In this document: positions 1-64,000 of the stretch, piece by piece
Position numbering within the stretch: the stretch's first letter is position 1
Layout: each line of letters begins with the position of its first letter
Assembly: GCF_000315625.1 (NCBI RefSeq)
Contig: NW_005434641.1
Location: forward strand, 325,113-389,112
Direction of reading: 5' to 3'
DNA from: Guillardia theta CCMP2712
Lineage: Eukaryota > Protista > Cryptophyta
Length of the DNA: 64,000 bases
Notes under the pieces: model-generated
The model's input: the letters and a program-made list of their open reading frames with translations, nothing else
Told to the model about the DNA's origin: nothing
The model's database searches: none
Position numbers and translations under genes: made by a program

Positions 1-2
1 AG

Positions 3-674
3 AGCATCAAGGAGGAGGCGGCCAAGGTCAGCGTGAACCCCAACGACTCCATGCTGGTCGAGCTCGAGGGCATCGGGGAGGAGGACGTGGCCAGGCTGAG
101 CCTCGAGCATGCTGCCACCCAGGGCCTCGTTCCATGGCGCCTCCTCCGCACGAGCACGGGGGGGCTCACCCTGCAGCTGGAGGGCGGCTGGACTCTCAAC
201 GTTCAGCTGGGCAAGTCGGGGGTGGTCAGCTCCGTGCAGCTCGACCGCCAGGAGCCGCCGACTGAGTTCGAGCGAGCGTTGATGGAGCAGGCGGACCTGC
301 ACGGCCTGCTGAGGAGCTGCAGGAAGGCGAGCGAGCTGGGGGATGTGCTGCAGGAGTTGTCCTTCCGCATCGGACGGGTCGTGACGCTCAGCCAGGAGCT
401 CGACAAGCTCTCGCGCATGTGCTTCGTGCAGAGGAGGGTGGACGGCGATGGGGCTCCGGAGCTCTTCACCACCGTCGCTAACCCCGAGCTGGGCTACAAG
501 CTGGGCCTTACGTGGAAGATGTCGTGGCACTACCCTGCTGGGAGGATGCCGCTCTCCATGGAAGTCCTGTCGGGTAGCGCCGATGAAGAGCAGATCCTGG
601 ATGTCACGAGCAGGCACAGCTGCGGCCCCCTCCGCCTGACGAGGATCCTGCGAGAACTATCAGGGAGCGGCTGA
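3..674 (+). CDS. KNL1: 3' part of kinetochore scaffold KNL1/Spc105 (C-terminal tandem RWD domain); gene starts upstream of the window
   Basis: Frame is open from the window start. LQELSFRIGRVVTLSQELDKL and WHYPAGRMPLSMEVLSGSADEEQILDVTSRHSCGPLRLTRILREL follow the Knl1_RWD_C pattern (LQEfS..v.....L.eE...L; YP...lp......G......I...ls.......L..i...l). Confidence 0.6.
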   Translation, partial: SIKEEAAKVSVNPNDSMLVELEGIGEEDVARLSLEHAATQGLVPWRLLRTSTGGLTLQLEGGWTLNVQLGKSGVVSSVQLDRQEPPTEFERALMEQADLHGLLRSCRKASELGDVLQELSFRIGRVVTLSQELDKLSRMCFVQRRVDGDGAPELFTTVANPELGYKLGLTWKMSWHYPAGRMPLSMEVLSGSADEEQILDVTSRHSCGPLRLTRILRELSGSG

Positions 675-777
675 GATGACGCGAAGAGCTCCTGGACTGA
701 CTTGTGTTTTTAACTGCGTTCAATGAATCATCGCTAATGAACTATTTACATGCCCAACGAGAGTGGTTGCTTCTGTC

Positions 778-1922
778 TCAAAGAATAGAACAAAATCGCT
801 TCTTCTTGCCTCCCGTTCGTTGTTTGATGTCGTGGATTTGAATCACATCCTTTTTGTCTGCTTTCCTCTGTCTCTCTTTCTCCTTGACACTCTCATTCAC
901 TTTCTCAACCGTCTCCGTCTTCTTGCTGTCAGTGTTTGCTTTCACGGGTTTGGAACTCGCACTTGCACTCGTGCTCGTATTTGCCTTGTTGGTAGACATC
1001 TCCTCAATACTGGCAAGGCCGCTTTCACCGCCGTTCTGCTCATTCTTCACATACTGTTCACCAAGGTATTCGAAGACCTGCCGAAATGTCAAATACGACA
1101 TCACGTGTCATTGTCTTTGTGACGTTGACAATTTCTCACTTTGTCAACATTCAAGTTTTCACTGACGCATGTTCTGTACAACTTGAGCTTGAGCTTCTTC
1201 GACAGGTTCTCGACTTCCTCCGGGCTAACCTGTACCACAGGTTATCTCCGTCGGTCTTACAGAGGCAGCACGTACAACTGATTGATCGATCAAGTCCACT
1301 TTGTTCTATCGAAAACCGTCAAAGCTGTGAGATTCAGCAGGGAGGAGCACCTGGACCAACACCATTGGGATCTGGCCGACCTCTGCTTCAACCTGCAGTG
1401 ACCGCATGGGTGATCGCATGGTTCCTGAGAGAAGCCGCACCTTTGACTTCCATTTCTCCACAGCCTCAAAGCTGTCTCTATCCACCGTCGAGAAAGCCAC
1501 CACGCACCCGTTGGCGTTGCGGTAATACCTGGGGGGAACAATCAACTGAAACATTCCCGTCAAGAGCCTGTAGAGCTTACGATCGAGTGATGGCGTCGAA
1601 CTCTTCTTGTCCTGCTGTATCCCACACCATGAATGTAATGTTCTGCGCTACACTGTCGATGTATTTCTCTTTCTCGAGGAAGTCAACTCCAATCGTCTTC
1701 TTGTAAGTATCCGTGTATTCTCCTTTGCAGAACCTGCCCGGAGTCGAACTTCACTAACAAGGTCATAAACAAAGTCAATTTCAACCTTCTGATCATGCTG
1801 GACTTTCCCACTCCACCATTTCCCACCACAATTATCTTGATAGTGGCTGAAGGACAAGCTTCAGTATGATCAACGTCTTGTCAAAGACGAAGCTGACTTT
1901 CAAAATCTTCAACAATCGCCAT
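778..1922 (-). CDS. RAB23: Rab23 small GTPase, multi-exon
   Basis: Spliced exons give MAIVEDFE..IIVVGNGGVGKSSMIRR-FCKGEYTDTYKKTIGVDFLEK..WDTAGQEEFDAITRS-YYRNANGCVVAFSTVDRDSFEAVEKW..NKVD; C-terminal CaaX (CSIL). These signatures match Rab23. Confidence 0.93.
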
Positions 1923-4063
1923 GATTGCTATCCACTTTCTCCTCCGAGTATCGGGGGAAAATTTGTTGCAACCTGATACAAGCAAACCTCGTTCTGATGC
2001 CTGTCAGGAAAAGTAGTTGAGTGAGTCAGCAACTCGGATCTCTTTTCTTTTCTTTACCTGCCCTTCAATCTAGAAATTTTCCATCATTCTGTTACGCCGA
2101 ACACGCAGGCTGCAAGCTGTAAGACCAACAGAAGTCAGCAAGTCATCGCCTTTGTACGGATCTGCATTCATCGCTTGGTTCAATTGAGAGCTCGTTTCCT
2201 ACCCCGGGTCCCCATGTATAGTCAGACATTGAGATTTGAACTCTTCTCTTTTGATCCCCGGATACTCCTGGAATCGGGGAGCTACCATTTGATCTCAAAC
2301 TCTCCTTAAGAGTTTGAGATCAAGCAGATCCCTTCGAGCTTCATTCTATCTCTGAACTTGTGCACAAGCACGGTTCTCTCAGAGTCTGACCAAGCACTCT
2401 ATTCATGATCTTGTTGACATCAATATGTTACACCACACAAAACTTTGCAAGATTGCAGTGGTGCTGATACTGTCGTACAGAATGTCGTCGTTTCATCCAC
2501 CACGCCACATGCTACTTTTCGTACCTCCATTTGTGACTTAAACTTTTCACCTGTCTCTTGATCTTCTGGCAGCATTTCTCCGCCGATCTTCCACAAGGTT
2601 ATCCTCACTATAGCATTCATCTACGTCCTGCCTTCTTCAGCCATTCCTCTCTCCTCTCCTCTCCTCTCCCCTCTCCTCTCCACCCACTTCGACCATGGAC
2701 ACCTCAACGGTCCTCCATCCCCTCGCTCAAGGACCCCACCCACAGTCACCGCAAGCCACCCATGTCAAATTGACCCTACCGTGTCATTGTGACCACCCCA
2801 TAGACATACTACCCTTGCTTTACACTATTAAATGGACCCGTTCTGATACCCCAGATTGCTGTGTGGCCAGACCCTGCCTCACTACCCCATCAACCTAATC
2901 TTCTACTACCCCACCCCGTATTCAACTTTTAAAGAACGTACGAACCCCCCTACCCCTCTTTCCCCAACACACACTTATAAAGTACCCGGTCCTCATCCTA
3001 CACAAACACCCCACGATGTGCATTCATTCAACCACGACCCCCGTGATTTCAATATCCCCCGAAACAACGTTTGAAACACCGGTAATCACGGTGCACATGT
3101 ACCCCCTATTCTCATAATCAAAAATGGGGGTATTTCTGGAACGGGTGGTGTAGCACTAAAGTTTCAAACCACCAAGGTGGGTCATATCACCCACCCAGGG
3201 GACCAAAGGAAAAAACAAGGATAAATGCAGGGTAGTCAATGTTATTTGGGATGGGGGGTAGTCAAACAATTTGCTTCTGTTCGAAACAAGGAAGCATTGT
3301 ACCCACCCTATACTCTTCTCCCATTATGAAGTACCCCCCTTTTACCCTTTCAGTACCCCGCCTTTGAAGTTGAAATTGTTCTGCCAATATAGGTGGACCC
3401 CACCCTGTTCCTGTCAGCAAACCCCCACCCCCCTTTACGACCACACCATTCAGCCACCCTAGAAATAAATCATAGACCCACCATACTGAATAAGCTTCAC
3501 ATCAACTACCCCTTCATTTCCTTGATAAATCATATCACCCCTGGTGTGATTATTCAGCCTACGATGCCCCTACCCCTACATTTGTCTACCCCACCCCTGA
3601 TTTTCATGCATCGGATCGTCGCTTCCCCCAGAAGCGGAAGACAGCTTACCCGCCTACCTGCCTCCCTCCTGTCTCCTCCTCCTCGGACTCGAATCACAAC
3701 TTCCGTCCTCCTCCTCCTCCTCCTCCTCTCTCACCTCCTCCTCTCTATCTATCTATCTTTCTATCTATCTCATTCTCTGACCTCTGAATCCTCTTCCCGC
3801 AATCCTTCATTTCTCCCGTATCTCTTTGTCGTGGTTTTGTTCGTCGGGCCTTCTTGTTTCCTGTACTTGCTTGATCTCGAACCCACACTGACTGGTGATT
3901 TGTGGATTTTCCGCTCTTTTTCTATCTCGAAGATCGGGTTGAGTGGTTGCCACTTCTATTTTCCCTGGTCTAAACAACACTTGTTGAATCCGGATAACTT
4001 TTGCCCCCTTTTTGCTCGACTTCAATATCGAAGCTTGCTCCGCATTAACTCTTACGGTAGAAG

Positions 4064-4720
4064 ATGATTGGCGGAGCGTACTTGGAAAAGTGTTGGCAGA
4101 TCCTTGAATCTGGATCTATGAAAAAATATGCACGTCTCTTGGGAGTAACCAATGCTGTGCTCATGTTTGGGATACCGTTCCTTACGCTGATTATCGGAAG
4201 GACTCTAACCGCTTCAAACTTTGTCCTTCTTGTAGTTTTTGGCTTCTTTTGCGCAGTGCTGGAAATGCCTTTCTGCTGCAGCTGTGCGACATTCTGTCTC
4301 AAAATTCAAGAATTGTTTGCGCCAATCGAATCTCGTATGTGGCTAAAAGCTGTCTTTTATCTTGTGCTTGCAACGATACTCATCTCCTGTCAAGTTCATG
4401 TCAAGGGAGGCCCTGCTGGCTGGACGTTCGGTATACTCACAGCCATCAACGCCGTTCTGTACATCCTTGCCGTGTTTTACCCGGATCCAAATGAGGAGAA
4501 AGAGAATGATGCGGGAGAGGGAGTGTCACGTGACGAGGTTCGAAGCCACGACATTGAGCATGGAGCCTCTCCTGCTCTTCCGCCGCCGCCTCCTCCCAAG
4601 GAACAATCGCCCGTTGACCCCAACGCTGCTGGATCTGCGTTGAAGTCTGCCGTTATCAACCACGTGAAGGACAACCCCAAACTTATTCAGGAGGCGTTGA
4701 AAGCTGCTGGCAAGATATGA
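4064..4720 (+). CDS. TVP18/Flower (Cg6151-P)-like Golgi/vesicle membrane protein
   Basis: Single 218-aa ORF with about 4 hydrophobic helices and the motif LEMPFCC...F......WLKAVFY; acidic/Pro-rich tail. Confidence 0.65.
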   Translation: MIGGAYLEKCWQILESGSMKKYARLLGVTNAVLMFGIPFLTLIIGRTLTASNFVLLVVFGFFCAVLEMPFCCSCATFCLKIQELFAPIESRMWLKAVFYLVLATILISCQVHVKGGPAGWTFGILTAINAVLYILAVFYPDPNEEKENDAGEGVSRDEVRSHDIEHGASPALPPPPPPKEQSPVDPNAAGSALKSAVINHVKDNPKLIQEALKAAGKI

Positions 4721-4927
4721 TTTGATTCAGTAGTGTGACTGGCATAGCTGCGCATTCCGAGTGTAAACTAGCAATCATAACACTGAAGGCAGAAGAATGG
4801 GAGACTCGCATACAATCCCATGTCTGATAGTGTCGCAGTCGTGGAGCTGTAAATTGTCTCAAAACCTTAAATTCTTCTTAGTTTAGCAAAATTCCTTTGT
4901 TATGTAGCAAAAGACGTAAGAAGAAAT

Positions 4928-6001
4928 CTAATAAATTTCCATCTCTAACTCTACCTCGTGTCTATCACGTTCTTCTCCCAGCTCGTCTTCCAGCTCACGC
5001 TCACTCAAGAGGGAGCTCCTCCTGGCCGATCGCAAATGCTTGACAGATAAGCTTTCCCACCTCCTCACGTTGGTTTTCCATCTGGTCGGAACCTCCTGGG
5101 GTACAATCGCATCCAGCAGCTCCCTCGGATCTATCAAGTCCTCCGGCTCCTCATTCAAATCCACATTCTTGGGGCAATGGTGGCTGACGAATCTCGGAAC
5201 CTTGATGGTCCTTGCCTTGGCCCCCTTGCTTCTGTTCCATGGAGCTTGCGATGACATGCCTGGCATGAGCGCCGGGTCCTTCGCCGAGTACGTCTTGACC
5301 GTTGGCAGGTGCTCATCCTCAAGGCCCTTCAGCCTGCTCAACTCGTTCTGGTTCTCAGCACTCTTGATTGCTCGTCGTCTGTCATCGAGCCACGCTAGGG
5401 CTCGTTCACGTTTGGCCCAGATGCTGCTCTCGATGCCAAGACGTTTCGCGTTCTCGTTGTCCACTATCCCCAGATTGCTCATTATGTTTGAGATTTCCAT
5501 CTCGTGGTACCTCCACGCGTTGTATTCAGCGTCCGCTCCCCGAACAGACCATGCATGCTTCGAAGGGATTGAGTCAAACTCCGTCAGGCTCAATGCGTTC
5601 TCTTTCAACACTAGAGCACAGTTTGTGCAAACAAGCCAACCCTGTTCGATGTCTAGGTATTTGTTGACTGCAGGATGGCTGCATGTATCCCATGAGAACA
5701 GTGGGTTGCCGTTCTTGTCTAGACTAGGGGTACAGCGTTCAAGGATGACATCCTTCATCTCACTGTGTGAATTCATCGCAGCATGGTCTGCAGCGTACAG
5801 GCCGTTCTTGTCCTTGTGCCATGCGTCACACTGCAAGTCCAGAAGAAGCTGAACCACCATGGCGTTGCCTCGCGCACAGGCTGCCATCAAAGGCGTAGTT
5901 CCATCCACCTCCCTCGCAAAGTTCATTGAGGCAAGAGTGAGACGATCAAGTATCGGCTCAAAGTCTCCCGTCTGGAATGCTGTGAAAATCGCCCAGTCCA
6001 T
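4928..6001 (-). CDS. Ankyrin-repeat protein with TFIIB/BRF-type zinc ribbon
   Basis: DGTTPLMAACARGNAMVVQLLL...DKNGLYAADHA (ankyrin repeats), then CSH...DIEQGWLVCTNCALVLKEN (TFIIB-type ribbon). Start could be 6001 or an upstream Met. Confidence 0.75.
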   Translation of the reverse strand: MDWAIFTAFQTGDFEPILDRLTLASMNFAREVDGTTPLMAACARGNAMVVQLLLDLQCDAWHKDKNGLYAADHAAMNSHSEMKDVILERCTPSLDKNGNPLFSWDTCSHPAVNKYLDIEQGWLVCTNCALVLKENALSLTEFDSIPSKHAWSVRGADAEYNAWRYHEMEISNIMSNLGIVDNENAKRLGIESSIWAKRERALAWLDDRRRAIKSAENQNELSRLKGLEDEHLPTVKTYSAKDPALMPGMSSQAPWNRSKGAKARTIKVPRFVSHHCPKNVDLNEEPEDLIDPRELLDAIVPQEVPTRWKTNVRRWESLSVKHLRSARRSSLLSERELEDELGEERDRHEVELEMEIY

Positions 6002-7050
6002 GGAGGAGCTAGCCGGCAGGGGGCTCAGCGACTCGGGGTAGTATCTTTGCGGGCACATGATGAGGGCTGGCTCTTTCAACTTGTTGTAGTTGAGGAGAGT
6101 TCACCGACTCCTTCTTCTCTCCTCTCTCCTCTCTCCTCTCTCCTCTCTCCTCTCTCCTCTCTCCTCTCTCCTCTCTCCTCCTTCTCTTCACTCTCCTCCT
6201 CCCTTGTCTTTATCCACTAGGTTCCTCCTGCCATCCCGCGTGTAGGTTCTGTAACGACTTGAAACCACCACATCTGTCCAAGTTCAGCCGGGAACTTCCG
6301 AACTCAGTCACCGGTCACCTGTCACTGAGTCAGTTCAGAACTCCGGCCCGGGCGCCCGGCCGCCGTGGCAACCTGACGCATATCATCGTGACTCTCAGCC
6401 GCACGTCCCACCTGACTCCGTGGATCGCATGCCAGCTGCCTTGTTACAACTAAGATCGATATGATGTCTGTATTCAACTTTGGCACAGAACATCATGTCT
6501 AACAAACTTGAGCTCCGTCACCACCAAAGGTCTTTCTCGCCCGATGGACTGGCCGCGGGGGGGCGGGGGGGGCGCGGCACCTTGACTGATGAGCCCGGGC
6601 CTCTTGTGATCCGCGGGCCGGCCCGGCCACTGCCAGGAGGCCCGGGCCCGGGCCGGGCCGCGCTCAGCGGCTCGCCTTGTGAGCCTCGGAGGGGACGGAC
6701 TAGGTATGATAGTATCGGGTGTGGGCCCGGCGGTACCCGGTACTACGAGGCTAGTAGCCGCCCAGTGTCAGTGGCCCAGAGTGACATGATAGGGCAGACG
6801 ACGACGATCATCTTACTTGTACATGACTGTGACTGGTCTGCTAGTGTACATGACGGGCTACCCGGGTTACTTAGCTACTTCATACTGTCTTCCTCTCTGA
6901 TCTTCTGCCCCAGCACGTCGGTGACCTGCGGGATCATGCTCGTGAGCTGCGGCAAGGGAGGCAGGAGGAAGAGGAGGAAGAGGAGGAAGCCTCCGACGAG
7001 GGAGGAGGGAGGAGGGAGGAGGGAGGAGGGAGGAGGGAGGAGGTACAACC

Positions 7051-10000
7051 TTAGGTAGAACTCGTTGGGACCTCCTTGGGATTTCCCAGTTGGAGGAGGA
7101 GGAGGATTTCTTGGACTGAGACTGGAGCATTACAGTCAGACTCTCGCGCTCCTCTCGTCTCCCTCACCTCAGAGTCCCCGAGCGACATGCCGAAGTAAGT
7201 CGCCACCATCTCAGTCTGTGTGCTCACCAACGACGCCGGCTCCTCCGCCGCCGGGTAGAGGGAGGAGCCGCCGGAGCGAGCGGCTGCTTCGGGGAACTCG
7301 TGGACGAACCTGGTGGTCTCCGTCCTGTAGGTATGGACGAACTTGACCGTCCCCGGCACCTGACGCGTGATAACTTCCGAGTAGGTAGTCGTGCGCGAGA
7401 TCTCCCTCCTGTCCTCCTCTTCCTCCCTCTCGGGAGTCCTTGGGGACCTGGAGGGATCGAGGGGGTCGGGAGACAGGCGGCTGGGGGACCAGATGGACTG
7501 AGGCTTCTGCGCCTTTCCTGCTGCTAGCGTGATGTATGCTGTTGGCGGCCTGCTGCTCCCCTTGTCCTCCACCAGACTGTCTTGCGCTCGCACAGGGTCC
7601 AACATGGCGAGAGTGGCTTCGAACAAGGAGTTGTCGGGAGGAGGAGGAGGAGGCTTCCGTTCGAAAAGCTTCTTCGAATCGTTCACGTGCGAGCGGATGG
7701 AGTTCTGAACGCGTTGGATCTTTTTCCTCAGGACCAGCGCCCTCGCTCCCTGCACGTAGATTCTAAAGACGGCGATGCTGAGCAGGACAAACCCTCCTGC
7801 CGCCGCCAGGCTCGCTATCAAGGTCGTGGGGACCTTGGAGCTGGACGCGAGCTGGACAGAGCCGGTCGAGTTGGAGGGAGTCGTGGTGTTGCTCTGAACG
7901 CACATGATGAGGACGTCATCGCAGAGATGCCTTCCTCGCGAGTCGAAGGCGATGGGGATGCTGAGGAGGGCAATGCCGTCTCCGATCCCCGCTTTCTTCG
8001 TCAGAGTCAGGGTGAGCTGAGAGGGGAGGAGAAGGAATGAGGAGTAGAAGGTGAGAGGGGGATGTACAGTGGAAGTTGATGAGGAGGAACGAGGAGCAGG
8101 TGCAGGAGGCAGTGGCGTTTGAGCAGGAGGAGACGCAGGAGGAGGAGGAGGAGGAGGGGGAAGGAGGAGGAGAAGCAGGAGGAGAAGCAGGAGGACGTGG
8201 AGGTACCGTGAGGTCCTGGGCGAGGGAACCTGACTTGACTCCCTCCACGATCATCTGTGCAACTCGGAGGGCCTCGCGCTCGTACGGGACCAGCTGACGG
8301 AAAGTAACCCTGAGAGTCCCCGCCCTCCTCGCCATGTCGGAGAAAGAGTTGATCTGAAGCGTGTCCGGGGTGCTGTTGAAGCGATTGGTGACCACCCTCT
8401 TGAAGGTTTGCTGGAGGAATGACGTCAGCAAGGAGAAGGGGAAGGCGGAGAGTGATGGATGAANNNNNNNNNNNNNNNNNNNNNNNNNNNNNNNNNNNNN
8501 NNNNNNNNNNNNNNNNNNNNNNNNNNNNNNNNNNNNNNNNNNNNNNNNNNNNNNNNNNNNNNNGAGGGAGGGAGGGAGGGAGGGAGGGAGGGAGGGAGGG
8601 AGGGAGGGAGGATGGGTGGTGGTGGAGGAGCGAGAGGGCATGTTCGTATTCTTCTTCGTCGCTTCACCTGAGTGGAGGAGATAAAGAACGTCGCCTCGTC
8701 GATCCCGCTAATGCTCATCTCACAGTACACGTGCGGCTCCCGCAACTCGCACAGCTGGCCCGTCAGCCCGCTGTTGCAGGTGCAGAAGCAGACAGAGGGG
8801 AAGAGCTTGGAGGAGGAGGCGGCATTGCAGGTGATGTTGCAGCAGGCGCTCTCCGTTATGCTGCTGCCGCACGTCTTGAGCACGCAGCCCGGGAGGAGGA
8901 GGGAAGAAGTTCCGCAAGCAGCAGGACGGGCGAAGAGTTCTCGGTCAGTGGAGGACCACTCAACCAGGAAGGAGGAGGCGGCGGGATGGCCGATCCTGCT
9001 CCACAAGGCGATGAGCGCGTTCTCTGACGTCTGCAAGCAGCAGCCCATGCTTCTCACGTAGTCCTCCATGTCTGCTCGGCAGTCGTTGGAGCACTGACCC
9101 CTTGAGAAGTCGAAGGAGGGGCTGAAGGGGCTGCGGGAGAAGTTGGAGGAGGCGGGGGGAGGGCACCGGATGGGGTGAGACGGGAGGAAGTCAGGGAGGA
9201 GAAGATCGCATCGGAGCCCGAGATGGTTGCGAAAGCAGACGGAGCTGAGGTAGAAGAGCGTCTTTGAGAGAACGAGCACCTGGCAAGGAATCGGTCATTG
9301 CTCCTTCTCCTCCTCTCTCCTCTCCTCCTCCTCCTGCTGCTGCTGCTGGTGGTGCTGCTCTCTACACGCACGTCTTCCTCCCCTTCTCTAGCGCACATTC
9401 TCTGTCTCCTCTCTCTCGTTCTGCTCGCAACCTGCTGGAAGATTCGCTTCCCCACAATGTTATCTGACGTGACCCTCGGTGGGTCTCCGCTGTCGATGCA
9501 TCCAGTACAAGCTTGCCACACGGCTCGGCAGCTCTCAGTCGCGTTGGTGAGGAGCTGAGAGGAGGAGGGTCAAGAAGCAGCGCAGGAGGGCAAGTGGAGG
9601 TACGAGGATCAGGTCCTGGTAGCAGCTGCTCGTGCACACGGCTTCGACGGAGGAGCTTGGCATGCCCTTCCAGTTGGCCTCCTGGCGGGAGGGGAAGACG
9701 ATTGCGGCAAGAGAGGAGCAGGAAGCAGTCTGGGCGAGAGCGAGGAAGAGGTTGTCGACCGAGCGATTGCAGAGCTGATAGATGGAAATGAGCTGCTCCG
9801 CCTGCGGAGGAACGAAGAGAGGGACGGGAAGCGCGAAGACTTGCTGCTGGCGGAGTGAGTGGCGGAGGGAGGAGGGGATAGAACTGAACAGGTGGGAGGA
9901 GGATAAGGGAAGAGGTGGCAAGAGGAGAGGATGGAAGATGGAGGAGAGGAGAGGAAAGGAGAGAAGAAGTGGGGAGGAGGAGAACGAGAAGGATGGAGGA

Positions 10001-13000
10001 GAACGAGAAGGATGGAGGAGAACGAGAAGGATGGAGGAGACGTAATACAAGGGAGTGGAGAGGAGGGAGCAGCAATGGTCGGACCTTATCCACGGGCTTG
10101 AGGTTGAAAACTTGAGCCCCCACCGGCTGTTGGACGAAGGGGAAGTTTTGGTCAGCGATGGTGGGGAAGCCGAACCGGCCGGCGAAGGAGGAGGGGATGT
10201 AGAGCTGGTGCGAGAACCGGGCGAGGTAGGAGCTGCCAGTGAGCTGGGCGACCTCGGGGGTGGAAGGGGTGAAGAGGGCGCGGTAGGGGAGATGGAGGAG
10301 GAAGTTGATGGAGGAGAAGGACCAGGAGATGGTCAGTGGCCAGTACTTGTAGAGCTCGTAGCGCGAGAAGATGTCGACGAAAGTGCAGGGCAGGGTCTCC
10401 GTCGTCTGGCAGGGGCGATCCGTGACCTTCCAGCTGGGCGTCAGGCGAGTTGACAGGCGGGGACGAGGTGAGGGGCGATGAGAGTGAGGGGGTTGAGGGG
10501 GTGAGAAGAGAGGAGGGAGAGGGGGTGGGACGGGGGTGGGGTGTAGAGGAGGAAGAGTCCAGCAGAGGTTCACCTGTGCAAAGCGGATGGTTCCCTCGGC
10601 TGTCCCCATCATCGTGCTCTTCCTCCCGGGTCGCCTCAGGTCGCCGCAGCTCGAGATGCTCAGCACGATTCTCTCGCCGCTCACGCTGATCCTGACGCGG
10701 CACCTGAGCTGCTCCGCCTGCTCCTGCACCGCAAACGTCGTGAAGCCTTCGGGGGTCGAGAGCAGGGTGGAGCAGGAGGTGAACAGCGAGCAGCTGCCTG
10801 CTGGGTTGTAGCTGAAGAAGCTGCAGATGGCACGGCTGGCACAGGCTCGCATGCAGTCGTCCAAGGTGGAGGAGGAGACAGTGGTCACGAATCCTTGCCC
10901 GGAGCAGATCCCCTCTCCCTGCTTCTCTGCCAGCCCCAGCTCCCGCCCGTAGACCTCCGTCTCTCCCTCCCAGTTGCCCTGCAGCAAGGTGGTGCTCTCC
11001 TCGTAGGAGGTGAAGAAATGCTCGTTGACGAACCTAGGCTCTCTCACTCCTCCTCCCCCGAACTGGCAGGGCCCAGCGCTTGCATCCTTGCTGACATCAT
11101 CGAACTTGAGCATGAGAGACCGCGGGTCCGGCGGTGCTGGGGTGGGGGTGGTGGTGTTGAGGAGGAGGGAGGAGTCCGTTGGCTCTGCTGGGGTGCTGGT
11201 GAGCGGGGCGGGAGGAGGGAGCCAGTCGAAGGATGAGTTCTGCAACGAGGGGATGTTGGACTGGTTGACCGAGAAGGCGATCTCGAGGGGCGGAGCTCGC
11301 ATCCTGCCAGAAGTGAAGACTTCGTCCTTCACGAAGTTGTACTGGACCCTACAAGGGTTGGCGATCTAGAGGAAGCCAAAATCAGATGCCAAGGAGGCGA
11401 AGAGGAGGAGGAGGAGGAGGAGGAGGAGGAGGAGGAGGAGGAGGAGGAGGAGGAGGAGGAGGAGGAGGAGGAGGAGGAGGAGGAGGAAGAGGAGGAGAAA
11501 TAGGCTTGAGGGACGACGGTTTGCAAGAAGGTGAGAGGAGCAATTATCAGAGATCTTCGAGCAACTAAAGTTGGTGGAAGAAAGAAGAGGTGAGGGGGAG
11601 GAGACCTTGAGTGTGGGGATTGACGTCTTGGTGTAAACGCAGGGAGTACATCGAGATGCTTTTAGGTAGCCGGGAAAATCATCCCTCATCGCTGTCTCAT
11701 CGTAGACAGCGATCGATTCCCCTTTCTGCTGCATTCGTCACCCTCGCAACACCCCCAACCCTGCTCCTTCCTCCCTCCTGCTTTCGCTATTTTGTCTCCT
11801 GCTCCTCTTCCTGCTCCTGCTCCTGCTCGTTCCACCACTACCACCATCACCACCTCCTCCTCCTCACCTTCAAGAACGACAGGTAGATATTCAAGTAGAT
11901 CCAGTCGCCTTCAGGAGGAGCCATGCGCCAGGTACACGAGGAGCTGTAAGAGCGAAACCCTACGGGGGTCTGAATGAGCCCCGAGAGGTTTGTTAGGGTC
12001 AGCGGGGAGGAGGAGGAGGAGCAGAGGCACTGAAAGGAGTTGGTGAGGAGGTGAATCTGATCATTCTGCGAGTCGCTCCTCCTTCCATCCCTGAAGATAG
12101 ACGGGAAGAAAGTCTTCCTGCCTGCCAGCCTCCCGACCACGTTGAAGTCCATGCTCCCGATCATGGCAGGGAGCTCCGTCCCCAGCAGCTTCCTCCTCTG
12201 CATCAGTGCGAGGAAGGAGCCCTGGGTCTGGAGGTACTGCAGGAAGTCGTTTCCAGAGCTCGTGGAGCACACGCTGGGGGAGGCAGCACTGCAGGTGTAT
12301 CCCTCCTCTATCGTGCAACTCTGCGAGCATCCGTCGCCGCTCCTGATGTTCCCGTCGTCGCACTCCTCCAGCAGATGCCACCTGCCTGCCCCGTCCTCCA
12401 CGATCTTCTCGGCATCGCACAGCTTGACCCCCCCGAACAACTCCAGCCAGCAAGAGGACGAGCGCGTCTCTCTCACCCCGTTCCCGCACCGGTCGACGTT
12501 GGAGGTGGGAGCTGGGGTCGTGACGATGATAGCTTCCGTCGTCGCCTCCGCTGCCGTTGCCGTGGTCTTGGCGGACGTGGTAGCAACGAGCGCAGTGGTG
12601 GCCGGCCGCGTAGTAGGAGCAGCTGTCGGTTGAACCACCTCCGTCCTGCCGTTGGACATGCACTGAGGAGGAAGCAGCCCCTGGCTGATGAGCACAGGGC
12701 AGGCGATGCAGCAGCTTCCTCCCACGCACTCCGTTCCTGTCCCGACCGTGAGGGTGGAGAAAGAGAGCTGGACTGTCGTCCCGACGAAGCAGGAGGTGCA
12801 TGCTGTTGCCCCGACGAGGTTGTTGTAGGAGCCGATGGGGCAGGGCTGGCAGTACTTGGAGCCGAAGAGCCCTGCTGTACAAGGAGGGCACTTGCTGAAG
12901 CTGAGCTGACGAGCAATGATCCCTTCCGCACACAGGATGCCGTCGCTCGTCCGTGTCTGCCCGACGTCTGCTGGGATGCATTCCAGCTGATCAAGGTAGG

Positions 13001-15623
13001 CACAGTAGATAGGCTGCAGGTAGTCCTCGAGCAGGAAGGACCGATTGGCCAGGATCACACCCCGCTGAGAGTAAGAGGAGGAGGAGGAGGAGGAGGAGGA
13101 GGAGGAGGAGGAGGAGGAGGAGGAGTTTACAGTGGCATACAGCACCATGTTGTAGAGTCCCATACCAGCAGAGGAGGACATGAGCATTCTGGAGCCTTTG
13201 GGGACGGCGTCAGGACCGATGGTCTTGCCGAGGAAGTAATTGGTGGCTGACGTGTAGGACCAGTCGAGCTGCCGGTCGCTGCCCTTGAAGATGCCGACCA
13301 TGTCCGAGCTGGAGGCGAAGGAGGGAGGCTGCATATCCCACTCGACCTGGAACGAGAGGAACATCCCGTTCCTGTACACGCGCTCCAGGTGCAGGTCTAC
13401 CTTGTAGCACAGCTCAGCCTTGTCGCTGCCTTCCTCGTAGGTGGTGAAGCCAGGGGGGCAGGAAAAGCAGGAGGTCTGCCCGCTGCTGTTGGCGTAGGAG
13501 GCTTGAGGGCATGGCTGACAGGGCTGGGCTGAGGTGACGGAGAAGGTGCCCTGGGCGCACACCTGGATGCACTGGTCGATACTCGAGGAGGCGAAGGGGC
13601 ATGAGAACTTGGCGGAAGGGCAGGAGGAGCAGGAGTAGGAGGAGGGAACTTCGACGGTGACGTTGGAGTTGTAGAAGATGAAAGGAGGGATAGCATTCTT
13701 GATCCCGTACTGCGAGAGCCCGTAGGAGCCCGGGGAGCAGACGGCATGGGACGAGTAAGAGTTCCACGTGATGGAAAATCCTGCTCTCCCGGCCATGTTC
13801 GACTCCACTCGGATGGCGACGTCCTGCTGTCGATTGCACTGGGACACCAGGCGGAGTTCAACGACCTCTGAGGAGGAGAAGTTGGACGAGGTAAAGAATC
13901 TCAGCTCCTCCCCCTTGCGGACATCGGAGGAGGAGAGCGGGCAGTCGGCGTCCTGCGGGCAAGGCTTACCAGTGGCGGAGGCTATCCAGCTGCCCTTGGA
14001 GTCAGCGGCGACTGGAAGAGCCTCGGAGATGGATAGGAAGTCCAACTCGGAGAGACTTCCTTCCATTGTCAGCCTCATGACTACGAGGAGAAGCGAGTCA
14101 GGAGCAAGGTAGGAAGAAAGGTTGCTCACCGATCATCCTGGGAGAGCCGTAGGGTTTCAGAACCCAGCTCCTGCTCTCCGTCCCTGAGCTCGTGTGCGAG
14201 TAGGCAACCAGCTGCGCTCCTACATGTGTCTCCCCATCCCCGACTTCGCTCGGCCACTGCTCGAACGTCGGGGCCACGAAACTTGCCCGGAGGCTGCTGG
14301 GCAGGGGAGCTGGGGAGGGAAGACTCTCTATCTTTCTGACGCGCGCCTTGGGGTACGAGGAAGGGTCGTCGAGGCTCCTCCGGGCTGCTGCTCCTCCATC
14401 GCACTGACCTAGTGACACTTTGGCCTGAAGCAGTTCTGTGAAGTTGCTGATCGACTGCACCTCTATCGTCACCCTACAAGTCTTGCCCGCGAAGCTAACG
14501 GTGCTCTGCCATAGCCCGGAGGAGAACCCTCCCTGAACGAGCTTGGGGACATAGAGCTCTGAATCGTACCAAGACATCGCCTGCCCCTGGGGTTGCAAGA
14601 CTACCTCGTCCCACAGCCGCGGATCCTTGAAGCAAGAGTAAGCACAGGAGACGGGACAAGCATCGCAGGCCCCGTCGTTGACGCAGTAGAACGCATTCAG
14701 CGCTCCTTGCGCGTACGTCTGACAATCTCCATACCCGATGTTGAAGGAGGTTGAATCTTGACCAGCCACAGCTACAACCTTCCCATTGGGCACCAGCAGC
14801 GTGAGTTGCCGCGAGCAACCAGTCTTGACTCCCACGACTCTCACCACGTGAAGCTCGTCAGTTCCTGTTGCAAGAGAGGTGAGGTGAGTGCAGGAGGTGA
14901 GGGGAGAGAGGGGGAGGAGGGGAGGAGGGGAGTGGAGGGGAGTGGAGGAGAGGAGAGGAGAGGAGGGGAGGGGAGAGGAGAGGAGAGGAGAGGAAAGGAG
15001 GAAAGAAGAGGAGAGGAGAGGAGGAGGGGAGGGTGTGAGTTCATCGAGTATGCACCTGTCAGGGTGGTGAACTGAATGTAGGACAGGCTGGACCCGGCCT
15101 GCACTTGGAAGTTGCCGCTGCGAGCGAGGGAGGGGCACGCTTCATCTAGTTTCTGCTGCGCAGAGGCGTCGGGAGTCGACGACGACAAGGACGCGACTTG
15201 CTGGCTCTCGGTGAAATGGGACCCTCTCAGCTCCAGCCTGTAGTAGCAGAAGGAGGAGTTGTCGGGCAGTAGCTGCATCCCTTCGAACGTTCCTTGCAGG
15301 TACCGCACCTCCTGTGTGGGTTCGGCAGGACACCTGTCCTGAGGGCAGGAGCCAGTGAAGCTCGCGTCGTTGCAGGAGCAATCGCTGCATGGCTTGCATA
15401 TCCCGCACACGTAGAACCACCCGGCCCCTCCTCTGCAAAACTCCCACTTACAGAATTGCGAGACCCCACAGTCGGCGTGCACGGAGCACGTGGGGGAGGC
15501 GAACCAGACGCTGGGGGTAGCGAGACCCGCAAGCTCAGGGTAGAACCTGCCCGTCGGTCGCTGTGCATCCCCTGCGACCGTCATGACGGCTGCGAGGAAG
15601 AGAAGCTGCCGCCATGGAGGCAT
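7051..15623 (-). CDS. Large multi-exon cysteine-rich type I membrane protein (ephrin-receptor-like/GCC2-GCC3 repeats, myxobacterial Cys-rich repeat, CUB-like, PAN/apple-like, EGF-like, TM)
   Basis: Signal peptide MPPWRQLLFLAAVMTVAG; CQPCPQASYANSSGQTSCFSCPPGFTT; CGNG...EECDDGNIRSGDGCSQSCTIEEGYTC; SSSCTWRMAPPEGDWIYLNI; DDCMRACASRAICSFFSY; CTCNSGLTGQLCE; TM LIASLAAAGGFVLLSIAVF followed by a Pro/Ser-rich tail. Spans a gap at 8464-8563 and could be more than one gene. Confidence 0.65.
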
Positions 15624-15649
15624 CGTAGGCCATCAAACTGCGGGAGTAC

Positions 15650-16000
15650 CCGGTGAAACCATGGGGGTAGGGTGATACAGAACCGGTGATCTGTCAGAGC
15701 TTTGAATGGCATAAAGGGGGTGGGGGTAAGGAAATCGGGGGGTAGTGACCGGTCGGGTGAAGAGGTACGGCAAGGTACCCAGAATGACCAATGGACCACT
15801 TCCCCGCACTGACCAAATGATGTTGAGTTGACTAAAATTAAAAGATTATTCATTTCTATTGACTAAAATAATTCCCTACCTTCCAGGTCTCGTGGTAAAT
15901 AGGACCCCAACACATCACTACCCTACCCCCAAATTTGTGGAAGAATACCCGGTATTCATAGAGGCGATTGGATACCCCTACCGCCCCCTCTGTGCAAGGA
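15650..16000. promoter_or_regulatory. Putative divergent promoter with ACCCC/GGGGT clusters and two TTGACTAAAAT boxes
   Basis: Lies between two divergent genes; boxes at 15828-15838 and 15859-15869. Confidence 0.45.
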
Positions 16001-16056
16001 AAGCGCTAGAATGGTGTTCGATTCCAAGGGAACAAAGGCAATGTGCAGCCCCGGCT

Positions 16057-16093
<37 letters not shown>

Positions 16094-16277
16094 ATTCTGA
16101 TCCTCCTGCAGTCATTTTCTTCCTCCTCTCTTATCCCGTCCCCCTTGCTCAGTGTGAGCCCTTCCTCGTCGTGATGACTATTACTGCATCATCCTATTAC
16201 CTGAAGCCTCCCCGGCCACTGTGTCTCTGTCGATAGGTTCGGAACAGTTAGTTCTGACGACTCTGCGTTCGTGGCAG

Positions 16278-17356
16278 GTGTTTGTCGGGAACCTTCCTCC
16301 TGATGCTGAGGGAAGGGACCTCCAAGACTTCTTCCGCAAGTATGGGCAGATCAACGACGCCTGGGTTGCTCGCAAACCCCCTGGCTTTGGATTCGTCTGG
16401 TTTGACGACGACCGAGATGCGGTGCACCTCCCTTATCCAGTCGAATCGCCCTCAGCTACTCCTGCAAACTGACCCGAGCGTGTTTTCGCCGACGCGTCAC
16501 CTCTGCTTTCGTGTTGCCTCTTGAGTGTCTGCCCTGCCGTCATCACGACACTGCGCGCCGTACGCCTGCGTCCGTTTCTCGACGCTTCGTGCACATATGA
16601 ACCGTCTCTGCTTCCTCTGTATGGCTACGAAGCCGCCACACTCGTGCATACTGCGCTCGTCATGTTCATCCACATGTGTCTTCAGTCGATCTCTTCTCTT
16701 CATAAAAGGTGTTGAAGCGATGTGCATGCAAGACGAGCTGTTTCTTCCCGTGTATGGAAACTAGAGGGAAATTTCCTGACATCTTGGCGCAGAGGGATGC
16801 CTGTCAGGACCTGGACGGAACCGATCTGATGGGAAATCGAGTCAGGTTCAACTCAACCTTGATCTTGCTTGTCTCTACTCACCTCTGCCTCCCTTGAACA
16901 GGGTGGAGATCAGCACGGGTCGACGCCGCGATGACAGGGGATACGGTCGAGGCTCGCCACGTCGTTATGGAAGGTGTCACCTAGCCCTGCCATCCTCGTT
17001 CTGCATGCTCATCGCTTGACGCCAGATCTCCATCGCCTCGGCGCTATGGCAGGTGGACGCTAGGGGGATTGAGGAGGTGAAAGTGACGATGGTTCAGGTC
17101 TCCTTCTCCTCGTAGAGACAGGTCTCGCGATCGCGATCGCTCCCCCCGGCGATCCCCTGTGAGTAGCTGCAGGATGCGCGTGCTCTCCTTGACGGCTGGT
17201 CCTTAGGTTCGTGAGAAGCGTGAGAGGAGCAGGAGTCCGGCGGATGAAGGCAGGAAGTAAGTGGTCGCATGTCAACGGATGATGTGCCTTCCTGACTTTG
17301 GACTCTTTCAAAGATCTCCAAGAGGTTCACCCAGACGCGAGCGAGAGTGGAGTTAG
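16278..17356 (+). CDS. SR-family splicing factor, SRSF3/SRSF7-like (one RRM plus RS domain); first exon/start not located
   Basis: VFVGNLPP..DAWVARKPPGFGFVWFDDDRDA|RDACQDLDGTDLMGNRVR|VEISTGRRR followed by short RSP/RS-rich exons. Confidence 0.88.
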
Positions 17357-17735
17357 ACGCTACCGACGCCTGTCAGAAGCAGAGGCTCAATCGATGTCTA
17401 GATCACGATGTGTAGGACCCTGTTGAGTAGCAACATAGTTTAATGAATGGTTCTTTTGAAATCTTTTTGCTTTCCGTCTTGGTCCTCGAGCTTTTCTGAA
17501 TGTTGTCATGCTCTTGTACATGTCCTGCAATCACCGACTCGATTGCAATCGTTGCACCCAAGTCAAAAAGGATTTCACAGCTCTACCCCTGTCTCTCATA
17601 GCTCGGCGACTTTGACTAGAGATCAAGAGATCTTTGTCCTCTTTCTGCAAGCTCCCAGCATACAAAGAAAGCCATATCGACCAGCATACAAACAAAGCCA
17701 TATTCACAGATTCTCAGGTGCACATGTGTCAAGTT

Positions 17736-18441
17736 TTAAGCCTCCGCCTCCCCCATCTCCACGTCTCCCGGGCTCACAGGAGGCAAAGGCAGAGGGCTAG
17801 TACCAGAAAGAGCCATCTGCTCTAGCTGATCATCATCGTCATCCAAGTTCGCCTTCATCTCCTCGGCAAGGTGCAGCAACAACAGCATCTGCTTCTTTCT
17901 CAGCTCCATCTTCTGGTGCCTGCAGGAAAAGATCAGAATCACGGGTGGAACGTCAGGGTGTCAAGGGGCATTACTGTGCTGAAGTTTGCTCCTCTAGCCG
18001 GAGGAGTTGGTCTTGTAACTCGGTCTTATCCTTCTCTGTTTGCTTTCGAGAAGGAAGATGCTCAACAGTCTTGGCCAGCACGGTGTACTCCTCCTTGTTC
18101 TTGCGGACTATGCGCTCGTGGGCCACACGCTCCTTCAGCTTCTCGATCTCAGCAGACGTCTTCTCCATCTCACTCTGGAGGTCGGCCTGCAGAGACTTGT
18201 ACGCCTGAACTTCACGCAAGCTCGTGTCAGCCACCACCTGGATCTTGGACATTCCGAATTCATAGAGCGCCAGGTCCTTGAGGAACTGCTTGTGTGCAGC
18301 CTCTATCTCCTCCGATGTTCCCTCCTCAAGTAGCGACGCGAGCTTCAGGATCTGCTGCAGCAGCTTGCGCGGCCTCGCTCCGTTGGCGCCATCGAACTTC
18401 GAGTGTCGCATGCGAGCGCCCAGCACCCGCGCCTCGCTCAT
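17736..18441 (-). CDS. THOC7: THO complex subunit 7 (THOC7/Mft1)
   Basis: Coiled coil with FLKDLALYEFGMSK..REVQAY..ERIVRKNKEEYTVLAK..LPSRKQT and second exon MELRKKQMLLLLH, typical of THOC7. Confidence 0.88.
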
Positions 18442-18602
18442 GCTGCCCGCCTTCAACCCCACCCCACCCCACCCTCCAATCCTACCACCCCATCGTCGGA
18501 TGAGAACAGGGGGTAGTCAACACGAATGGTGGGGGTCAAGTGTACCTTTATTTGATTAACTAAAACTGCAAGGTCGGGGTGGGTCCAGTGGCCTTTGAGG
18601 AG
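18442..18602. promoter_or_regulatory. Compact (161 bp) bidirectional promoter THOC7 / TMEM43-like
   Basis: Lies between two divergent ATGs; contains ACCCC/GGGGT clusters and TTAACTAAAAC at 18556-18566. Confidence 0.5.
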
Positions 18603-19673
18603 ATGGCGAGTTTGAGGGCAGGAGGCGGCGGGTGGAGGATGCGATGGCAGGCGCTGGTCGTCCTCTCCTTCCTGTGCGGTACCCAGGTATCAGAGAGCAG
18701 GAGCCTGGGCCCGAGACATCCCTTCCAAAGGTGGCTGCACAGGTGAGCTCAGAGGGGAGGAGGACGATCCTGACTGGAGTTGTCCTAGCCACCTGCAGGA
18801 CTTCGGCAAGAGAGTATCTGCAGGGAGAGCTGGAGGACCAGGACAAGATGGGTTGATGTATCATAGAACTTCTAAGTTGGCGAAGAGCGACATGTTGGAA
18901 GCGGCTGGCTCAATGAAGCAGGACGTCAACGCTTCTGAGTGAGTTTGTGTTGGGCAAACGGAGTGCTCGGTAAGTATCGTGGCAGGGGGATGATTCCGAT
19001 CGACGTCACGTCCAATGTTTATATGGACCAGGGGGAGTTCGAAAGGAAATCGGAAGAGTGGATGAAAAACAACCAAGCAAGCGTACAGTCTGACATGCAA
19101 TGGATCCTCTTCGGTTGCTTCCTGTTCGCGATAGGCACAGGTGTCCTGGTGTATAGCGAAGTTCGATACGTGCTCATGACTCGCGAATATGACCTTTGTG
19201 TACAAATCTCGAAGCCCATTGATGAATCCCTGTCTGCTCAGATGAGCGCTACTCAGAAAGTGCGGACGTACCTCAGCATTGGCGCGATTCTTGGGACAGT
19301 GGTGTCATTGTGGATCATTCTCTTTCCCTTGTGCCATCTCGCTACGGGGATGTTGTCGTCAATGGGTTATGCCTTTCAAGGTTGCTATGAGCTTGCGTTC
19401 ATGGTGGCGTTTGTCGTTGCGGCCGTGTGGTCTCTCTTTGTGATCGGGTGCTGCTGGATCTGCACTAGGCCCTGGACGGCCATCTTCTGCCTGATCGTCT
19501 CGTTTGTCGGCGAAGCTTCTCTGGAGACAGGACAGGCACCAGCTGTGCTCATGTGGATCCTTGCTTCGCTGCTGTCCGCATACATCTTCTTCACCTGGGC
19601 TCGAGTAATTCTCAACGAGGACCCGAAGCCGGATCCCGAGAGGAGCAAGCTTGTGTCGCAGGCAAAGGTTTAA
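18603..19673 (+). CDS. TMEM43 (LUMA/DUF1625)-like multipass membrane protein lacking the large lumenal domain
   Basis: ILFGCFLFAIGTGVLVYSEVRYV resembles TMEM43 TM1 (..NEGR); AFMVAFVVAAVWSLFVIGCCWICTRPW resembles the C-terminal W..RP motif. Short 5' exons begin MASLRAGG. Confidence 0.55.
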
Positions 19674-20876
19674 AACTCAGTGACGCGGACATGGGATAGA
19701 ATTGTGTTATAATGAATATTCTTGCAACGACGAGGCCCTGTGGTCAGCGACAGTGAACTATCGAGTGAGAGCTGCGACACAATCCTGTAATGCACGTCAA
19801 ACAAAACTCGAAATATAGCAACGAGCACGACCAATCCTTCCTTGAGCGACTTGAGGGCCAACGGCAACTGATTCTTGATGATCACGGATCTGGTTGCACG
19901 AGTTAGGCCTCGAAGCAATCCTCCCTTCGAGCCTTACTTGGGCTTACGAGGTTGGAACAGTCCGGCCGGAGCACCAAGAAAGACCAAACCGTCTTCTGTC
20001 AACATGATCCTGGCTCCATAGACTGCAAGATCACCGTCATTGCAAACACGTTTCAGCGCGTCCTCCGCTACCTGTATTCTGAATCTCCATGTACGGTTTT
20101 GTTCCGTCGTCCCACACGGTCCACTCATGGAAGTCCAGCCATTCAGCCAACAGGCTCCTTGAGCGCGTCTCATTCTGAAGTGCCTCGAGACTTTTAGGTA
20201 GAGGAAGAGAGCTTGCGTGAGTCACGCTCAACAACAACATGAAAAACTCACACATCCGGGGCCAAAAAGCCATCTTCAGCATCCCAGTGTATCAAGTTGT
20301 TGCGGACTAGAGGGATAGGCGAAATGAAAGGGATCGGCTCTCCACTGATTGAGACCCATGTCCCGTTACCTTCAGCTCCATGTCAGCAAAGTGACAACCA
20401 GATCAGTCCAACACGTACTGTTGTCGTGTTCGATGATTCTCACACTGTTTCAAATCAAATCAAAATTGATAAAAGGCTTGATGGGACAGAACACTCACTG
20501 GTTTGTACAACTGTTGAGCTCAAGCGCTGTCCCTAAGGTCTACCATGCATCATTTCAATGGCTTGCACGCACTTGCAACGTACCCGGTGTCGGAACAAGG
20601 CAACATTCCCAGAGCTCCTAGTGGTCAGGTAGTGATAGTCCCACAAGTCACCCACTCGTCCGGAATCTACAGCCATGTTGGCATGCATCAGGCACATGGC
20701 GGCATCAGCTTTAATCCCCTCCCTTCACCTCTCAGGCTCAACTTGTGTCCGAACTTGTCCAAGGCTCCTCCTCGCACTCTGAGGCACAGCGAAGTCGAGA
20801 AGTGTTCTGACAAGCGAGCAGCACCAAAGAGCGGGATGAAGCAGGCGAGCAGCAGGCTGAAGTCTCTTATTCTCAT
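19670..20876 (-). CDS. Hypothetical multi-exon protein with signal peptide and LRVRGG motif
   Basis: MRIRDFSLLLACFIPLFGA...SLCLRVRGGALDK; the frame can be carried through successive short GT-AG introns (DSGRVGDLWDYHY.., GTWVSISGEPIPF.., EWLDFHEWTVWDDG.., VYGARIMLTEDG). 3' end uncertain. Confidence 0.55.
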
Positions 20877-20962
20877 CGTTTCCTCAAAGGGTTTTCAGCT
20901 ATCCCATCTCTCCCTCTCCCTCTCCCTCTCCTCCTCTGCGCTTCTGCGATCCTCCCATTGTC

Positions 20963-23900
20963 ATGGAGATCCAACCCTTCACCGGGCCCTCATACATCCC
21001 GCACGACAGGCTAGAGTCTCTGAGGCGAGCTCTCCGAACAACCGGGCACTGCCGCAGGACGTCAAACTTGACAGGATTGCCATGGTTGTGGCATGACGGG
21101 CATGGCGGCCTGCCTTCACTCTTAGCTGCCGCCATGCAAGCTCGCGAAGAACAGCTCAGGTTCCCAGGTACGGCCATGCGAGCGCTGGAGCTGGAGCCGC
21201 ACGGTACTGCCATGATGAGCTGCTGAACCATCTGCAGGGAGTCCCATTGCAAGGAGGAGGGAATATGCGAGACCAGCGACAGTCAAGGTGGTGGAGGATG
21301 ATCCTCACGAGACCTTCCTCTCTCCGATCACAAGGGGTGAGCAACGATGCATGACGCGCGGGAGGGTGAGAACCGGGTGAGCGCAGGTATGGTGGACTCG
21401 CGGCATCACAGCAATGTTGGCCTGGAGCTGCGGCCCGTTAGTATGTGCCTGTCTCCAGAGATGGAAGAGCAAGTCTACTTCCTCATCGAGCGAACTTATC
21501 TCTCCAGCCCAGCTCGCTTGTCCAATCAAAGTGGGCGATCCTTTGCTCCTGCCACCCTCTGATTGTGGAGTGACAGTCTCTTCCCTGGACATTCTCATGT
21601 CCATCGATGGTTTCAGCACGACGGGAGCGTCTCTTGCAGAGGTAACTATCCTCTGCTCTATCCTCTGCTCTATCCTCTGCTCTATCCTCTGCTCTATCCT
21701 CTGCTCTATCCTCTGCTCTATCCTCTGCTCTATCCTCTGCTCTATCCTCTGCTCTATCCTCTGCTCTATCCTCTGCTCTATCCTCTGCTCTATCCTCTGC
21801 TCTATCCTCTGCTCTATCCTCTGCTCTATCCTCTGCTCTATCCTCTGCTCTATCCTCTGCTCTATCCTCTGCTCTATCCTCTGCTCTATCCTCTGCTCTA
21901 TCCTCTGCTCTATCCTCTGCTCTATCCTCTGCTCTATCCTCTGCTCTATCCTCCTGGACTGTGACGGGAGTCTGATCAGGTGGAGGCAAGACTAGCGGGC
22001 CCAAGGGGTAAGACGGTGACGTTAGGGATCTTGCTGCTAAACAGGAGGGCAACGTCGAGCCGAGGTTCGAACCAGTCGACTTTGGTGCCAGTAGTGACGA
22101 CATGGCAGAGAGGTACCAGGAGTATCAGTACGTCGAGCTCGTGCGGGACTGCCAGTACCTGAAGCTGTCTCCACTGAAGAAGATTGGCTGGCCCCATCCC
22201 GACCTGTATCAGGTGACCTACCTCCTCTTCCTCCTCCTCTTCCTCCACTTCATCATCATCATCATCACAACCACCATCGCAGATCCCATGACGGTGTTGT
22301 AACAGGAGCGCGCTCTCAGCTGCCTCACGAGAGAGAGCCCTTTCCGAAGAGCATGCATCTCCTGCATCGAGAACAAGCATACGCCCCTCCTCCTGCTCCT
22401 GCCTCCTGACCAGCCAGTCCAGGTGGTTCCAGAACTTCGGCCACCTCTGCATCATCTTCTCCATAGTCCTCCTGTCCTTGGAGGATCCCAGCACGACTGC
22501 CAACCAAGTCTCGCCCCTGCAGACCGGCAGGTCAGCGGACGGGCTGGCCCCGAGGGCCCGACGTGACGTGAGGTGGCAGGGATAAGACGTGCAAGACGAC
22601 CACTGGCTCGATCTGCCGCTTCCCCTTCACCTACAAGGGAGAGACGTTCAGCAGCTGCACATGTGAAGGAGAGAGGATGGAGGAGGGAAAGGGCAGGGAG
22701 GGAGGAGAGGGAGGGAGGTGGGAAGGGAGAGGGGAGAGGGAGGAGCTCACTGCTCTTTCTGGCAGCGAAGGACAACCTTGGGATCCAATGGTGCGCGACA
22801 AGCACTGATTACGTCACCGGGGTAAGAGACCTCCCTCTTGCTCCTCCTGCTCCTCCTCCTCCTCCTGCCTCCTCTTGCCTCCTCCTCCTGCCTCCTCCTT
22901 TCTCTCCATTCCTCCCGCTCATGTTCACCTTCATACTGGTAGGACACGAGCTGGGGCAACTGTAACCCCCTGCTCTGCGGCGGGGGGTGGACCTTCACAT
23001 GGAGCAAGGCGATCAGCTTCGGCAAGTTGCGGAGGAGAGAGAGAAGAGGGAGAGAGAGAGGGGAGAGAGAGGAAGACAGGAGAGTGCGGGAAAGAGGGAG
23101 GAGACGAGGAGGGGGTGGCGGCAGGGGCAGGGAAGTGGCAGCGGGTCAGTCATTGATATTCTATCTACAGGGAATTTCTGTCTCACGATCTACTTCGTTC
23201 TCGAAGTTGTTCCCTACATCGTTGCTCATGGTACGATTGAGATCCTCTCCCCTCAACTCCTCACCCGACCCGTCAGGATTGTTCTTCGGTCAGAACGCAC
23301 TTTTCTCTAAGACAGGCGAGGCTGATCGCCGTCGACTCGTCTGAGGGAGCTGACGGCAGCCAACAGACAACTGCCTCGACTTCCTCCTCGTCCTCACCAA
23401 CATGGCCGACGTCGTTCTCTCCTCCCTTGTGTTCAGCGAGGTCTAGCGCTTCCTCTGCTTCCTTGAAGTCACTGGGCTGCAGGACGGCAGGAGTTCCGGC
23501 AGTTCAGAGCTTATCAGGTGACGTGGACGCTTCTCCTGCCTCTCCTCATCCTCCTTCCAGAGCCGTCCAGGTCCTCCGCGTCCTCCGCGTCCTCAAGCTC
23601 GCCGGGCGCTTTCCGCCCGTCTACAACGTCATCCTCCTCTTCGGGCAGGTGGGTCGAGGGGGACGACGCGGGCTCCTCCTCAACTTGTCGCAGCTGCAAG
23701 ACGCTCTCCTCACCGCGCTGCTGATCAACGGCATGCTCCTCCTTGCTGTTGCTGTCATCGCCATGGTCGCTCGCCCTCCTGCGCCTCCTGCACCGTCTCT
23801 GACCCCTCCCTGCAGCAAGTGTGGTTGGGGCAGTTGAGTATGCGATGCTTCAGGTACGCAAGGAGAAGGAGAATAGGAGAGGAGGCAGGAGGAAAAGGAG

Positions 23901-26900
23901 GAGGAGGAGGTTGAGGAGCAGGAGACAGGAGCAGCATGAGACATGAGGAGCGGCAGCAGGAGCTGGAGACAGGCGGAGGAGGAGGAAAAGGATCAGCGGG
24001 AGCAGCAGGAGGCAGCAGGAGGACATGAGTCGAGTGGATCTGACTAGACATGTTTCACCCTTTAGTCAAGATACAGGCCTGATGTCAACGGACAAGCGAG
24101 CTTGCGATCCCTCCTCCTCCTCCTCCTCCTCCTCCTCCTCCTCCTCCTCTGCCAACCCCTGGAGCCTCCGCCTGACAGGGCGAGGGTGCCCAGCTGGCTT
24201 CCAGTGCGCTCCCAGCTTGATCGTTCCTTCCCTCGTCTCCAGCCCCTCCCTTGACTCCATCGCTTCCTCCTCCCTTCAGCTCCTCAAGGTCTTCACCCTC
24301 GAGTCTTGGATGGATCTCTCCTACAGCCTCATGGTGACCCTACGCCTCTTCCTCCTCCTCGCCCCCCTACCCCCCTCCCCCCTCCCCCCCAACGCCTCCT
24401 ACTCCTCCCCCCACCCCTCCTCCTCCTGCTTCTCCTTCCTCCTTCTGTTCTCCTGTAGTCCACCCCTCCTCGTCTCTCCTCCCTCCCATGTCCTNNNNNN
24501 NNNNNNNNNNNNNNNNNNNNNNNNNNNNNNNNNNNNNNNNNNNNNNNNNNNNNNNNNNNNNNNNNNNNNNNNNNNNNNNNNNNNNNNNNNNNNNGTCAGT
24601 TTGGTCGTTCTGCAGAAACTTCCTTCCTTGTTCCCCTCCTCTTGTCCTCCTCCTCCTCCTCCTCCTCCTCCTCCTCCTCCTCCTCCTCATCCTCATCCTC
24701 CTCCTCCCTCCTCCTACTGGTCTTATTTGTCCTCCACGTATTGCTCTTCCTCCTCTTCCCCTTCTCACCTCCTGCTCTCTCCTCTCCCCTCCTGCTGTTC
24801 TCCCTTCCCTCCTCTTGCTTCTTTCGTCCTCACAGTCCACAGTTCGAGAAGATGCAGAACGACAAGTTGACTGAGAAGGCTCGCCGGGTCATCATGCAGT
24901 GGAGGAGGATCAAGATGCATCAGGGGTTTCAGAAGTGGAAGGCCCACTGGCAAGCAGCCTTCACGCCATCCTGCTCCTCCTGCTCTTCCTGCTCTTCCTC
25001 CCCCTCCTCCTGCCTGTTCCTTCTTCCTCCTCCTCCCGCTGCTGCTGCTGCTGCTGCTCTGATCCTTCAGATTCTGCTCCTCCTGCTCTTCCTGCTTTCC
25101 TTCTTTGCCCCACTGCTGCTGCTCCTTCTGACAGGCGCGTCAGGTACCAACGGCAGAAGATGATTCTGCGGACCATGAAGGAGCGCATTCTAGACAGGAG
25201 GGAGATCTTCGACTGGGCCGTCGCCCGCTGGAGGCACGCAGAGCTGCTGGGGGCATGGAACGCCTGGTGCGACCTCCTCCTCCAGCAGAAGCTCGCCATG
25301 CAGGTCCGGGCCGAGATCTCCGGACAGCAGCACCCCAGCTCGGGGATGCAGCTGAGCATCAAGAAGAAGGCGAAGATGGCGAGGGCCAAGAAGCTGCAGG
25401 CCGAGCAAGTCTCCTTCTCCCAGCTGATGCAGCAGCTGGCCTTGTCCGAGGGGCTCGAGAGCGTCATGGTGGCGCTGGTGTGCTTGTCGGTAGTGCTCAT
25501 GAGTCTTCAAGGGACGTGCGACTCCGCGCTCGGCTCGCTCTTCCGCTGCTCCCCCGACAACCAGCGCTCCTGGCTCCTCTACTCCACCGTCGTGGAGGCC
25601 CTCCTCCTCTTCTGCACGGCTGCCTTCACCCTGGAGGCGGCGATCAAGCTCGTCGGGCTGGGATTCAAGTACTTCCTCTCCCTCGGCAACTTCTTCGACT
25701 TCAGCGTCGCCGTTGTCTCACTGTCTGAGGTACTTCTCTCCTCCTCCTCCCTCCCGCTCCCCTCCTTCACCCCCCTCCTCATCTCCAATCCCTCCGTCCT
25801 CCTCTACCTCCTTCTCCTCCTCTCTTCTCCTCTCTTTCTCCTTTCCTCCGTCCTCTCACTCTTCATCTCTCCGCTCACTCTCTCGCATCCCCCCCGCCCC
25901 ACGCGCTCTTGAGCTCTGCCGCAGATCGTTCAGGTTGGGATCCTACTCTCCTGCAACACTAACCGCCTCTCTTCCAACGACTTCTCCTCCTCCTGCACCG
26001 ACTCCACCTCTGGCGTCCAGGCTCTCCGCGCCTTCCGCGTCCTCCGCATCTTCCGCCTTCTCCGCAGGGTCCCAACGCTGCAGACCATTTCGCTACAGAT
26101 CCTCGACGTGCTGAAGCAGTCGTGGGGTGCCGTCCTCCTCTTCTTCCTCTTCATCTTCACCTTCGCTCTCATGGGCATGCACCTCTTCGCGGGGAAGATC
26201 CTCCTCTCTCCTCCCCCCATCATCATCCCTGGCTCGCGTCTCTACATCCGCGATCCTTCTCCCTCCTCCTCCTCCCTCCTCCCAGGCCTTCGGGCGATCG
26301 CAGAGGTCAGTCAGCAGCCCCCCCAGGACTATCGTCTCCCTGACCGCATCAACGTCTCCCTCGTCTCCTCCTTCTTTCGTGTCAGGGAGTTCACCAAGAT
26401 CGAAGTCAGCCTTGACGGAGGAGGAGGAGAAGAAGGAGGAGGAGGAGGAGGAGTGCTGCCTAGCGTGCAGTTTTCAGTCCCAGACTTGGACAACTTCGAG
26501 TCTTGGATCTCTTCTTTGAGGACGACAACTCAGATTGTCTTCGGCAACCGCTGGAATGTCTTACTGCAACTCACACAAGATTCAGGTTCTCTCGCCCCTC
26601 CTCCTCCTCCTGCTACCAAAACACTACTCGCTCTTCCTCCTAGCTCCTCCTCCTCCTCCTCCTCCTCCTCCTGCTACTAGAACTGCTCGATCCTCTTTCT
26701 CTAGCTCGTCCACCTCCAAGCTCTCTTTATCCTTCCCCTCCTTTCCCCGCATTTGTTCTTTGCTGATCAATATCTTTATCCTGGCCCTTCTACCTCCCCC
26801 TTGCTGATCTGACGCGGCGTCGGCGACAGGAGCGATCGCCTACCTGTACGTCTTGAGCCTCCTCGTGCTGGCTCGCGTGCTGTCAGCTGTCTTCACCTCC

Positions 26901-29822
26901 CTCTTCTACGTGCGGATGAACCTCGTGCACCAGCAGGAGGCGAGGAGGAAGCAGCGCGAGGACGCCAAGGAGCAGCAGAGCGAAGTTCACATTGGGGGCA
27001 TGTGGTCCATCCTCTACCAAGACGGCAGCAGGGAGTCCAGCTCGGAGGCAGCTGAGCTAGTTGTCATCCTGCACAGGAAGGGGGCGAGAAACTTCGACAT
27101 CATCTCTCCTCGTCGCGGGTGGACGCCAGTGCGGGGGAAGCTGACGATGGACAGGACGGGGCTGCACGCGTACCTGGGGCAGAAGAATCAGATGAAGACG
27201 AGGATGTACGCGAAGCTCTTCGACGGAGGCAGCATCCTCGTGTGGGCCAACGGACAGCGCTGGGTGCTGGAGGGGAGGAAGCTGCCTGGGCATTTCAGCA
27301 GCCACTATGTGCCCAAGGATGAAAGGATGAAGCCAGGAGTGAAGAAGCAAGAGGAGGAGGCGGCGCAGGAGGAGGAGGAGGAGGAGGAGGAGGAGGAGGA
27401 GGAGGAAGCTAAGTATCATCGCAAATATCCAGTGGCAGCCCCGACGCACTCAGAGGAGATGAGGAAGGAGCTCCGAGAGACCGCGTGCTACTGGCTTCCT
27501 GTCGACATCTCCCACCTCCACCCCTTCCAGTCCCTGCAGGAAATCTTCCTCCCCGTCGTCAACCTCCGCGTCTGCTCAGCAGCCGTCGCTCGCTCGCTCC
27601 TCTGGGTCAGTGAGCAGGGAGCAGCTGCGAGCAGGTGGCTGCACTCGCTCCGTCCTCCTCCTGTGCAGAAGAAGAAGCTCAATATCCGGGACCTGGATCT
27701 GCAGCGATGCAGCAGTAGGGAGCTGGTGGCCTTCTTCCGGGACGTTGAGCATCGCGTTGCTGTCGAGCAAGCGCTCTCTGCGCACATCGATGCGGCAGTG
27801 GAGGTGATCCGAGATCGATGCGACAAGCTGGAGGAGGAGAAGAGGAAGAGACCGCGGGGGGCGAACAACGTCTGGTACGACGAGCAGCAGAAGAGCAGCA
27901 TGGACAAGGTCGTCGTCCTCCTCCGCTTCAAGGACATGCTCACTGTCGCCTCCTCCTCCCTCGGCCTCGCTCGCTCCAGCTCCTTGCGCCTGCTCGCCCG
28001 ACGAGTAGGAGGCAGCAGATCCTTTCACGTCCTCTCTTCCCTCATCATCCTCGTCAACGCAGCGACTCTGGGCTACGACGTTCCTGCTCGCGTGGGAACA
28101 GAGCGAGAGATCATCGATAGCCTTCAGTTCTTCTTCACCGCCTTCTTCCTCCTGGAGGTTCTTGTCCTCGTCCTATGGAAGGGTCTTCGCGTCTACCTCG
28201 GCGACCCCTGGAACAGGTTCGACTTCGCCATCGCCGTCATCAGCGTCGCAGACACCTTGATCATTCTTTTCCTCCGCACCGCCCCCGACGCTGCCGCTCT
28301 TGCCACCCTCCTTGTCGGCCTGCGATCCCTGCGATCCCTCCGTCCACTCCGCCTCCTCCGAAGCGCCGAGACTCTCCGCCGGTTCGGTCGCAGCATCCTG
28401 CACTCTTTCCTCGCGCTCTCCTCCTCTCTCCTCCTCTACCTCCTCGCCATCCTCATCTTCGCTGTCTTCCTCGTCCAGCTGCTGAGCGGCAAGATGGGGG
28501 CCTGCAGTGACGGCAGCGTCTTCGCGCGGAGAGACTGCGAGGGGGTCGCGGCAGACAAGACCAGACGAACATGGCGGGCCAGACCCTTCAACTCTGACTG
28601 GATCGGACCCGCGCTCGTCACCGTCCTCAGCGCCTCCTCGGGAGACCAGTGGAACGCGATCCTGTCAGAGGCGATCGACTCGAGCGGGGAGGATAGCGGG
28701 CCGTGGGAGCGGCACAGCGAGGGCTTCTTCGGCTTCTTCCTCCTCCTCATCCTCTGCGGCAAGCTCATCTTCTCCAACCTCTTCCTCGCCATCCTCGCTC
28801 GCTCCTACTCCCAGTCGGAGACCCACCGCTCCCAGCAGGCCCGCAGGCGTCTGCGGCATCGCCTACGAGCTGAGAATCAGCTGGTGAAGGTGACGACAGA
28901 GCAGTTCGAGGCGAACGTGACGGTGAGGGCGGGGGAGGACGGGAGCATGCGAGCGACGCGGGTGAGGAGAGAAGATCTCCCGCTGGTGATGATCCAGCCC
29001 TCGCATCCCTCCCGTAGAAGACTTTACAACTTCTTCTGGGGGCGGCTCTCAGAGCGAGTCGTCCTCCTCTCTGTCTCCTCCTGCGTCGTTCTCTCCGTCC
29101 TCGAGACCCACAAGCTCTCCTCTTGGCAGGCGCAGCTCGTTACTGTCACCAGCTTCTTCTTCTCCTTCCTCTTCAGCGTCGAGCTCGTCTGCCGCCTCCT
29201 CGCCTTCCATCCTCGAGGCTTCTTCCAGTCTCCCTGGAACCTCCTCGACTGCGTCATCAGCATCTCCTCCCTCCTCGGCCTCGTCCTCGACTCCTCCTCC
29301 TTCAGCGCCAGCCTCCCCCTCCGCCCTCAGATCCTCCGTAGCCTCAGGATCCTCCGGAGTCTGCGGATCCTCAAGGTGGAGCCTGCGGTCATGCAGGCGC
29401 TTTCCTCCGGCTCCTCCCAGCTCCTCACGCTCGTGGGCTTCAGCTTCGTCCTCCTCTACACCTCCGCCGTCATGGCCTCCTCCTCCTTCGCTCACCTCTG
29501 CGAGCAGACTGATCGCGACCTCCCCGGCCTCCTCGCCGTCCGCTGCCATCTGACCGACCCCTCCGCCAGCCTCCAGCGCTCAAACTTCCGCTCGGTGCCA
29601 ACCTCCCTCCTGACGCTGCTGAGGATGAGCACGGGAGACGGGTGGGTCGACATCATGGAGAGGACAGGGCATGTCCACCGCGACTACCCGCGAGCAAGAA
29701 ACGCGACGGAGGAGGCGATCGCAGCCTTGAAGAAATGGATGGGGGCACCAGCGGCCGAGCAGGAAGACTGGATGGTAAAGGCACAAGAGGTGAGATGGCT
29801 CCTGCTGCTTCTCCTGCTCATG

Positions 29823-29854
<32 letters not shown>

Positions 29855-31915
29855 CCTGCTCCTGCTCCTCCTCCTCCTCCTCCTGCTCCTCCTCCTCCTC
29901 CTGAAGACTTGGCAGGCGCTACCAGGCTGCTTGTCGAAGGAGGAGGCAAAGCAGCTGCAGGCAGCAGGAGTGATGAGCTGCATCAGCTGGTCTTGGGGGC
30001 GTGAAGTAGAAGTGACGTGCGACGAGACGTGTGGAAGGTCAGAAGAGAGGAGGAGGAGGAGGAGGAGGGGGAGGAGGGGGAGGAGGAGGAGGAGGGGGAG
30101 GAAGAGAAGGAGGAATAGGAAGCTGAGGAGGGGGAGTCTAACGCTAGAGCAGCAACCTGTCCAAGTTCGTCATCCCTCTCTTCTCAGTCCTCACGAGCTT
30201 CTTCCTGGTCAACCTCTCGGCCGCCATCGTCATCGAGTCGCTCCGCAAGGCCAAAAAGTCGAGCGGGCACAACGTCCTGCTATCCCAGCACGTCACCAAG
30301 AAGAGGTTCAAGGCGCTCTACCTGCTGTGGCTGGAGAAAGCCAAGGGGAGGGGGAGGAAGGCGGAGGAGGAGGAGGACATCGGTCGTCTCTGCGTCAAGG
30401 TGGAGGGGGCACGGGGGCTGCCCAACGAGAGCCGCCTGAGGAAGCTCAACCCCTACTGCAGCCTCGTCCTCCACACCTCCTACCGCAGTACCGCCATGTG
30501 CTCCAAGACGGCTGAGCCGGAGTGGCAGGAGACTTTCCTGCTCCCCCTCCGCCGCTGCCCCACCGACCTCCTCCTGCGCGTCTTCGACTTCCGCGAGGCC
30601 GTAGACGAGCATGCGTTCCTCGGGGACGTTCGTATCGTGCTGGAGGACGCGATCCTCAGGCGCAGAGGTGTGTCCTCCTCCGGGGAGAGCTGCATCTGCG
30701 AGGGATGGTTTCCTCTTTCCGCCCCTCTCCAGTGGAAGGGAGCCGGAGGCAGGATCAAACTAGTCCTCGACTTCCTCCCTCGCCCTGCCAACTCCGCAAG
30801 GAGAGGAGACGCAGTGGGAGAGGAGGAGGCGATGGAGCCGGACGAGTTCGTGCGAGGCTTCAGAGGCCAGGCAGCAGAAGGAGAAGGCAACAGCTGGACG
30901 TCTTCGAGGCGGGAGGATGGAAAAGTAGAGGAGCTCCTGAAGAGCATGGAAGAGCTAAAAGAGGAGGAGGAGGAGGAGGAGGAGAAGGGCAGGATCGCAG
31001 ACGAGCAGGAGGCGAGAAGGTCTCAAGAGCCCACGGAGGAAGTCAACGAATTCCTCGAACAGAAGAGACAGAAAGGTACCCAGGAAGGTGAGCCAGCCTC
31101 TGCCCCTCGAGAAGATGCCGGGAAGAGGGAGGAAAGGAAGAGGGAGGAAGGGAAGAGGGAGGAAAGGAAGAGGGAGGAAGGGAAGAGGGAGGAAGAAGGT
31201 AAAGAAACACGGAGGATGTTTCCTCCCTCCCACGATGCTCTCACCGCCCTGGCCGGCACTCCGATCGTGCTAGTGAGAAGCCGAAGGGCCGAGAGCCTTG
31301 GAGAATTCAATGGGCAAGAGAGCAGGAGGAGGAGAGGGGAAGAAGTTGGTGGAACTGGTGACGATCGACGAAGCTCGCGGGAGGTGGAGGAGGCACGAGG
31401 CAAATGGGAGGGGCGGCGACATAAGGGAGGGAAGCTGAGGAGCGAGAAGGACGAGGGAGGGACGGAGAGAGCTCACGGGCGGAGGGATGGAGGGAGGAAG
31501 CAGGAGGAGCGTCTGATGCGACCCTCGTCCGGCATCCGGAGTCTGGAGGATCGACCAGTCACGCAGTCACAGAAGCGCTTCCTCCTCCACCAGGGAGTTC
31601 CGCACCGCTTCCTCCCCTCCTCCCGCGCCGAGGCCTCAAGGTATGCGCGACCTCTCGTTGCTGTCTCGCTCACGCAAGGTCAAGGATGATCCGGTCGCTG
31701 CTCCATGCTCCCGCTGACGCACCCTCCTCGTGCCTACAACACACTCGCATCCTCGCTGGTGCGTGTGGTGTGGGGGTGGACGTGGCGACGAGGAGAGGAG
31801 AAGGGAACTGATACGAGGAGCAGGTGAGAGAGACTATGAGCTCAGCGCTCTTAGCCAGCACGCGGTGGCGGAAGCGATCGCGAGGTTCATTGAGCACAAG
31901 CATGCGGAGAGCTGA
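20963..31915 (+). CDS. Four-domain voltage-gated cation (Cav/Nav-like) channel alpha subunit with C-terminal C2 domain
   Basis: Pre-S1 ESPFRRACISCIENK; four S4 helices (VLRVLRVLK, ALRAFRVLRIFRLLRR, LRSLRSLRPLRLLR, ILRSLRILRSLRILK); pore loops TLESW, FGNRW, SGDQW, TGDGW; C2 domain at about 30390-30775. Channel homology is clear from about 22305. Exons 20963-22212 are only inferred to belong to it, and domain I S6 probably lies in the gap at 24495-24594. Confidence 0.88.
21647..21953. repeat. 12-bp intronic minisatellite (TATCCTCTGCTC)n, about 25 perfect copies
   Basis: Directly visible; lies between a GTAACT donor (~21642) and an AG acceptor (~21979). Confidence 0.97.
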
Positions 31916-31919
31916 GGTG

Positions 31920-33270
31920 ACGGCAGGGGCGAGGTCTAGGATGACGACGGGGGAGGATGACGACGCCGCTCCTGCCATGGCGTGACTGCTAGCCCGACAC
32001 TCACCCGGCTACCTTGGCCTCCCTTCGCTCGAGGATTTGCCCCACCTGCTGACAACGTGAGAGGAGAAAAAGACAGGAGGAAAGGAGAGGGGAGGAGGAG
32101 AGGGATCACAACACGGAGAAGGGGAGAGAGAGGAGGAGGACAGGGACGGAGTAGAGCGAGGACAACACCTCCTGAAGGCTCTGCCGCGTCATCTCCTCCT
32201 TGAGAACGTGCTGCATGGCGCGTCTTTCAGAGTGAGGAAGGGACTGATACCAACGGGAGGAGGCGTCGAGGGGAGCTACCAGCTGCAAGATCTCTCCTTG
32301 CAACCTGCACCTCTTCCGATCACAGCACTCCTCCTCCTCCTCCTCCTCCTCCTCCTCCTCCTCCTCCTCCTGCACCTCTGAGCCTTGCCGCCCAGCATTC
32401 TCATTTCTCGGTATGAACGACGTTGCTGCTCCTGCTCCATATCAGCTCCTCCTCCACCACCACTTCTACCATCGCTCCTCATTCACATCTCCTGAAACAC
32501 CACCACCTCCACCTCGTCATCATCGCCATTAACCTCACCTGTCGCAAGTGGTGCTCCAACGCCGCATTAACGTGTTCCTGTCACAATCTCTGAGAAGAAA
32601 GAGGTCCAATCGCACCCTCATATCCCCCCCCCCCTCCCTCATCCTCTTATCCCCCCCTCCCTCATCCTCCTATCCCCCCCCCTCCCTCATCCTCCTATTC
32701 CCCCCCCTCCCTCATCCTCCTATTCCCCCCCCTCCCTCATCCTATCCCCCCCCTCCCTCATCCTCCTATTCCCCCCCTCCCTCATCCTCCTACCCCCCTC
32801 CCCCTCCCTCATCCTCTCCCTCACCAGTCGCGCGTTCGCCAACTTGAGCTTTCGGATCTAACGGGCATGAAGTGAGAACACTGTTCAAGGAGGGAGCAAA
32901 GACAGAAACCTTCTCCAGCTCCTTCTTCTTCCTCGCATCTCCTGCCTCCCTCCTTGACCCAGAGACCCTCCGGTCCCTTGGCCGTGCTGGCATCCCGAGC
33001 TCATCTTCGGCACACCCGGACGTCCGGCAGGCCTGCAGCTTGTCAGAGCAGGAAGAGGGGGTGGGGGGGCACAAGGACGACCGAGGAGAGGAGGGAGGAA
33101 GTTCGCTGATAGTCAGGCGAGGCGCGGGAGGAGGCAAGCTCGCCCGTGCCGGACTCCTTCGAGGTTGTCAGTGGCTGATAGCTGCCTTATGGTCGCACCT
33201 CCTGCGGTAGAGCTAGCTCCAAGACAAGGGGAGGAGGAGGAGGAGAAGCGTCGCTGTGGCTACAGACAAG
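31920..33270 (-). CDS. Possible multi-exon hypothetical protein
   Basis: Exon-like segments flanked by GT/AG (KKKELEK|IRKLKLANARL|EHVNAALEHHLRQ|..WYQSLPHSERRAMQHVLKEEM); no recognisable domain; ends poorly defined. Confidence 0.3.
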
Positions 33271-34309
33271 GAGTCAATTCCTGTGAGAAAACAAGAGAGT
33301 CGAAGGAGGCGAGCGAGGAAAGCGAGGTTTCATCAGACGAAGGAGAAGACAAGGACGAGAAGCTCAGAGGATGAGGCGGGACACAATCAGAACAGAGTTA
33401 AAGCTGCATGTTGAAGAATTTGAACACATGCAGGTGAGTCAGAAGGAGAAAGAAAGTACGAAAGAATACAGAAGGAGAGCGCGGAGGGATGTTGGTGTGT
33501 GGATGGGTGGAAGAGTGAAGCAAGGAAAGGAGGGAGGAGGGGAGTCCGGGTGGACGGAGGGCAAGGGAAGAAAACGTGGATGAGAAGGGAGAGGAGAGGA
33601 GAGGAGAGGAGAGGAGAAGGAGGAAGGGAGGGAGGGAGCGAAGGAGGGAGGCGAAGGAGGGAGGGGANNNNNNNNNNNNNNNNNNNNNNNNNNNNNNNNN
33701 NNNNNNNNNNNNNNNNNNNNNNNNNNNNNNNNNNNNNNNNNNNNNNNNNNNNNNNNNNNNNNNNNNNCAAACACTGTACGATACAGATCTGATACACGTG
33801 TACCTGCAGATTCATTGTAAGCTAATACGGTTAATACTCAGTCCATAAAACTACTTTAGCTTGTAACGGTTTTTTGTGCCATTGAACGTCACGGGTTTTG
33901 TATCTTAATTGACTAAAATATGCATCGTGTTTCATGGGGGTCACAAGAATAATTTATAACCCTACCCCCCTTCAGACCTAAAGTACCCCACCCCTTCCCC
34001 TTCGACCTTTTTGGACCTCGCGAGACGAAATCCTCAGGAAATCCGATCCTTGCTCTCCTTGTCGCTCGCTCCCCGCTGCTCCTATCATACGCCCCAACCT
34101 CCTTCCCGCCCGACCCTCTTCACTCTCACAACCATATCCTCACCTACCCGTCATCCCTCCCCTTTGCTCTTGCACAACCACTGAGTTCTGGCACGTGCCG
34201 GTGGCATTGCGGGCTCTACCAACAACCCAGCAAGTCCCAATCCCTTATCACTGCACATATTTATACAAGAACGCTGTTTTGCAACATCCAAGCTCGGATT
34301 TTTTGTAAA

Positions 34310-35522
34310 ATGAGCATGGGGTTTCTCAAGAGATATCAATACCGTGATGTTGTTGAGGTAAAAGCTGAGAGGCGCCCAGTCAAGATCATTTACAACGAGG
34401 CAAACAAGACGCAGTTTGAATTCACCTTCTCACACGTCATCCAACAGTCCAGGACAGAACTAGAGAAGCAAAGGTTGTACCAGTCAACAAGAACGCAGGT
34501 CCAACAGCTAACAGAGCTGATCCAACTGCTGGAGTCGCACAGGGCCTCCCTCCTGAGTGAGTTGGAGCCGAGCAGCTCTACAGTGCGTACTGGGAATTCA
34601 GCCACCTGGCAGAGCCATGTATGGGGCCAGCCGGTCTGTTCTTCACTGTGGGATCTCTCGTTGAATCAAGACGCAAATCGAACCTTGAGGACAAGCCCGA
34701 GCGAGCATGAGGTATCGGGCCATAGGACTCAAGGACAAGGCGATTGCCCTGTAAGTGACAGCGAGGATCTTGTAAAACAGCAGCCATACACAGAAACGGT
34801 GCCTTCACACCAGTCATATCACTGCAATCGCATGATAGTCGGGACGGGTCCAAGGTGAGCAGCTTGTTTTGTTCTCAGCACTTGAATTGACGACTTGATT
34901 TACAAGTATTCTGACAAAAAAAGGCTTCGATGTTCTTCCTACGAGCACGATGATAGAGAGAATGGGAGCAGCAAGCGGCACGAGTCCAACCTCCCCGGCA
35001 AGATCGTCCTCACCGCTGAGACTGCCTGCGAGATCTACGCCATGAGGCCCTCCCGCTCCGACGACAGCAAGGGGGAGGCGCGTGCCAAGAGCCACAGCGC
35101 GGAGATCGCTCGCAAGTATGGAGTGACGGCCAAGACGATAAGAGACATATGGAACCGCAGCACGTGGAGCAAGGCGACGCGGAAGCTCTGGACCGAGGAG
35201 GAGACGAGGATCTACCACCACAACAAGCTGACCAGACACCACAAGCTGCTGGTGCAGACTATCAAGGAGCAAGGTGATGTGCAGACGCGGGAGGGAGGAG
35301 GGTTGGGATTGCGATGAGGGAGGGGGTAGGAGGGGCTACAAGGGCATGTGGGAGGGGAGGAGGGAGGGGATGAGAGGGCGTGACTGCTTGGGTGTAGGAG
35401 GGGGCGACGATTCCAATGAGGCTTCTTCGTTTGTGAGCGATCATGATGATGCTCCTGAGATCTTAGCATGGGAACAAGGAGATTCTTCGTATGGAGGAAC
35501 CTTGGTCAGCACTACCAGATGA
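34310..35522 (+). CDS. Putative HTH transcription factor, paralog A
   Basis: Three exons; short coiled coil QVQQLTELIQLLESHRASLL and HTH-like VLTAETACEIY...SAEIARKYGVTAKTIRDIWNRSTW. Confidence 0.7.
34963..35401 (+). repeat. Copy 1 of a ~440-bp near-identical duplicated block (copy 2 at 38303-38741)
   Basis: Exonic part appears identical at an offset of 3340 bp; a few differences in the following intron. Confidence 0.95.
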
Positions 35523-37491
35523 TTGTGAATGAATTCAACATCCATCTGTTGTGATATGCTATTTCTGTTTTTTGACTTGAACAAGAAACAGCGAGGTATT
35601 CAATATATGTGATGAACGTATTTGAACCCAGAAGCAAAACAATATACTGTCACAAAGAGATCGTCCCTTTGAGGGCGTTCTCGGTTTGTTGGACCGCCGT
35701 TTGTCGCGTCTGTACCGTACGGAGTGCTGCCTGTAGATAGAATTCATTGATTACCGTTCACAGCGCCTGATCATCGGAAGTCTACAAGTAGCCGGGAGTA
35801 CAGCCGCGAGGCTCAGCTTCAAGCGAGGGCCGCATTGCATCCGATCATCGGATGCTTCGTTGAAGTTGGAAGTGACTCCGCCCGGGTCACTCACCGTCAA
35901 ATAAGCAACACTGACAAGACTGCCCGATCATCGGTGTTGATGCAACTTGAACCGCTTAACCGCTGTAGTCTGATGGAAAGTTCAATCATCACCAGAGTTG
36001 CTGTTCTGACTGACAAATCTCTCTTTTATAAATCAGTAAACTGCACATTGCAAAGGCTTCGATAAAGCCCTGCATCGAGGTGAATTGGGGGGTGGGGGTA
36101 GGTGGGGTGGGGTGTGCATAGTAAAAGGCAGAAGCCTAAAGGCCCAGGAGAATGAACGAGCCTCAAGAGTCGCCTTGCGGGAAGTATAATGAGTCTGGTA
36201 ACCTGGTAGGGTGGGGTGGGGCCGATGCGAGTGTCTGAGAAAGGGTGGGGTATAAGGGGTGGGGTAGTTGTCGTGTCACCTTGGGAACATGGGGGTCAGG
36301 GCCCCGTGACTGTCTGACCATCGAACTTCTTGCTTGTCTCCCTATAGCTCCTGCACCCCCCGTGCTCCTCCTCCTCCCTCCCCCTCACCCCTACCGAGAT
36401 CCTTCCCCTCCACCCCTCCACCCGGGTGCAACCTTTATCTTGCAGCGCTTCGGCTTCCTAATCCTTTTAAATGAAACGTTTGAGTTTCACCTCATCAGCA
36501 TTACATGTAGTAAATATGAATCATTCTGGTTTAGAAGATTAAAAGGGACAAGAAGGGAGCCAAAAACATGACTCATGACCCCACCTCAACATTTCCCTTA
36601 CCTTACTACTGCATGCACCCCTCCATCCAATACCGCACTGACCACGTGAGCCATGCTATCTCAGAACCCTACCTATATCCTTTAGAAGGATTTTCAGATA
36701 TTTAGTTGGTGGGTACTGTCAGCAAGGTGTACATGGACTTTTATAAAATGGCATATTTTTAATTAAAAAAACCTTTTAGATCTCGAGAAGTGACTGGAGG
36801 TGTTTGGCTGGGTGAGTGGGTGGGGGTGGCTTCAGAGTCGGAGGCGTTGCGTCTAAAAGCCTCTTCCACCTACCCCCAGGACACTGTACCCCTACTTCTA
36901 GACAAGAGTCCTCTGAGTACCCCCTTTCTAAACTTCTGTCAGTCATTTTGGGGGTCATCAAGCCTAATTTGTCTGTCTAATGTACCCCTGCTTCATGACC
37001 CCACCCCCTCAATCCACATGTACCCTCAAAGAAATATCACAAATCAACCTAGTACCGGTGGTGCTTTACTCCTCATCGTTGCCCTGTGCGGTCTTTGGTT
37101 GGTTGCCTGTCCTTGTCTGGCCCCCTCCGCTTCGTTTCTCCAAGACTCTGCTCTCTTCGAAGCAAACGATCCAATGCGTGTATAACAGGTAAGGTGAATA
37201 CCCTTGGTGCTGTATGGCAACTGTCCCTGAATGCTCTTACTGTGCCCGTGTGATGATAGCCCCTTGTCACGATTCATTTATGTTATATCCTCTGTTCTTC
37301 TTGCACATTGTTCTCGCTCAAAACTTTGTTACGATTTCTCGACTTCATGACTGGCATGCTGCTCATCGTAAGAGAGTTGAGAAGTGTTCTGATACCCATC
37401 TGCCGGTGCGATTCTTGATCGAATTGCTTGTTCGTTCCCGGTGACTGTCGCCATCTTTGATGATATAATTTCCTTCCAGGGACTTTGCCAC

Positions 37492-38838
37492 ATGCAGGAC
37501 ATGAATGCGATTTCTGCCTTCAACTATGTCGGCGGAAGCAACCAACCCCGAGAACTCGAGATGCTGAGGGACTTCAGCAAGTGCCTCCTTCCAACTGTGC
37601 GGGTCAACAGCCAGCTGCCAACAACTCAGAGCTCGAATCCTCTGCTGGGTGCCTCAGCAAACGCAAACATGTTCATTCCCAACGCAAAGCCTGGTTACGG
37701 CCCTTTTCAGATCAGCCAACTTTCCCCTCCTCAAGACTGTAGTCCTGCTCACGGCACTGGTTTGACCTCTTACGGCGCGTCCGCCAGTGCCGAGGCCTCG
37801 TTTCAAGGCTTGCTCAAGGCAAACAATGCCAAGGCGATCCTGACGCAGGTTGAGCAGATCAACGACCTTATCAAGACGTTGGAGCAGAAGCGAAGCTTGC
37901 TCTTGCAGTCCCTATCCGAGGCCTCAACCCCGCAACCCGCCATCGCGATGTTCGGTCAGGGGGGCTATCAAAACGCTTTAACGGACATGTTCTCGTCCGG
38001 CTTCCTCCACGGCAATCAGATCCATCCGCTAGGCTCGACGTCTCTGCAGACGAACGTCGGACAAGCACGACCTGATTACAACGACTCAAGCTTGATTCAA
38101 AACATCCCTCACCTTCAGCCTTCCTGTCATCAGGACCATCCAGCGGTCAAGTCTGAGCCGCCAACGTCAATTGCAAAGAGCGAGGTTTTTGCAACCTTGC
38201 TCCTTGCTCGCTGCTAAACCCTGTGCAGGCTCACGTCTCATGTGATCTGCCATCATCTGCAGCCAAACGGAAACATAGCAGCGACTCCGATGAGGAGGGA
38301 CCTGGGAGCAGCAAGCGGCACGAGTCCAACCTCCCCGGCAAGATCGTCCTCACCGCTGAGACTGCCTGCGAGATCTACGCCATGAGGCCCTCCCGCTCCG
38401 ACGACAGCAAGGGGGAGGCGCGTGCCAAGAGCCACAGCGCGGAGATCGCTCGCAAGTATGGAGTGACGGCCAAGACGATAAGAGACATATGGAACCGCAG
38501 CACGTGGAGCAAGGCGACGCGGAAGCTCTGGACCGAGGAGGAGACGAGGATCTACCACCACAACAAGCTGACCAGACACCACAAGCTGCTGGTGCAGACT
38601 ATCAAGGAGCAAGGTGATGTGCAGACGCGGGGGGGAGGAGGGTTGGGATTGCGATAAGGGGAGGGGGTATAGGGGCTACAAGGGCATGTGGGAGGGGAGG
38701 AGGGAGGGGATGGGAGGGCGTGACTGCTTGGGTGTAGGAGGAGACGGTGAGCAGGTTGAAACGCCGCTGAGCTCGCAAATGAAGGAAATCTCAAGATCGA
38801 GGAAGCTCGAAAGCAAGCCAAGTTCGCCAGATGAGTAG
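37492..38838 (+). CDS. Putative HTH transcription factor, paralog B
   Basis: Same HTH exon as paralog A; coiled coil QVEQINDLIKTLEQKRSLLL; Q/S/P-rich N-terminus. Confidence 0.72.
38303..38741 (+). repeat. Copy 2 of the ~440-bp duplicated block
   Basis: Matches 34963-35401. Confidence 0.95.
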
Positions 38839-39014
38839 TGGAGGTGATGATTGATGAGAAGTTGTATATTAAATAAACAGTGAACTCGCATCAACACTGC
38901 TATATGCGATGACATGCGCCTATTGAATATCGCGTGACAATCTGCCTCTCTTCTCACTGTTTCATCCACTCACTTTCAAACAATGAGACTCAGTCTTCTC
39001 AAATAACAAAGTAC

Positions 39015-41210
39015 TCCTCTTCTCTGCTCCCCTTCTCTGCTCCCCTTCTCTGCTCCCCTTCCCTCCTCCTCTTCTCTGCTCCTCTTCCCTGCTCCCCTTC
39101 TCTGCTCCCCTTCTCTGCTCCTCTTCTCTGCTGCTCCCCTTCTCTGCTCCCTCTTCTCTGCTCCTCTTCTCTGCTCCTCTTCTCTGCTCCTCTTCTCTGC
39201 TCCTCTTCTCTGCTCCTCTTCTCTGCTCCTCTTCTCTCCTCCTCTTCTCTGCTCCTCTTCTCTGCTCCCCTTCTCTGCTCCTCTTCTCTGCTCCCCTTCT
39301 CTGCTCCTCTTCTCTGCTCCTCTTCTCTGCTCCTCTTCTCTGCTCCCCTTCTCTGCTCCTCTTCGCTGTTCCCCTTCACTGCTCACCTTCTCAGCTCCCC
39401 TTCTCCGCTCCTCTTAACGGCNNNNNNNNNNNNNNNNNNNNNNNNNNNNNNNNNNNNNNNNNNNNNNNNNNNNNNNNNNNNNNNNNNNNNNNNNNNNNNN
39501 NNNNNNNNNNNNNNNNNNNNNNNNNNNNNNNNNNNNNNNNNNNNNNNNNNNNNNNNNNNNNNNNNNNNNNNNNNNNNNNNNNNNNNNNNNNNNNNNNNNN
39601 NNNNNNNNNNNNNNNNNNNNNNNNNNNNNNNNNNNNNNNNNNNNNNNNNNNNNNNNNNNNNNNNNNNNNNNNNNNNNNNNNNNNNNNNNNNNNNNNNNNN
39701 NNNNNNNNNNNNNNNNNNNNNNNNNNNNNNNNNNNNNNNNNNNNNNNNNNNNNNNNNNNNNNNNNNNNNNNNNNNNNNNNNNNNNNNNNNNNNNNNNNNN
39801 NNNNNNNNNNNNNNNNNNNNNNNNNNNNNNNNNNNNNNNNNNNNNNNNNNNNNNNNNNNNNNNNNNNNNNNNNNNNNNNNNNNNNNNNNNNNNNNNNNNN
39901 NNNNNNNNNNNNNNNNNNNNNNNNNNNNNNNNNNNNNNNNNNNNNNNNNNNNNNNNNNNNNNNNNNNNNNNNNNNNNNNNNNNNNNNNNNNNNNNNNNNN
40001 NNNNNNNNNNNNNNNNNNNNNNNNNNNNNNNNNNNNNNNNNNNNNNNNNNNNNNNNNNNNNNNNNNNNNNNNNNNNNNNNNNNNNNNNNNNNNNNNNNNN
40101 NNNNNNNNNNNNNNNNNNNNNNNNNNNNNNNNNNNNNNNNNNNNNNNNNNNNNNNNNNNNNNNNNNNNNNNNNNNNNNNNNNNNNNNNNNNNNNNNNNNN
40201 NNNNNNNNNNNNNNNNNNNNNNNNNNNNNNNNNNNNNNNNNNNNCTTCTCTGCTCACCTTCTCTGCTCCCCTTCTCTGCTCCACTTCTCTAATCCCCTTC
40301 TCTGCTCCCCTTCTCTGCTCATCTTCTCTCCTCCTCTTCTCTGCTCCCCTACTCTGCTCCCCTTCTCTCCTCCTCTTATCTGCTCCTCTACCCTGCTCCT
40401 CTTCCCAGCTCCTCTTCACTGCTCCACTTCTCTGCTAACATTCACTGGGCCCATTCTCTAATCCTAATCTCTGCTACTCTAATGTGATCCACTTCTNNNN
40501 NNNNNNNNNNNNNNNNNNNNNNNNNNNNNNNNNNNNNNNNNNNNNNNNNNNNNNNNNNNNNNNNNNNNNNNNNNNNNNNNNNNNNNNNNNNNNNNNNNNN
40601 NNNNNNNNNNNNNNNNNNNNNNNNNNNNNNNNNNNNNNNNNNNNNNNNNNNNNNNNNNNNNNNNNNNNNNNNNNNNNNNNNNNNNNNNNNNNNNNNNNNN
40701 NNNNNNNNNNNNNNNNNNNNNNNNNNNNNNNNNNNNNNNNNNNNNNNNNNNNNNNNNNNNNNNNNNNNNNNNNNNNNNNNNNNNNNNNNNNNNNNNNNNN
40801 NNNNNNNNNNNNNNNNNNNNNNNNNNNNNNNNNNNNNNNNNNNNNNNNNNNNNNNNNNNNNNNNNNNNNNNNNNNNNNNNNNNNNNNNNNNNNNNNNNNN
40901 NNNNNNNNNNNNNNNNNNNNNNNNNNNNNNNNNNNNNNNNNNNNNNNNNNNNNNNNNNNNNNNNNNNNNNNNNNNNNNNNNNNNNNNNNNNNNNNNNNNN
41001 NNNNNNNNNNNNNNNNNNNNNNNNNNNNNNNNNNNNNNNNNNNNNNNNNNNNNNTCTCTGCTCCTCTTCTCTGCTCCGCTTCTCTGCTCCCTTCTCTGCT
41101 CTCTTCTCTGCTCCCCTTCTCTGCTCCCCTTTTCTGCTCCCCTTCTCTGCTCCTCTTCTCTGCTCCTCTTCTCTGCTCCTCTTCCCTGCTCCTCTTCTCT
41201 GCTCCTCTTC
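39015..41210. repeat. Degenerate 13-bp satellite (TTCTCTGCTCCYC)n interrupted by two assembly gaps
   Basis: Units are visible on both sides of the N-runs; the middle block (40244-40496) is more degenerate or of low quality. Confidence 0.9.
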
Positions 41211-41589
41211 CCTATACGACCTTCCTTCAATACACATATATCGCAGCCTATGCCTCTTCACCCCGCAGTCTATGCCTCGCTACCCTCCGCCGCTTTTGCA
41301 CACCATGCTCGACCTGTAACATACGCTTCTCCCTCTCATTTCTCTGATCCCCAGAATCTCACACCCGAATTCACTTTCCCTTCCAACCTCCTGATCAGTT
41401 AAGTACCATGCTCCTGTCTCCCTGCCATAGTCCTGTCTCCCTGCAGCCCTTTTCGTCTTGTTTATTAGATTGCACCTCTTCCTGCATTTGGAATTGTCTT
41501 GTCTTGTCTTATCCTGCCCTGCCCTGCCCTGCCCTCCTGCTCCTGCTCCTGCTCCTGCTCCCCTGCTCCTGCTCCTGCTCCCCTGCTCC

Positions 41590-41667
<78 letters not shown>

Positions 41668-41883
41668 TCTTCTGTCTTCTCGTTCTGCTGTCCTTCTCAT
41701 GCGATTACTACAACACTAGTCAGCTCTGCGAAGGTCTTTTTCATGCCATGACGGATGCGAGATTAGGTAGGTGGGGTGTGCTGATGACCAGGGGTACTTC
41801 CTAGTTTTTTATAGGGGTTTGACAGCAGTAGATGGTGATGGGGGGGGTGGGTTGCACGAGGAACGGGGTAGTGGTAGGAGCAC

Positions 41884-44800
41884 ATGGAGCGCAACATGCT
41901 GAGACGGGTGGCGATGGTGGCGGCGGTGGCGATGCTGATGATGATGGCGGAAGGAGCGAGAGGAGATGAAACGATCGAGAAGAAAGAACATGTGGCAGCA
42001 ACACAAGGACAAGACTCACGCATGGCGTCAGACACAAGCTTGCCCATGGGCTCGCGCGAGAACCAAGGGTTGGGAACCAAAGGTAGCGAATCCCGGGATC
42101 AAGATAGTCTCAAGGAGCAAGACAACCAAGACAGCACGAGTGATAAGACCAGCGAAAAGGAGCAGCAAGAAGCAGCCCGTGAAGCTCAGGAAGAGGAGGA
42201 TGAGGACCAACTCTTAAGTGCTGTGGCGAAATTCAAAGAGAGGAAGCGAAGAGAACAGGAGACGGCCGAGAAGGCTAAGAACCAGTTTGTGTCTAGCAGC
42301 TCCATGTCTGATTCGAAGTCAAGTCAGGAGGATGAGAGTCCTAGCGGCCCTCGGAGCTCCCCAGCTCCCATCCAGTTCATCGCCAACGAGACCATGGACG
42401 AGGTACCTGACGCTGTCGCGTCCTCCTGCTAACATGACATGCAGCTTGATGCGGAGCGATTGGCTTTCGAGGCGGCACAACGAGCTGTGGAGGAGGAGGA
42501 GGCTAGACAAGAGGCGCTACGGTGAGCGACGAGATCACAAGCTGGCGCTGACTTGGTCAGGTTGGAGCGAGAGGCGGAGGAGGGTCAGCTGAACGAGAGG
42601 GCCGGGAGAGGGCGGGCAGAAGCTCAGGTGAGGAGCGAGGGAGGAGGAGAAGCCTGACGTCCCTCGCAGCGCTTGTTCAACGAGCAGGAAGTGAAACGCA
42701 TGCATGGAGACTTCGCGAAACCCGTCGAGCGCAAGTACAAGGAGCAGCTGCGATGCTCGGAGTGTCACGTCGGTACGCGAGTTGAGGCGCGAGGGGACGC
42801 GAGGGTGACGAGGAGAAGTTGTGGTGGGTGCTCGAGGACGACTCGCGCGAGGAATTATCGAGAAGCTTGTGTCCCTGGGGGAGAATGTGCTAGCGATCGC
42901 GCGGCCCGTGCGATGTGGTGAGAGGAGAAGGCGGAGGAGGACCTGCGATGATAGTCATACAGGAATTATTTCTGTGCCAAGATGGTTTGCAGAGCTAATG
43001 GTCAAGTCCAAGTGAGGACTGACTCTTGCATACTCCCCTATTCCCCTTCTTCCCTCCTTCTTTCTCAATCACTTCTTCTCTTCTCCTTCTCCTTCTCCTC
43101 TATCCTCCTCCTCTCAACTTTCTCCCTTCCTTGCCGCTCATCTTCTTGCACTTTTCCTCTTCACATCCTTCCTATCTTCGTACCCTCCATCCCTCCTTCC
43201 CTCCTTCCCTCCTTCCTACCTGCCTTCCTTCCTCCTTCTCTCCTCCTTCTCTCCTCACGGCGGCAATAGAGTGCGCGGGATGAGCCTCGAGTGGGATGGA
43301 GGAGATGTCACGATCCCTCACTCTCTCAGCTTCTCCTTCAACAACGCCAAGGTGACTGCTACCCTCCGCTATCCGCCACCCCACCTCTCCTTTCTCCTGT
43401 CCGCTCTCCTCTCCCTCGCCTTCAACGCCCCTCCTTCCCCTTCTTCTCACCCCCCTGCTTCCTTTTCTTGTCTTTCTCACGTGTCAGCTTAGGCTGTCAT
43501 CTTCGCCGCCACCTCCACGCCAGACAGTGAGGTCTGTGTCAACGGCAAGCTCAACGGCGCCAAGCACGTGGATCGAGACGGTCTCGCCAAGGTTGCGACA
43601 GTTGCGGGTGAGCGAGAGGAGCGAGGAGAGAGGAGGAGCGAGGAGAGAGGAGGAGAGAGGAGAGAGGTTGAAGAAAGCAGCAAGGAGCAGTCAGACAGTA
43701 AGAGGAGGGAGGGACTTGGGACCTGAAAGCAGGAAGGGAGAGCAGGGAGAAGGGAGGGAAGGAGAAGAATAACTCGTCTCCTGCAGTTCAATTCGGCGTC
43801 GAACGTCTCATCGTCATCAGCGAGGCAGGAGTTTCTCGCCCCTTGCAGACTTCGATGCAGAGGTAGCGAAAGATGAAGAAGAGAGGGAGAGAGGGGAGAG
43901 AGGGGAGTGGTTTAAGAGAAGGTCGAGGAAAAGAGGACAGACAAGAAGAGGAAGACAGAGGTGGTGGTGGTGGTGAAGGAGGAGGAGGAGGAGGTGGTGG
44001 TGGTGGTGGTGAAGGAGGGGGAGGTGGTGGTGGTAGTGGTGGTGAAGGAGGGGGAGGAGGAGGAGGTTTCAGGCACGTGGCAGGCTGTCAAAGATGTCCT
44101 TCAATTCGAGCTCGCTCAACAAGCTCAGGAGCAAGGTGAAGAAACAGCCCTTACGTCCTGCTGATGATCCCTTCCTGATGGTTCCCCGTCCCTTCAGTAC
44201 GAGGGCGAGAGGCTCATGGCAGACATCGTCAAGGTTAGGAGCAGCCGTCGCCTCCCGCTCTCGCTTGACCGTCTCCTCAGAGCTCCAACGGCTCTCTCAC
44301 CTACACCGTGATCCGGGCGGCGAGGATGGGAACAAGGTGCTGCCGCGTCGACAGGATGAGGAATGACGGTTTGAGCAGCTCGCACGAGAAAGCCTACAGC
44401 GTTGAAGCCAGTGAGGTCTGCACGAGACAGGGCGACAACCTGCCATGGGAGGTGCGAGGAGAAGAGAAGGAGGATCATTTGAGGAGGGGAGGGGAGGGGA
44501 GCCTGAGGACAAGAGGGGAGGGGAGCCTGAGGACAACAGAGGAGCCCAGCTGGACAAGAGGGGAGGGGAGCCTGAGGACAAGAGGGGAGGGAGCTTACGG
44601 ACAGGAGGAGGAACTGATTTCTTTCAGGCCTGGGCCTCGCGCTCTAAAGTGGCTGCGATTGCTGTGGAAGCAATCTTTCAAGCCTCAGCTCGCAACGTCG
44701 TGATCGAGGCAACGAGAGGGGAGGGGAGAAGGGAAGAGGAAGAGAGGCGGGGCAGGGAGAGGAGGAAGCCGGGGGGAGAGGAGGGGGGAAGGGAGAGGAT

Positions 44801-45445
44801 GGGGGCGCTGAGGTAGGAGGATCAGGTGGAGGACATCGAGTCGTACCAGCATCGGAAGATCGACGAGGAGGACAGGATGCTGTCCAAGTGCGGTCAGACG
44901 TCGTGGGCTGCTCACTTCAAGACGAGGATACAAGATACTCTCCAACATATCCCCTCAAGGTCCCTGCCATTTTCTTCCCGTTCCACCCCCTAAATCTCCC
45001 TCCTGTTCCACTTCCCGTCCCCCCTCACTCTCTTCCCTAGTCTCCTTCCTCTTCGCACTTCACTCCCACCCCCACCCCTCCACCAATTCTCCGTCTCGCT
45101 CCCTGTCCTCACACCCTTGCAGCTCCCTGAGGAGACGCGAAGACCTGCTGCTCCTTCAGAGGTCAGTCGGTCACGAGCTTCCTCGTCCTCACTCTCCTCC
45201 TAGGGACTTGCGCGTCATCAACGCACTGGAGGGGGCGATGCCAGAGGCAGCACACGCGGGTGACTCTCTTCTTCCTCTGTCCTAATCTACCCCTGCCCCT
45301 GCCCCTCCACCTTCCCCCTCCCCTCTTCCCTTCCCCCTCCCCTCTTCCCTTTCCCTGCCCGCTCTCTGGGTTCTCTCTCTCCTCCTCTTGTAACTCCTCA
45401 CGTGTCATCAGAGCGATCGAGCCTGTCACGAGGAGCGAGCTCTAG
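41884..45445 (+). CDS. Atypical short-chain dehydrogenase / NAD(P)-binding Rossmann protein (TIC62/NmrA-like) with N-terminal signal peptide, multi-exon
   Basis: Hydrophobic N-terminus, charged linker, then VVGARGRLARGIIEKLVSLGENVLAIAR, GDVTIPHSL, AVIFAA, VDRDGLAKVA, GVERLIVISEAGV, YEGE, LTYTVIRA, ASRSKVAAIAVEA; hydrophobic segment near the C-terminus. Confidence 0.7.
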
Positions 45446-46097
45446 CTGGACTCGCTACTAGGCTAGGGCCGCTGAGACCTTCAACTTAGGCTGGCACAGA
45501 TAGTCGGCAACACTCAGTGACTGACACTCTCCGATGATGTTCCGAGTCAGTGCCGCCGGACGGCCCTCGGCCGGACTCAGCCACTGTCACCGTCAGTGAC
45601 TGCCGGCGATCGGACTCCACCGGCCGTCACGGCCCCGGGCTGGCGTCTCCCGGCCCCTATGCGAAAATTTACTCAAAAGGCTCAAACTCGGCCCCCTCGC
45701 TGTCATGAAAAAGTTTTAGTTACCAAAAGTCTAACCCCACCCCTCTACCCCCCATATCTCTTGTAGAAGGACCCCTACAGTTACATCCCTAGCTAGAGCC
45801 CTCTAGCTCTTGACATCCACCCCACCGTACTCAATTACACCACCCCACCATATATGAGTGCCGAGGCCTCGGTAGCTACACGGGGTGGTTACGCGTCAGA
45901 ATTCGCACAGACGGGTGGGTGATAGATTTAGCTGTACCGGTACTTCGAGGGGAGGCATGCCAGGCTTGAAGGGGGTGGATACCTGGGGGTGGGGTCATAG
46001 AGCGATGCTATGAGAGGAAAGGGAGGGAGAGGATGGGGAGGTGCAGGCCTAGTTGGAGTGAGAAGGAGCAGGAGGAGGTGTTGGGTCAGCAGGAAAC

Positions 46098-46227
46098 GAA
46101 AGAAGAGAACAAGAGCTTGAAAAGAATCTGAAAGAAGAGAACAAGAGCTTGAAAAGAAGCTGAAAGAAGAGAACAAGAGCTTGAAAAGAAGCTGATAGAG
46201 GAGAACAAGAGCTTGAAAAGAAGCTGA
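46098..46227. repeat. 32-bp tandem repeat x4 (GAAAGAAGAGAACAAGAGCTTGAAAAGAAGCT)
   Basis: Directly visible, with minor substitutions; intergenic. Confidence 0.9.
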
Positions 46228-46613
46228 ACCTATACAGTGAGAAACTGAGACAGAATTGGAGGACTAGGTGTGATTATTAGCAAAGGGACGAAATCGATTT
46301 CAATGAGAAGTCAACTGAAGCAGAAACATTTATTCAAGAAAGGAACAGAGCCTGAAAGATCATCTTCCTTGTTGCATGGTTTGCAAATTGATCTTTGTGA
46401 ATGGCTTACAATGTTGCAGGGTCACAAACAAGTAGGAGTGGTATTGATGGACATACATGCAACCATCTGCTGCCTCCCTCGTGTTCATGACAAGCGAAAG
46501 CCTCACAGCTGCGTGATATCCTCCTTCCCTTCAATATCCTTCTCTCTTGGTTGAGCGGGTCCCTGACATCTCAAGCGCTTTCGCGGAGAATCGACCGCTT
46601 TGTTTGAGAGACT

Positions 46614-48176
46614 ATGCGGTCCAAGTCGATCGCTTCCATGCTTCCTCGCCTTGCCACGGCTATTCTTGTTGTCTTGACTTTTTCTGCACCCACAACTGTC
46701 ATGTCCTTCCAGGTTGTTGCGCTCTCGAGCATGGGGACGCTCAGAAGTGGGTCTGGGACGAGGGGAGCTCGCTCTGGTTGTGGGTTCAGACTCAACAAGA
46801 TTCTCGGAGGCTTCGCTTCCTCCCGGTTCTCATGCTCTTCCGAGCAGGAACAAGACATGTGCTCTTGGAAGGCTCTAGGAGGCAGAATGACTCTGCAAGC
46901 TCTGCCGGACCCGTCGGACAAGATTTCTAAGGAGCAATTGAAGGAGGGGGTGGTTGGAGGAGAGGACAAGGTCGGGATCGAGCAGCAGGTAGTGGAGGAG
47001 AGTCTCATGGGGGATCATGTCGTCTCCGAGTTGTGGGGGGAGTGGACGGAGAAGCAAGTGAAGGCTGCGACGCTGCTATGGGTGGAGCAGTTCGTGATCG
47101 GTCTAAAGCTCTGTCCTTTTGCTGCCGAGGCCGTGAAGGGTCTGCGGGTATCCGTCTCGTCTGCGCTCGACCGCGACATGGCGCTGGACAAGTTCGACCT
47201 CGAGCTTCGCTGGATCGTCGGGCTGGACAAGTCAAGTCCAGCCTGCACTCTGATCGTTTATCCTCCAAACCTCTTCGAACACAACGGCAAGACGTCTCCT
47301 CTGTGCTCGGGGGAGAGCAGCGATGCCAGCAGACGGACGCCGGAGATGTGCCAAGGCTTCGAGGGCTTCATGTCACTGGCTACAGATGCGCGCGAGATGG
47401 CACAACAGTTCAATGCGGTAGGGGAGCAGGAGGAGGTTGTAGCAAGCGGCTGACACGATCGCAGGCACATGGCCAAGACATAGAGACCGAGACTCTGTGA
47501 GTGAATGCTTGCTCAGGCCCTTCCCTCCTCCTCTTCCTTGATCTCTCTCCTGCTCATCCTCCTTTCGCCTCATTCTTGCTCCAGGTTGCTCACGTTTCAC
47601 CCCAACTCGACTTTCAGTGACTCGCCCTCGGATCCTGCTGACTTCGCGCTGCGCTCGCCGTTTCCCACGGTGCTGATTCTGAGAGGAACGGATGTCAGGA
47701 ACGCAGAGGAGATCTGCGAGCAGCAGGGGCGGGTGACGGAGGACATCGCGATCGCGAACGAGGCGAGGCTGCGGCAGGTGGGGTACGAGGAGCTCTCAAG
47801 GATCTTCACTGGCCTCTTCTCCTCGTCTCGCACCTCCGAAGCCCAGCAGATCCTGAGGCAGGCGCAGGAGGAGCGCGAGGCCGTGCTGGCGTCCTCCACG
47901 TACCCGCTCTCAGACCCGATGGCTGACGGCATCGACGGCATCGACGGGCAGGACTTGAGCCACGACCCCGTCGAGCTCATCCACGAGTGGGGAGGAGACG
48001 CGAGCGAGGATACGGCATGGGTGGAGTACCCGGCAAGGGCGTCTGTGAAGCCGCCGCCGCTGAGGGAGGAGGAAGAGGAGGGAGGGGAAGAGCTCAACGC
48101 ACAAGACCTGCAGAAGGTTTACGATCCTTTCGGCTATGGATGTGAGGAGGAGAATGGCGAGTCGAAAACAACTTAG
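46614..48176 (+). CDS. DUF1415-family protein with probable bipartite plastid-targeting presequence
   Basis: WVEQFVIGLKLCPFA and TFHP...DPADFALRSPFPTVLILR are DUF1415 signatures; N-terminal signal peptide ending ..VMS-FQ, followed by an S/R-rich transit-like region. Confidence 0.8.
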
Positions 48177-49165
48177 AAGAGCCAGGAGACGAAGAGCTCT
48201 TGGGGTTAGAGAGGAGCGGGATTGCTTTGTGTCTTTATTCTTTTTTTTTCCGAGGCAGGATGGTCTAGGTGTGTTGACCCGTTTTTCCCTTTGCATTCAC
48301 CAAAAAAACATGACGACAGTGATCTTGTTCGCGTGCCTGCTCCTTCTCTCTTTCTCTCCCTCCTCCCTTCTTGTTCGCGTGCCTGCTCCTTGTCTCTTTC
48401 TCTCCCTCCTCCCTTCTCTTGCCCGACTGCCTTCATCTTCCTCGTTAGTTCCNNNNNNNNNNNNNNNNNNNNNNNNNNNNNNNNNNNNNNNNNNNNNNNN
48501 NNNNNNNNNNNNNNNNNNNNNNNNNNNNNNNNNNNNNNNNNNNNNNNNNNNNNNNNNNNNNNNNNNNNNNNNNNNNNNNNNNNNNNNNNNNNNNNNNNNN
48601 NNNNNCCTCCCTCCCCTCCCTCCCTCCCTCCCTCCCTCCCTCCCTCCCTCCCTCCCTCCTCCCTCCCTCCCTCCCTCCCTCCCTCCTCCTCCCCTCCCTC
48701 CCTCCCCTCTCCTCCCCTCCCTCCCTCCCTCCCCCAAATTGAAGTGGGCCCGCCTCTCTCAGCGACTTTCCTTTGTCGGGGCGTTGATCGACCCTCCATT
48801 CGCTCCCCCTCCCCTCCCCCTCCCCCTTCCCCTCCCCCTCCCCCTCCCCCCATTTCTTTCCTCCCTCCACCAGGACCCCACTTACTTTCTGCCTTCCCCT
48901 GCCTTCCTCCTCGTCTCTCCCTGTCTTCCCTCTCTTCTCTCCCTCCTTACCTCCTCTTGTCTCCCTCCTTTCCTCCCCTTCCTCGCTCTCTCGACCCCAG
49001 TCTCTTCCTCTGCTTCCCTGGTTGACGGTCGAGGAGGGGTCGAGGAGGGGTCGAGGAGGGGTCATCATCTCCCGCACCTCACGGCATGCGGCCTACCCTC
49101 CTCCTTCTCTTCCTCCTCTTTGCTCAGCCAGCGCTCAAGCTGATTTCCTGCGACCTGCCAGCGCA

Positions 49166-49744
49166 GGTTTGCTGAGCCAGGAGTCGCCTACGGCATGAGC
49201 TGAACTTGCGAGCAGACGACTGGGGGGCTAAGCGGCGCGGGCTCGTCTCCTCCTCGCGTGCTCTACTTATGGGGTCGAATCCTCCGCTTCGAAGACGAGG
49301 AGGCGACGAGGGAGCTGCTGCCCCTCCTCGCCTGCCGCCCCTCCTCCTCATCTCCTCCTTCCTCCACCAGCCCCCTGCTCCGCGACCTGCCGAGCGCGAG
49401 ACGACACGTGGCCGCTCAGTCCGTCGCCGTCTTGCACGGAAGCTCCTTCCCTCACGAGGACGTGCGGCAAGTCGGAGAGCTGCTGGTTGTGTTGCCACGT
49501 CTCCTCGCCATCTGACGGGGGAGCAGAGACAGGGAGAGTGGGGAAGCGACGCAGAGAAGATGGTCGCGTCCTGGTCTGTTCCTCCTCCTCCTCCGCTGCT
49601 GCCTTTTGACGAGATCCTCTCAGCTTGAACTTGTTCGCCATCGCCATCGAGCGAGGGAGAGTCTCCGTGCAAAACGCGTTCGAGGTACAAGCAGGAGCAG
49701 GAGCAGGAGCACGGGCACAGGCACGGGCACGGGCACGAGCAGGG

Positions 49745-49791
<47 letters not shown>

Positions 49792-52326
49792 AGCACAACC
49801 CATTCTGACCTTCACTTTCAGTGGCTGCATGACATTTCTAAAGCTCGCTCACTCTCGTTGCACACAGAAATAATTGGCGGTCTGTCGCCAACCTTTTCTC
49901 CTATCCTCACCCCTATCCTCCCCTCTCCTCTCCTCTCCTCTCCTCTCCTCTCCTCTCCTTTCCTCTCCTCTCCTTCGCTCCCCACCTCTTCTTCTCTCCC
50001 CTTGCAGCGTTATGAAGCCACTCACTCTCATCAGGACTCATCAAAGTCATGGGAGCTGCTGTGGCAGGAGGGTGGCAGACGTTCCGCGAGGTGAGAGAGG
50101 AGGAGGAGGAGGAGGAGGAGGAGGAGGAGGAGGAGGAGGGTCTGACGTCTGCAGCTTGAGGCGTTGTGCTCCATCCTCTCCCAAGCTCCTGCAGACGACG
50201 AGCAGCTGGAAATCAGTACGAGAGAATCTTCACTTCACTTCCGCTGGTGCTCGCAGGAGGAGGAGAAGGAGCAGCAGGAGCAGGAGAAGGTTGTCCTCCT
50301 ACGGGCGGGTGATGCCCAGCAAGCACGGGACAGGTGGCAGAGGAAGGAACTCTTCGTTGCGAGGATGGAGGCAGTGAGAGGATGCGTGGAGAGAGGATGG
50401 AAGACCGTCAGGTGATTTGCGTCTCTTCTCCTCGCCTCCTCTCACCTCTCAGGTCTTGTTGGCGCGAGTTCGATGAGCTGAGGGCGCGAGGACTTGAGCC
50501 GAACCCCGACGTTTTCCTCGCCCTCCTTGCGACTTCTTCCTCTGCCTCCCTCGCGCTCTCTCCCGCTGCTGTCAGGCGTCTTCCCCCTCTCAGCCCAGGA
50601 GCGTCAGGCCCCCTCGACCTCTGGAGGAGCATGGTCGTCGACTGCGGACAAGCAGCGAGTGTCTGCATCTCCTCCCTGCTGGACGCGAGCGCTGCCAGCC
50701 TTGTCTTCGGGGCCATGGAGCTCGTCGAGCTGGAGAAGCTTGTGAAGCGAATGAGCGAGGAGGCGGCGGCGCTGGAAGAGAGAGGGAGGGGCAAGGGGGA
50801 GGGAAACGCAACCTCCTCCTTCTCGCGAAGGAGATTCATCGCTGAGTTCAACCAGCTCTCTGCTCCTCCCCGCGTCCGCATGATTCGACATGCTATCATG
50901 GTCGGTAAGCTTGCTCCCAGCATGCGAGACGTCTGGCCGATCTTCGACCTCTCGTTCCCTCCCTCCGCTCCTCCCCTTCACGACCTCGTCGCTCAAACCC
51001 TCTGCGAAGCCATGCGAACGCTGCGAGAATGCGTCAGGTGCTTGAAATGAGAGAGTGAGACAGGGACCAGGCAGGGAGACAGGAAAGGGAGGGAGCGAGC
51101 GAGCGAGGGAGCGAGGGAGCGAGGGAGGGAGCGAGGGAGCGAGGGAGCGAGGGAGGGAGCGGAGGGAGGCGGAGGGAGGCGGAGGGAGGGAGGCGGAGGG
51201 AGGGAGCGAGGGAGCGAGGGAGCGAGGGAGCGAGGGAGCGAGGGAGGGAGGAGGGGGCATGGAACGGAACGTGTGACGAGACGCAGGAGGGGAGGAGGCT
51301 CTTCTGGTGACCTCGACAGACTTCTGAGTCTCTGGCACGAGCACGGGCTGACGGCGAGCGTTGAACTCTACAAGGAGGCGATGCAGGTGATGGAGGGATG
51401 GAGCGCGCGAGGAGGAGCGAGCAGGTGACGAGATGCTTGACGAGAGCTGGAGGTGACCAGGCAGCAGGGGAGAAGCAGACGCGCTGCTGGCGATCATGAA
51501 GGTGGCGGGAGTGAGAGCAGAGCAAGAGACGATGAGAAGCTACTTGAAGATAGTCGAGAATGAGCTGATGGCTTGGAGGACGAAGCAAGGAAACGAGGTG
51601 AGCGAGCGAGCAGAGGAAGGGGATAGCGAGTTGACTGCCAGAAGGGAGAAAAAGCTGAAGCAGAGATGAGAAGCGCTCTGGCGCATCTTGATTGTCTTCT
51701 TCATACCGTCATAGCTGATGATCGGTTGTTGCGTCTGCTGATCGCATTCCTCAAGGTGTCACAAACCCACTCCTCCTCTCACCCGCTTCTTCCTTTCCCC
51801 CTCCTCTCCTCTCTGTTACCTTCCTCTCTCCTCTCTCTTCTCTTCGATGCCTTCTGAATTTTTCCTCACTGTACTCTCCTCCTGCTACAGAGGAACTGGG
51901 AAGCCCTGCAGCAGCTCGACCCGACTCTCTCCCTCTCGCTCCTCCAACTTGCCCGTGACAGGTTGCTCCCTCCCATTCCTCTTCCTCTCCTCTCTCCCTC
52001 CTCCTCCTCTCCTCACCCTTGCTCAGCTCCAAGCTCATGGCTGATCCTCTTCTACGGACGCAAGCACGTTCCTTGCTCCTCCCTGCCTCTGCTTCCCCTC
52101 CCCAGCTGCGCTCATCGCCTGTCGCAAGTGCAAAGGAGGCCTGGAAGAGCGCGGGGAAGACAAGAGGGCAGCCAGAGGAAGTGCGTGAGGGGAGAACAAG
52201 AGGTGACGACGGGCCTTCGCTGCAACGCATGTCGTGGATGCTGCCGGAAGAGGAGAGGGGACGGGAGGGGGATCAAGAGCAAGAGGGAGCAGACAATGAA
52301 TTCAAGGCGAAACTCGAGAAACTGTG
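49166..52326 (+). CDS. Multi-exon alpha-helical protein with PPR-like repeats
   Basis: WREFDELRARGLEPNPDVFLALL, ALELYKEAMQ and EADALLAIMKVAGVRAEQETMRSYL resemble degenerate PPR units; both boundaries uncertain (gaps on either side). Confidence 0.45.
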
Positions 52327-52546
52327 AGGCTACTTGGACCCCTGCAGCCATAACTCCTCTCCTCCTCTCCTCGCCTCTCCTCTCCTCTCCTCTCCTCTCC
52401 TCGCCTCTCCTCTCCTCTCCTCTCCTCTCCTCTCCTCTCCTCTCCTNNNNNNNNNNNNNNNNNNNNNNNNNNNNNNNNNNNNNNNNNNNNNNNNNNNNNN
52501 NNNNNNNNNNNNNNNNNNNNNNNNNNNNNNNNNNNNNNNNNNNNNN

Positions 52547-53300
52547 TCTTCTGAACCCTCCCGTCCTGCTCCCATCTTCTGAACCCTCCCGTCCTGCTCC
52601 CATCTTCTGAACCCTCCCGTCCTGCTCCCATCTTCTGAACCCTCCCGTCCTGCTCCCATCTTCTGAACCCTCCCGTCCTGCTCCCATCTTCTGAACCCTC
52701 CCGTCCTGCTCCCATCTTCTGAACCCTCCCGTCCTGCTCCCATCTTCTGAACCCTCCCACCCCTTAACCTTCTTCTGAACCCTCCCGTCCTGCTCCCATC
52801 TTCTGAACCCTCCCGTCCTGCTCCCATCTTCTGAACCCTCCCGTCCTGCTCCCATCTTCTGAACCCTCCCGTCCTGCTCCCATCTTCTGAACCCTCCCGT
52901 CCTGCTCCCATCTTCTGAACCCTCCCGTCCTGCTCCCATCTTCTGAACCCTCCCGTCCTGCTCCCATCTTCTGAACCCTCCCGTCCTGCTCCCATCTTCT
53001 GAACCCTCCCGTCCTGCTCCCATCTTCTGAACCCTCCCGTCCTGCTCCCATCTTCTGAACCCTCCCGTCCTGCTCCCATCTTCTGAACCCTCCCGTCCTG
53101 CTCCCATCTTCTGAACCCTCCCGTCCTGCTCCCATCTTCTGAACCCTCCCACCCCTTAACCATCTTCTGAACCCTCCCACCCCTTAACCATCTTCTGAAC
53201 CCTCCCGTCCTGCTCCCATCTTCTGAACCCTCCCACCCCTTAACCATCTTCTGAACCCTCCCACCCCTTAACCATCTTCTGAACCCTCCCACCCCTTAAC
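52547..53300. repeat. 28-bp minisatellite with two unit variants (TTCTGAACCCTCCC-GTCCTGCTCC/ACCCCTTAAC-CATC), about 27 copies
   Basis: Directly visible tandem array next to a gap. Confidence 0.97.
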
Positions 53301-53329
53301 CCCCCCCAGCCTTTCCTTGTCCTCCAGTC

Positions 53330-53540
53330 TTACCAGCCATCGTCCTCGCGACGCAGCTTACATCGCTCAACGAAGCTCACAAGCCTGTCGCCTTCCCCCA
53401 CCATGTCTGCCTGGAACTGAATGTACGCGTTCTGCTTGTCGGAGAATCTGAGATGGCGAGTGAGCAAGTAGAGAAGCGGCGGCAGCTGCTGCAGAAGCAG
53501 GAGCAGGAGCAGCAGCAGCAGGAGAAAAGGAGCAGCAGCA

Positions 53541-53582
<42 letters not shown>

Positions 53583-53599
53583 TAAGAGCAGCAGCAGCT

Positions 53600-53649
<50 letters not shown>

Positions 53650-53665
53650 AGAGCAGCAGCAGCAG

Positions 53666-53739
<74 letters not shown>

Positions 53740-54734
53740 AGGAAGCAGATGCGGATGAGGAGAAGGCTCACATGCATTCTTGTATCTCAATCCCAAGAGG
53801 GTCTCCCTTGGATGTTTCGAACTTGTAGCTGCAAGCGCGTCACAAGGCAAGTCAACTGAATCATGTTGTCTCACGAGTCCATGAAGTCCAGCAATTCTTT
53901 CATCCACTTCTTCTGCATGAGGCTTCAGCAACAGGAGCAGGCGGGGCGAGGGGAGCGAGGGAGAGAAGAGGAGGGAGGGGCGTGTCTGCCTGATTCACGG
54001 TCCATTCTTTGCTCTTGCGCGAGGTTGTGCGGATGATAAAGGAGGGAAGTCGGTAAGCGAAGGCGCTGTATCGAGCTCGAATGAGGTCCACCTGACCACC
54101 AGCAGTCACTGGCCGTCATTCGCTCGCGCACTGCTACAGGATCTTCCGGAGCTCCGGCACAGTTGTGATGGTCGCGACAGCAACGGTAGTAGGTTCTTCC
54201 CGATCCTGAGGGGATGGAGATGGAGCGTCAGGCATGGGGATGAGGCAAAAGCAGCAAGTGAGAAGCCTTGAGAAAGCAAGAGGAGCGGAGGAGAAAGAGA
54301 TAAGCAGAGAAGAGGCAGGAGAGGAGAGTAGTGGAGGAGAGGCAGAGAGGAAAGTCACCGCAAGCACACATGGTCTTGTCTGCTTTTTCCGGGAGTCTCT
54401 TGTCTACCTTGACGTCCATCTCCTCGTCCATCTTGATCCGCAGGAAGAACCCGGTCTCCATCATGTCTCTCAGCCACGAGGCCCTCGCCACCCTCACCCC
54501 TCCTGCTTCAGGTCTCCTGCCACGACGACTCACCGCTGACTTCCGTTGCTCTCCCCTTGCCAGACTGCATGGCGGCAGAAACGCTGAGGAGAAAGCGGAT
54601 ACAGGGGAGGAGCGGCATTGCAGGAAACAAGCCCTCGAAATTCCGAGAAGGGATCGCAAGCAGTCTTGCTGGTCCAGGGGTGACGAAGTGGAGAGATAAC
54701 AGTATGCGCTGGCACTAGCAGACGGCGTGAGGGA

Positions 54735-54767
<33 letters not shown>

Positions 54768-54845
54768 GGAGGATGGAAACGTGGGCGAAAGGTTCGCAGA
54801 CGCCATCGCTATTGTCGCTATCATTATCGCAAGCTTACTCCGCAT
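53330..54845 (-). CDS. Hypothetical protein with N-terminal signal peptide and Ser/Arg-rich transit-like region
   Basis: MRSKLAIMIATIAMASA...; exon-like segments WLRDMMETGFFLRIKMDEE, ATITTVPELRKIL, IQFQADMVGEGDRLVSFVERC. Model is approximate. Confidence 0.45.
53490..53736. repeat. Interrupted (CAG/CTG)n microsatellite, probably intronic
   Basis: Long CAG tracts directly visible. Confidence 0.9.
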
Positions 54846-55427
54846 TGCGATCCATCTACCCCCCACCTCCCCACGATCACAGCCTTGTACCCACCTACCC
54901 CCCACTCATGTACCTACCCATCAACCCATCAATCTGCTTCTGATCCACCCCTCTTTGTCCAGGTTAAAAGGACCCCACCCTATGGTACATGTTCGATTCA
55001 TTAACCCCCCTTCATTAACTCGTCACGCCGTTAAGTTGCAATCGTTGCGGTACAACGGTTGGAATGGTAGACGAAAGTTGGGCGCACTATGTTGGTAAGA
55101 GAGGAGGAGAGGAGAGACGAGGAGAGACGAAGAGAGGAGAGACGAAGAGAGGAGAGACGAAGAGAGACGAAGAGAGGAGAGACGAAGAGAGGAGAGACGA
55201 AGAGAGACGAGGAGGGGAGAGACGAAGAGAGGAGAGACGAGGAGAGACGAGGAGGGAGACGAGGAGGGGAGAGGAGGAGAGGAGGGGGGAGAGGAGGGGA
55301 GGAGAGGGGGGCGGAGGGGAGTTGAGTTGAGTTGAGTTGAGGAGGGGTGGGGAGAGGTGGGCAGGAAAGAGAATACTGAGGGACAGAAACTGAGGAAGAG
55401 GGGCGAGGGCTTTGCTGGGGGTCTTGC

Positions 55428-57298
55428 ATGGATGTATCAGAGGTTGGTGGAGTAGGAGAGGGGGGCATAGGAGGGCAGCTGAGCTGGAGAGCAGGCGTCT
55501 CGGCTCTCATGCTCGTCACGTTCTTCTTGTCAAACTGTCTGGCCTGGTGGCTGGACATAAAGCGGAAGCAGCGTATCTCTGCGAAAGCGCAGGAGTTGAG
55601 CAAAGCAAGCAAGCTGAAGACGCCTGTCACGATCGTGACAGGATTTCTTGGGAGCGGAAAGACAACCCTGGTCAACAGCGTTCTTTCTTCTGAGACGCAC
55701 GGCAAGCGCATTGTGGTGATCGAGAACGAAGCAGGTTCGATCAGCATAGACGACAAGGTCTTGCGTGCAGGAGAGCAAGAAAAAGCAGCTGTCGGAATCT
55801 TTGTTATGAAGAACGGCTGCATGTGCTGCACTGGCGATGGAGCTGGGCCTGAGCTGGAACGAGTTCTGAACCATCTGCTGAACATCTTGCAGGATGATGA
55901 GGTTAGAAGAGGAGAATTGAGTTTTGGTTGGTTTAGGGCTAGGTTTAGATCAGAGGCGGTTTAGGTGCTGGCGACTGACAGAGCTGCAGTACGACTACGT
56001 GCTCATCGAAACCTCCGGGCTGGCTGACCCGGCGCCCATCATGCAGACCTTCTTCAGCCTCAGCAACGCCAGCGGCAGGTTCTTCCTCGACGGCGTCGTC
56101 GCCATCATCGACTGCCACAACGTCTGGCAGCACCTGGACGGCCGCGGGTGGGGAGCGAAGACGCCGGAGGTGTATCGGCAGATAGCGCACGCGACGAGCA
56201 TCCTGATGAACAAGACGGACAGGAGGTGAGGAGAGGAGGGAGGAGCTCGAGGGTTGAACCCATGGATGAGGGCAGGAATGATCAGGAAGAAAACCTGAAA
56301 GAGCTGGAGGAGCTGCTGGGGGAGCTAAACCCTCATGCGAAAGTCCTGCGATGCCAGCACTGCGAGGTCTCTCTCGATCATATTCTCGACCAGGTGAGCC
56401 CCTGCTGGCCTCCTCCTTCTCGCCTCCTCCTCCTCACCCTTCTGCTCAGAGAGCATTTGACGCTGCTCGGGTGGCCGATATGATGGTGATTGAGCGACGA
56501 CTAGCCGGAGATGAGGTGTAGCAGAGGACACGAAAACAGAGCTCATGTCTCTCCTTGCAGCATCCGAGCGCCGTCATGGCTCGACACACGCCAGGCATCA
56601 GAGCGATAAGGTTTGCTACGTCCAGCCTCGTTCTTTCCTCGTCCTCGTCCTCGTCCTCTTCATCATCATCACCTGCATCATCATCATCATCCTCATCATC
56701 GTCTCCATCATTTCTTCGTGGCATGCTCACTCTTGTGCTAGCGTTCGGTCAGATCGCGATGATCTCATCGACCTCAAGCAGTTTCTCAGGTTCATCCTGC
56801 TGGTTTGCTGGCGTAAGTGACGAGCTGGTGGTCAGCTGGGCGTCTGCTCTGGTGGAGGAGAGGTGGAGGGACGTGTATCGCATGAAGGGCGTGCTGGCGG
56901 TCGAGGGCTCGCGGAGGCTCTTCGTGTTGCAAGGGGTGAGGGAGGAGAGCAGGCTGAGAGGAGAGCAGGCTGAGTGGAGAGCAGGTGTGTGGAGAGCTGA
57001 AGGGTCAAGAGGGAAGAGAATGGCGAGAAGAAGAAGAGAAAGTGTCAGAGCTCATCGTCATCGGCAAAAACCTAAACCATGACAGGTGATCCATATCAGC
57101 ACCTGCCCCTACTGCTACCACTCATAATCCTACTCCTACTCTTTTTTCTCTTCCTCATACTTCTCCTTTTGCTCCTTCGTTCTCCTTCACTCCATTTCAT
57201 CGATCTTATGCGTGTGCAGCATCGATAGAGGGTTCCGGCAATGCCTGCTGTCTTGGAGGAAGCAGTCAGAGGCAGAACAGTCTTTAATTCCGCCCTAA
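55428..57298 (+). CDS. CobW/COG0523 (ZNG1-like) G3E P-loop GTPase metallochaperone with N-terminal hydrophobic helix
   Basis: PVTIVTGFLGSGKTT, VIENEAG, NGCMCC (CxCC), IETSGLADP, NKTD, His-containing linker, and CobW_C motifs YRMKGVL..LFVLQGV..SELIVIGKNL. Confidence 0.93.
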
Positions 57299-57299
57299 A

Positions 57300-59640
57300 C
57301 TCAAGTCCAACTACCTCGCTTGTACCAATACCAACACCAGCAACTTCAACGTCTCTCATCTCGTTGTCATGTTGACTGCCCGGCTGTTTCATCATCAACT
57401 TGTTCTCTTCTTCTCTTTCGCTTCTTTGTAAATCTTTCTGGGTGAGTTGCTTTGTCGTATCATCTCCAAGTATCCTGATCCTTCCCGTCCTCGCCCCTCC
57501 CTCCTGCTCCCCTTCTCCTCTCCGTTGCCGCTCATCTCGTTCCTTGGCGTCCCCATCCACCTCGTGTCAGCTTGTCGAGGGTCGTAAGTTTTACGTCGCT
57601 CCATCACCTCCTCCATCCCGAGTCTCTGCCGGAACAAGAACCCAGCGTTGGGCTTCGAGAAGATCAGGCGGGGGGGGAGGAGGACGAGGAGGAGCGACCT
57701 CGCTGATCGCTGTCTCCTTCCTCTGCCTCCCTCCCCTCTAGCTTCCTTGGCGAGTCGCGCGGAGGAGGCGGGGGCTCCTTCTTCTCGCACTTGTAGGTGA
57801 CAAGGTGAGGCTTGATCATTAAGACCTTGCGGGGCTCGGGGGAACGACAGGGGCCAGACCTCAAGGGAGAGAGGAGGCGAGTAGGACTTGCGATAGAGAC
57901 TTCGCTTCTTTCACAAGCCTTCTCCTCTTCCTTCCCAGCTCCTTCCCCACTTATCTCTCCAGCTCCTTCCCCACTTATCTCTCCATCTTCCTCGATCCTC
58001 TCCTCTTGACTCTCAGCTTCCTCCTTCCCTCCATCTTCGTCTTTCCGCATCTCTTCTCTTCTACTTGCTCCTTCCATCCAGCTCTCTGTCCCTCCTTTCC
58101 AACCTCCTCCACCTTGCAAGCTTTGATCGCTCTCCTTCCTGTCGCCTTCTTCTCTATGCTGGTGCTCGATAGCAGGCCTCTGTTCCTTTCGCTTGCTTCT
58201 GCAGTTTCTGGTCTCCAGCACTTGACTGGACGAGCATCTGAAGCTGAACGCGTGTGCTCGGGTCAAGTGAGACCGATCTTTCTCTCCCGCCTCCTCCATT
58301 TCCGCTTGTCTTGCTCCTGTGATCGATGTACAAGTCCTGGCGAACGGAGACGGCGAAGGCGCGGATGCTGTCCTCGTCGTTGCCATCGGACGCCCAGGGG
58401 TCGAGATATTCTGCTGGCCTCTGACTCTCTCGCTCCCTTCGTCCTCCATGCACAGTAGCAGGTCGATGGGAGGGAGCGGACGGAGCCCTGAGGTTCCACA
58501 CTCACCAGCGCACGCGATTGCATCCCTCACCTCTCCTCCACTCGCGTCGCGCGGCTTGAGAGCGGGCGAGGCGTCAGCGCCATGCGAGTCGCTGCTGCTA
58601 GCGTCTGCGAACAGACTGAGAGGAAGAGACAAGCGCTCGAGCTCACGTTGGAGATTCTGAGCTGATCGTCCGTTGCAAGTCGCCGGTGAAACTTCTTCTT
58701 CAAGTCTGTGACTGAGGCAACAAAGGAGGAGGAGCTGTGGAGCTTGCACCACAAGAACTGGTGCTTGAGCTTGGGGATAGATCGCTGCCTGCTGCGCCAG
58801 CCGTTGTGAGCCTCGCGTTCCAACCTACTTGGACGTCAGAGCATCAGGTGCAAGGAAGTGACTCTCACTCCTCCTCCCCATCCTCATGCTTCTCCTTCTC
58901 CTGCACGAGTTGAAAGTCGATCACGCGAGGCTTGGCGACCGCTATCACTTCTCGTGCTCCTCGAGGCGGCAGGCGAGCAGTCGACGGGCGATGGGCTTCG
59001 TCTTGGTCGAGTGACAGGTTGAGGGAGGAGAAGCTTCTGCGGGCAAACTCGTCAGGACCCGCTCGTCTGCCTGTCTAGCCGTCAGATCCCCTCATCGGTT
59101 GTCCCCGTGAGCTCACAGGGGTTTCCAGTCTTAGGGCGGATGACGGGAGCAGGCGAGGGAGGGGGGGAGGGGCTGACGTGCCACTTGGACATGTTGTCAG
59201 CACGAGGGTTGAGCGGGAGATGCTGAGCCGAGAGACTGAGAGAGTCGCGAGGAGCCTCGCGCCGAGCCGACAGGCTGAGAGCCCTGCCGTGTTCCTCCCT
59301 CTTCTGCCTGACCAGCGAGATGGAGGCAACACGCCGAGTGCTTGCATCTGCTTGTAGGTTGTCGGGGATGAAGAGAACTTGAGAGATCGGGAGGGTCAGC
59401 CTTGACTGCAGGAAGTTATCAGCTCTCAGCAGGTGAAAATCGCTCGTTGCCTTCATCGTCCCTTGTCGAACGTCACCCTCCACAAGCGACGCGTCTCATG
59501 TCACTCCTGTAGACGAAGAGCACGAGGGCGAGTACCAGAACGATGACAGGACGAACTTCCGCCAAACTGCGGCAGAGCCCGAGGTGAACTGAGAAATAAC
59601 CATAAGAACAGAGACGGAACAAAATTGCCACCTTCACCAA
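57300..59640 (-). CDS. Hypothetical low-complexity multi-exon protein
   Basis: Chain of long minus-strand ORFs (59082-59483, 57664-58752, 57096-57560) with GT-AG junctions; no recognisable domain; 5' end probably beyond the gap. Confidence 0.35.
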
Positions 59641-60938
59641 TCTCCCTCTATCACGCAAATAACCCGTCATACATCGAATCCTCATACTCATCATCATCAT
59701 CTCCATCATCATCATCATCATCATCATCTCCATCATCATCTCCATCATCATCATCTCCATCATCATCATCTCCATCATCATCTCCATCATCATCTCCATC
59801 ATCATCACTNNNNNNNNNNNNNNNNNNNNNNNNNNNNNNNNNNNNNNNNNNNNNNNNNNNNNNNNNNNNNNNNNNNNNNNNNNNNNNNNNNNNNNNNNNN
59901 NNNNNNNNNNNNNNNNNNNNNNNNNNNNNNNNNNNNNNNNNNNNNNNNNNNNNNNNNNNNNNNNNNNNNNNNNNNNNNNNNNNNNNNNNNNNNNNNNNNN
60001 NNNNNNNNNNNNNNNNNNNNNNNNNNNNNNNNNNNNNNNNNNNNNNNNNNNNNNNNNNNNNNNNNNNNNNNNNNNNNNNNNNNNNNNNNNNNNNNNNNNN
60101 NNNNNNNNNNNNNNNNNNNNNNNNNNNNNNNNNNNNNNNNNNNNNNNNNNNNNNNNNNNNNNNNNNNNNNNNNNNNNNNNNNNNNNNNNNNNNNNNNNNN
60201 NNNNNNNNNNNNNNNNNNNNNNNNNNNNNNNNNNNNNNNNNNNNNNNNNNNNNNNNNNNNNNNNNNNNNNNNNNNNNNNNNNNNNNNNNNNNNNNNNNNN
60301 NNNNNNNNNNNNNNNNNNNNNNNNNNNNNNNNNNNNNNNNNNNNNNNNNNNNNNNNNNNNNNNNNNNNNNNNNNNNNNNNNNNNNNNNNNNNNNNNNNNN
60401 NNNNNNNNNNNNNNNNNNNNNNNNNNNNCTTCTCCTCCTCCTCCTCCTCCTCCTCCTCCTCCTCCTCCTCCTCCTCCTCCTCCTCCTCCTCCTCCTCCTC
60501 CTCCTCTTCCTCCTCTTCGCTTCACAACTGCTTCATGCTCATCATCCATCGGACGTCTTGGAGCAAGTCAAAACTACCCCCACCCCCCCATAACCCTCAC
60601 CTCCCACCCACCCCCACCGGTGCCTCAACTGCCGGGAGTCTCATCACAGTCACCGGCCCGGACCACAACCCCATCACCCACACCACCCCACCCATTGATC
60701 GACATCACCCTCTATTTTACCATGATCAGGAAGAACATTTGTAGGTAGGGGTACTAGAAAGTAGGGGTGAAGAGAAGGTGGGGTGCAATCGATGAGTAAA
60801 ATTTGATTTCTGAAGTCGCTTCTCCTTACGAAGGAGAGGAAGGACCAGGACCAGGACAAGGAGGAGAAGAAGGACAAGGAGGAGAAGAAGGAGAAGGAGG
60901 AGAAGGACAAGGACAAGGACAAGGTGCAGCTATTCAAC

Positions 60939-63867
60939 ATGCGTGAGCTTGTGTCGCTTGTAGCTCTGGTCTTGCTGCTCTCCGCAAGTCCCGACTGCTG
61001 CGATGCTCTCCGGGCCCTGAGGCTGAGAGGAGGTTCAGACGCTATGCTGGATGAGAGACTGAGCTCGATGAAGCTGTCGGAACTTCAGAAGGAGCTGCGA
61101 GCGAAGGGCCTTAGCACGAAAGGCCTCAAGGCTGAACTCATCAAGCGCCTCCAGGACTCCATGCACGAGCCTTCAAAGGATGTTGGAATAAAGAGAAACG
61201 CACCGGATGATCCCGGGGAGGGAAACATGCAGGAGGAAGACACTGAAGGAGAGCTCCCGATGAAGCAACCGCGAACTGACCGACCTTGCGTGCAGCATTC
61301 TGACGAGCATCAGTCTACAGGGACGGGAGAAGAGCCTTTGATCAAGGTGCGGCAGACCAACCAGGCAAAAATAGTGATCGAACGAGAGGGAGACGATGGT
61401 GTAGTGAAGGTGATCAACGGGTATGACTTGAAGGATCGATGTAGAGCCGCAGGCTTCAAGTTCGACGCGGCCGAGCGTGCTTGGGTCATCCCCATCTTCG
61501 CACTGCTGCATGGGATGGGGGTGTCGAGCTTGGATCAGATTGAGCACGACGACATCATGGACTACCTGCAGAGGATCGAGGTCACTGAAGCTCTGGCTTC
61601 GCAGCCGAAAGAACAAGAAGAGCTTGAGGCTGAGGTGGACGGGGACATGGTTTCTCTCAAGGGCAACACGTATGCTTGGAAAGACAAGATCCGGTCTGCA
61701 GGCTTCAGGTGGGACTCGACGCGCTCCTGCTGGCGAAGGCCTCTCGATCAAGTCCTGCTCTGGCTCAAAAGCGTGAGGACCGGGGGCGCTGACGAAGAGG
61801 GAGATGTAGAGGAACACGTCATTCGAGCAATCACTGAAATTAGCCAAGAGGAGCTCGCAAGAGCAAGCCCAGCACAAGTCGAGCAGCTTCAACCATACCT
61901 GAAAGTCGACAAGGAAGAGGTTGAGAGTTTTAATGGCTCGCCTCTTGTCCTCACAATCTCTTGCAGGTTCGCATCTACAACTCCTACAACCTCAAAGATC
62001 ACCTGCGGCAGCTGGGCTTTCGCTTCAACGTGCAGGAAAAGTGCTGGAGCTCGCGGCTAGAGGACGTCAAGCGGCTGCTGCCTGATGAAGACCTGACGTT
62101 GGACGCGATCATGGGCGTCATGCCGGATGACAAGCAGCTCGTGCCGCAGGCTCCCTTCCTGTCCATCAACGGCACCGACGTTGAAGTCCACAACTCCTAC
62201 TCCATGAAAGACTCGCTGCGCTCCATCGGGTTTCGATTCGATGCGGCGCGAGCTTGCTGGATCAGACCTGTAGAGGAAGTCCTGACCCTGCTCGAGCTGC
62301 CAGACTCCTCCAGCATCACCCTCGAGTTGCTCACGGAAACCAGCAAGAGAGCAGGTGCGACCCTCCTCTCCTCCTCTCCTCCTCCTCGCTCTCCTCCTCC
62401 TCTCCTCCTCCTCGCTCCTCCTGCTCCTCTCCTCCTCCTCGCTCTCCTCCTGCTCCTCTCTCTGCTCTTCTCTCATCCACTCATACAGTCGAAGGCGAGA
62501 TCGCGCAGGAGAAACTTGCTCCACATAAATCGGCAGCTCCCTCGCTCAAGGTGGAGGGCGACGAGCTCGCGGTGTACAACTGCTACGAGGTGAGAGGAGG
62601 AGGAAGGGGAGGAAGTTGCCTGACTTGACCGTCAGATCCGCGAGAAACTTCGAGCCGCTGGCTTCCGGTGGAACTCCGAAGGTGCCAAGTGGACGAGAAA
62701 CTTGCAGGATGCGATGTATGCCTTGGGTATTGACGGTACGATGAGAGCGGCGCGAGGGCAACAAACTGACGGAGAGGATCAGACGCATCTGATCTGACTG
62801 TGGAGAAACTCCTCTCCTTGGAAGCGACCGGAGAGGGTCGGGAGCAAGGGAAGGAGAAGGCTTCTCCCCACCTCTCTGTGGTCGACGGGGAGGTGCTCGT
62901 GTTCAACTCGTATGAGGTCTCCCGCGCTCCTCTGCTGCCTCCCAGTCAAGGTCTCCTGCAGGTGAAAGACAAGCTCCGCGCCATCGGCTTCCGCTGGGAC
63001 TCAAGTCGAGGCGTGTGGTCGAGGCCTACGGTGGACACGATGAGCTTGCTGGGGGTGACGGAGGAGGAAGCGATCTCCCTAGACAAGCTGCTCGCTGTCG
63101 ACCCGCTCAGTCAGCAGGCTGAGCAAGCGCAGCCGACGGTTGAGGTTGTGAACGAGGAAGTGCTGGTGCTCAACTCTTACTCGGCAAAAGAGGAGCTCAA
63201 GTCCCTTGAGTTCCACTTCGACAGGTAACCCCCAGCCATCATCGCCCGCCTCCTCTTCTTCCCCTCCGCTGCTTCGCATCCACATCCCGGTTGCTCCGCG
63301 AGCTCCGGGTTTCTGCTGCTGCTTCCTCTCTCCCCTTGCTGTAAACTTGTTGAGAGTTGACTCACGGGCAGTGAGCGGCGGGCGTGGGTGAAGAGCGTGG
63401 TGGAGGTGAAGCAGATGCTCGGGCTGGAGGACCAGATGGACATTGACATGAACAAGCTGCTCGCACACGCAGAAAAATTGCGAAGTCAGGCCAAGGAGGG
63501 CGAGCAGCTCGAGGAGGGAGAACATGCCCAGGAGCAGGAGCAGATGGAGGAGGGGGAGGGGGGTGGAGGGGCTAAGCCAGCGGATCGCTCTCCTTCACCT
63601 GACGTGGTCGATCACACGCCTGGTCCTCTTCCTCCTCTGCTGACAGACAGCTACTGACCCAACGCAGATCTGCTGTCGAGCATGGGGCAGAGCCTGCAAG
63701 GCTGGTCAAGTAAGTAGAGCCTCCCTCCCCATCCCTCCTCCCTCTTCTGTTCCTCCTGCCCTTCCCACCCCCTCTACCTCCTTGACCCCCTCCCTCCGTC
63801 CCTCCCATATGACAGAGATGGCAGAGACGTCAGAGAAGGCGTAGATGATGCATGGAGGGAGAGTTGA
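60939..63867 (+). CDS. Signal peptide + LRLRGG + SAP domain + seven tandem DUF5710/HARP-like repeats; putative organelle-targeted DNA-binding protein
   Basis: LSSMKLSELQKELRAKGLSTKGLKAELIKRLQ is a canonical SAP domain; seven copies of V.v.NsY..Kd.lR..GF.[FW]d.....W.r recovered across exons. 3' end approximate. Confidence 0.8.
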
Positions 63868-64000
63868 GGAGAGCTTTTCCGCATCGCTCGAGGGATAAGC
63901 ATGTTATCATATGATACAAGTAAAGAATGTGTTAGAGGGAAAGGTCTCCCCTTGTTCGAGTTTCAAATACTTGTCACTTTGTTAACCCCTCCACTGCTTG

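Follow-up and report, generated by a model that had tools for sequence, protein, structure and literature searches.

A conserved LRGG motif appears to mark the end of periplastidial-type leaders in Guillardia theta

The window analysed in this study is a 64-kb stretch of Guillardia theta DNA, in which positions 60939-61034 (plus strand) code for a signal peptide, a three-residue spacer and the hexapeptide LRLRGG at the start of GUITHDRAFT_108314, with a SAP domain beginning seven residues after GG. Translation of 60939-61400 (+) gave MRELVSLVALVLLLSASPDCCDA-LRA-LRLRGG-SDAML. The ER signal peptide (aa 1-23; 60939..61007, +) was delimited from the translation, a hydrophobic-window scorer and the starts of the orthologues, and is composed of an n-region (MRE), an uncharged h-region of 13 residues (LVSLVALVLLLSA), which passes the scorer, and a c-region (SPDCCDA). 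Signal peptides were judged by this simple hydrophobic-window rule of our own rather than by SignalP or another dedicated predictor, and cleavage is possible either after SAS or after CDA. The spacer LRA (61008..61016, +, from the translation) is very short and transit-peptide-like. It is followed at 61017..61034 (+) by LRLRGG, which was identified from the translation and the orthologues, is identical to ubiquitin residues 71-76 and contains the conserved core LRGG at 61023-61034.

Depending on the cut, the motif is separated from the signal peptide by 3-9 residues, and the net charge is about -1 if the motif is left out and +1 if it is counted. The residue at +1 also hangs on the cut, being neither aromatic nor Leu for SAS|P and Leu for CDA|L; in diatoms, Leu at +1 lets a protein travel on to the stroma. 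Across the six frames of the window, LRLRGG is present a single time and the pattern L.[LV]RGG three times, in two cases after a Met and a hydrophobic segment. From the measured spacer composition, the chance of finding LRGG within a 40-residue spacer is ~0.2%. The sequence-only reading, which had the SAP protein starting with a signal peptide and LRA-LRLRGG-SDAML, with the motif (61017-61034) ahead of the first folded domain, is exact in both the translation and the Pfam analysis.

The mature protein's first folded domain is the SAP domain (aa 40-73; 61056..61157, +), whose match to Pfam PF02037 (E 1.1e-11; 44.5 bits, the cut-off being 23.9) identifies GUITHDRAFT_108314 as a SAP-domain protein. 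Exon 1 (60934..61919, +) was defined by transcript contigs from runs X1, X2 and X6, and the spliced contigs of three separate studies, which run unbroken over 60934-61917, put the start codon, the signal peptide, the motif and the SAP domain together on one expressed exon, with a 5' UTR that runs on into a GA-rich repeat upstream. The same kind of evidence gave further exons on the plus strand at 61967-62354, 62489-62589, 62636-62735, 62783-62916, 62962-63224 and 63372-63621, and others follow. Every intron is of the GT..AG type, and the open frame comprises 739 codons after junction refinement. The N-terminus of the public model GUITHDRAFT_108314 is identical to that read from the window; automatic gene models that open at the first post-leader Met, as one public model of this gene does, conceal the targeting information.

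The body of the protein (61401..63621, +) contains seven copies of a unit of ~70 residues, with the pattern V.V.NSY..KD.LR..GF.WD....W..P followed by a helical tail. Nine of 29 repeat units matched DUF5710 (PF18974) weakly (best E 0.003), and the best Pfam score, 19.9 bits, lies under the cut-off of 26.5, so that the unit may be said to resemble DUF5710, weakly, and is not assigned to it. An AlphaFold model has a pLDDT of 84; searches with the repeat unit returned no significant PDB sequence match and no Foldseek match.

A second, unrelated gene with the same layout had also been claimed for the window, and it does exist, on the minus strand at 20876-20766. Its leader (20766..20876, -, from the translation) starts at the ATG at 20876 with the signal peptide MRIRDFSLLLACFIPLFGAA, followed by an 11-residue spacer and LRVRGG at 20783-20766, and reads MRIRDFSLLLACFIPLFGAA...SLC-LRVRGG-ALDKF. 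The leader exon probably ends at a GT donor ~14 codons past the motif, and the ORFs downstream showed only a weak Pfam match to CBM53 (E 0.1).

In the G. theta genome, 353 LRLRGG-type sites were counted, versus 255 in reversed DNA and 193 for the permuted peptide GGRLRL. Positional enrichment after signal peptides had been proposed as a check, and it was found for the LRLRGG type: among the sampled loci, 10 of 17 LRLRGG sites had an in-frame Met and an h-region 26-60 residues upstream, compared with 2.4% or 5.1% of background positions with a signal-peptide-like start (binomial p 1e-12 and 1.7e-9, respectively). This test drew on a small sample of 20 + 30 loci, compared with background positions taken from 354 kb. 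LRVRGG-type sites were without this enrichment (1-2 of 30; Fisher p 3e-5 versus LRLRGG, for 1 of 30) and also showed no overall excess (146 versus 141 in the control). LRVRGG is a rare leader variant, LRLRGG leaders being ~20-fold commoner in G. theta; MRIRGG in locus L023 is one further, unselected leader case. Counts of the short core (the [ST..]-LRGG pattern; 3413 versus 4081 in the control) were dominated by noise and uninformative. The number of G. theta genes with a leader consisting of signal peptide, spacer and LRGG was estimated at 130-290.

The spacers of other G. theta leaders are 8-41 residues long, S/R-rich and Lys-poor (K 2% versus R 12%). The +1 residue, assessed by eye, was neither aromatic nor Leu in ~15 of 17 other motif-bearing leaders, and likewise in the Rhodomonas and Hemiselmis orthologues. 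Descent of the leaders from copies of one DNA element was ruled out, since the synonymous codons of the motif are diverse and the leaders otherwise share nothing.

L-R-G-G was invariant in seven SAP orthologues and was the sole conserved element of the leader. The orthologues (Hanusia phi, Rhodomonas lens, Hemiselmis andersenii and three metagenomic sequences) are 30-66% identical, and each opens with a comparable yet unalignable hydrophobic segment. Judged from these sequences, the conserved core is LRGG, not the whole of LRLRGG. Conservation across genera is established for one family, that of the SAP protein, because homology searches with the SAM methyltransferase (L010) and the RETICULATA-like protein (L016) retrieved nothing beyond G. 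theta or near-identical sequences.

For six G. theta leaders (ugg-t, EF-1alpha, 14-3-3, RRM1, CyP and Ubc8), GFP fusions have demonstrated arrival in the periplastidial compartment (PPC), the relict cytoplasm that surrounds the plastid; every one of the six ends in LRGG, as does the leader of sCdc48. By comparison, the motif was found in at most two of 101 cryptophyte plastid-type sequences (Fisher p 1.5e-8); among these, LRGG strings number three, and a single entry, an FBPase paralogue whose leader is non-aromatic, accounts for two of them. The stromal paralogue of this FBPase has ASA|F and is without the motif, as are signal-peptide proteins whose mature domain follows straight after the signal peptide. 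The motif-bearing cargo includes EF-1alpha (L015 = gt_84077), the SAM methyltransferase, the RETICULATA-like protein, the SAP protein and an alpha-glucan phosphorylase (L006; PF00343, E 1.5e-59 and 1.5e-44). In the PPC EF-1alpha, the residues right after GG are GKEK, with which EF-1alpha canonically begins, and in a starch synthase GG lies shortly ahead of the conserved protein start. LRGG is associated with PPC-localised cargo, not with stroma-type leaders having an aromatic +1, and by position it marks where PPC-type bipartite leaders end and the mature protein begins. The leader of GUITHDRAFT_108314 is most likely of this bipartite kind, and the nucleus-encoded SAP-domain protein that carries it would be bound for the PPC, with the nucleomorph as its probable final destination. 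The proposal of a signal for periplastidial or nucleomorph proteins is therefore upheld as regards a recurrent and conserved leader (genome sample, four genera, GFP-tested versus plastid-type sequences, cargo), and amended as regards the motif itself, of which the core rather than the whole hexapeptide is kept.

The PPC-type bipartite signal of cryptophytes and diatoms combines a signal peptide with a transit-peptide-like stretch (TPL) with a +1 residue that is neither aromatic nor Leu (Gould et al. 2006 and Gruber et al. 2007, both cited through PMC4494062 and PMC6105332). The LRGG leaders resemble it in their signal peptide, S/R-rich spacer, nearly always non-aromatic +1 and PPC/nucleomorph-type cargo, and several classic PPC test proteins carry the motif. 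They differ in that the accepted PPC definition and predictors use the +1 residue or a 25-residue window from the cleavage site (ASAFind 2.0), and hold no LRGG located 8-41 residues onward. No description of the motif was found in the literature searched on PPC targeting and on cryptophyte and plastid transit peptides (Gould et al. 2006a,b, Curtis et al. 2012, Deschamps et al. 2006 and the supplements to Gile et al. lay outside the search), and the LRGG ending as a hallmark of PPC leaders is apparently undescribed.

The motif is shared with the tails of ubiquitin, ISG15 and NEDD8 (LRLRGG or LRGG), and a diatom ubiquitin used for comparison ends in hlvlrlrgg. Unlike in these tails, the leader motif is not preceded by a beta-grasp domain, the only elements before it being a signal peptide and a brief, unstructured spacer; in GUITHDRAFT_108314 just 26 residues precede it, 23 of which are signal peptide, and Pfam detected no ubiquitin domain upstream. 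LRLRGG in the leader is a mimic of the ubiquitin tail and not a member of the ubiquitin family. The same ending is found at the junctions CLRVRGG|MQVF and LRLRGG|SY of the G. theta PPC ubiquitin precursor gt_155024, which has the structure SP-TPL-[Ub-like...CLRVRGG]-[MQVF...LRLRGG]-SY. A linear-fusion deubiquitinase (DUB) activity must exist in the PPC, because this precursor needs one.

On balance we favour the reading that these are leaders of a PPC class, whose conserved LRGG end is their processing or recognition element. Signal peptidase in the ER would first remove the signal peptide, SELMA-dependent passage across the periplastid membrane would come next, and LRGG would then, with fair probability, be the recognition and cleavage site of the PPC 'TPL peptidase', an enzyme that has been postulated for the PPC. 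Its most likely identity, held tentatively and at somewhat less than even confidence overall, would be a cysteine protease that is specific for LXGG and belongs to the DUB, ULP or UfSP type, because P4-P1 (L-R-G-G) equals the ubiquitin tail and because the PPC must process its own ubiquitin precursor. A UfSP-type 'putative deubiquitinating enzyme' without an assigned pathway is encoded by the nucleomorph and kept in four of four sequenced nucleomorphs. The SELMA deubiquitinase ptDUP is absent from cryptophytes, which counts against a ubiquitin hydrolase and in favour of a protease from outside the ubiquitin system. The G. theta genome gave 47 USP-type and 6 UCH-type matches; in a weak test, none of the USP/UCH genes on contigs C1-C22 adjoins an LRLRGG site among the 100 of 353 sites listed.

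Most USP and UCH enzymes cut bare LRGG peptides very poorly, which, with the lack of a ubiquitin fold ahead of the leader motif, likewise counts against a ubiquitin hydrolase. Among viral proteases, the coronavirus PLpro and the adenovirus protease, which cuts (M/I/L)XGG|X, are specific for LXGG and have the fold or the activity of a DUB. They provide a precedent for a DUB-type cysteine protease cutting bare L-X-G-G at a domain boundary of a precursor, although they act in polyprotein processing and have no tie to organelle import. The layout also recalls PEXEL/TEXEL of apicomplexans, in which RxLxE/Q/D after a signal peptide is cut by an ER aspartic protease. Both are short linear motifs at a variable distance after the signal peptide, and LRGG, like PEXEL/TEXEL, would mark one class of secretory-pathway cargo for a special destination by way of proteolysis, but sequence, protease class, compartment and destination differ, and RALRL and RLRGG in the GUITHDRAFT_108314 leader do not fit the PEXEL/TEXEL pentamer, which is sought within about 20-30 residues after the signal peptide; the likeness is one of function alone.

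Cleavage at LRGG by a non-ubiquitin enzyme, the identity with the ubiquitin tail being coincidental, is considered unlikely, though it accounts for several observations. The enzyme could be an M16 metalloprotease of the MPP/SPP kind, with Arg at -2 or -3 and a cut at either G|G or GG|X; alternatively, an Arg-specific protease could cut at R|GG. Mitochondrial and plastid presequence peptidases follow Arg-based rules, and the location of the motif at the leader/mature boundary agrees with such an enzyme. Moreover, LRGG alone and not LRLRGG is kept across genera, and diatom PPC proteins show A/G/I/L-RGG, so that Leu is not obligatory at P4. The sites of M16 enzymes, however, tend to be loose, yet here G-G is invariant; the strong preponderance of LRLRGG over LRVRGG leaders suggests that several tail positions are read as in ubiquitin, and the PPC ubiquitin precursor has this junction too.

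It is likewise improbable that LRGG stays uncut and acts as a recognition, sorting or retention element, either read by a SELMA or ubiquitin component or blocking onward Toc/Tic transport. A related case is PUBL of T. gondii, a PPC-resident, SELMA-related protein with RGG at the end of its plastid leader, directly before the ubiquitin-like domain. This RGG, once considered a possible deubiquitinase site, is neither processed nor required, which speaks for an uncut motif and against a cut by a ubiquitin hydrolase; PUBL differs in being a single protein rather than a proteome-wide class, and its function was not impaired when the RGG was mutated. The short spacer of GUITHDRAFT_108314, in which the motif gives most of the positive charge, also fits, as do the Lys-poor G. 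theta leaders, to which the Lys-ubiquitination route described in diatoms may not apply, so that another handle may be needed. Against this, the distance between signal peptide and motif varies (8-41 residues) while the motif always adjoins the mature domain; a pure translocation signal would be expected closer to the N-terminus, and reviews assume that the TPL is removed in the PPC.

A signal peptide with a short processed pro-region is common among secreted proteins, but it is very improbable that LRGG is a pro-peptide site belonging to ordinary proteins of the secretory or endomembrane system with no plastid tie, as all six tested leaders reach the PPC, the cargo is nucleo-cytosolic or starch-metabolic (EF-1alpha, 14-3-3, E2, Cdc48, SAP, phosphorylase) and the motif is missing where the mature domain directly follows the signal peptide. 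A chance hexapeptide in an Arg/Leu/Gly-rich genome, for which one might cite the many RGG strings yielded by GC-rich DNA (267 in six frames of the window) and short-core counts not above the reversed control, has a negligible probability and is refuted by the positional enrichment (p <= 1.7e-9), the invariance of L-R-G-G across the orthologues and the contrast between PPC and plastid-type leaders.

Returning to LRGG as the processing or recognition end of PPC leaders, a further-reaching and rather doubtful extension is that the hydrolase maturing the PPC ubiquitin precursor is itself the TPL peptidase, that a ubiquitin-tail mimic ends the PPC leaders of red-derived complex plastids in general, with the nucleomorph UfSP-type enzyme as the candidate in cryptophytes, which lack ptDUP, and that the arrangement is ancestral. 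Several Thalassiosira PPC leaders end in xRGG, which, if it holds, would make the motif ancestral and not a cryptophyte quirk. If the extension is true, the ubiquitin system supplies the import motor (SELMA) and the presequence peptidase alike.

For sorting between PPC and stroma in four-membrane plastids, all that is known is a rule concerning the single residue at +1, and the current estimate of the cryptophyte PPC/nucleomorph proteome, ~2,400 proteins, is based on weak criteria. A conserved LRGG would give a far more specific mark for predicting this proteome, and would define the expected cleavage site, which makes the question of the PPC-leader peptidase directly testable. It would also tie presequence processing to the ubiquitin machinery that underlies SELMA, and offer a role for the DUB-like enzyme encoded by all nucleomorphs.

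The SAP gene (GUITHDRAFT_108314) begins at 60939-61034 (+) with a leader that translates as MRELVSLVALVLLLSASPDCCDA-LRA-LRLRGG, followed by SDAML. The SAP domain occupies residues 40-73 of the protein (PF02037, E 1.1e-11), so that translation and Pfam returned the order claimed by the sequence-only reading, and the combination of a signal peptide with LRGG is confirmed. Spliced contigs from three independent studies, probably transcriptomic, cover 60934-61917 unbroken, with GT..AG introns downstream; the reconstructed open frame has 739 codons and the same N-terminus as GUITHDRAFT_108314 of Guillardia theta CCMP2712. A GA-rich (GGAGAA/GGACAA) low-complexity 5' UTR lies directly upstream of the ATG (60830-60933), and intron 2 (62355-62488) is CT-rich, complementary in composition to it. 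The body of the protein consists of seven copies of a unit of about 70 residues (61401-63621, +) with the consensus V.V.NSY..KD.LR..GF.WD....W..P and a helical tail, which AlphaFold modelled from 29 units as strand-helix-strand-strand-helix-helix (pLDDT 84). PDB sequence and Foldseek searches with this unit gave no match, and DUF5710 matches were all sub-threshold; the family has members in several cryptophytes and among metagenomic proteins of up to 1585 aa.

An exhaustive HMMER search with exon 1 as query detected full-length relatives at 30-66% identity, which come from Hanusia phi, Rhodomonas lens, Hemiselmis andersenii and metagenomic or run-derived assemblies. In seven aligned N-termini L-R-G-G is invariant, with the SAP domain 8-18 residues further on; no alignment is possible across the signal peptides and spacers. 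Because the residues preceding it differ among orthologues (LRLRGG, RLRGG, PSLRGG, MSLRGG, LSLRGG), LRGG is the conserved core. In a public ENA gene call from a close relative (P0001, 94% identical) the start was placed at Met36, right after the leader, showing that automated gene models can omit the targeting leader and thereby hide proteins of the periplastidial compartment (PPC).

Across the six frames of the 64-kb window LRLRGG occurs once and L.[LV]RGG three times, two of the three with a Met and a hydrophobic segment upstream. The second gene said to share this layout is present on the minus strand (20876-20766), where ATG 20876 opens MRIRDFSLLLACFIPLFGAA, an 11-residue spacer and LRVRGG (20783-20766). 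ORF segments downstream of it (19937-20291, -) gave a weak match to the starch-binding module CBM53 (E 0.1); if this unconfirmed match is real, the gene would encode a small PPC starch-binding protein.

In the whole genome a degenerate LRLRGG pattern matched 353 sites; the reversed-DNA control gave 255 and a search with the permuted peptide GGRLRL gave 193. For the sample, 10 kb was taken around each of the 20 sites that come first in contig order, and a start was scored as signal-peptide-like if an in-frame Met led, with no stop, into a 9-residue uncharged window (mean Kyte-Doolittle at least 2.2) starting within 22 residues. By this fixed rule such a start lay 26-60 residues upstream in 10 of 17 true LRLRGG sites (by eye, in 12-13 of the 20 pattern matches). 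The background in 354 kb of genome was 2.4% of all positions (binomial p = 1e-12) and 5.1% where at least 30 codons upstream were open (p = 1.7e-9). LRVRGG-type sites had such a start in 1 of 30 cases (Fisher p = 3e-5 versus LRLRGG). Scaling 12/20 to the 353 sites gives about 210 genes with the leader (95% interval 127-286), shorter xLRGG variants being left out; a MRIRGG leader in the flank of the sampled locus L023 was an unselected further case. Descent of the leaders from copies of one DNA segment was rejected, since the six motif codons are variously synonymous and the leaders have nothing else in common. Identical pattern sites recur on two genome contigs, five copies about 1.7-1.8 kb apart (C23:594893-602045) and nine about 1.3-1.8 kb apart (C38:474104-485951), which indicates tandem arrays of near-identical units.

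The anatomy of the leader was drawn from 18 examples, in which the stretch from Met to GG is 26-60 residues long. Ser (14%) and Arg (12%) are frequent in the spacer and Lys is scarce (about 2.2%): 13 of 17 G. theta spacers contain none. Diatom presequences are reported to need their N-terminal lysines for transport by SELMA, the ERAD-derived import machinery. The residue right before the motif is mostly small. GG is followed by various residues (S, G, M, Q, A, E, L, Y, T, D; no Pro in the 18 leaders), and the composition directly past GG is acidic or that of the mature protein.

Periplastidial import is established to involve co-translational ER entry, signal peptide removal and ubiquitin-dependent passage of the periplastid membrane via SELMA. 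Proteins without an aromatic residue at +1, the first spacer position, remain in the PPC; a 'TPL peptidase' acting there on the transit-peptide-like (TPL) part has been postulated. Three concurring lines of evidence support the PPC as the destination of LRGG leaders, and with it the periplastidial or nucleomorph targeting role that had been proposed. The first is cargo. At locus L015, GG is directly followed by GKEKHH..IGHVDSGKS, the canonical EF-1alpha start; at L006, the alpha-glucan phosphorylase match (PF00343 positions 8-127, E 1.5e-44; later exons E 1.5e-59) sets in 816 nt past the leader ATG; a SAM methyltransferase, a RETICULATA-like membrane protein and the SAP protein were also sampled. 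The cryptophyte PPC is described as serving translation, nucleomorph maintenance and starch metabolism. Secondly, the motif is absent from leaders with an aromatic +1 in the same DNA sample, which are of stroma or thylakoid type (a slash marks the cut or junction): window 46614-47450 (+), VMS/FQVV; L017:9313-9999 (+), an LHC gene, ASASA/FMPTTS; and L012:680-1057 (-), ASASA/WSPTF.

The decisive line is the curated set in the ASAFind 2.0 supplements, where LRGG ends all six G. theta leaders that took GFP to the PPC in Phaeodactylum: starch synthase ugg-t (MSLRGG/AGSD), EF-1alpha (LRLRGG/GKEK, the gene sampled blindly as L015), 14-3-3 (LRLRGG/VDGE), RRM1 (LRLRGG/FRGD), cyclophilin (LRLRGG/GLPY) and Ubc8 (the published PPC-localised gt_97471, PLRGG/ANPT). 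G. theta sCdc48, also in the PPC set, carries MRLRGG. Entries lacking the motif are of two kinds: some have an aromatic +1 (hemE, iddi, sPEL), and in others, BLAST-inferred only, the mature domain comes right behind the signal peptide. Among the 101 cryptophyte plastid-type sequences of that paper the LRGG string occurs three times, two of them in one FBPase entry (6/6 versus at most 2/101, p = 1.5e-8). Of the two signal-peptide FBPase paralogues of G. theta, XP_005821930.1 and XP_005839318.1, one has a stromal-type CASA/FMAP leader without the motif; its paralogue, whose leader is non-aromatic and ends in LRLRGG, sat in the 'plastid' training set and is probably a PPC enzyme. In the Thalassiosira pseudonana PPC set (PMC12136025 Appendix S3), xRGG lies near the leader end, before an acidic or mature region, in 5 of 23 signal-peptide proteins (Der1-1 FDLRGG, TrxH LSLRGG, sSec14 FQIRGG, sCdc48-2 DIGRGG, sCdc48 LSARGG), with a rough binomial p of 4e-5 to 3e-3 depending on the composition assumed. 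The motif may be older than the cryptophytes.

As LRGG always lies at the mature-protein junction and is the sole constrained leader element, it would be the recognition and cleavage site of the PPC TPL peptidase. A ubiquitin-type enzyme, in line with the hydrolase first proposed, is a plausible leading candidate. P4-P1 L-R-G-G equals the ubiquitin tail, G. theta prefers full LRLRGG over LRVRGG (roughly 200 versus 10 leaders), and each of the four sequenced nucleomorphs has a gene for a UfSP-type 'putative deubiquitinating enzyme'. Moreover, the PPC ubiquitin precursor gt_155024 comprises a signal peptide, a spacer, a degenerate ubiquitin-like domain ending CLRVRGG and canonical ubiquitin ending LRLRGG plus SY. 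Since it carries such junctions, an enzyme able to cut them must be present in the PPC, and the domain order calls for two DUB-type cuts there. Against a ubiquitin-type enzyme, the leader has no ubiquitin fold, the SELMA deubiquitinase ptDUP is absent from cryptophytes, and the comparable RGG of T. gondii PUBL undergoes no processing and is dispensable. A metalloprotease with an Arg -2/-3 rule may cut at LRGG instead, or an Arg-specific protease may act there. Finally, LRGG may be a non-cleaved recognition or retention signal.

LRGG leaders belong to the PPC-type bipartite leaders and add a conserved terminal motif, of which current PPC-leader definitions and predictors make no use. Their LRLRGG mimics the tail of ubiquitin, but lacking the fold they are not ubiquitin-like proteins; viral-polyprotein LXGG sites and PEXEL-type licensing motifs offer at most a functional likeness. 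No description of the motif was found in the literature searched, which did not extend to the 2006 papers first testing these leaders. The finding is of high interest because it makes the question of which enzyme is the PPC presequence peptidase directly testable.

Follow-up and report, generated by a model that had tools for sequence, protein, structure and literature searches.

A spliced cryptophyte gene joining a SAP domain to seven DUF5710-like repeats behind a leader that ends in LRGG

SAP-domain DNA anchors include SAF-A, Ku70, PIAS, and pTAC3, the last of these being a SAP-domain protein of plant plastid nucleoids. The protein described here is encoded in a 64,000-nucleotide stretch of the Guillardia theta genome (this whole stretch is called the window), and it likewise has a canonical helix-extended-helix SAP domain near its probable mature N-terminus. 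In contrast to the window protein, none of SAF-A, Ku70, PIAS, and pTAC3 is known to join the SAP domain to DUF5710-type repeats or to a periplastid-type leader, and the combination of SAP with DUF5710 repeats was not described in the literature searched.

DUF5710 is found elsewhere as an accessory domain of plasmid and phage primases (RepB, UL52), SprT-like proteases, helicases, and giant-virus proteins. It shares with the repeats of the window protein the core motif Y..K(D/E)..(K/R)..G(F/A).(W/F)D....(K/R).W, but the DUF5710 unit is 44 aa long, whereas the window repeat reaches about 70 aa owing to two extra C-terminal helices. The window protein is further set apart by being eukaryotic, by having no enzyme domain, by its fusion to SAP, and by its putative signal peptide and LRGG leader. 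Copy number differs as well: the window protein and its orthologs have seven or eight repeats, whereas most other proteins matched by our repeat profile have one to four matched stretches (9 of the best 149 have five or more). A third comparison is with the XPB damage-recognition domain (XPB-DRD, PF18458), the HARP domain of SMARCAL1, and the N-domain of T4 UvsW, all of which have a beta-hairpin/helix/beta-hairpin/helix arrangement in common with the window repeat. HARP, XPB-DRD, and UvsW-N have reportedly been united as one class of small domains that recognise DNA structure and lie N-terminally in SF2 translocases.

Nucleomorphs retain no more than a few hundred genes, and most of their replication, repair, and chromosome-organising proteins must be made by the host. 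To our knowledge, few such host-made nucleomorph chromosome proteins have been identified. The SAP-repeat gene is a concrete, well-expressed, and cryptophyte-conserved candidate for a host-made protein acting on nucleomorph DNA, a good candidate if an unproven one. It is also an ortholog-conserved case of an LRGG-ended leader, and, through a structural, though weak, link to the XPB-DRD/HARP readers of DNA structure, it opens a way to study DUF5710, a domain of unknown function that occurs widely on primases, helicases, and SprT proteases.

Gene structure, splicing, and expression

Joining open frames across GT..AG introns, with two 3' introns added from transcripts, yielded a nine-exon gene on the forward strand, with a CDS at 60939-63844 that encodes 759 aa. 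The exons and the conserved C-terminal motif are as follows:

60939-61919, 61967-62354, 62489-62589, 62636-62735, 62783-62916, 62962-63224, 63372-63622, 63668-63709, and 63825-63844, forward strand: exons 1 to 9, from GT..AG joins and transcripts
63586..63705, forward strand: C-terminal motif RSPSP...LLSSMGxSxQGW within an acidic tail, running across intron 7, conserved in orthologs

All introns are GT..AG and 45-147 nt long, and their removal leaves a single continuous reading frame from the ATG at 60939. Transcript contigs came from two public runs, X1 and X2, which are labelled as two different organisms. Gaps in these contigs match the first six introns, five of them as listed joints and intron 2 as a break between adjacent pieces. 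The same contigs revealed two 3' introns, 63623-63667 and 63710-63824, which set the stop codon at 63842-63844. A shorter model, with its end at the in-frame stop codon 63655-63657, was rejected, since both of these segments are spliced out in the transcripts. The C-terminal motif appears in the window gene only when the transcript-supported introns are used, and it also occurs in a Hemiselmis ortholog (P0152) and in two metagenomic orthologs (P0160 and P0168). Because the motif recurs in orthologs, the last two introns are independently validated.

A mean contig depth of 290 in X1 and 24 in X2 shows that the gene is expressed. Thirteen public runs contain half or more of the words sampled from it, and the holders span seven studies. 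The SAP-repeat gene is thus a real, expressed, and spliced nuclear gene. A preliminary description, made from the letters of the window, had placed it at 61050-63400; the gene is indeed located there, but its CDS is larger, starting at 60939 and, with the two 3' introns seen in the transcripts, reaching 63844.

The seven repeats and their kinship with DUF5710

Seven tandem repeats had been proposed in that description, and once six introns are removed all seven quoted cores do fall in one frame of the spliced protein, at aa 160, 243, 332, 403, 487, 565, and 639, with the splicing supported by transcripts. The cores of repeats 5, 6, and 7 exist only after splicing, and both the X1 and the X2 contigs carry those joints.

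61374..61592, forward strand: repeat 1, aa 146-218 (hmmsearch envelope, AlphaFold two-repeat model, weak Pfam DUF5710 match at aa 162-185)
61620..61868, forward strand: repeat 2, aa 228-310, helices 2 and 3 separated by a longer insert (hmmsearch, AlphaFold two-repeat model)
61890..62140, forward strand: repeat 3, aa 318-385, with intron 1 inside (hmmsearch, transcripts)
62150..62499, forward strand: repeat 4, aa 389-460, its last residues past intron 2 (AlphaFold model of 62150-62353)
62536..62844, forward strand: repeat 5, aa 473-544, with introns 3 and 4 inside (hmmsearch, transcripts)
62863..63129, forward strand: repeat 6, aa 551-624, with intron 5 inside (hmmsearch, transcripts)
63130..63495, forward strand: repeat 7, aa 625-697, with intron 6 inside, the most divergent (hmmsearch, transcripts)

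Each unit consists of two short strands, an N-x-Y turn, a helix (K-D/E-x-L-R/K), the segment G-F-R/K-W/F-D/N, a strand that ends in the one invariant Trp, and two last helices that include a conserved I-T-L-x-x-L-L. Intron 5 in repeat 6 and intron 3 in repeat 5 lie at the same codon position. Tandem Repeats Finder found no DNA-level tandem repeat of this period. Each repeat is closest to the repeat of the same ordinal number in other species, clearly so for repeats 1, 2, 3, 6, and the last, so the array is old and did not arise by recent amplification. The repeat is ancient and can be seen only in the protein sequence. Confident folding of the unit, hundreds of profile relatives, and the keeping of ordinal position across species together argue that the repeats are not a product of chance.

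To place the repeats among known families, we built a profile from the seven window repeats and two Hanusia repeats and searched it against 1.84 billion representative proteins. This retrieved 556 proteins at E<=1e-3, of which 57 reached E<=1e-10, the best matches being two seven-repeat SAP proteins (P0003 and P0004). Among the best 149 of the 556 matches, Pfam assigns DUF5710 to 55 (best E 1e-66), SprT-like to 15, SAP to 6, and RepB_primase to 3, and several carry helicase domains (ResIII, AAA_34, Helicase_C). When the domain segments were isolated, DUF5710 was the sole recurring family, matching 66 of 145, with the next family at 4. One relative, P0026, matches both the repeat profile (E 2.3e-15) and DUF5710 (50.1 bits). 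The window exons themselves score below the DUF5710 (PF18974) gathering cut-off of 26.5 bits, exon 1 alone giving 19.9 bits and exon 2 alone 15.8, and the full-length orthologs P0003 and P0004 exceed it, at 27.7 and 29.3 bits. On the strength of the profile retrieval, the ortholog scores, and the recurrence among segments, the repeats are best described as diverged, elongated DUF5710 domains.

The DUF5710 kinship suggested earlier was thus borne out by the profile search. The accompanying label "prokaryote-like" holds in part: DUF5710 relatives do occur in bacteria and phages, but also in giant viruses and eukaryotes, and the long form with the two extra helices was found only in eukaryotic-looking proteins (spliced or long contigs, SAP fusions). 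A PDB sequence search with the repeat profiles gave chance matches only (antibody frameworks, MciZ, calpain), and tblastn of two repeats returned no match in the phage collection. When a RepB-primase/DUF5710 protein was compared with plasmids by tblastn, only the primase part matched. HA-domain proteins (PF03457) among the profile matches cover profile positions 21-46 only and were taken as motif-level similarity. A "KDWK domain" lead proved to refer to SAND domains and is irrelevant here, and for the relative P0169, which JGI calls "thermostable 8-oxoguanine DNA glycosylase", Pfam gave that name no support at E <= 0.001, and it was left unused.

An AlphaFold2 model of repeat 4, from a 145-row alignment, has the order strand-strand-helix-strand-strand-helix-helix at a mean pLDDT of 90.9. 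A model of repeats 1 and 2 gives the same fold twice, joined by a linker with a pLDDT of about 50, with a pTM of 0.48 and no fixed packing between the units. Because the two-repeat model lacks rigid packing, the array resembles a string of beads, with no sign of a rigid solenoid.

The best structural neighbours of the repeat were weak but consistent in three libraries: the XPB damage-recognition domain, the T4 UvsW N-domain, and phage SNF2/HepA-like N-domains. In the ESM Atlas, the closest shapes were those of phage SNF2 helicase N-domains, at TM 0.59, followed at TM 0.55 by a cluster that bears the annotation XPB_DRD; the Atlas model for the Hemiselmis ortholog had these neighbours too. Weak matches in the BFVD viral library included phage SSL2-type helicases, a "HepA-related protein", a SMARCAL1-like phage protein, a giant-virus topoisomerase I, and three DUF5710 proteins. 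Foldseek against the PDB returned nothing below E 0.3. MotA-CTD, against which the preliminary description had proposed checking a single repeat, came out as a weak structural neighbour. The same description had likened the repeats to HARP-like modules; the fold neighbourhood agrees, as it includes XPB-DRD, UvsW-N, and HARP-like helicase N-domains, but among the scans HARP (PF07443) gave no sequence-profile match, and XPB_DRD matched 1 of the 145 segments, at E 0.06. Judged by these models, the repeats have a weak link to the DNA-structure readers of the XPB-DRD/HARP class.

Taken as a whole, the protein is acidic (pI 4.8, net charge -47), and each of its whole repeats carries a net charge of -2 to -7. 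In six of the seven repeats the beta-beta-alpha-beta-beta core, in which the conserved residues K20, R24, and R29 sit, is basic (+1 to +6); the core of repeat 7 is net -2. The acid charge is carried by the two added helices (helices 2 and 3) and by the linkers; repeat 2 is the most basic repeat and repeat 7 the most acidic. This acidic charge argues against a histone-like compaction protein, and it leaves room for protein binding rather than DNA binding by the repeats. A net negative charge on whole repeats is unusual for a general DNA binder.

The N-terminal leader, the SAP domain, and orthologs

Upstream of the repeats lie four features:

60939..61010, forward strand: signal-peptide-like N-terminus, aa 1-24 (hydropathy; cleavage from the -3/-1 rule)
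61011..61034, forward strand: short basic leader ending in LRLRGG, with LRGG at 61023-61034 (ortholog conservation)
61056..61157, forward strand: SAP domain, aa 40-73 (Pfam PF02037, E 1.1e-11)
61188..61283, forward strand: acidic linker with the basic patches IKRNAP (61188-61205) and MKQPRTDR (61260-61283) (sequence)

The 12-residue hydrophobic window LVSLVALVLLLS (aa 4-15) has a mean Kyte-Doolittle value of 2.97, from a hydropathy calculation rather than a trained predictor. The hydrophobic stretch is followed by S-P-D-C-C-D-A, with small residues at -3/-1, as in the orthologs, so that signal cleavage is likely after C-D-A and would give Leu-24 as the +1 residue. Only about 8 residues lie between the signal peptide and LRGG in the Guillardia protein, and the SAP domain starts seven residues past LRLRGG. 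The LRGG of the leader is identical to the C-terminus of ubiquitin. It is invariant in 13 of the 13 orthologs examined, 8-15 aa before SAP, and it follows a spacer of 17-50 arginine-, serine-, and alanine-rich residues without conservation. All orthologs with an intact N-terminus have a hydrophobic start, a variable spacer, and LRGG before SAP. A comparable leader was not found on any other frame of the window, and no mention of an LRGG leader was found in the literature searched.

By the accepted rule, a periplastid presequence differs from a stromal one in having no Phe or Phe-like residue at position +1 of its transit peptide (PMC12136025), and the high-confidence plastid class of ASAFind, in diatoms, needs F, Y, W, or L at this position (PMC12136025). 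At the likely +1 position, the window protein and its Hanusia counterpart have Leu; other orthologs have R, S, A, or P, and the ortholog P0158 may have Tyr. The +1 rule therefore leans to the periplastid compartment for the ortholog family and is ambiguous for the Guillardia protein, since Leu is plastid-permissive in ASAFind. An ER-type signal and a non-Phe +1 residue had both been anticipated for this protein. The hydropathy result agrees with the former, the hydrophobic N-terminus being conserved in full-length orthologs, and the likely Leu agrees with the latter, with the leader architecture kept in every full-length ortholog.

The SAP domain named in the preliminary description reaches 44.5 bits, above the 23.9 at which Pfam sets its gathering cut-off. 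The basic patches it named are also present, and ortholog linkers have KR-x-AP-E/D and a second K/R cluster at the equivalent place, making a bipartite nuclear-localisation signal possible.

Among named relatives, a Hanusia phi protein stands closest to exon 1 (66% identity), and an ORF on an ENA contig is 94% identical to exon 1. Further orthologs are found in Hemiselmis andersenii (UniRef A0A6U2EZG6, "SAP domain-containing protein") and Baffinella frigidus, and orthologs with seven or eight repeats come from Hanusia, Hemiselmis, Baffinella, and metagenomes. By this kinship the window is nuclear DNA of a cryptophyte. All the named taxa in which the gene family was seen are cryptophytes with plastids. 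The database relatives are unnamed or labelled "SAP domain-containing protein", and a word search with the full-length ortholog alignment returned only a member of the query.

A possible scaffold on nucleomorph DNA and its alternatives

The reading we favour, with a probability of roughly 45% for the full chain, is that of a DNA-anchored multivalent scaffold located in the periplastid compartment and nucleomorph. Under this reading, a protein encoded in the host nucleus would enter the ER through its signal peptide and carry the LRGG-ended leader. Delivery into the complex plastid would be its most probable route, with the periplastid compartment and nucleomorph a likelier destination than the stroma, and the leader may be cleaved at the LRGG site. 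SAP, at the mature N-terminus, would then anchor the protein to DNA, while seven independently folding DUF5710-like modules, each with an XPB-DRD/HARP-like beta-beta-alpha-beta-beta core plus two helices, would hang on flexible acidic linkers. The modules could give multivalent contacts with DNA structures, with replication and repair partner proteins, or with both. The data show the gene with its splicing and expression, the SAP domain, the repeat family with its fold, and the conserved leader; where the protein goes, that it is cut at LRGG, that its repeats bind DNA, and that it acts as a scaffold are steps that we infer. The basic cores in six of the seven repeats and the conservation of the leader count in favour of a periplastid DNA scaffold. 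Counting against it are the acidity of the protein, the short spacer, and the Leu at +1, as well as the lack of a HARP sequence match and the single XPB_DRD match.

Much of this evidence could be read in other ways. It is conceivable, if rather doubtful, that the protein works in the same compartment with SAP as its sole DNA anchor and repeats that bind proteins, the acidic array recruiting or holding basic partners such as histones, primase or PrimPol, helicases, or SprT-type proteases. The negative charge of the whole repeats, with acidic helices 2 and 3, speaks for such an arrangement, as does the adaptor-like occurrence of DUF5710 as an accessory on many different enzymes, and individual repeat identities are kept across species as if each repeat had its own partner. 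Nevertheless, K20, R24, and R29 are conserved in a basic core, and the nearest folds are DNA-recognition domains. We consider it quite improbable that the protein instead crosses all four membranes to organise or repair plastid DNA as a nucleoid protein of the stroma. The R, S, A, or P of the orthologs at the likely +1 tells against this, and NLS-like linker patches would be needless in the stroma, even though the likely Leu at +1 is among the residues accepted by ASAFind in diatoms (PMC12136025).

SAP proteins in plant plastid nucleoids, of which pTAC3 is one, do lend the stromal location some precedent. Least credible to us is a protein of the secretory pathway or nuclear-envelope lumen, or a secreted one, unrelated to endosymbiont DNA, its SAP and repeat similarity being structural reuse. 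Only the signal peptide is firmly recognisable, and the transit-peptide-like part is very short in the Guillardia protein, as such a fate would have it; but SAP and modules of DNA enzymes would be without an obvious substrate in the ER lumen, the Arg/Ser-rich ortholog spacers are of a length and composition typical of transit-peptide-like sequence, and the restriction of the family, among named taxa, to cryptophytes with plastids also points away from it.

A metagenomic protein bears on the favoured scaffold reading. P0006 (L001:3954-8711), of 1,585 aa, is encoded on a 10-kb metagenomic eukaryotic contig. It has a signal-peptide-like start and a leader whose last residues are IRGG. Its SAP match is weak, at 18.8 bits; its UL52-type primase domain, at 29.9 bits, clears the threshold; and its long-form repeats number about five. 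This PrimPol-type enzyme therefore has in common with the window protein the signal peptide, the xRGG leader end, the SAP-like segment, and long-form repeats, but it carries a UL52/AEP primase-polymerase domain with about five repeats, whereas the window protein is without a catalytic domain. The shared leader, SAP-like segment, and repeats suggest a common recruitment cassette, of which the window protein would be the non-catalytic scaffold version. In its most specific form, this idea makes the window protein a motorless array of seven or eight HARP/XPB-DRD-like readers on SAP that serves as a scaffold of the AT-rich nucleomorph chromosome or replication fork, with the cassette shared with a periplastid PrimPol and both proteins imported behind a ubiquitin-tail-mimic LRGG leader removed by a ubiquitin-type protease; in all these particulars together, we hold it to be unlikely. 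The comparison with P0006 itself indicates that the SAP-plus-repeat cassette is in use at least twice, in P0006 together with a catalytic domain and in the window protein on its own, and such use would fit a part in recruiting or tethering during DNA replication and repair.

Possible duplication behind repeats 5 and 6

The two introns that interrupt repeats 5 and 6 of the window gene lie at an identical codon position in both repeats, i.e., between N-x-Y-E and I/V-R/K. When the repeats of the window gene were compared with one another, the best internal match of repeat 5 was repeat 6. Because of the shared codon position and this best match, the sequences suggest that repeats 5 and 6 arose by a duplication that copied the intron along.

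Features of the window gene (+ strand) and its surroundings, in window coordinates
~59700-60400: run of N (assembly gap), just upstream of the gene
60840-60924: microsatellite of the AGGAGAAGG type, purine-rich, within the 5' UTR directly upstream of the ATG
61023-61034: LRGG, closing the leader
62362-62472: CT-rich microsatellite, inside intron 2
62590-62635: intron 3, interrupting repeat 5
62917-62961: intron 5, interrupting repeat 6
63586-63705: conserved C-terminal motif RSPSP...LLSSMGxSxQGW, within the acidic tail

Both microsatellites were passed over as repeats in the sequencing-read comparison. Due to the assembly gap, the promoter region of the window gene is incomplete.

Conserved ends of the protein

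The four residues that close the leader are the same as the last four of ubiquitin, and they are kept without exception in the N-termini of the orthologs (P0002, P0003, the Hemiselmis ortholog P0152, P0158-P0165, P0167, and P0010). The spacer preceding them varies freely between orthologs in both length and sequence. A literature search found no published mention of an LRGG-ended leader. At the other end, the C-terminal motif, with two Ser-Pro sites inside it, is common to the window gene, the Hemiselmis ortholog, and metagenomic orthologs.

Relatives with other domain combinations

The metagenomic eukaryotic protein P0006 (L001:3954-8711) has a signal peptide and a leader ending in IRGG. It also matches SAP weakly, contains a primase domain of the UL52/PrimPol type, and carries about five long-form repeats as in the window gene. 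P0006 thereby resembles a sister protein of the window gene's product that has kept a catalytic part. The metagenomic relatives P0166, P0169, and P0005 each carry 4-7 long-form repeats without a SAP domain. The JGI name of P0169, "thermostable 8-oxoguanine DNA glycosylase", has no Pfam support at E <= 0.001. P0015 has a CCHC zinc knuckle in addition to the repeats.

Multi-copy HA (helicase-associated, PF03457) proteins account for seven of the best 149 of the 556 matches to the repeat profile, and they align only to profile positions 21-46, i.e., the L..lGF.W part. The similarity between HA and DUF5710 may be a motif-level resemblance or may reflect a distant link between both domains.
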